From assembly GCA_001179505.1 (NCBI GenBank), contig CDMY01000830.1, forward strand, positions 1-16,481: a stretch of DNA of 16,481 nt, written 5' to 3'. The notes under the pieces are model-generated. The model was not told the origin of the DNA. It did not search any database and saw nothing but the letters and a program-made list of their open reading frames with translations. Of the stretch, positions 1 through 16,481 are shown piece after piece. Made by a program: the position numbers and the translations under genes. Numbering within the stretch: the first letter of the stretch is position 1; every line of letters starts with the position of its first letter. The stretch comes from Vitrella brassicaformis CCMP3155 (lineage: Eukaryota > Protista > Chromerida).

Positions 1-2831
1 TCTTGGGCAGCACGCGCGGCTTGAGCAGCCAGATCTGCTGCACGGGCAGACCCACCTTCATGCTCGCCGCACGGGCCACCTCCTGTGCGATCGTCCGCAG
101 CACCGCGTCCTTGTCGCCACGGTGGCGATCCGTCGTGCACGCCAGCATCGACACAAACCGACCAAACCCGCCAAAGTGCCGCCTGCTGGCCCTCTTGCTG
201 CTCTTGCCCGCCTTTGCCATGGTCAGCGCCCTGACCTCCTCCGGCCGCAGCTCACATGCGATGCCCATGCCCTCTCCCTGCTCGCTCTCCACGGGGAAGG
301 CCGCGCAGCAGCCGGGTCGCACGACGTCACACTTGGCCTCGATGGCCTCCTCGATGTCCTGAGGGATGTACTTGCGCCCCCTGACGATGATCATGTCCTT
401 GGCGCGGCCGGCGATGAAGAGCTCGCCCTTGTAGAGGAAGCCCGTGTCGCCGGTCCGCAGGAAGGGCCCTTCCTGCTTGGGTGCCTTGGTGGTGCACGAG
501 AGGCTGGCCTGGAACGTCTGGCGTGTCTGCTCCGCCATGTCGAAGTAGCCCTTGGTCGTAGAGGGAGACGACAGCCACACCTCACCCACATGGCCCTCGG
601 GCAGCAGGTGGTGGGTGGACGAATCCACTATCGCAACTGATGGATGGATGGATGGATGGAGGAAAAAAGAGAGCACATGAGGGCAGGGCAACTCGGTGGG
701 TTTGTGTGTGTGTGTGTGTCGGCATACCGGTTGTGTCGGTGGCAGGGAGTCTGCAGCCGATGACGATCTTTCGCTCGGACATGTCTGGCCAGCTGGGGCG
801 GAATCCATACCACTCCTCCTCAATGCGCACGTTGCCCTGATCGACACAAGCACATGTATACACGGTAAGTAAATGCAAATCAGACGCGCACACGTGTCCG
901 TCCGTCGATGCGTGCATTGCATCCTACGTTGGTCTCTAGCTCTAGGGCGTTGATCGAGAGCACCAGCGGCTCTGCGTCGAGGGTTGGCCGGAAGCCGGTG
1001 ACACACAGGGTGTTCTCGGCCAACCCAAAGGCAGGCAAGAAGGCGCTGGGGCGCACGCCAACCTCCCGAAACGTCTGCACACACACACACACATACATAG
1101 ACATACATGACACATACATGAGATAGTTAGTGGCCATCCATCGGTGGGAAAAGTCACTTAAGTCGGCTCACTCACATCCATGAAGTTCTTGATGGACGAG
1201 TATCTGATTGGCTCTGCTCCGCACAGCCAGGACGTCTTGCTGAGGTCGAGGGACTTCCTAATGTCCTCAGGCGTCTTGCGGCTGACCAGGTCGTAGGCGA
1301 AGTTGGGTGCGGCTGTGACCTCGCACTCCCACTTGGATAGGCCCTGCAGCCACGACCAGGGCCGCCGCACGAAATCTAGCGGGGACATCATGATCATCTC
1401 GCTGCCGAAGAACAACGTGCCACCAACAAGACCAATCAGACCTGATGATAAGAAAGGGGAGAGGGAGAGAGAGGGAGAGGGAGAGGGAGAGGGAGAGACG
1501 CATGGATGAATTGTCGGTTGTGTGTGCTTCAGTTCGTCCATCGTCTCACTGCATCCATATATGCCTACCCAGGTCATGATAGACCGGCAGCCAGCTGAAC
1601 GTGCGTACGTTGTGCCCCAGCACACTCCGCGATTGACTGTGCCTGTTGTACCAAAATGTCACGAACTCGCGCAACGGGCGATCAAACAGCGGGACGAAGG
1701 CCTCCTCGCTGCCGTCGGCCTCCCCTCCGCTGTCCTTCCTGAGGTCGTCCTTGGTGCGGCGATCGTCTCGCGGGTCCATCCCGAAGGTGGCCGTGCACAG
1801 GTGCACGTTGCTAAAAAAAAGTCCACAAGGACATAGACAGTGCACAGTGAATGCATCGCATCCGTCACTCACGCATCCATCGTGTGCCCTGCACAGCCTC
1901 TTTCTTACTGGAGTAGGTTTCCGTGTGTGACCATGACGCCCTTGGGGTGGTTGGTGGACCCCGAGGTGAACTGCAGGAAGGCCACCTGGCTGTGGGGTAT
2001 GTCGGAGGGGAGGGGGGGGAGGGACGGGCCGTGGCCGTTCTTGGAGGCCCTGTCGATGAGCTCCTGCGAGCTGAACCACCGCAGCTTGTGCCATTCCTTG
2101 CGCACCTCGTCGGTCAGCTCGTTCTCCTTTGCAGCCGGCGGCTGCGTGTGGCCGTTGGATGCGAGGGGTGCCTGGAGATGGGTGGCGATGGCCGAGGGGC
2201 GGTGGCTGTGGAGGGTGAGCTTGCAGTTGAGGCCGTGAAGGATGCGCTGGTAGAAGATGTTGGTCAGGCACACCTGCGCCTTGACCGTCGAAGCGATCCG
2301 CGTGAAACGGGGAAGGTCCGTGCTCAACTGAAACAACGAACAGTGACAGACAGACAGAGAGGCATGAACATACGAACGTGCGGGCACCGCACCCGAGTGG
2401 TCGTATGTATGTGTCCCTCCCGTCCCGTGGTGGTTGCCTAGACTGACCTTGGATGGGTCAGGAGGGTAGACAGGCACGGCGAGCACCCCACTGTACAGGC
2501 ACGCGAAGAAGGCCACGACAAAGTCGATGCCCGGCGGGTAGCACAGCAGCACCGACGCAGGCTTGCCATCCTCCCCCGCATCCAGCATTTGCAGCAGCTG
2601 CCGCCCCAGTGCCTCGGCCCGCCGATGCAGCTCCTGATAGCTGATGGCCGACTCCACGGATCCGTCCACCTTGATGAAGCGGACGGCATTGACGGCCGGC
2701 TGCACACGGGCCCAGTAGGAGATCATCCGCCGGATTGCGGGACCGTCCTCGGGCACTTCCGTCGGCGCGCCGTCACCACATGGCCACCAGCACTCCTTGA
2801 CGTAGTAGTCATATAGGCCGTTTGCCGCCAT
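1..2831 (-). CDS. Spliced fatty acyl-AMP ligase (FAAL-type adenylation enzyme), FAAL-1. Its C-terminal part runs off the window edge; it may be the loading domain of a second PKS.
   Basis: Hand-spliced exons (minus): 2831-2448, 2327-1909, 1810-1569, 1441-1176, 1074-928, 836-728, 636-<1. All introns are GT-AG with consistent phases. Motifs: [30 protein letters not shown]-loop LQFTSGSTNHPKGVMVTHGNL, SWLPVYHDLGLIG, APNFAY, CGAEPI, AFGLAENTL, GEVWLSSPS..KGY, FLRTGDTGF, GRAKDMIIVRGRKYIPQDIE, ending IWLLKPRVLPK at base 1. The WLPxxHDxGL motif and PNFAY point to the FAAL/FadD-like family rather than an NRPS A domain. Confidence 0.9.
637..727 (-). repeat. FAAL-1 intron with (AC)n near the donor and (TCCA)n at the acceptor
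   Basis: Plus strand shows (GATG)n at ~639-659 and (GT)n at ~704-719. Confidence 0.85.
1456..1498. repeat. Purine-rich (GAGAGG)n hexamer tract in FAAL-1 intron 3 (pyrimidine tract on the transcribed strand)
   Basis: ggggagagggagagagagggagagggagagggagagggagag seen directly. Confidence 0.9.
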
Positions 2832-2858
2832 GGGCAGCAAAGCAGATGCACAATCAGT

Positions 2859-2921
2859 CTGACAACGAACGCACTGGCTGACTGACTGACTGAGAGCGGG
2901 ACACCAAAATCAAATCAACAC
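2859..2921 (-). other. Probable 5'-UTR intron of FAAL-1 containing (AGTC)n
   Basis: Minus-strand acceptor TTGTCAG at 2861-2859, 27 nt upstream of the ATG. Candidate donor AG|GTGTTG at 2921 is weak. Confidence 0.45.
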
Positions 2922-3168
2922 CTATATAGTATAAAGCCGTAACAGACCCTAACAAACCCGGTGTCAGTTACGGTAGTCGACACGTGTCGCTGTCGTCGGG
3001 GAGCGCGGCGACGTTAGGTGAGCTCAGTGAGGGCAGTTACGGATCTCTCGCTAGTAGGCTCGCAAAAGGCGTTGGTCGACTTTGCCCACTGGCTGGTGAG
3101 TTGAAAAAAGCCTTGCGCCACAACAAAGGGAAGACTGCACACGACAGGACGGGCCACCGGCAGCACAG

Positions 3169-3675
3169 ATCTCTGCCGCAACGCGTGGATCGGTGATCTT
3201 CAAGATGAATGCACTCGTGGGTGCCGTCTTTCCCTCCTCGTGGCTACTGGTGAGCACCGCACACACACACAAGCACACTCACATGTGAGTGCTGCATATT
3301 CGTGGGTTGATCTGCCTGTCTGTTTGTGATTTGTGTCATGGTGATCTCAGGTCTGAGTGCATCTGCGGCAGCAGCGTGACACATCAGCCTTCGTCCCCCC
3401 CACCCCCTTAATTCAGCGGCAGCAGTGGCCTGTCCAACGCAGTGGTGCAGAGGTGTTCTGACCTGTCCCTGGCTAAGCACGGGGCCAGACCCTCTTGATG
3501 GCCACCGCCGGCGAGGGGAACCTCGGCGCACCGCACCCACCGCCAGAGAACACACAACACACATGCATGCATGCTCGTGGCTGTGTGTGTGTATGTGTGT
3601 GTGTGTGTGCAGATAGTGTCCAAGGAGTGGAAGAAGAGTGAAGAGGACTTCCGCACCGGCGAGACCCCCTGGTGA
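3169..3675 (+). CDS. Candidate small spliced plus-strand gene of unknown function; exon chain unresolved
   Basis: Strong donors CTG|GTGAGT (3096) and CTG|GTGAGC (3250); acceptors CTCAG (3350) and (GT)n-GCAG (3612). The segment 3613-3675 has GC3-rich codons reading IVSKEWKKSEEDFRTGETPW*, and 3169-3249 reads ISAATRGSVIFKMNALVGAVFPSSWLL. I could not join these in one consistent frame. Confidence 0.3.
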
Positions 3676-4252
3676 TCATAGACGCGCCTTTCATTCCCAT
3701 GAATGCACACATACATACATAGATGGCTGCGTACAGTTTCACATGGGCGGAGAGAGCTTGAGAGAGATCGATGGTAGGCAGGCCGGTCGTCGTGTGTCTG
3801 TTTGTACAGGGGGTGGAGGGGCGATGGATGGATGGAACGCTATGCGTGAGCAGCTTTCTGCTGGCTGCAGTGAAGTGAATGTATGTGCGTGGGTGAGAGA
3901 CAGAGAGGGGAGGGGGGGGTGTGTGTAAGTGTGTGTCTGACGGCCAGCCTGCCTGCTCGACTAACGCTCGTGCCATGATGTGCTTGCTGCGTTGCAACCG
4001 ACCTTAGCGGCCATACGTGAGTGAGCATTTTTGTGGCGCGGTGCGGCAGAGGAGGAGGATCCATCACAAGCCCAGCAGATGACACCAGCGGCCAGGTAGG
4101 CACATGGATGGAGTCAGTTTGAGTGCTAACCACGGTGGACGACAGACACATCCATCGATGGCGCACACACCGCCAAAGTCCGAGAAACATGGCACGCACA
4201 CACAAATCCTGCCTGCCACGTCAACGACACGCCCACCCCACCCACCCACCCA

Positions 4253-5601
4253 CTATCCATCCATCCGTCCATTCGTGTGGTGTGGTGTGGTGGCTGTGAG
4301 GGTGCTGTGAGGGTGGATGGGAGGCCACCACCATGGGCGAGATGCGACGACGGGGGCGATCTTTTGAAGAAGCGCATCGAAATGGGACCGAGGAGGATGC
4401 GTCTCCTCCTTCTTGGCCTCCTCAAAGCGCCGCTCCTCCTCCCTCTCGCGCTTCCTCTTCTCCTTCTTCCTCTCTTCCCTCTCGCCCTTGGCAGTGCTGT
4501 CGGCGAGAGATGGGGCCACTCCTCGCTGTGTCTGGATGAAGCCGACTTGCTCGAGCCACTCCCGAGATGGAGGAACAACACGAGGAACAACACTCTGACA
4601 CATCCAGAAATGCAATCTCTGCCTCTGGCTGCGTGTCTCCCTCTTGCTCTAAGTGTGTGTATCTGTGTGTCATCCCACCTGTTTTGTGGTGGGCTGGTGG
4701 GCTGGCTGATTGTGGTCAGCGCAAAATCTTTTTGCGGTGGCCAGCGCGGCGAGCATGACGGGCTGAGGGGACTCACCAGACGCCTTCATGGTCTCCTGCC
4801 GCTTCAGCTGCCTGGTGAGGTGACCCTTCTTCGTGTGCTGCCCATATGCCACACACCAACACACACACGCTGAGAGAGAGGTCTGGGCGTGTGGTATTCT
4901 CACCCCGGAGGATCTTCATGGCCACATCCGGTCCGTGACGATCTATGGTCTGCGCACACTCTCACAACGGCTGCATACACACACACACACACACACACAC
5001 ACAGCCCCCCCCCCCCCCCCCCCCCCNNNNNNNNNNNNNNNNNNNNNNNNNNNNNNNNNNNNNNNNNNNNNNNNNNNNNNNNNNNNNNNNNNNNNNNNNN
5101 NNNNNNNNNNNNNNNNNNNNNNNNNNNNNNNNNNNNNNNNNNNNNNNNNNNNNNNNNNNNNNNNNNNNNNNNNNNNNNNNNNNNNNNNNNNNNNNNNNNN
5201 NNNNNNNNNNNNNNNNNNNNNNNNNNNNNNNNNNNNNNNNNNNNNNNNNNNNNNNNNNNNNNNNNNNNNNNNNNNNNNNNNNNNNNNNNNNNNNNNNNNN
5301 NNNNNNNNNNNNNNNNNNNNNNNNNNCCCCCCCCCCACCCCCCCCCCCCCCCCCCCCCTCTCTCTCTCTCTCTCCCTCTCCCTGTGTGTGTGTGTGTGTG
5401 TGCGTGTGTGTGATCTCACCTGGACCCTGATATCATCAGCAGCCGGCCTATCGACCTCCTTGGCCATCTCGTCCCACTCGTCAGGGTCCCACTGGTCCTC
5501 TGGAGCGATCTGCATTGGTCAGTGACAAGGTGTGCACGTGTGTGGGGACGGTGGGCCGAGCATCTCACCTCGCCCGCGGCCACACCCAGCTCCAATATCA
5601 T
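4253..5601 (-). CDS. Candidate spliced gene encoding a hypothetical protein with an acidic N-part and a Lys/Glu/Arg-rich coiled-coil-like C-part; one intron spans the assembly gap
   Basis: Exon candidates: 5601-5569 (MILELGVAAGE; could start further upstream), 5509-5420 (IAPEDQWDPDEWDEMAKEVDRPAADDIRVQ, with CTGAC branch-like site, CAG acceptor and GTGAGA donor), ~4949-4904 (TIDRHGPDVAMKILR), 4837-4777 (HTKKGHLTRQLKRQETMKAS), 4701-4679, 4594-~4253 (..REWLEQVGF..GEREERKKEKRKREREEERRFEEAKKEE..). One phase conflict remains at 4904/4837. No family recognised. Confidence 0.45.
4977..5412. repeat. Compound microsatellite block (AC)n - poly-C - [gap] - poly-C - (CT)n - (TG)n
   Basis: (AC)n 4977-5003, C-run 5005-5026, C-run 5327-~5357, (CT)n to ~5382, (TG)n 5383-5412. 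Confidence 0.95.
5027..5326. other. Assembly gap (300 N), flanked by poly-C on both sides
   Basis: Run of N seen directly. Confidence 1.
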
Positions 5602-6054
5602 CTCTCCCTGCTCCAACGCCACTCCCTCCCGATACCGGTTGCCGCGACAGGTGGGGGAACAAGGGCGCATCCCGGAAGGGCATGCGCCGTTGTGCATTGC
5701 GGAATTTCGTTTCACGCGCAGTGTGCGTGCGAGCTCGAAGGTCTCTACCCTTCGGTATCTGACTGCCTGTCTCTGCTTGGCGGATCCAGTAATGGCGCAA
5801 AGACGCCCTGAGACGGGACAGGCAGTTTTATTCATCTAATTGAGGCACCGTGACTGACTTGGGTTGACTGACCTGTGTGTGTTCCTTTATCTATCGTCCT
5901 CTCATTGTGTGGAGGGTCGCCGGAGGGTCGCGTGGAGCTGGCGCATTGCCCTGCTGATTTCAGCCTGTGTGATTTGATCATATCCGGTGCTGCTTGTGAG
6001 GACTACTGAAGACCTTCACGGAGTCCTCTTGGCGTGCAGCGGGTGGCCAGCAGA

Positions 6055-9000
6055 ATGGAGTCGGCGTCACCCAAGGATCAGCGTGACGGTTCGCGCATCT
6101 CGAGTGGTCACGATGGTGCGGCAGCTGAGGCGCCGGGAGGGGGGGTGGGGAGCGGGGAGAAATGGGCCCTTCTGTCCAACCAGGGCGAAGGAGATGCCCG
6201 GGGGTCCGCTACTGACCAAGAAGGTGCCGGCGGATCCAGCTCTATCGGCAGCATGCGCCTCAGCCACGACTTCAACGACACCATCGCCCTCTACAACCAC
6301 TACCGCACTTGCGACCTCACATTTGAGGACATGGGCCTCGTGGCATCGAGTGCTAGCACGTCTGCCGCCGCCTTGGCGCCATCGCAGCCGCCCACTCCAC
6401 CACATGTGGTGCAGAGCAGGGTGGAGACCAAGACCGTCACCCACACCCACGGGCACGTGCTGTATCGGATTCTGGCCACGTGGGCGAGGTATCAGCCTGA
6501 CGAGATAGCTGTGACCATGCTCAACGCGGAGGGAGGCGTCCAGTCGCAGCTGTCGTATGGCGACCTCCACCGACAGGCCGCCCTGGTGGCGTCGCAGCTG
6601 ACCAAGCATCACGCTGCGACGGGCAAGGGCATCGGTGTGCAGAAGGGTGACCGAGTGATGCTGTGTTACCCATCGGGCATCGACTTCGTGGTGGCCTTCG
6701 TCGGCTGCCTCTATGCAGGTGAGTCAATCAATCAATGAGTGAATGAGTGAGTGAATGAATGAATGAATGTGTGTGTGACGGTTTGCTTGTGTTTGGTGTA
6801 TGCAGGTGTCGTTGCCGTCCCAGTGTGTCCTCCAGGTGAGGCAGATTGACAGACAGACAGACAGACAGACAATCCAATCAATCGGCCGTGCTCACCAGAT
6901 GCGAGCGTCATTCATTCATTCATTCATTCATCCACCTTTGCGTTGGTCTGTGTGTGTCAGATGCGTCAAAGTTTGAGAGCGACCTTCCTCGCTTCATGAG
7001 GATCATGCAGGAGACGGGCAGCAAGGCGGTCCTCACTAACGGGGCCTATCATCGTGTGGTGCAGTCCATCAATCTCAAGCTCAAGTTCAGCCGCGTCATC
7101 CACAAGCCCTCGTCCACCAAACGGACGAGCAGCAGCCGCAGCGCCAGCCTGCCCCCCGCCAGCGACAAGGGGCGTCAGGCGGCTGCCCCCTCGGCTGCTG
7201 ACCGCCAGGAGGAGTACAGTCGGGACTGGAAGGCCGTGCGGTGGATCGACACCAACGAGATGATCAAGAAGAGGCGCAAGACCCTGGCGGTCCAGACAGA
7301 CTCGTCCAGCTCAGCAGGGAGGGAAGGCGCCAGCGAGGAAGAAGACGACATCTCGCCGTCGGCGGTGCCCTTCAAGCCCCCATTCCTGGAGGCGAGGAGT
7401 CTGGCGGTGCTGCAGTTCACATCGGGCACGATGACGAGCCATCCACGGGGCGTGCAGGTCTCCCACGGCAACCTGCTGCACAACATTCATCTCATCGTCA
7501 AGAAGTTCGGCTTCGATTCGAGATTCGACCACTATAGCGTCCGGAAGCCCCCCACACCGGCGCACGGCACGTCCCTCTCGTCCATATCTGTCGCCCTCGG
7601 CAACAGTGCGGGTGGGGGCAGCTCCCGTAGCGACACATCCAGGGGGCTGTCGGCCTCCAGCTACGATTTGGACAAGATGATGGAGTTCTGGGTTTTGCGT
7701 CACCGTCTGTCGCGTGAGGTCCTGGGCCACAACGTCAGGACATTCACCTGGGTTCCCCTCTTCCATGACATGGGTACGCACAACACGCCACAATACGCCA
7801 CGGCAAAGCAAACCGATATACCGATGTATTTGTGTATGCGTATGTGTGTGCGGTGTCAGGGTTAGTCGGTTCGTTGTGTGGATCGATCTTCTTCGGTTCG
7901 GAGTTGGTCATGATGGCTCCGCACGACTTCCACCGCAAGCCGTCGCTGTGGCTGGAGGCCATGTCGAGGTATAACTGTGTGGCCACGGCCGGCCCCAACT
8001 TCGCATACGGCCTCGTCACCAAGAAGATCACCGACGAGACGCTAGAGAAGATTGACCTCAGCAAGGTGTGCGCCTTCCTCTGCGGATCCGAACCCGTCGG
8101 CCACAACACCATTCGCAAGTTCATCGTGGTACGCTCGCTGACAAGACAGCAACGATTGCTTGTCATCCAGACATTCATTGACCATGCCTCTGTGCTGTGT
8201 GTGGGCATCTATTGTTGGCAGAAACTTGAGAGTCGAGGTGTTCGTCCGAGCAGCTTCATGCCTGGATACGTACTGGTGAGCGACGTGCAGAAAAGCGATA
8301 CTGACGGCATGCGGCACTGTCACTCGTCGTTGTTTGTGTGTTTGTTAGGCTGAGAACACCCTGTGTGTGACGTGTCGCAACGACGTGGAGACCGAGCCGC
8401 TCGTCATTGCTGTTGATATGGACGGCATTCAATCAGATGTAAGTCAGGTGCAAATTGACACACCTGATCAAACGATCGTTCTTCGATGGTTCTGCTGTTG
8501 TGTGTGCGTGTGCGTTGTGCTTGTCAGGCGATCGCTGTAGTTCAGGATGAGTGGCGCGGATTCCCCGAGGACTGCAAGAACTACAAGGAGGATGAGACAT
8601 CCATCAAGCTGCTCATCGGATGCGGCACACCAACACTGGGGACATCAGGTACACACAACAGCCGATACACAAACATGACAGCTTTCCCGCTGTTCTTCTT
8701 TCTTGTCCCCTTCCGCCTTTCAGTTGTGATAGTTGATTCGACGACCCGTCAGGCGCTCCCAGAGTGTCACGTGGGCGACATCTGGGTACGGTCGGGCAGC
8801 ACGACACTCGGCTACCACGGAGATCCACAGCTGACCGATGACGTGTTCAACGGCCGGTACAGCAGGGGCAAGACGTCAGATGCCTCTATCGCCCAGAGAG
8901 GATTCCTCAAGACAGGAGACAAGGGATTCATCTACCAAGGAGGTACGCAAACGCCGCATCGTACACCTTGTTCGCAGCCATCGCCCACGTGTTGCTTCTC

Positions 9001-12000
9001 CCCTGGTCGATCCTCAGAGTTGTTTGTGACTGGTCGCACCCGTGACATGATCGTGGTCCGCGACCGTCGCTTCTTCCCCCAGGATCTGGAGGAGGAGATC
9101 GAGAAAAGCTGCGTCATCGTCAAGCCGGGAGGTGTGGTGTGCTTCGCCATGGGCGAGGAAGGAAGCGATGCCGTCGGCGTGGCGGCAGAGCTGCAGATCG
9201 ATTGCCTCAAGCAGCTGGGCGTCCGCGACTCGACCGGTCGGTCCGGCCGGAAGAACAACCCACTCAGCTGGTTCCGATGCAACGCTAGCGACATGAGCCA
9301 AGCGGACGAGTCGTTCTTCAAGAGTGTCTCCGACGACATATGGAGGGCCGTCGAGACCAAGGTCGGCCCGGCAGTGCATAAGGTGTGGCTGTTGAAGCCA
9401 CAAAGCCTCCCCAAGACGACTTCTGGCAAGCTGCACCGCTCGAGAGCCAGCCAGGAGCTGTCAGATGGAACGCTGGACGGCGTGCTTCTATCCGTGGAGG
9501 GCAAGCCTGTCCCTGTGGAGCGCCCATCCATCAAGCAGGACACGGGCGTCATCGACTACCTGAGGAGCCTACAGAGCGGAGACAACCGCAGCGAGGTCAG
9601 TTCCGCCCCCTCGTCGCCGCGCGTGGGCGACCGCCCTTCCCCATCCCTCTTGTGTGAGCGGTTCGCCATCGGCACCCAATCGCAGCGATCGCTCTCTGTT
9701 GCCACCAGCTCGGCAGGCGACATGTCGCCCACCCATGTCGGGGCTGAAGGCAGCACGCTACTGGATTCCGCAAGTGAGGCGCTCGTCACGTCGGACGATG
9801 GCCATGACTCACCATCCGGCGAGGGCGCTGATGTGGTGGCGCCCGTCACAGCGCCCCCAATGGACGACAACGTCCGCAACAAGGTGCCTCGCGAGCTCAC
9901 TCAGCTGGACGTATCGCTGATTCACGGACGTGTCCAAGCAGTGGTCTTGGAGACCGTCGTGGAAGCCGTGAGTGGCTCGGCCATCGACCCCAGCAGTGTG
10001 ACGCTCGACACGCCCCTTCCAGAGCTCGGGATCGACTCCCTCATGGCTGTCGAGATCCGCGACACTATCTCGCAGAAGGTGGGTGTGGAGATTCCCTCGA
10101 CCACCCTGTTCGACTACCCCAGTCTACACGAGGTGGTCGATTTCATCACCAAAGAGATCGTGAACCTCCGTGACAACATCGCGTCTGAGAGTGCTGAGGC
10201 GTCCCGGAGCGAGCCTGCCAGTCTCCCCAGTCCCGTCACCACGGTTACGGCGAATGCGGTGGTGATTGTGGGAGCCGCATGTCGTCTTCCTGGCCATTCG
10301 ACGTCCCCCCTGGCGTACTGGTCGATGGTCATGCAGCACACAGATTGCGTGATGGACGTGCCGCTCACTCGATGGAACATGGCCGACTACTACGATCCAG
10401 ACCCCGACTCCGTTTGGTCGGCATACGTGACGCAGGGGGCCTTCATGGAGCACACGGACCTTTTCGACAACGGCTTCTTCGGCATCAGCCCTGTGGAGGT
10501 GCCAACCATGGATCCCCAGCAGCGGATGATGCTTGAGGTCGGATATGAGGCCCTTCACTCTGCTGGCATGCCCAAAGAGAAGCTCACCGGCAGGGACTAC
10601 GGTGTCTTCATCGGATGCTGCAACAACGATTGGCAGTTTGTCAATCCATCGCAGAAGGGCAGCAGCTACTCGGGCACGGGAGGCGCAACCAGCATCGTCG
10701 CCAATCGTGTCAGCTACTGCTTTGGACTCAGGTGGGCTGTAAGACCAAGTCGATATGTCAAAGTGATCACACGTGAACTTCACGGACCCTGTCTATGTAA
10801 CTTTCGCTTTCAGGGGTCCAAGTCTGTCATGTGACACGGCCTGTTCATCGTCACTCGTCGCAATGGACACCGCAATGAAGCACATGCGAGCAGGTGAGTC
10901 ACTGCTTCTTCGTTCGCCCCACCTTCGCTTTCATTTCTGTTCGCATCTCCGTATCCATAGGCATGACTGGTGCACTGGTTGGAGGCGTCAACCTCATGCT
11001 GGCGCCGAATCTGTTCATCGCCTTCTGCAAGGCTCGGATGCTTGCTGCCGATCACAAGTGCAAGACGTTCGATGCCAAGGCCAACGGCTACGTGAGGGGC
11101 GAAGGTGTGGTGGCCCTCTACCTGCGACAAGCGGCAGAGGCGCAGGCTGACCACATGGAGCCGCTGGCGATCGTCAGGGGGACTGCGATCAACCACGTGG
11201 GCAAGAGCGTCAGTCTCACAGCCCCTTACGCCCCTGCCCAAGCCGACTGCATCCGCAGTGCGCTCGCACAAGCCGGTGTGTCGCCGGCTGACGTGACGTA
11301 CATGGAGGCTCATGGGACGGGCACACTGCTCGGGGACCCCATCGAGATGACGGGCCTCAAGTCGGTGTTTGGGAGCCACCGGACTGAGGAGAACCCGCTC
11401 ATCATCGGCGCTGTCAAGACCAACATTGGTCATTCGGAGGGACCGTCGGGCATCTCTGGTCTGATCAAGTGCATGCTGACGCTGATTCACGGCATCGCCC
11501 CTCCCAACATTCACATGACCTCCCTCAATCCGCACATCGATGTGGAGTCATTCCCAGTCATCTTCCCCGTCGAGCCCGTCGACCTGAAGTCGCGTGCCCA
11601 TGGGACCCACTTCATCGGCGGCGTGAGCTCGTTCGGCTTCGGAGGGGCCAACGGGCACGTGGTGATTGAGGCCAGCACCACCTCGCTGCCGGCTCTCGAG
11701 AAGAACGAGTCACAGATGCCGACATGGAACCACAAGTCTTACCCCTGGAGCAACATCCGTCACCCCATCCTCGACACCAAGAAGATCTGGGACATCGATA
11801 AGGATTGGAAGGTCGACGTACCGATGAGAGACGATGTCAAGGAGTTCTTTCTCGACCACATCGTGGCCAACACGCCCCTGATGCCCGGCGCGGGCTACAT
11901 CGAGCTGATGGCTGCCGTGGGGTCGCATGCAAGCAGCAGTGCCGCAGTCAGCACGGAGATCTGCCCGAGGAAGGTCGTCACCATCGAGAACCTTGCCTTC

Positions 12001-15000
12001 GAGCAGCCCATGGTGTTGAGCGCCGAGCAGGCCATCGAGATCGTGACGCGGAAGGATACAAAGGGCTTCACTGAAATCTGCAGCAGGCCGCCAGGAGCGC
12101 ACGGTGACGAGGCAAGACATGCTGTCGGGACCATCACGTCAGTGACCGACCTGAAACCGATAGCAGAAACCACGCTCGAGACGCTCCAGGCTGGCTGCAC
12201 CACTGAGGTGCCGACGAGGCTCTTCTACGAGGAGCTGAGCAAGTCTGGCCTCGGGTATGCCACACGCTTCCAGACCGTCAAAGAACTCTACATGGGCGAT
12301 GGAGAGGTGATGGCCAAGCTTTCTGCCAACTCACCAGCGACCTTCGAGGCGGGCTTCCGGGTCCATCCTGCAATCCTCGACGGCGCATTCCAGGCGACGG
12401 CCGTCCTCCTCCATTCCAACCCAGAGGCCTTCACCGTACGATCACGCACCCCTGGACGACCACGCACCCCTCGCACCCCTCGCACCCCTCGCACCCCTCG
12501 GGCAGCCACCGGCTCGAAGCCATCGTCACCGCTCGTCCCCGTGGGCGTCTCGCGAGCGGTCATCAGGACCCTCAGCAGCAAGGAGTACTGGGCTCACGTT
12601 CGCCTGTTGGAGAAGGGAGCCAACGATGCCAAGGCTGCAGTGACGCTGTACCAGGTGGTCAGCGTGTCCGGGCAGAGGGTCAACCTGCGGCCAGTCACAA
12701 CCATTGAGGAGCTATCTCTTCGCAAGATCGACTTGTCTGCGCGCATCGAGATCCCTCGCGAGCTGCTGTGGCAGCTGGATTGGCGGGAGCGCGCAGAGCC
12801 GTCCGCCGAGGACCAGCCAGCAGCCGACGCCGATGCATCCATCCTCGTCATCAGCCACGATCAGTCGTTTGCCGAGGAAGTGAGCACGTCGCTTAAGCGC
12901 CAGACGTCCGTCCTCAGCGGGCTGCCGAGCGCCGAGGCCATCGGCGAGAGTCTGGACAAGAGCGAGTGCAGCACCGTGCTGTACGTGGCGGCTCTGGAGG
13001 AGGCGAGCGATCCCGTGGACGTGCTTGACGGCTTCCTGCAGCTATGCAAGGCCATGTCTGCCCGCAAGGGCGGCTCGCTGCCCTTCGTGTGGGCGCCTGT
13101 GCTGTCGGTTGAGGGCCATGATGGGGTGCCGCCGCGGCACTCGGGCCTGTGGGGCTTCGCCAAGAGCGCTCGGCTTGAAATGGAGATGGAGATGAGCCGC
13201 CGAGTGACGATCGGCTGCATCGAGGTGGCTCAGCAGTCGACGGCCGAGTGGTGCGATGCCGTCAAGCTGGTGATGGAGAGGCAGGCAGAGGCGCCATACG
13301 AGCCTGAAGTGTCCGTCAGAGGAAAGCAGCTGATGATTCCGCGGCTCGCCAAGGCCGCGCTGCCGGTGAGGGGGGCGATTGAGCTCCACATGGCCGAGCG
13401 GGGGGCGATATCCAACCTACGACTGAGGCCCCAGAAGCAGCCGGACAACGTGCAGCTGCCCGAGGGGTGCGTGATCGTCCGTGTGCGTGCGGTTGGATTG
13501 AATTTCCGTGACGTGTTGAACGTGATGGGTTTGTATCCTGGCGACCCGGGTCCGCCTGGCGGCGATTGCTCGGGGACGGTCGTGAGTGTTGGAGCCGGTG
13601 TGACGCATCTGAGTGTGGGCGATGATGTGTACGGTGTTGCGCCAGGGTGTCTGCGGACGTATGTGGCCACGGATGCCCACTTGATGGCCATCAAGCCGGT
13701 GACCATGTCGTTCGAGCAAGCCGCGGCGCTGCCAGTCGTCTTCGTCACCGTCGAAGTCGCCTTCAGGGAGCTCGCCAAGGTCCACAAGGGNNNNNNNNNN
13801 NNNNNNNNNNNNNNNNNNNNNNNNNNNNNNNNNNNNNNNNNNNNNNNNNNNNNNNNNNNNNNNNNNNNNNNNNNNNNNNNNNNNNNNNNNNNNNNNNNNN
13901 NNNNNNNNNNNNNNNNNNNNNNNNNNNNNNNNNNNNNNNNNNNNNNNNNNNNNNNNNNNNNNNNNNNNNNNNNNNNNNNNNNNNNNNNNNNNNNNNNNNN
14001 NNNNNNNNNNNNNNNNNNNNNNNNNNNNNNNNNNNNNNNNNNNNNNNNNNNNNNNNNNNNNNNNNNNNNNNNNNNNNNNNNNNNNNNNNNTTGCTTTACT
14101 CATTTGTCTCTTTGCTTGTCTGTTTGCTTGTGTATTTGTCGTGTACGTGTCACTCAATCACTCAATCAATCAATCAATGCGTTCAGGTGATGGGTGCGTG
14201 GCATCTGCACGAGCACTGCGTCCGTGAGTGTGTTGACCTGGATCACTTCGTCATGTTCTCGTCGGTGGCGTCGATGCTGGGCAACTTCGGCCAGAGCAAC
14301 TACGCTGCGGCGAATGCGTGCCTCGACGCGCTGTCGGTGTACCGGCGGTCGAGTGGGCTGAGTGGCCAGTCGATCCAGTGGGGCCCGTGGCTCGAGCAGG
14401 GCATGGCGGCCCACATGACGCAGCAGTACCTGGACAAGGTCGGCATGCGAGGGCTGTCCAACGAGCTGGGCCTGCGGGTGCTCGGCGACGTCATGAGGTC
14501 AACCACTGCTGTAAGCTCAAGTGGTTGTCCGGCTGTGGTGGGCTGCCAGTCGCTGCAGTGGGGCAGCTTCCTGCAACGCTACGAGGTGGAGCCCTTGCCG
14601 TCGTTCCTTTCGGACGTCATCCCCGCAGACAGGGGACTGGGAGGCGGTGCAGGCCCCGACAGCGAGGTCACTCAGGCCCTGCTGCAGATGGACGACGATG
14701 CCCTCAAGGAATACGTCTACAAGACTGTCCTCGAGACGGCACAGGAAGTCTTCGGCGGCAGCGAGGACAACATCCCGCCCCTCGACGCCCCGCTGCAGGA
14801 GTGGGGCATCGACTCGCTCGGAGCGGTCGAGTTCAGGAACGCCCTCGCGGCACGACTGGGCGTCAAGCTGCCCGCCACCACTCTCTTCGACTACCCCACC
14901 CTCAGAGGCATCATTGGTTTCATCGTCTCGGAGATCCAGGGCAAGTCGGCAAGCAAGACCGGCAAGCAGCACAAAGGCAAAGCAGCAGAGGCAGCAACCA

Positions 15001-16481
15001 GGACCCTCGCCTCTGGAGCCCACCCGCGCAGCGGCGCCCTGTCTGTTCAGTCACTGGCTACCACAGACAGCGACCGGCTGGCGGTGGTGGGTCTGTCGTG
15101 CCGGCTGCCCGGCGGGTCCAACGGTGTGTCGCGGTTCTGGGAGATGCTCATGAACGAGACGCACTGCATTGAGGAGATCCCTCTGACGCGCTGGAACGTG
15201 GACGAGTGGTACGACGCGGACCCTGATGCCCGGAGCAAGATCTACACGCGCGAGGCGGCCTTCATCGACAATGCCGAGTACTTTGACAACGGGTTCTTCA
15301 ATATTTCCCCTGCAGAGGTAACGGTCATGGACCCGCAGCAGCGGCTGATGCTCGAGGTCGGCTACGAGGCCTTCCACAGCGCGGGCATGGGTCGCGAGGA
15401 GCTCCTCGGACAGAACATGGGCGTCTTCATCGGGTGCTGCAACCAAGACTGGAACTTCGTCAACATCACCGAGAAGAGCAGCAGCTACTCGGGCACGGGA
15501 GGCGCAACCAGCATCGTCGCCAATCGTGTCAGCTACATCTTCGGCCTCAAGGGCCCCAGCATGACACTCGACACGGCCTGCTCCTCGTCACTCGTCGCCC
15601 TCGACTCGGCCGTCAAGAACACCCAGCTCGGCGTCTGCCAGGACGGCGCCCTCGTGGGAGGCGTCAACCTCATGCTCTCTCCCTTCGCCTTCGTCGCCTT
15701 CTCAAAGGCCCGCATGCTCGCCCCCGACTGCAAGTGCAAGACGTTCGACGCCAAGGCCAACGGCTACGTCAGGGGCGAAGGCGCCGGAGCAGTGGTGCTG
15801 CGCCGAGCGAGCGACCTTGGCAACCGCAGCCAACAAGCGCTGGCGACCATTGTCGGGTGTGCCGTCAACCACGATGGGCGGAGCGCCAGTCTGACGGCTC
15901 CCAATGGCCCTGCGCAGCAAGAGGTGCTTCGATCGACCTTGGCTCAGGCCAGCCTGTCGCCCTCTGACGTGTCGTACATCGAGACGCACGGCACGGGCAC
16001 CGCTCTGGGCGATCCCATCGAGCTGGGCGCGCTCAAGAGTGTGTTCGGTACTGAAGGGGCGGAGGGGGAGGACGCGACGATCCGGATGGCTCATCCGCTG
16101 GTGCTGGGCGCTCTCAAGACCAACATCGGGCACCTGGAGGGATCGGCAGGCATCTCGGGGCTCATCAAGCTCATCCTCACTCTCCTGCACGGTGTCGCGC
16201 CGCCCAACCTGCACTTCCATCAGCTCAACCCCCACATCGACATGGACGGATTCAACGTCGTCCTGCCGACGCAGCCCGTCAAGCTTCTCAGGAACAAGAG
16301 CAGCCAGCAGCAAGAGCAAGACGAGGCCATGCCGGTCCTGGTGGGCGGCGTCAGTTCCTTCGGCTTCGGCGGCGCCAACGCCCACGCCCTCATCCAGTGC
16401 CACCCCATCAGCCAGTCGTCGACAACAACGGTGCAGGAGCTGCTCGAGACGGGAGGTTTGTCAGCGGCGGCCCGGCAGTCT
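6055..16481 (+). CDS. Modular type I polyketide synthase / FAS-like megasynthase, 3'-partial: FAAL-ACP-KS-DH-psiKR-ER-[gap]-KR-ACP-KS..., with an AT-less module 1
   Basis: Hand-spliced exons: 6055-6718, 6806-6835, 6961-7773, 7860-8128, 8222-8275, 8349-8438, 8528-8648, 8724-8942, 9018-10731, 10814-10893, 10961->13790 (gap), 14187->16481. All visible introns are GT-AG and phase-consistent. The ATG at 6055 follows an in-frame upstream TGA at 6007. Domain motifs are listed in the entries below. Continuity across the gap is inferred from ER-then-KR domain order. Confidence 0.92.
6451..9480 (+). other. FAAL loading domain of the PKS (FAAL-2), with degenerate ATP-binding motifs
   Basis: [73 protein letters not shown](V)[47 protein letters not shown] (Lys codon 9428-9430). 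Confidence 0.88.
6719..6960 (+). repeat. Tetranucleotide microsatellites in PKS introns 1-2: (CAAT)n, (GAAT)n, (GACA)n, (CATT)n
   Basis: Seen directly around the 30-nt exon 6806-6835. Confidence 0.9.
9932..10160 (+). other. ACP domain 1 (loading ACP)
   Basis: [16 protein letters not shown]...[12 protein letters not shown]; phosphopantetheine Ser codon 10037-10039. Confidence 0.92.
10256..11670 (+). other. Ketosynthase domain KS1 (contains two introns)
   Basis: [28 protein letters not shown] (Cys 10842-10844 on the 80-nt exon 10814-10893), [30 protein letters not shown]; catalytic triad intact. Confidence 0.95.
11761..12735 (+). other. Dehydratase domain
   Basis: HPILD start, [17 protein letters not shown] (His 11857-11859), [11 protein letters not shown] (Asp 12379-12381). 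Confidence 0.9.
12445..12498 (+). repeat. Coding 9-bp tandem repeat (CGCACCCCT) encoding Arg-Thr-Pro units inside the DH domain
   Basis: One copy at 12445-12453, a GGACGACCA spacer, then four perfect copies at 12463-12498; translates [18 protein letters not shown]. Confidence 0.95.
12760..13350 (+). other. Structural (non-catalytic) KR subdomain (psiKR)
   Basis: LWQLDWRE...ILVISHD...VLYVAAL...[11 protein letters not shown]...[12 protein letters not shown], in the usual position between DH and ER. Confidence 0.75.
13375..13790 (+). other. Enoylreductase domain, N-terminal half (truncated by the gap)
   Basis: [56 protein letters not shown]. The NADPH-binding GGVG region is not visible. Confidence 0.9.
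13791..14090. other. Assembly gap (300 N) inside the PKS, hiding the ER C-half and KR N-half
   Basis: Run of N seen directly; it starts in coding sequence and ends inside an intron (14091-14186 with (CAAT)n and a TTCAG acceptor). Confidence 1.
14187..14620 (+). other. Ketoreductase catalytic subdomain, C-terminal half
   Basis: VMGAWHLHE...[32 protein letters not shown]...SIQWGPW; catalytic Tyr 14301-14303. No A-type Trp, so B-type is likely; the LDD motif lies in the gap. Confidence 0.9.
14710..14940 (+). other. ACP domain 2
   Basis: [38 protein letters not shown]; Ser codon 14814-14816. Confidence 0.93.
15075..16400 (+). other. Ketosynthase domain KS2 (intronless)
   Basis: [28 protein letters not shown] (Cys 15579-15581), [43 protein letters not shown]. 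Confidence 0.95.

What the first reader, a model, noticed from the sequence alone, without database searches (positions are those of the whole stretch)
1..16481. Head-to-head pair of FAAL-initiated genes: a candidate eukaryotic (alveolate-type) lipid/polyketide biosynthetic gene cluster
Seen: a FAAL gene on the minus strand (ATG 2831) and a FAAL-ACP-KS-DH-ER-KR-ACP-KS megasynthase on the plus strand (ATG 6055) point away from each other, 3.2 kb apart. Established: FAAL-ACP loading followed by fully reducing modules elongates pre-formed long-chain fatty acids. Known examples are mycobacterial FAAL/PKS pairs and Cryptosporidium FAS1/PKS1 loading units. Apicomplexan and green-algal PKSs have been linked to resistant cyst or zygospore wall lipids. 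Inference: this is a clustered pathway for a very-long-chain, wall-type lipid in an intron-rich protist, where clustering is rarely documented.
Basis: partly seen in the sequence, partly recalled or inferred. Interest (0 to 1): 0.8.

Follow-up and report, generated by a model that had tools for sequence, protein, structure and literature searches.

The report
Lipid synthase genes near, not clustered
In the alga Vitrella brassicaformis a fatty-acid-primed polyketide synthase gene points away from a copy of a fatty-acid-activating gene, but another expressed gene lies between them, the activating gene is a scattered duplicate, and nothing yet shows that the two work together.

Summary
The + strand carries FAAL-ACP-KS-DH-ER[gap]KR-ACP-KS with no acyltransferase. 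The - strand carries a FAAL gene with its ATG at 2831. The nearest proteins are from Vitrella brassicaformis CCMP3155, a chromerid, so "alveolate-type" is right.

Three points change the picture:
- **The 3.2 kb between the genes is not empty.** Two RNA runs show a well-covered, spliced minus-strand transcript from about 5672 to 4253. It matches no known family and spans gap 1.
- **FAAL-1 is probably not a second PKS.** It covers residues 4-735 of the 1389-residue FAAL-ACP-reductase protein CEL95562.1 at 93% identity, right up to the window edge. It belongs to a duplicated segment (window 1-4012). The two annotated paralogs sit beside a Patched-type transporter and an aldolase, with no PKS within 10 kb.
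- **Expression differs.** RNA contigs tile FAAL-1 but barely touch the first 1.4 kb of the PKS.

Gap 1 lies in a poly-C run inside an intron and is probably continuous. Gap 2 hides at least 324 residues of ER and KR.

The divergent layout is real, but a gene cluster is not supported. Chromerid AT-poor PKSs are already catalogued. The scan has noted similar FAAL-PKS and FAAL-ACP-R genes elsewhere in this genome.

The parts
1..3200 (-). FAAL-1: the 5' part (residues 1 to about 751) of a FAAL-ACP-reductase-like gene. ATG at 2831, 5' UTR reaching at least 3041. Approximate exons: 2831-2448, 2327-1909, 1810-1567, 1445-1176, 1077-925, 860-729, 636-<1. It runs off the left edge.
   Evidence: Pfam and NCBIfam FAAL hits. 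PDB best hits are FAAL structures 7r7e, FadD32, FadD23 and 3kxw. Two introns seen as RNA joints, and an exact RNA contig at 2766-3041. Covers P0391 (CEL95562.1) residues 4-735 without breaks: 93.3% identity, dN/dS 0.43.
1..4012 (.). Segmental duplication shared with contig CDMY01000231.1 (L001): the FAAL-ACP-R gene plus about 1.2 kb upstream. There is a 595-nt deletion relative to L001.
   Evidence: blastn: window 1-3533 matches L001 12842-9299 at 88.9%, and 3526-4012 also matches. Nothing beyond 4012 matches. DNA runs show 2-5 times the contig depth of the PKS side and many variant letters over 1700-2899.
4253..5672 (-). Intervening expressed, spliced gene of no known family. Exons are about 5672-5569, 5509-5420, [intron containing gap 1], 4970-4904, 4837-4679 and 4594-4253. 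A likely 3' UTR reaches about 3761.
   Evidence: GT..AG joints at 4595-4678, 4838-4903 and 5510-5568 in both RNA runs. Sequencing adapters sit at contig ends 5672 and 4258. Codon-usage score is positive in one frame of four of the five exons. No Pfam, NCBIfam or Atlas match.
5027..5326 (.). Assembly gap 1, inside an intron of the intervening gene.
   Evidence: Both flanks end in poly-C next to CA/CT microsatellites. A donor site at 5419 and an acceptor at 4971 face the gap. DNA contigs stop at 4966 and 5420, and none bridges it.
6055..9460 (+). FAAL-2, the loading adenylation domain of the PKS, in about 8 exons. A3 motif at 7416, TGD at 8903, PKTTSGK at 9407.
   Evidence: Pfam and NCBIfam. 31-46% identical to FAAL-1 per exon, with several shared intron positions. 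Motifs A3, A5 and A8 deviate from all relatives compared.
9950..10200 (+). ACP1 (serine in GIDSLMAVE at 10028).
   Evidence: PP-binding, E 4.9e-14. Coordinates.
10259..11700 (+). KS1, split by two short introns. Cys in DTACSSS at 10833, His in EAHGTGT at 11305, His in NIGHSEG at 11422.
   Evidence: ketoacyl-synt N and C domains. Motif coordinates.
11700..12900 (+). DH follows KS1 directly after a linker of about 35 residues, with no AT. His in [13 protein letters not shown] at 11851, DxxxQ at 12373. An in-frame (PRT)n repeat lies at 12463-12500.
   Evidence: PKS_DH_N and PS-DH hits, no Acyl_transf_1. No GHSxG in any + frame. Tandem repeat.
13370..13790 (+). ER N-terminal half (ADH_N), cut mid-exon by gap 2.
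   Evidence: ADH_N, E 5.4e-11. The left flank of the gap is coding sequence.
13791..14090 (.). Assembly gap 2. It hides the ER Rossmann half and the KR N-half, at least 324 residues (about 1 kb or more). Whole extra modules cannot be excluded.
   Evidence: Paralog P0122 aligns only from its residue 325 at window 14184, and nothing of its residues 1-324 matches before the gap. The KR hit covers only profile positions 112-179.
14187..16481 (+). KR C-half (S..YAAAN at 14256), ACP2 (GIDSLGAVE at 14805) and a complete KS2 (Cys 15570, His 15981, His 16122). It runs off the right edge.
   Evidence: KR, PP-binding and ketoacyl-synt N and C hits. 62% identical to Vitrella ER-KR-ACP-KS-AT fragment P0122 and 91% to KS fragment P0121.

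Best explanation
The window comes from Vitrella brassicaformis and holds three transcription units.

(1) Plus strand: the first ~10.4 kb of genomic sequence of a modular type I PKS/FAS-like megasynthase.
- Its own FAAL domain adenylates a pre-formed fatty acid and passes it to ACP1.
- KS1 condenses it with a malonyl unit. That unit must be loaded in trans or by a distant AT, because module 1 has none.
- DH, ER and KR reduce the product fully onto ACP2, and KS2 starts the next round.

(2) Minus strand, nearest the PKS: an expressed, spliced gene of no known family. Its 5' end lies about 300 bp from the PKS 5' end.

(3) Minus strand, further left: the front 60% of a FAAL-ACP-reductase-like gene (carboxylic-acid-reductase architecture). 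It is one of at least three dispersed paralogs. It arrived here, or left from here, as a roughly 4-kb or larger segmental duplicate (dS about 0.075 against the CDMY01000231.1 copy).

The divergent FAAL/PKS layout is therefore a by-product of duplication within large lipid-megasynthase gene families, not a co-regulated pathway cluster.

Shown: domains, catalytic motifs, splicing and expression of units 2 and 3, paralogy, and the contexts of the paralogs.
Inferred: substrates, trans loading of malonate, the ACP-R continuation of FAAL-1, and absence of functional coupling.
For: - Domain scans. KS, ACP, DH and KR motifs intact. No AT.
- Organism: P0121 and P0122 are Vitrella proteins at 91% and 62% identity. 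Exact RNA and DNA contigs from organism-labelled runs.
- Intervening gene: three GT..AG joints and adapter-capped contig ends in two RNA runs, plus coding-frame signal.
- FAAL-1 as FAAL-ACP-R: the last exon is 96% identical to P0241, whose cluster holds CEL95562.1 with AMP-binding + PP-binding + NAD_binding_4. The whole in-window gene covers residues 4-735 at 93%. Nucleotide homology runs to the window edge.
- Paralog contexts lack a PKS within 10 kb.
- FAAL-1 is closer to Chromera PKS-fused FAALs (48-52%) than to FAAL-2 (about 34% over the same region), so the pair is not a local inverted duplication.
- Expression: FAAL-1 exons 1-3 are tiled in X10 and X15. PKS 5976-7499 has only two short low-depth contigs. 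These runs hold 19% and 12% of the words of 5327-13790.
Against: - Landing within a few kb of one of the KS-containing genes listed for Vitrella in PMC7464705 is unlikely by chance.
- Earlier scan notes place the CDMY01000231.1 copy in a lipid-related neighbourhood.
- The expression contrast rests on contig coverage in only two RNA runs of unknown condition. Contigs measure level poorly, and wall-forming stages may not have been sampled.
- FAAL-2 has atypical A3, A5 and A8 motifs, so a helper FAAL is conceivable.
- The ACP-R continuation of FAAL-1 lies outside the window and was not seen directly.
- Gap 1 is not bridged.
Confidence: 0.65

Rival explanations
1. It is a true functional cluster. 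The FAAL-ACP-R protein and the PKS act in one lipid pathway, and the adjacency is kept by selection. For example, FAAL-1 could select or deliver the starter acid because the PKS's own FAAL is impaired. Alternatively, the reductase-like domain could take part in hand-off or release.
For: - Both genes use FAAL chemistry.
- Chance adjacency is low (rough estimate 1-2%).
- FAAL-2 deviates from all compared relatives at A3 (one-residue insertion), A5 (G to V) and A8 (K to R, G to D), while FAAL-1 is canonical.
- Paralog locus L001 is also lipid-flavoured, with a Patched/sterol-sensing gene and a desaturase.
- Precedent from established knowledge: mycobacterial FadD-Pks pairs.
Against: - An expressed gene of no known family lies between the two.
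- There is no shared promoter.
- RNA coverage differs in two runs.
- Paralogs at L001 and L002 have no PKS within 10 kb.
- FAAL-1 carries its own ACP by homology.
- A7 and A10 of FAAL-2 are intact, and R at the A3 position is normal in bacterial FAALs.
Confidence: 0.22
2. It is a scaffolding artefact. The sequence left of gap 1 (FAAL-1 side) and the sequence right of it (PKS side) are not adjacent in the genome.
For: - No DNA or RNA contig bridges 5027-5326. Contigs stop at 4966 and 5420.
- The left side holds repeated DNA (a duplicated FAAL-ACP-R segment), which is prone to mis-joins.
Against: - Both flanks end in the same poly-C tract.
- Exons of one strand, with like depth in two RNA runs, lie on both sides. 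A donor and an acceptor face the gap.
- The duplicated segment ends at 4012, about 1 kb before the gap. DNA contigs run continuously from 3958 to 4966.
Confidence: 0.08
3. FAAL-1 is the start of a second PKS megasynthase (FAAL-ACP-KS...), so the locus is a divergent pair of PKS genes.
For: - The nearest non-Vitrella relatives of FAAL-1 are PKS-fused FAALs of Chromera (Cvel_3734, Cvel_22375, Cvel_26639).
- The continuation lies outside the window.
Against: - 93% protein and 89% nucleotide identity to the FAAL-ACP-R gene of L001 runs right up to the window edge.
- Every member of the ≥84%-identical Vitrella subfamily that was recovered has the FAAL-ACP-NAD_binding_4 architecture.
Confidence: 0.04

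Closest known systems
Coccidian FAAL-primed type I FAS/PKS (Cryptosporidium CpFAS1/CpPKS1, Toxoplasma and Eimeria PKS1)
   Same: N-terminal FAAL (acyl ligase) plus ACP loading unit, followed by KS-...-DH-ER-KR-ACP modules. They are thought to elongate pre-formed fatty acids and are linked to oocyst wall lipids (PMC3760245, PMC7464705). Apicomplexan PKSs are among the best non-Vitrella hits (Gregarina 47%).
   Different: Coccidian modules are described with a cis AT in every module (PMC3760245). Here KS1 is followed directly by DH. The gene here has many short introns, and its product and stage of expression are unknown.
Catalogued chromerid FAS-I-like/PKS multi-modular genes (Tomcala et al. 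2020, PMC7464705)
   Same: Same organism and same gene families. That paper lists the Vitrella KS genes and calls AT-less modules the hallmark of algal type I PKSs. Two of my hits have lengths that occur in its table of Vitrella KS genes (480 and 1098 residues).
   Different: A text search of that paper found no mention of FAAL or AMP-ligase loading domains. I did not find the FAAL-ACP-R family or gene neighbourhoods discussed in the passages shown.
Vitrella brassicaformis CEL95562.1 / A0A0G4EHS2 (FAAL-ACP-NAD_binding_4, 1389 residues) and paralog P0396 (1660 residues)
   Same: FAAL-1 is 93% identical over residues 4-735, with the same exon structure.
   Different: The genomic context differs. 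CEL95562.1 is head-to-head with a Patched/sterol-sensing gene and next to a desaturase. P0396 is next to aldolase II. The window copy is next to an unknown gene and a PKS.
Mycobacterial FAAL-PKS pairs (FadD32-Pks13, FadD26-PpsA and others)
   Same: A FAAL gene lies near a PKS gene. Both window FAALs score best against FadD32, FadD28, FadD21 and FadD23 models and structures.
   Different: From established knowledge, the mycobacterial FAAL is stand-alone, the PKS has no FAAL of its own, and the genes are adjacent and co-transcribed. Here the PKS has its own FAAL-ACP, the other FAAL has its own ACP-R, and another gene lies between them.
Carboxylic acid reductases and thioester-reductase-terminated A-T-R enzymes
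   Same: The FAAL-1 family has the A-ACP-R domain order. Sorangium 'thioester reductase domain-containing' FAAL-ACP-R proteins are found at 34-35% identity.
   Different: In paralog P0391 the Rossmann motif reads VTDATSAVG instead of TGxxGxxG (my reading; flagged earlier in note s1-248727). Reductase activity is therefore doubtful. The R part of the window's own copy lies outside the window.

Membership tests
Fatty acyl-AMP ligase (FAAL) | Scores better against FAAL models and structures than against acyl-CoA ligases | tested here: met
   NCBIfam: FadD32-like, PRK05850 and PRK12476 at E 1e-30 to 1e-32, against long-chain-fatty-acid--CoA ligase models (PRK07768 4.7e-21; others ≥4e-13), for the FAAL-1 C-terminus. 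The ranking is similar for the FAAL-2 pieces, although the CoA-ligase model PRK07768 scores best on two of them. PDB: FAAL structures at 3e-22 to 1e-20, fatty acid CoA ligase at 1e-6. Only pieces were scored, so no whole-protein cut-off could be reached.
Fatty acyl-AMP ligase (FAAL) | ANL core motifs A3, A5, A7, A8 and A10 | tested here: inconclusive
   FAAL-1 is canonical at A3, A5, A7 and A8; A10 is cut by the window edge after LPK. FAAL-2 has intact A7 (TGD) and A10 (PKTTSGK). It deviates from all eight relatives compared at A3 ([11 protein letters not shown], one residue inserted), A5 (YVL|AEN) and A8 (GRTRD..RDRRF).
Fatty acyl-AMP ligase (FAAL) | FAAL-specific insertion between A5 and A6 | tested here: inconclusive
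   FAAL-1 has about 50 residues where Legionella FAAL 3kxw has about 35, between its residue 350 and the VxIVD strand. The segment is long enough but its sequence could not be aligned.
Fatty acyl-AMP ligase (FAAL) | Hand-off to a carrier protein rather than CoA (fused or partner ACP) | tested here: met
   FAAL-2 is fused to PP-binding (E 4.9e-14). For FAAL-1 this is known only by homology: paralog P0391 has PP-binding at 871-913. Actual lack of CoA ligation cannot be tested with these tools.
AT-less (trans-AT-like) fully reducing type I PKS module | KS with Cys-His-His, followed by DH with no AT between | tested here: met
   DTACSSS, EAHGTGT and NIGHSEG are present. About 35 residues separate the end of KS from PKS_DH_N. 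No PF00698 hit and no GHSxG motif.
AT-less (trans-AT-like) fully reducing type I PKS module | Complete DH, ER, KR and ACP set in one module | tested here: inconclusive
   DH and ACP2 are present. Only the ER N-half and the KR C-half are seen. Gap 2 hides at least 324 residues, and ER and KR could even belong to different modules.
AT-less (trans-AT-like) fully reducing type I PKS module | A trans-acting or distal AT that supplies malonyl units | not tested
   None lies in the window. Paralog fragment P0122 carries an AT after its KS, so a later module of this gene may have one.
Biosynthetic gene cluster | Pathway genes directly adjacent | tested here: not met
   An expressed, spliced gene with no family match occupies 4253-5672 between the two.
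Biosynthetic gene cluster | Co-expression | tested here: inconclusive
   In RNA runs X10 and X15, FAAL-1 and the intervening gene are tiled by contigs, while PKS 5976-7499 is nearly bare. Contigs are a poor measure of level, and only two runs of unknown condition were laid.
Biosynthetic gene cluster | Linkage conserved at related loci | tested here: not met
   The paralog loci on CDMY01000231.1 and CDMY01000424.1 have no PKS gene within 10 kb of the FAAL-ACP-R gene. Orthologous loci in Chromera could not be fetched.
FAAL-ACP-R (carboxylic-acid-reductase-like) tri-domain protein | A-ACP-R domain order | not testable with these tools
   Only the A part lies in the window. The rest is inferred from 93% identity to P0391 (AMP-binding, PP-binding, NAD_binding_4) and from homology reaching the window edge.

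The most novel reading that the evidence does not exclude
The PKS's own FAAL domain is crippled (A3 insertion, A5 G to V, A8 G to D). The neighbouring, well-expressed FAAL-ACP-R* protein, whose reductase is dead, then serves as a detached starter-loading or docking partner for the megasynthase. That would be a split loading system and a true two-enzyme lipid cluster in an alveolate, assembled by segmental duplication.
Probability: 0.1. Interest if true: 0.7.

Novelty: new member of a known kind. Interest (0 to 1): 0.27.

Why it matters
If the two genes did work together, this would be a rare example of a lipid biosynthetic cluster in a free-living relative of apicomplexan parasites. It would also give a handle on how resistant wall lipids are primed.

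As it stands, the value is in annotation:
- It documents one more AT-less, FAAL-primed PKS of Vitrella.
- It shows that the FAAL-ACP-R family is spread by segmental duplication into unrelated neighbourhoods.
- It reveals an unannotated expressed gene.
- It flags two assembly gaps, one of which removes about 1 kb or more of coding sequence from the PKS.

It also warns against reading adjacency of members of large gene families as a cluster.

Tried and rejected
- **Word search with the FAAL-1 C-terminal ORF.** It returned only bacterial FAALs. The in-window FAAL-1 already exceeds the 656-residue length limit, so the blank said nothing about the gene's own product.
- **Exact look-up of the 782-residue ORF 8486-10831.** Not on record. 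I never retrieved the annotated products of the window's own PKS and FAAL-1.
- **Joints 2893->4275 and 2893->3813.** I first read these as a long spliced leader joining the upstream exons to FAAL-1. I rejected that because both anchors lie in microsatellites, (GTCA)n at 2873-2893 and (CCACA)n at 4275-4292. Dozens of DNA contigs share those anchors, and the first joint also occurs in DNA runs.
- **Local inverted duplication as the origin of the pair.** Rejected: FAAL-1 and FAAL-2 are only 31-46% identical, and FAAL-1 is nearer to Chromera FAALs.
- **Reading frame of the intervening gene.** It could not be settled. Exon 4970-4904 has a stop in the phase that continues into exon 4837-4679. The gene may therefore have exons hidden in gap 1, or a short upstream ORF followed by a 150-residue ORF starting at MKASGESPQ.
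- **Blank searches.** Pfam, NCBIfam and the ESM Atlas gave nothing for the intervening gene. Rfam found no RNA family in the window.
Full report
**Observation**

On the + strand:
- Pfam finds AMP-binding pieces in three open frames (6034-6735, 6846-7862, 7832-8350).
- Next comes FAAL C-terminus + PP-binding + KS N-terminus in 8468-10831.
- A small exon holds the KS cysteine (DTACSSS at 10833).
- Frame 10879-13790 holds KS C-terminus, the KS C-terminal extension, DH and the N-terminal half of an ER.
- After gap 2 an open frame to the window end holds the C-terminal third of a KR, a second PP-binding domain and a complete second KS.
- No acyltransferase domain or GHSxG motif occurs anywhere. KS1 is followed by DH after about 35 residues.
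- KS1 and KS2 have Cys-His-His. Both ACPs have the DSL serine. DH has its His and DxxxQ, and KR has S...YAAAN.

On the - strand:
- AMP-binding/FAAL pieces run from an ATG at 2831 (stop codon just upstream) to the left edge, ending '...LLKPRVLPK'.
- NCBIfam and PDB searches place both adenylation domains with fatty acyl-AMP ligases (FadD32, FadD23, FadD28, 3kxw, 7r7e), well ahead of nearly all acyl-CoA ligase models.

**Organism**

The KR-ACP-KS2 stretch is 91% identical to CEL93322.1 (P0121) and 62% to the fragment P0122. Both are 'unnamed protein product [Vitrella brassicaformis CCMP3155]'. Gregarina, Chromera, Symbiodinium and bacterial PKSs follow at 47% or less.

DNA-like runs of one labelled organism hold 84-96% of the window's sampled words. 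Several RNA contigs match exactly.

**What the reads add**

I laid four runs on 1500-7499. X1 and X3 behave as DNA. X10 and X15 behave as RNA, with spliced joints and adapter-capped contigs.

- *FAAL-1 is expressed and spliced.* Introns 1811-1908 and 2328-2447 have GT..AG ends on the minus strand. An exact contig at 2766-3041 gives a 5' UTR of at least 210 nt.
- *The supposed intergenic region is transcribed.* Three further minus-strand GT..AG introns (4595-4678, 4838-4903, 5510-5568) define a spliced RNA. It runs from about 5672 to about 4253 and probably on to about 3761. Contig depths are as high as or higher than those on FAAL-1.
- *This intervening gene shows coding signal.* Four of its five exons have a clear coding-frame signal. 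It matches nothing in Pfam, NCBIfam or the ESM Atlas.
- *Its 5' end faces the PKS.* The 5' end is about 300 bp from the most upstream PKS RNA contig (5976-6126). The gene that shares a divergent promoter region with the PKS is therefore this unknown gene, not FAAL-1.
- *The PKS is almost uncovered in RNA.* In both RNA runs 5976-7499 is nearly bare, although DNA covers it evenly. X10 and X15 hold only 19% and 12% of the words of 5327-13790.

**The gaps**

*Gap 1.* Both flanks end in poly-C beside CA/CT microsatellites. A splice donor at 5419 and an acceptor at 4971 face the gap. Exons of the same strand and similar RNA depth lie on both sides. It is most simply an unsequenced homopolymer inside an intron. 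No contig bridges it, so I rate a misjoin at about 8%.

*Gap 2.* It cuts the ER coding sequence mid-exon and resumes in an intron. The paralog P0122 aligns only from its residue 325, and the KR hit starts at profile position 112. At least 324 residues (about 1 kb or more) are therefore missing, against 300 N. Hidden extra modules cannot be excluded.

**What FAAL-1 is**

- The word search could not see its own product because of the length limit.
- The exhaustive search found P0241 at 96% identity. P0241 is 1389 residues long and its cluster contains CEL95562.1 / A0A0G4EHS2 of Vitrella.
- That family has the architecture AMP-binding, PP-binding, NAD_binding_4. This is the carboxylic-acid-reductase layout.
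- The window's gene covers residues 4-735 of CEL95562.1 without a break: 93.3% identity, dS 0.075, dN/dS 0.43.
- Nucleotide homology to its locus (L001, CDMY01000231.1) runs at 88.9% from the window edge to 3533, and on to 4012, with a 595-nt deletion.
- FAAL-1 is therefore part of a segmental duplicate and almost certainly continues as ACP and a reductase-like domain, not ACP-KS.
- In CEL95562.1 the Rossmann motif reads VTDATSAVG rather than TGxxGxxG. This agrees with an earlier scan note that calls this reductase dead.
- DNA runs show 2-5 times the single-copy depth and many variant letters over 1700-2899, as expected for a multi-copy family.

**Is the neighbourhood conserved?**

- At L001 the FAAL-ACP-R gene is head-to-head with a Patched/sterol-sensing gene and followed by a fatty acid desaturase.
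- At L002 (P0396, CDMY01000424.1) the neighbours are aldolase II, a glycosyl hydrolase, a carboxylesterase and an amine oxidase.
- Neither locus has a PKS within 10 kb.
- FAAL-1 and FAAL-2 are only 31-46% identical, though they share several intron positions.
- FAAL-1 is closer (48-52%) to PKS-fused FAALs of Chromera (Cvel_3734, Cvel_22375, Cvel_26639). The pair did not arise by local inverted duplication.

**Mechanism**

The PKS most likely takes a pre-formed fatty acid through its own FAAL-ACP loader and extends it by fully reduced C2 units. Malonyl units would be supplied in trans or by a distal AT. This follows from the domain order and from what is established for FAAL-ACP loaders and coccidian FAS/PKS enzymes (PMC3760245, PMC7464705).

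One caveat: FAAL-2 deviates from eight compared relatives at A3 (one-residue insertion), A5 (G to V across a splice junction) and A8 (K to R, G to D). A7 and A10 are intact.

The FAAL-1 family protein would adenylate a fatty acid and load its own ACP. What its degenerate reductase domain does is unknown.

**Cluster or not**

Against a cluster:
- The intervening gene of no known family.
- Separate promoters.
- Unequal RNA coverage in two runs.
- Non-conserved linkage among the paralogs.
- The PKS has its own loader.

For a cluster:
- Chance adjacency to one of the KS-containing genes listed for Vitrella in PMC7464705 is low.
- The other copy sits in a lipid-flavoured neighbourhood.
- FAAL-2 has odd motifs.

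I put a functional link at about 0.2 and the plain reading at 0.65. The plain reading is that two members of expanded lipid-megasynthase families lie near each other after a segmental duplication.

**Novelty**

- AT-poor multi-modular PKS/FAS-like genes of chromerids are catalogued (PMC7464705).
- FAAL-primed coccidian PKSs are known (PMC3760245).
- FAALs in Apicomplexa and FAAL-PKS fusions in other eukaryotic groups are surveyed (PMC12820801).
- Earlier notes of this scan describe similar FAAL-PKS and FAAL-ACP-R* genes on other pieces of this genome.

This is a new, incompletely assembled member of known kinds.

Noticed in passing
window 4253-5672 (-), 3' UTR to about 3761: An unannotated-looking, well-covered, spliced gene with no family match. 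Exons a-b encode MILELGVAAGE/IAPEDQWDPDEWDEMAKEVDRPAADDIRVQ. Exons d-e hold a 150-residue ORF rich in K, E and R. Exon 4970-4904 has a stop in the connecting phase, so the mRNA may carry a short upstream ORF or have exons hidden in gap 1.
   Followed up: partly
window 7416-7450, 8255-8360, 9017-9080: The PKS's own FAAL domain deviates from eight relatives at A3 ([11 protein letters not shown], one extra residue), A5 (YVL|AEN instead of YGLAE, across an intron) and A8 (GRTRD..RDRRF). It also has a 25-residue in-frame segment (8936-9016) that is probably an intron.
   Followed up: partly
window 12463-12500: A perfect in-frame 9-nt tandem repeat (CGCACCCCT x4.2) encodes (PRT)n inside the DH domain, between the DxxxQ motif and the last strands.
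   Followed up: no
window 14916-16340 vs P0121 (CEL93322.1, 1.4-kb contig): A 480-residue KS fragment on a tiny separate contig is 91% identical to KS2. It may be the KS of a further module of this gene or of a close paralog, which points to unresolved repeated modules in the assembly.
   Followed up: partly
window 5327-13790: Marine sediment and microbial mat metagenomes from three studies hold 6-50% of the sampled words. Vitrella or a very close relative seems to occur in such samples.
   Followed up: no
P0241, P0392, P0393 (MMETSP transcripts): The transcriptome-derived FAAL-ACP-R proteins match the window copy at 95-96% in the last exon but at only 76-92% elsewhere. They look like mosaics assembled from several paralogs.
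   Followed up: no
L001 7995-8294 and 9299-8704 vs window 3526-3533: Relative to CDMY01000231.1, the window copy lacks 595 nt. That stretch holds most of a called 90-residue gene (weak Rieske hit) lying between the FAAL-ACP-R and Patched genes.
   Followed up: partly
window 2873-2893 and 4275-4292: Short (GTCA)n and (CCACA)n tracts are shared by dozens of genomic contigs. They produce false 'joints' (2893->4275, 2893->3813) when reads are laid.
   Followed up: yes

Follow-up and report, generated by a model that had tools for sequence, protein, structure and literature searches.

The closest described counterparts of this locus are CpFAS1 and CpPKS1 of Cryptosporidium parvum, together with their coccidian, gregarine, and Chromera homologues, all of which are organized with a FAAL-ACP unit followed by a KS, as is the gene described here. 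The CpFAS1 loading unit is active on medium- and long-chain acids by experiment (PMC2995488). In chromerids and apicomplexans, megasynthases primed by a FAAL probably make lipids for the resistant walls of cells and oocysts. In ANL enzymes, the A5 Gly forms part of the acyl pocket wall and is replaced in acetyl-CoA synthetase by a Trp that restricts chain length, and the A8 Gly borders the phosphopantetheine tunnel, with thioesterification alone being lost in CBL G409L; in other ANL enzymes, mutations of P-loop residues or of the A8 Gly severely reduce one or the other half-reaction (PMC6122825). In EcFAAL, the segment Cys336-Tyr337-Gly-Leu-Ala340 surrounds the adenylate (PMC11837247).

The window analyzed is the entire 16,481-nucleotide contig C830 of Vitrella brassicaformis, in which two FAAL genes are arranged head to head with 3.2 kb between them. 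FAAL-2 is the FAAL of a FAAL-ACP loading unit heading a giant AT-less, fully reducing modular type I polyketide/fatty-acid synthase (PKS), with the domain order FAAL-ACP-KS-DH-ER-KR-ACP-KS and onward, and the gene runs off the contig end at 16481. The features are as follows.

1 to 2831, minus strand: FAAL-1, with canonical A3, A5, A6, A7, and A8, ending after RVLPK at the contig start; exons 2831-2448, 2327-1909, 1810-1569, 1441-1176, 1074-928, 836-728, and 636-1
2832 to 6054, no strand: spacer between the head-to-head FAAL-1 and FAAL-2 genes, with an N gap at 5027-5326
6055 to about 9440, plus strand: FAAL-2 domain, nine exons with a provisional start codon; exons 6055-6718, 6806-6835, 6961-7773, 7860-8128, 8222-8275, 8349-8438, 8528-8648, 8724-8942, and 9018 onward
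7419 to 7451, plus strand: A3 P-loop, with Ser>Thr at 7428-7430, an extra codon ATG (Met) at 7431-7433, and Lys>Arg (CGG) at 7446-7448
8264 to 8354, plus strand: A5 YVLAE, with TAC GTA CTG at 8267-8275 (Gly>Val codon GTA at 8270-8272), then GCT GAG from 8349
8774 to 8785, plus strand: A6 core GDIW, with Glu>Asp at codon 8777-8779
8909 to 8920, plus strand: A7 KTGD, with Asp retained and Arg>Lys
9032 to 9070, plus strand: A8, with Lys>Arg at 9041-9043, the hinge Asp kept at 9044-9046, and Gly>Asp at 9062-9064
9410 to 9430, plus strand: A10 PKTTSGK, identical to the consensus, with the catalytic Lys at 9428-9430
9950 to 10150, plus strand: ACP1 (PP-binding), with the phosphopantetheine Ser in GIDSL at 10028-10042
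10259 to 11560, plus strand: KS1, with a Cys-His-His triad in DTACSSS (10833-10853), HGTGT (11311-11325), and NIGH (11422-11433)
11600 to 16481, plus strand: remaining PKS, with DH, ER, KR, ACP2, and KS2 and no AT domain
11851 to 11895, plus strand: HxxxGxxxxP of DH
13791 to 14090: N gap inside the PKS, between ER and KR
14805 to 14831, plus strand: ACP2
15570 to 15590, plus strand: Cys of KS2

All eight FAAL-2 introns, placed from the sequence, are GT-AG and preserve the frame, and two short KS1 introns are placed approximately, near 10745-10830 and 10880-10960. FAAL-2 carries an N-terminal extension and, from A3 to A4, long inserts of low complexity, and the PP-binding domain of ACP1, with its GIDSL Ser, lies about 200 residues past A10. 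The ACP1 Ser, the KS1 Cys-His-His triad, DH, ER, KR, ACP2, and KS2 are all intact. There is no recognizable gene in the spacer, and a Pfam scan of its seven ORFs gave no matches.

Family scans and searches with FAAL-2 were run exon by exon, and the joined spliced model was used for alignment, counts, and trees. The exon-by-exon scan matches Pfam PF00501 (AMP-binding) with 36.6, 38.2, and 24.5 bits at profile positions 2-69, 120-200, and 223-306; the top NCBIfam matches include the FAAL subfamilies PRK12476, PRK05850, PRK09192, and FadD32/28/21, and the best PDB matches are also FAALs. In a comparison that covered FAAL profiles alone, the segment encoded by 8528-8648, in the A5-A6 interval, aligns to these profiles. 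A search of the HMMER library did not return an annotated protein of the window (top identity, 41%); a word search with the 739-aa open stretch at 8528-10744 returned KS relatives but not the window's own protein, and the latter was also not among the matches listed for residues 1 to 700 of Chromera P0002.

Errors of sequencing or assembly, an incorrect choice of splice sites, or pseudogene decay could in principle account for the FAAL-2 changes, and the contig is indeed short and interrupted by N runs (5027-5326 and 13791-14090), but such an artefact has very little chance of being the explanation. Over bases 6941-10688, not one difference separates the window from the genomic contigs that three runs in two studies yielded, which rules out assembly error as the source of the changes; a second Vitrella strain is likewise identical. 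The introns all restore the frame, and no catalytic motif has been lost from the downstream coding sequence, which exceeds 9 kb. The A5 motif is split by a 73-nt intron (8276-8348; GTGAGC...TTAG) that is peculiar to FAAL-2, the PA[YF]GLAENT of the paralogues being unbroken. No alternative GT-AG pair restores the Gly: splicing from the one remaining donor (TAC|GTACTG) would remove Val-Leu, and the codons for Val, Asp, and the additional Met are exonic with either donor. FAAL-2 transcripts were not found in the runs searched, which is a point in favor of an artefact: the runs carrying the sequence are genomic, one possible RNA run contained no matching words, and four runs gave colinear genomic contigs in which no splice joints were seen.

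The original prediction held that FAAL-2 carries lesions in three nucleotide-binding motifs while FAAL-1 is canonical. The changes themselves are present where it placed them, including the one-codon P-loop insertion with Lys>Arg, YVLAE with its Gly lost across the predicted 8275/8349 junction, the Lys>Arg and Gly>Asp substitutions at the A8 hinge, and KTGD in place of RTGD, and the terminal catalytic Lys is retained as described. FAAL-1 (A3 TSGSTNHPKG, 1967-1938; A5 FGLAE, 1029-1015; A8 GRAKDMIIVRGR, 409-374, all on the minus strand) is likewise canonical at A3, A5, A6, A7, and A8, its A10 Lys lying beyond the contig end and so being absent from the visible sequence. The A6 Glu>Asp change is an additional one, unique to FAAL-2, that had been overlooked. 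The description of the changed Gly sites as nucleotide binding is not supported, however, as the A5 Gly belongs to the acyl pocket and the A8 Gly to the pantetheine tunnel, neither having nucleotide binding as its main role (PMC6122825).

How unusual these residues are was assessed in two homologue sets, one of 115 FAAL domains taken from the 150 best library representatives (set 1) and one of 118 FAAL instances (set 2). The A5 Gly is present in 114/115 and 118/118, the A8 Gly in 115/115 and 117/118, and the A6 Glu of GE(I/V)W in 115/115 and 117/118, respectively; the A8 Lys is present in 110 of the 115 set 1 domains, none of which has Arg. The P-loop insertion occurs in none of set 1, and P-loop indels occur in none of set 2. 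The insertion, the A5 Val, and the A8 Asp are each absent from all 233 homologues and from the 12 other Vitrella FAAL paralogues, all of which are canonical at these positions, leaving FAAL-2 as the sole aberrant member of 13. These three changes stand as unique, whereas two others are ordinary: the A3 Lys>Arg recurs in 19/115 and 15/118 (about 15% overall) and the A7 Arg>Lys in 6/115 as well as in paralogues C236 and C685, which likewise have KTGD, so neither is a lesion.

FAAL-2 is a genuine outlier among FAALs. It departs from the family at 7 of 54 near-invariant columns, compared with a median of 1, and is altered at 10 of the 59 columns that are invariant across 13 other lineages (49 kept), compared with 0 to 5 for each other lineage. 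This excess is significant against all lineages (Fisher p = 5.5e-5) and against the three lineages with equal or greater overall divergence (p = 0.03). Conservative replacements make up eight of these 10 (S>T, K>R, and E>D, each twice, plus L>V and F>V), the two radical ones being A5 Gly>Val and A8 Gly>Asp. All universally catalytic side chains are present, and the features unique to FAAL-2 are the changes at two structural Gly positions, a P-loop one residue longer than canonical, and three conservative changes. The A10 Lys, the A7 Asp, the A5 Glu, the A8 Arg and hinge Asp (GRTRD), and the A4 His-Asp are all retained, as are TSG and Pro-x-Gly of A3.

The reading that we favor, tentatively and with a probability of roughly 0.45, is that FAAL-2 is a loader still competent for adenylation whose channel has been remodelled, and that it may either select an unusual starter or have partly lost activity. 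Since the A10 Lys loop and the other residues listed above are intact, FAAL-2 most likely retains ATP binding and acyl-adenylate formation. By analogy with the Trp of acetyl-CoA synthetase, the A5 Val is predicted to protrude into the acyl pocket and to favor a shorter or differently shaped starter acid. The A8 Asp would place a charged side chain inside the phosphopantetheine tunnel, with altered and probably slower transfer to ACP1, and the longer P-loop would be a third part of the remodelling. Any remaining activity and the consequences of the individual changes are inferred from the sequence, and three points weigh against this reading: the significant excess of change at invariant columns is what relaxed catalytic constraint would give; the Val, the Asp, and the longer P-loop occur in no active-looking relative among the 233 homologues and 12 paralogues; and mutations of the A8 Gly or the P-loop are damaging in other ANL enzymes, as noted above.

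A serious rival, although a rather unlikely one, is that FAAL-2 is a FAAL-like domain that has been catalytically crippled and persists for a role in folding, docking, or acyl binding. In that case ACP1 or KS1 would be primed by another enzyme: another of the approximately 12 FAALs, a trans-AT whose product is then decarboxylated, or some donor of acyl-ACP that is not FAAL-1. The unique alteration of four invariant or near-invariant positions among 233 homologues, in addition to the P-loop insertion, and the p value of 5.5e-5 fit such a domain, as does mutagenesis of the A8 Gly and P-loop, which abolishes a half-reaction in other ANL enzymes (PMC6122825), and PKS module 1 lacks an AT and so already needs a trans activity. 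However, KS1 has Cys rather than Gln, so the signature of decarboxylative priming is absent, and the divergence of FAAL-2 is itself informative: its end branch is 0.91 changes per site, at which an unconstrained domain should have lost many catalytic residues. Sister lineages have 0.51 to 0.68, and the acceleration is thus merely moderate. The pseudo-enzyme proposed in the original prediction keeps its basis in a significant outlier, but the retained adenylation residues and the predominance of conservative changes do not form the pattern of a long-dead domain.

FAAL-2 falls within a myzozoan FAAL clade with chromerid and apicomplexan loading domains (SH-aLRT, 98), and it shares a Vitrella-specific clade with FAAL-1 (support, 92/92). 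It is single copy in Vitrella; no orthologue was found, and its nearest paralogues are about 45% identical and thus saturated for dN/dS. In nine other Vitrella genes a FAAL likewise precedes ACP-KS, which makes loading in cis the norm in this genome.

The idea of a free-standing FAAL-1 is rejected, as it belongs to the FAAL-ACP-R genes. It is about 90% identical to P0001/P0151 (FAAL-ACP-NAD_binding_4; P0151 is CEL95562.1) and is one of three such genes, 90 to 95% identical, with copies on contigs C231, C424, and C830 plus C328. The R domain of this family has TDATSAVG for TGxxGxxG and GLPWTN for GYxxxK, and as the reductase motifs are lost, the acyl-ACP of FAAL-1 needs another outlet. This raises an improbable alternative in which canonical FAAL-1 and its own ACP make an acyl-ACP and pass the chain to the PKS with its impaired FAAL-2, consistent with the head-to-head arrangement, the lack of an obvious cis outlet, and the aberrance of FAAL-2 alone among the 13 FAALs. 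Its more elaborate form, reciprocal degeneracy, is similarly doubtful; here FAAL-1, with a live FAAL and ACP but a dead reductase, would prime KS1 or ACP1 in trans, the PKS would contribute live modules and an impaired FAAL, and the dead domains would serve as docking parts. The C terminus of FAAL-1 is off contig C830, however, and neither of the other two near-identical copies is preceded by a FAAL or PKS in the 10 kb upstream, the C231 copy facing a Patched-type gene. A conserved FAAL-ACP-R/PKS cluster is rejected because of these neighborhoods. Trans loading by FAAL-1, offered in the original prediction as a reason for the clustering, may still occur, although it is improbable. As FAAL-1 and FAAL-2 share a clade, descent by local duplication may account for the adjacency at least as well as partnership does.

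With its two near-universal glycines replaced, FAAL-2 is, as judged from sequence, a natural test of the A5 and A8 positions in carrier-protein-loading ANL enzymes. An active FAAL-2 would hint that the starter of this algal PKS is short or not a fatty acid, whereas a dead one would count as a documented pseudo-FAAL, and priming of the synthase would then call for another explanation.

Among known systems, the Vitrella FAAL-ACP-R family shares both the Vitrella-specific clade and the FAAL-then-ACP order with FAAL-2, but has a canonical FAAL and a reductase-like end with lost motifs, whereas the FAAL-2 gene has aberrant FAAL motifs and KS modules. The bacterial FAALs that are the best PDB sequence matches of FAAL-2, namely, 7R7E (a Picosynechococcus PKS FAAL domain), FadD32, FadD28, FadD23, 3PBK (Escherichia coli), and 3KXW (Legionella), have the same A3-A10 order and load ACP rather than CoA, the role predicted for FAAL-2. 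They are approximately 30 to 40% identical over the matched stretches, and FAAL-2 alone has the inserts, N-terminal extension, and unique A3, A5, A6, and A8. Acetyl-CoA synthetase and other short-chain ANL enzymes have a Trp at the A5 Gly site that shortens the acyl pocket (PMC6122825), the same site as the FAAL-2 Val, but FAAL-2 is no relative of these, having Val rather than Trp and a predicted transfer, if any, to ACP and not CoA. The apicomplexan AL-ACP loading units and FAAL-2 belong to the common myzozoan FAAL clade, but the CpFAS1 modules have an AT and module 1 of the Vitrella PKS does not, and the CpFAS1/CpPKS1 homologues have the canonical P-loop, YGLAE, GE(I/V)W, and GRxKD...G from which FAAL-2 differs.

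The N-terminal FAAL of the PKS gene (FAAL-2) belongs, as judged from its sequence, to the FAAL-type loading domains of myzozoan megasynthases. It lies head to head with the FAAL-1 gene across 3.2 kb containing an N gap and no recognized gene, and both genes are cut by contig ends, the contig being complete at 16,481 nt in the Vitrella brassicaformis CCMP3155 genome that was searched (72.7 Mb, 1,064 contigs). The gene models are as follows.

6055-6718, 6806-6835, 6961-7773, 7860-8128, 8222-8275, 8349-8438, 8528-8648, 8724-8942, and 9018 onward, plus strand: exons of FAAL-2/PKS
2831 to 1, minus strand: FAAL-1, seven exons, with last residues RVLPK at the contig start

All eight FAAL-2 introns are GT-AG, with donors GTGAG, GTACGC, or GTAAGT, and their removal restores the frame; the exons were joined in local scripts only, with database, family, and PDB searches made per exon. 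The sequencing runs and protein collections searched yielded no transcript support for FAAL-2/PKS, and the protein collections hold no annotated protein of this gene. Two of the introns, 8649-8723 and 8943-9017, each 75 nt long, contain no stop and are in frame, so that retention of either would add 25 residues with the frame unbroken. Introns 8276-8348 (inside A5) and 8943-9017 (between A7 and A8) adjoin aberrant residues and have no counterpart in FAAL-1 or the remaining paralogues, and those in 6720-6960 are full of short tandem repeats (GAATGAAT, CAGACAGA). FAAL-2 also has a low-complexity N-terminal extension of ∼140 residues (6055-6480) and long Ser/Ala/Gly-rich inserts ahead of A3 (7090-7400) and between A3 and A4 (7520-7680), and an insert at the latter position is present in FAAL-1 and other myzozoan homologues.

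The original prediction, that FAAL-2 carries lesions in nucleotide-binding motifs, listed residues that are all present in the window, including an extra ATG codon in the A3 P-loop (7431-7433), Val in A5 (8270-8272), and Asp in A8 (9062-9064). These were compared with 115 full FAAL domains from the best 150 representatives in a HMMER search of a 1.84-billion-protein library queried with the open stretch 8528-9562 (set 1), 118 FAAL instances found by a word search that started from a Chromera homologue (set 2), and the remaining 12 FAAL paralogues in the Vitrella genome, read per exon (set 3). Among the best 150 representatives and in set 2, respectively, the P-loop, one residue longer in FAAL-2, changes length in 0/115 and 0/118; the A5 Gly is kept in 114/115 and 118/118; the A8 Gly in 115/115 and 117/118; and the A6 Glu, which is Asp in FAAL-2 and was missing from the original prediction, in 115/115 and 117/118. 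The A8 Lys, replaced by Arg in FAAL-2, is present in 110/115 (no Arg) of the domains from the best 150 representatives and in 116/118 (one Arg) of set 2. The P-loop insertion, A5 Val, A6 Asp, and A8 Asp are likewise found in none of the 12 Vitrella paralogues. Two of the supposed lesions turn out to be ordinary variants: Arg for Lys in A3 occurs in 19/115 (best 150 representatives) and 15/118 (set 2), and Lys for Arg in A7, common to FAAL-2 and the paralogues on contigs C236 and C685, occurs in 6/115 (best 150 representatives). As a whole the motif changes hold, and A6 Glu to Asp extends them. Single odd motif residues occur in other paralogues of the genome (loci L013 to L016 and L028-L030), as YRDMG in A4 of the C731 paralogue (His to Arg), GRIED...PQVIEE in A8 of the C496 and C655 paralogues, and SKHKSGK in A10 of the C378 paralogue.

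The Val (GTA) and A8 Asp (GAC) codons are each one base from a Gly codon, both are exonic, and FAAL-2 has no other donor or acceptor that restores Gly; in two studies, three runs gave genomic contigs that equal the window with no mismatch over 6941-10688, the read comparison having passed over 6717-6940 as repeats, and it is highly improbable that an artefact explains the changes.

FAAL-2 differs at 7 of the 54 columns that are conserved in at least 93% of sequences, compared to a median of 1 for other rows, and only NRPS A domains and fragments fare worse. In a 14-lineage alignment anchored on a Chromera protein, it changes 10 of 59 columns invariant in every other lineage (other lineages, 0 to 5), an excess with Fisher p = 5.5e-5 versus all lineages and p = 0.03 versus the three of equal or greater overall divergence; 8 of the 10 unique changes are conservative. 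FAAL-2 groups with the C685/C236 pair and the three FAAL-1 copies in a clade specific to Vitrella (support 92/92); its end branch is 0.91 versus 0.51 to 0.68 for sister lineages, and its overall rate is raised only moderately.

Mutations of the P-loop Gly, Pro, Thr, and Lys affect adenylation (PMC6122825), and the E. coli FAAL wraps its adenylate with the stretch Cys336-Tyr337-Gly-Leu-Ala340 (PMC11837247). In class I adenylate-forming enzymes, the Gly of A5 borders the acyl pocket, its place being taken by Trp in short-chain (acetyl-CoA) synthetases only, where it limits chain length; that of A8 (Gly409 of CBL) borders the phosphopantetheine tunnel, and its Leu mutant loses the thioesterification step only (PMC6122825). 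The two radical changes thus lie on the acyl/pantetheine channel and not at the nucleotide, and the proposal that the changed residues contact ATP/AMP or enable domain rotation stands only in part. We favor, with a probability of about 0.45, the reading that FAAL-2 may be an adenylation-competent loader with remodeled acyl pocket, pantetheine tunnel, and P-loop, which would alter starter choice or slow transfer to ACP1. Counted against a remodeled loader are that otherwise invariant columns change significantly more often than in other lineages and that no relative in sets 1 to 3 shares its variants. A crippled pseudo-FAAL at the PKS head, with priming by some other enzyme, is less probable, though a serious rival: FAAL-2 is indeed an outlier at invariant columns, but the A10 loop PKTTSGK, the A7 Asp, the A5 Glu, the A8 Arg and hinge Asp, the A4 His-Asp, and the A3 TSG and Pro-x-Gly are all intact.

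Pfam matches, exon by exon, give the order AMP-binding, PP-binding, KS, DH, ER, N gap, KR, PP-binding, KS, with no acyltransferase among them. Module 1 (10894-13790) comprises KS, a KS-C linker, DH, and ER, with KR-ACP beyond the N gap, and is AT-less and fully reducing; AT-less modules are a known hallmark of type I PKSs of chromerids and algae (PMC7464705). The ACP1 Ser, the Cys-His-His of KS1 and KS2, and the DH motif are kept, and the PKS gene is therefore not decaying. The DH region also contains a repeat (12454-12501).

FAAL-1 is ∼90% identical to P0001/P0151 of Vitrella, in which Pfam gives AMP-binding, PP-binding, and NAD_binding_4 in that order; P0151 (CEL95562.1, CCMP3155) is a FAAL-1 paralogue, and MMETSP transcriptome copies of this paralogue exist. 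The genome has three such FAAL-ACP-R copies, on C231, on C424, and on the present contig plus the end of C328. The C328 end (118946-118948, same strand) corresponds to a residue 27 aa past RVLPK in P0151, so the contig start (1-2) most likely joins it across a scaffold gap within the gene, and an ACP and a reductase-like domain almost certainly follow in FAAL-1.

Loading of ACP1 in trans, with acyl-ACP of FAAL-1 priming the PKS, is attractive because FAAL-1 is without a working outlet, but the synteny is not conserved, since neither of the other two FAAL-ACP-R copies has a FAAL or PKS in the 10 kb upstream of it, and we consider it rather less probable still than a crippled FAAL-2. ACP-KS directly follows FAAL in nine other Vitrella FAALs, which makes loading in cis by a canonical FAAL the normal arrangement in this genome, and descent by local duplication accounts at least as well for the FAAL-1/FAAL-2 adjacency. 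The C231 copy faces a divergent Patched-family match (C231:33867-34310) ∼4 kb upstream, and more Patched matches are close to FAAL or R-domain matches on C244 and C799.

In the reductase-like domain of P0151, P0181, and the C328 piece (L033, C328:116031-118948), TGxxGxxG reads TDATSAVG and GYxxxK reads GLPWTN, with Leu for Tyr and Asn for Lys; at the sequence level, none of the three FAAL-ACP-R copies retains the cofactor or catalytic motifs. In this the Vitrella FAAL-1 family is unlike the Chromera protein P0006, whose reductase motifs are canonical.

What the first reader, a model, noticed from the sequence alone, without database searches (positions are those of the whole stretch)
11671..11760. 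AT-less (trans-AT) fully reducing module with no AT-docking remnant
Seen: only 30 codons ([30 protein letters not shown]) separate the KS1 end (GHVVIE) from the DH start (HPILD). There is no AT and no KS-AT linker domain; only a post-AT-linker-like [10 protein letters not shown] remains. Established: a cis-AT with linkers needs about 400 aa. Apicomplexan FAS1-type enzymes are largely cis-AT, while AT-less modules typify bacterial trans-AT systems and some algal giant PKSs. Inference: this enzyme needs a separate malonyl transferase, an AT from another module, or self-malonylating ACPs. No AT gene is visible in the window. After KS2 the sequence (..[10 protein letters not shown]) could be the start of a KS-AT linker, which would make it a cis/trans hybrid.
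Basis: partly seen in the sequence, partly recalled or inferred. Interest (0 to 1): 0.7.

Follow-up and report, generated by a model that had tools for sequence, protein, structure and literature searches.

The report
AT-less module in Vitrella megasynthase
The first chain-extending module of this giant fatty-acid/polyketide synthase gene of the alga Vitrella brassicaformis really has no acyltransferase of its own, but such modules are frequent in this genome and already described for chromerid algae, so it is a clean example of a known design.

Summary
Observation confirmed. Exactly 30 codons (11671-11760) separate the end of KS1 from the start of the DH, inside one uninterrupted exon (10961-13790). 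Pfam finds no acyltransferase (AT) anywhere in the window.

The junction is not an assembly collapse. Contigs from two further studies bridge it with zero differences.

The genome matches Vitrella brassicaformis CCMP3155 exactly (72,700,666 bp, 1064 scaffolds). It holds at least 11 direct KS-to-DH junctions, all with the same pre-DH motif (P-x-W-x-H-x-x-F/Y-P-W ... HP). In cis-AT paralogs that motif sits just after the AT, so the AT was excised cleanly.

"No docking remnant" is true. It is also expected, because cis-AT modules of this genome lack the ~85-residue KS-AT linker domain as well.

KS2's tail is 100% identical over its last 154 nt to contig C900, which runs straight into an intact malonyl-type AT. 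The enzyme is therefore probably a mixed cis-AT/AT-less line.

Apart from plastid-type FabD and one MaoC-AT fusion I did not examine further, I found no free-standing AT.

The likeliest donor of malonyl to ACP1 is an AT elsewhere in the megasynthase, most probably in module 2. This is inferred, not shown.

The scan had already reported the same design on other contigs of this genome. Tomcala 2020 and Shelest 2015 describe it. Low novelty.

The parts
6475..9505 (+). FAAL-type AMP-binding (adenylation) loading domain, spread over several exons
   Evidence: PF00501 pieces at about 6475-6720, 7266-7508 and 7808-8125. The C-terminal part matches paralogous FAAL regions.
9983..10147 (+). ACP0 of the loading unit
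   Evidence: PF00550, E 4.7e-14.
10253..10731 (+). KS1 exon A (N-terminal part)
   Evidence: PF00109, E 2.3e-39. The exon ends before GT at 10732.
10732..10813 (+). Intron 1 of KS1 (GT..AG, 82 nt)
   Evidence: Read from the DNA and from the frame change.
10814..10893 (+). KS1 exon B with the active-site Cys (DTACSSS)
10894..10960 (+). Intron 2 of KS1 (GTGAGT..AG, 67 nt)
10961..11670 (+). KS1 C-terminal part with both catalytic His (EAHGTGT at 11305-11325, NIGHSEG at 11422-11442), ending GHVVIE
   Evidence: PF00109 and PF02801; motif coordinates.
11671..11760 (+). 30-codon KS1-to-DH spacer, the finding; it holds neither an AT nor a KS-AT linker domain
11719..11748 (+). Pre-DH motif [10 protein letters not shown], the retained end of the post-AT linker
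   Evidence: The same motif precedes the DH in 10 AT-less paralogs and follows the AT in cis-AT paralogs. Bacterial AT-less KS-DH proteins have the equivalent PFxRxRYW.
11761..12732 (+). DH domain (catalytic His in [10 protein letters not shown] at 11857-11886; [10 protein letters not shown] at 12364-12393) with a Pro/Arg/Thr low-complexity insert at 12439-12531
   Evidence: PF21089 and PF14765; motifs; 9-nt tandem repeat at 12463-12500.
13465..13790 (+). ER domain, N-terminal (GroES-like) part, cut by the assembly gap
   Evidence: PF08240, E 5.3e-11. It is 95% identical to the ER of C900.
13791..14090 (.). Run of 300 N (assembly gap) that hides the ER Rossmann half and the KR N-half
   Evidence: By comparison with C900, about 1 kb of coding sequence is missing.
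14184..14393 (+). KR domain, C-terminal part with the catalytic Tyr (SNYAAAN)
   Evidence: PF08659, E 1e-23; translation.
14724..14924 (+). ACP1, the carrier that must receive malonyl without a module-own AT (GIDSL serine present)
   Evidence: PF00550, E 2.9e-13; translation.
15073..16385 (+). KS2, intronless, complete
   Evidence: PF00109 E 5.2e-84 and PF02801 E 1.1e-38.
16386..16481 (+). 32-codon tail after KS2, up to the contig end; it equals the short KS-to-AT linker of contig C900
   Evidence: The last 154 nt are 100% identical to C900:383-536. In C900 the AT motif GQGSQ follows 10 residues later.

Best explanation
The window is a whole scaffold of Vitrella brassicaformis. It carries the 5' part of a FAAL-primed FAS-I/PKS-I-type megasynthase: FAAL-ACP0-[KS1-DH-ER-KR-ACP1]-[KS2-...]. 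Module 1 is a genuine AT-less, reducing elongation module. It arose when the AT was excised cleanly from a KS-AT-DH module, together with its short flanking linkers, leaving only the conserved pre-DH motif that ends the post-AT linker. KS1 keeps Cys-His-His and ACP1 keeps its serine, so the module should condense and therefore needs malonyl-ACP1. Inferred, not shown: malonyl is delivered by an AT elsewhere in the megasynthase system. The most probable donor is the intact malonyl-type AT that follows KS2 in the next module ('semi-trans' AT sharing). ACP1 must visit KS2 anyway to hand over its chain, and in this lineage the AT sits only about 35-40 residues from the KS. No docking subdomain is left behind because this alveolate lineage has no KS-AT linker domain even in its cis-AT modules. 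My odds: real AT-less module 0.95; donor is an AT of the same polypeptide 0.5-0.55.
For: Anatomy.

Not an artefact: contigs of three runs from three studies bridge 11671-11760 with no differences, and the frame is open across it.

Recurrent design: 11 KS-to-DH direct junctions and about 4 further AT-less KS, against about 24 KS-to-AT, in the same genome.

Clean excision: the pre-DH motif is shared by AT-less linkers and by the post-AT segments of cis-AT paralogs.

Linker domain absent in the lineage:
- PF16197 stops at profile position 56 of 111 in both the AT-less junction and the cis-AT module of C900.
- In the alignment to CurL (4mz0), chain residues ~491-575 have no counterpart.
- In the solved trans-AT KS-DH 7zma, the KS end and the DH motif lie ~209 residues apart, against 56 here.
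- Short KS-AT linkers were also noted for TgPKS2 (PMC9301873).

AT after KS2: the window's last 154 nt equal C900:383-536, which continues into an AT with GHSLGE and HAFH.

AT sharing: every better-assembled FAAL-primed array with AT-less modules keeps at least one cis AT (C685, C236, C791, C378, C731). I did not classify the context of every AT hit; among those I could place, the only ATs outside megasynthases were FabD (C525, three exons, ~82-residue N-extension) and a MaoC-AT fusion (C666).

Repeated loss: in a KS N-terminal tree, AT-less and cis-AT KSs interleave, and well-supported branches force at least 4 changes.

Literature: PMC7464705, PMC4661987, PMC7073580.
Against: No biochemical or expression evidence. 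No RNA run held the stretch, and the contigs that bridge it contain the introns, so they are DNA.

The link from the window to C900 is inferred. C900's first 238 nt are only 91% identical to the window, and a 92%-identical copy of KS2 (C155) also overlaps C900. C900 may therefore belong to a sister gene, with the window's own continuation unassembled.

The genome is a draft searched exon by exon, so a small free-standing AT gene with many introns could be missed.

The ER and KR cores lie in an N gap.

The KS tree rests on only 161 columns.
Confidence: 0.7

Rival explanations
1. A dedicated free-standing acyltransferase acts in trans, as in bacterial and chlorophyte trans-AT PKSs. It could be a dual-targeted FabD or an AT gene not yet recognised.
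For: One true FabD exists on C525; its three exons sum to about 266 bits against the TIGR00128 cut-off of 260.9. Algal multimodular PKSs are generally assumed to use ATs in trans (PMC4661987).
Against: The first FabD exon carries an ~82-residue N-terminal extension, as expected for a plastid FAS-II enzyme. No other AT free of a megasynthase context was found, apart from a MaoC-AT fusion I did not examine further. Every well-assembled gene keeps a cis AT, which a dedicated trans-AT would make dispensable.
Confidence: 0.2
2. An AT of a different megasynthase polypeptide supplies malonyl. Candidates are the head-to-head neighbour gene or one of the roughly 24 cis-AT modules elsewhere.
For: Many malonyl-type cis ATs are encoded in the genome. 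A second FAAL-primed gene lies divergently on the same scaffold.
Against: No evidence of interaction. The neighbour's AT content is unknown because it runs off the scaffold. An intramolecular AT is sterically the simpler solution.
Confidence: 0.12
3. ACP1 self-malonylates, or module 1 does not elongate at all (it is skipped or only processes the chain).
For: Nothing in the sequence excludes self-loading of ACP1.
Against: KS1 has the complete Cys-His-His set of a condensing KS and none of the His loss seen in non-elongating KS0 domains. Self-malonylation is not established for type I carrier domains (my own knowledge).
Confidence: 0.05
4. Assembly artefact: an AT-coding segment was collapsed out between 11670 and 11761.
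For: The scaffold has two N gaps, and repeated modules are 92-100% identical to other contigs.
Against: Independent contigs from three runs bridge the junction without a difference. The reading frame is continuous. Ten paralogous junctions show the same architecture with diverged sequence.
Confidence: 0.02

Closest known systems
Chromerid FAS-I/PKS-I-like multimodular enzymes (Woo 2015, PMC4501334; Tomcala 2020, PMC7464705)
   Same: Same organism and gene family. [quoted passage not shown] The enzymes are FAAL-primed and mostly fully reducing.
   Different: In the passages I read, these papers work at the level of domain lists. I did not find the 30-residue junction, the retained pre-DH motif, the lack of a linker domain in cis-AT modules or the repeated AT loss described there.
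Apicomplexan CpFAS1/CpPKS1 and TgPKS2
   Same: AMP-ligase-ACP loading unit, modules of the KS-AT-DH-ER-KR-ACP type, a terminal reductase (seen on C900), and short KS-AT linkers (TgPKS2, PMC9301873).
   Different: Those enzymes are described as carrying an AT in each full module; here module 1 has none.
Algal trans-AT and 'semi-trans-AT' multimodular PKSs (Shelest 2015, PMC4661987; O'Neill 2020, PMC7073580)
   Same: Modules without an integrated AT; one AT presumed to serve several modules; evolution by module duplication and AT loss.
   Different: Chlorophyte enzymes lack ATs altogether, and haptophyte enzymes have one N-terminal AT. Here cis-AT and AT-less modules alternate within a gene, and the KSs of the two kinds are interleaved in the tree.
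Bacterial trans-AT PKS KS-DH modules (for example PDB 7ZMA, the best solved match; AT-less KS structures 4QYR and 4TKT)
   Same: KS followed by DH without an AT. 7zma is the best PDB match to the junction (E 3.5e-40).
   Different: The bacterial KS is followed by a flanking (docking) subdomain of about 100 residues, giving ~209 residues from the KS end to the DH motif against 56 here. Some bacterial metagenomic AT-less KS-DH proteins (P0016, P0078) do have similarly short linkers.

Membership tests
AT-less type I PKS/FAS module (architecture class) | Condensing KS with Cys-His-His | tested here: met
   DTACSSS in exon B, EAHGTGT at 11305-11325 and NIGHSEG at 11422-11442.
AT-less type I PKS/FAS module (architecture class) | No AT domain between the KS and the next domain of the module | tested here: met
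   No PF00698 in the window. The gap from KS to DH is 30 residues.
AT-less type I PKS/FAS module (architecture class) | Module-own ACP with a phosphopantetheine serine | tested here: met
   PF00550 at 14724-14924, with the GIDSL motif.
Trans-AT PKS in the strict (bacterial) sense | Free-standing AT protein encoded separately | tested here: not met
   Whole-genome scans with PF00698 and TIGR00128, followed by context checks. Only plastid-type FabD and a MaoC-AT fusion lie outside megasynthases. The genome is a draft, so this absence is not proof.
Trans-AT PKS in the strict (bacterial) sense | KS-flanking (AT-docking) subdomain after the KS | tested here: not met
   PF16197 matches only profile positions 3-56 of 111. 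The distance from the KS end to the DH motif is 56 residues, against ~209 in 7zma.
Trans-AT PKS in the strict (bacterial) sense | KS belongs to a separate trans-AT KS lineage | tested here: not met
   In the tree of this genome's KS N-terminal parts, AT-less and cis-AT KSs interleave. KS1's nearest rows by identity are cis-AT KSs (60%). No bacterial sequences were included in the tree.
Alveolate FAAL-primed FAS-I/PKS-I megasynthase (CpFAS1/CpPKS1/TgPKS type) | N-terminal AMP-ligase plus ACP loading unit | tested here: met
   PF00501 exons and PF00550 upstream of KS1.
Alveolate FAAL-primed FAS-I/PKS-I megasynthase (CpFAS1/CpPKS1/TgPKS type) | Successive reducing modules KS-(AT)-DH-ER-KR-ACP | tested here: met
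   The ER and KR cores are hidden in the N gap.
Alveolate FAAL-primed FAS-I/PKS-I megasynthase (CpFAS1/CpPKS1/TgPKS type) | C-terminal thioester reductase for chain release | tested here: inconclusive
   Not in the window, because the gene runs off the scaffold. The probable continuation or sister contig C900 ends ACP-NAD_binding_4.
'Semi-trans' AT sharing within one polypeptide | An AT in another module of the same chain that acylates the AT-less module's ACP | not testable with these tools
   The presence of an AT after KS2 is inferred from the 154-nt identity with C900. Malonyl transfer to ACP1 needs an assay.

The most novel reading that the evidence does not exclude
Chromerid and apicomplexan megasynthases may form a compact structural type with no KS-AT linker domain at all. 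In it the AT could be lost cleanly and repeatedly (at least 4 times in this one genome), because a neighbouring module's AT, sitting beside the KS that the upstream ACP must visit anyway, can load that ACP. If so, this family is a natural series of matched cis-AT and AT-deleted module pairs, useful for learning how to delete or share ATs in engineered synthases.
Probability: 0.4. Interest if true: 0.4.

Novelty: already known. Interest (0 to 1): 0.15.

Why it matters
The value is mainly that of a correct annotation. The gene is a mixed cis-AT/AT-less, FAAL-primed, reducing megasynthase that probably makes a long alkyl chain.

Two small additions come out of the work. First, the missing 'docking remnant' is explained by a lineage-wide absence of the KS-AT linker domain. 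Second, paralog pairs within one genome show where an AT can be cut out without disturbing the KS-DH connection.

Neither changes the current picture of algal or apicomplexan polyketide synthases.

Tried and rejected
- **Word-based protein search on the junction.** It returned mostly bacterial proteins matching only the KS, because of the length limits on candidates. It did not recover the organism's own annotated protein, and it says little about how the junction is distributed among alveolates. Two bacterial AT-less KS-DH proteins (P0016, P0078) were useful for the motif comparison.
- **RNA evidence.** No run on record as RNA held the stretch. The contigs laid are collinear with the introns, so they are DNA. 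Expression and splicing are therefore unconfirmed.
- **Joints reported by read laying** (for example 11653 to 11986). They have 20-29-nt sides and non-canonical ends. I take them for partial alignments of paralog contigs, not splicing.
- **Tandem AT-AT on C418 and C244 as candidate free-standing ATs.** Rejected. C244 reads FAAL-ACP-KS-AT-(KS tail-AT)-DH, and C418 is the same kind of unit cut by a scaffold end.
- **The big representative-protein search.** Not run. It is costly and the claim does not rest on an absence of relatives.
- **Structure prediction.** Not run. The tool also returns no contact data that could test how the motif packs.
- **Complex prediction of AT with ACP1.** Not run, because a pass would not discriminate ACP1 from any other ACP.

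Full report
**What is there**

The window is a complete scaffold (C830) of a genome of 72,700,666 bases in 1064 pieces. These figures are exactly those published for Vitrella brassicaformis CCMP3155 (PMC4501334).

On the + strand lies the 5' part of a megasynthase gene with introns:
- FAAL-type AMP-binding exons, about 6475-9505
- ACP0, 9983-10147
- KS1 in three exons, 10253-10731, 10814-10893 and 10961-11670, with GT-AG introns of 82 and 67 nt
- the 30-codon spacer, 11671-11760
- DH, 11761 to about 12732
- the ER N-part, 13465-13790
- a run of 300 N
- the KR C-part, 14184-14393
- ACP1, 14724-14924
- KS2, 15073-16385
- a 32-codon tail to the scaffold end

This layout rests. All searches used single exons or open frames by reference.

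**The observation**

It holds to the base. GHVVIE ends at 11670, HPILD starts at 11761, and the motif [10 protein letters not shown] lies at 11719-11748. No acyltransferase model matches anywhere in the window. The Pfam model of the KS C-terminal extension (PF16197) matches only its first half, positions 3-56 of 111, which are the last KS strands. The half that models the KS-AT linker domain is missing.

KS1 keeps Cys, His and His. The DH keeps its His and the [10 protein letters not shown] motif. The KR keeps its Tyr and ACP1 its Ser.

'Fully reducing' is likely but not fully visible. By comparison with the paralog on C900, the N gap hides about 1 kb that should encode the ER Rossmann half and the KR N-half.

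**Is it an assembly artefact?**

Logan contigs of four runs were laid on 8400-13790. A 1657-bp contig of run X2 (11076-12732) and a 1590-bp contig of X3 (11143-12732) cross the junction with no difference from the window. These two runs come from different studies. A 1148-bp contig of X1, the probable source sample, does the same.

These contigs also contain the introns, so they are DNA. No RNA run was found, and expression remains untested.

A collapse is also unlikely on internal grounds. The frame is open from 10879 to the gap, and the same architecture recurs in diverged paralogs.

**How common it is in this genome**

A six-frame search with the junction protein found 11 places where a KS runs directly into a DH, the window's own included. 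The others lie on C685 (three), C236 (two), C378, C731, C430, C791 and C889. About four more KSs are followed by the linker motif but by another domain. Some 24 KSs are followed within about 100 nt by an AT. By my count, roughly 15 of 39 classifiable KSs are AT-less. Some of these contigs are near-duplicates of each other.

All AT-less linkers are 20-50 residues long and share P/x-W-x-H-x-x-F/Y-P-W followed by HP.

**Origin of the spacer**

In cis-AT paralogs (C27, C900, C378, C731, C997) the AT is followed, after about 40-50 residues, by the same motif and then the DH. One example is HQWKH..FPW..HP.LG. The 30-residue spacer is therefore what remains when the AT and its flanks are removed. Bacterial AT-less KS-DH proteins from metagenomes carry the equivalent PFxRxRYW...HPLLG after a similarly short stretch.

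**Why there is no docking remnant**

The cis-AT modules of this genome have no KS-AT linker domain either.
- In C900 only about 40 residues lie between the KS end motif (NAH) and GQGSQ. PF16197 again stops at profile position 56.
- In the alignment to CurL (PDB 4mz0), chain residues ~491-575, its linker domain, have no counterpart in C900.
- In the solved bacterial trans-AT KS-DH 7zma, the KS end and the DH motif are ~209 residues apart. In the window they are 56 apart.
- D'Ambrosio et al. noted short KS-AT linkers in Toxoplasma TgPKS2 (PMC9301873).

Nothing was left behind because there was nothing to leave. This is a trait of the lineage, not a peculiarity of this module.

**What follows KS2**

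The last 154 nt of the window are 100% identical to C900:383-536. This stretch includes all 32 codons after KS2. In C900 it continues after 10 residues into an AT with GQGSQ, GHSLGE and the malonyl-type HAFH motif, then DH-ER-KR-ACP and a reductase domain.

The link is not proven.
- C900's first 238 nt are only 91% identical to the window.
- A 1.4-kb contig, C155, is 92% identical to window 14914-16376 and overlaps C900's start at 99%.
- C685's end is 92% identical to window 12701-13620.

The modules are mosaic repeats, which explains the scaffold ends and N gaps. C900 may belong to a sister gene. Even so, the identical tail is a KS-to-AT linker and lacks the pre-DH motif. I put the chance that KS2 is followed by an AT at about 85%.

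**Who loads ACP1?**

Whole-genome scans with PF00698 and with the FabD model found 39 and 37 exon-level matches. I checked those not obviously attached to a KS.
- C525 is a true FabD in three exons, summing to about 266 bits. It has an ~82-residue N-terminal extension, as expected for the plastid FAS-II enzyme.
- C666 is a MaoC-dehydratase-AT fusion.
- The tandem ATs of C244 and C418 sit inside a FAAL-ACP-KS-AT-(KS tail-AT)-DH array.
- C1 is an AT-...-ACP fragment.

I therefore found no convincing free-standing cytosolic AT.

Every better-assembled FAAL-primed array that has AT-less modules also keeps at least one cis AT: C685, C236, C791, C378 and C731. C685 has the window's own order, FAAL, then an AT-less module, then a cis-AT module.

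From this I infer AT sharing within the polypeptide ('semi-trans', the term of PMC7073580 for haptophytes). ACP1 must dock at KS2 to pass on its chain, and the AT sits right beside that KS. This step is inference and no assay supports it.

**Evolution**

I built a maximum-likelihood tree of 36 KS N-terminal parts from this genome, using 161 columns. AT-less and cis-AT KSs interleave in it, and well-supported branches force at least four changes of state.

KS1 falls in a supported AT-less clade (97/94) with KSs of C731 and C378. One AT-less pair (C236 and C685) nests inside a clade that is otherwise cis-AT.

The tree is short, unrooted and contains long branches. I therefore claim only 'more than one loss'.

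**Comparison with what is known**

- Tomcala et al. 2020 (PMC7464705) state that the chromerid FAS-I/PKS-like enzymes all contain at least one module lacking an AT. They cite Shelest et al. 2015 (PMC4661987), who describe AT-less modules as a hallmark of algal multimodular PKSs that evolved by AT displacement and module duplication.
- O'Neill 2020 (PMC7073580) calls the chromerid enzymes cis-AT and almost fully reducing.
- Earlier reports of this scan reached the same reading on other contigs of this genome. I re-derived it here independently.

The module works like a trans-AT module but fails the membership tests of the bacterial trans-AT family. It has no free-standing AT, no docking subdomain and no separate KS lineage within this genome.

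**Verdict**

The feature is real and correctly described. It is ordinary for this organism and already in the literature at the level of domain architecture.

Noticed in passing
window 2-427 (-) and 1905-2840 (-): A second FAAL-type AMP-binding gene lies on the minus strand and runs off the left end of the scaffold, head-to-head with the megasynthase gene (PF00501, E 1e-22, and a paralog match).
   Followed up: partly
window 5027-5326 and 13791-14090: Two runs of exactly 300 N. The first sits in the intergenic region between CA/poly-Pro-coding simple repeats. The second sits inside ER/KR, at the same place as an N gap in the paralog C900, where modules are 95% identical.
   Followed up: partly
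window 12439-12531: A Pro/Arg/Thr-rich low-complexity insert inside the DH, encoded by a perfect 9-nt tandem repeat (4.2 copies at 12463-12500).
   Followed up: no
L039 (C900:1-10000), about 6460-6740 and 7834-9703: The probable terminal module ends ACP-thioester reductase (NAD_binding_4). Open frames matching a sulfotransferase family (PF13469) follow on the same strand, which could mean a sulfated long-chain product or a fused tailoring enzyme.
   Followed up: no
L039 (C900) 239-376, against window 16310-16319 and C155: C900 carries a Ser/Pro/Lys-rich insertion of about 46 residues in a KS surface loop. It is absent from the window's KS2 and from C155.
   Followed up: no
cis-AT modules on C27, C900, C378, C731, C997 (L003, L010, L011, L012, L007): Only about 30-40 residues separate the KS end from the AT motif GQGSQ, against about 125 in CurL. 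The KS-AT linker domain seems absent from the whole family.
   Followed up: partly
L083 (C244:76000-85999) and L043 (C418:74000-81364): A tandem duplication of [KS tail + AT] lies inside a FAAL-ACP-KS-AT-...-DH gene, giving two ATs in a row. It is either a real AT-AT didomain or an assembly duplication.
   Followed up: partly
G000:C858:12674-14650 (-): Two AT matches lie in one 2861-residue open frame, directly one after the other (KS-AT-AT?).
   Followed up: no
L040 (C666:36000-44000) 3346-4779 (+): An open frame combines a MaoC-like dehydratase with a partial AT match. It recalls fungal-type FAS arrangements and has no evident link to the megasynthases.
   Followed up: no
runs X7, X9, X10, X12 (marine sediment metagenomes): Marine sediment metagenomes from two studies hold 26-65% of the sampled words of 11300-12300. 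Their contigs match at 99% or more, so Vitrella or a very close relative is present in those sediments.
   Followed up: no
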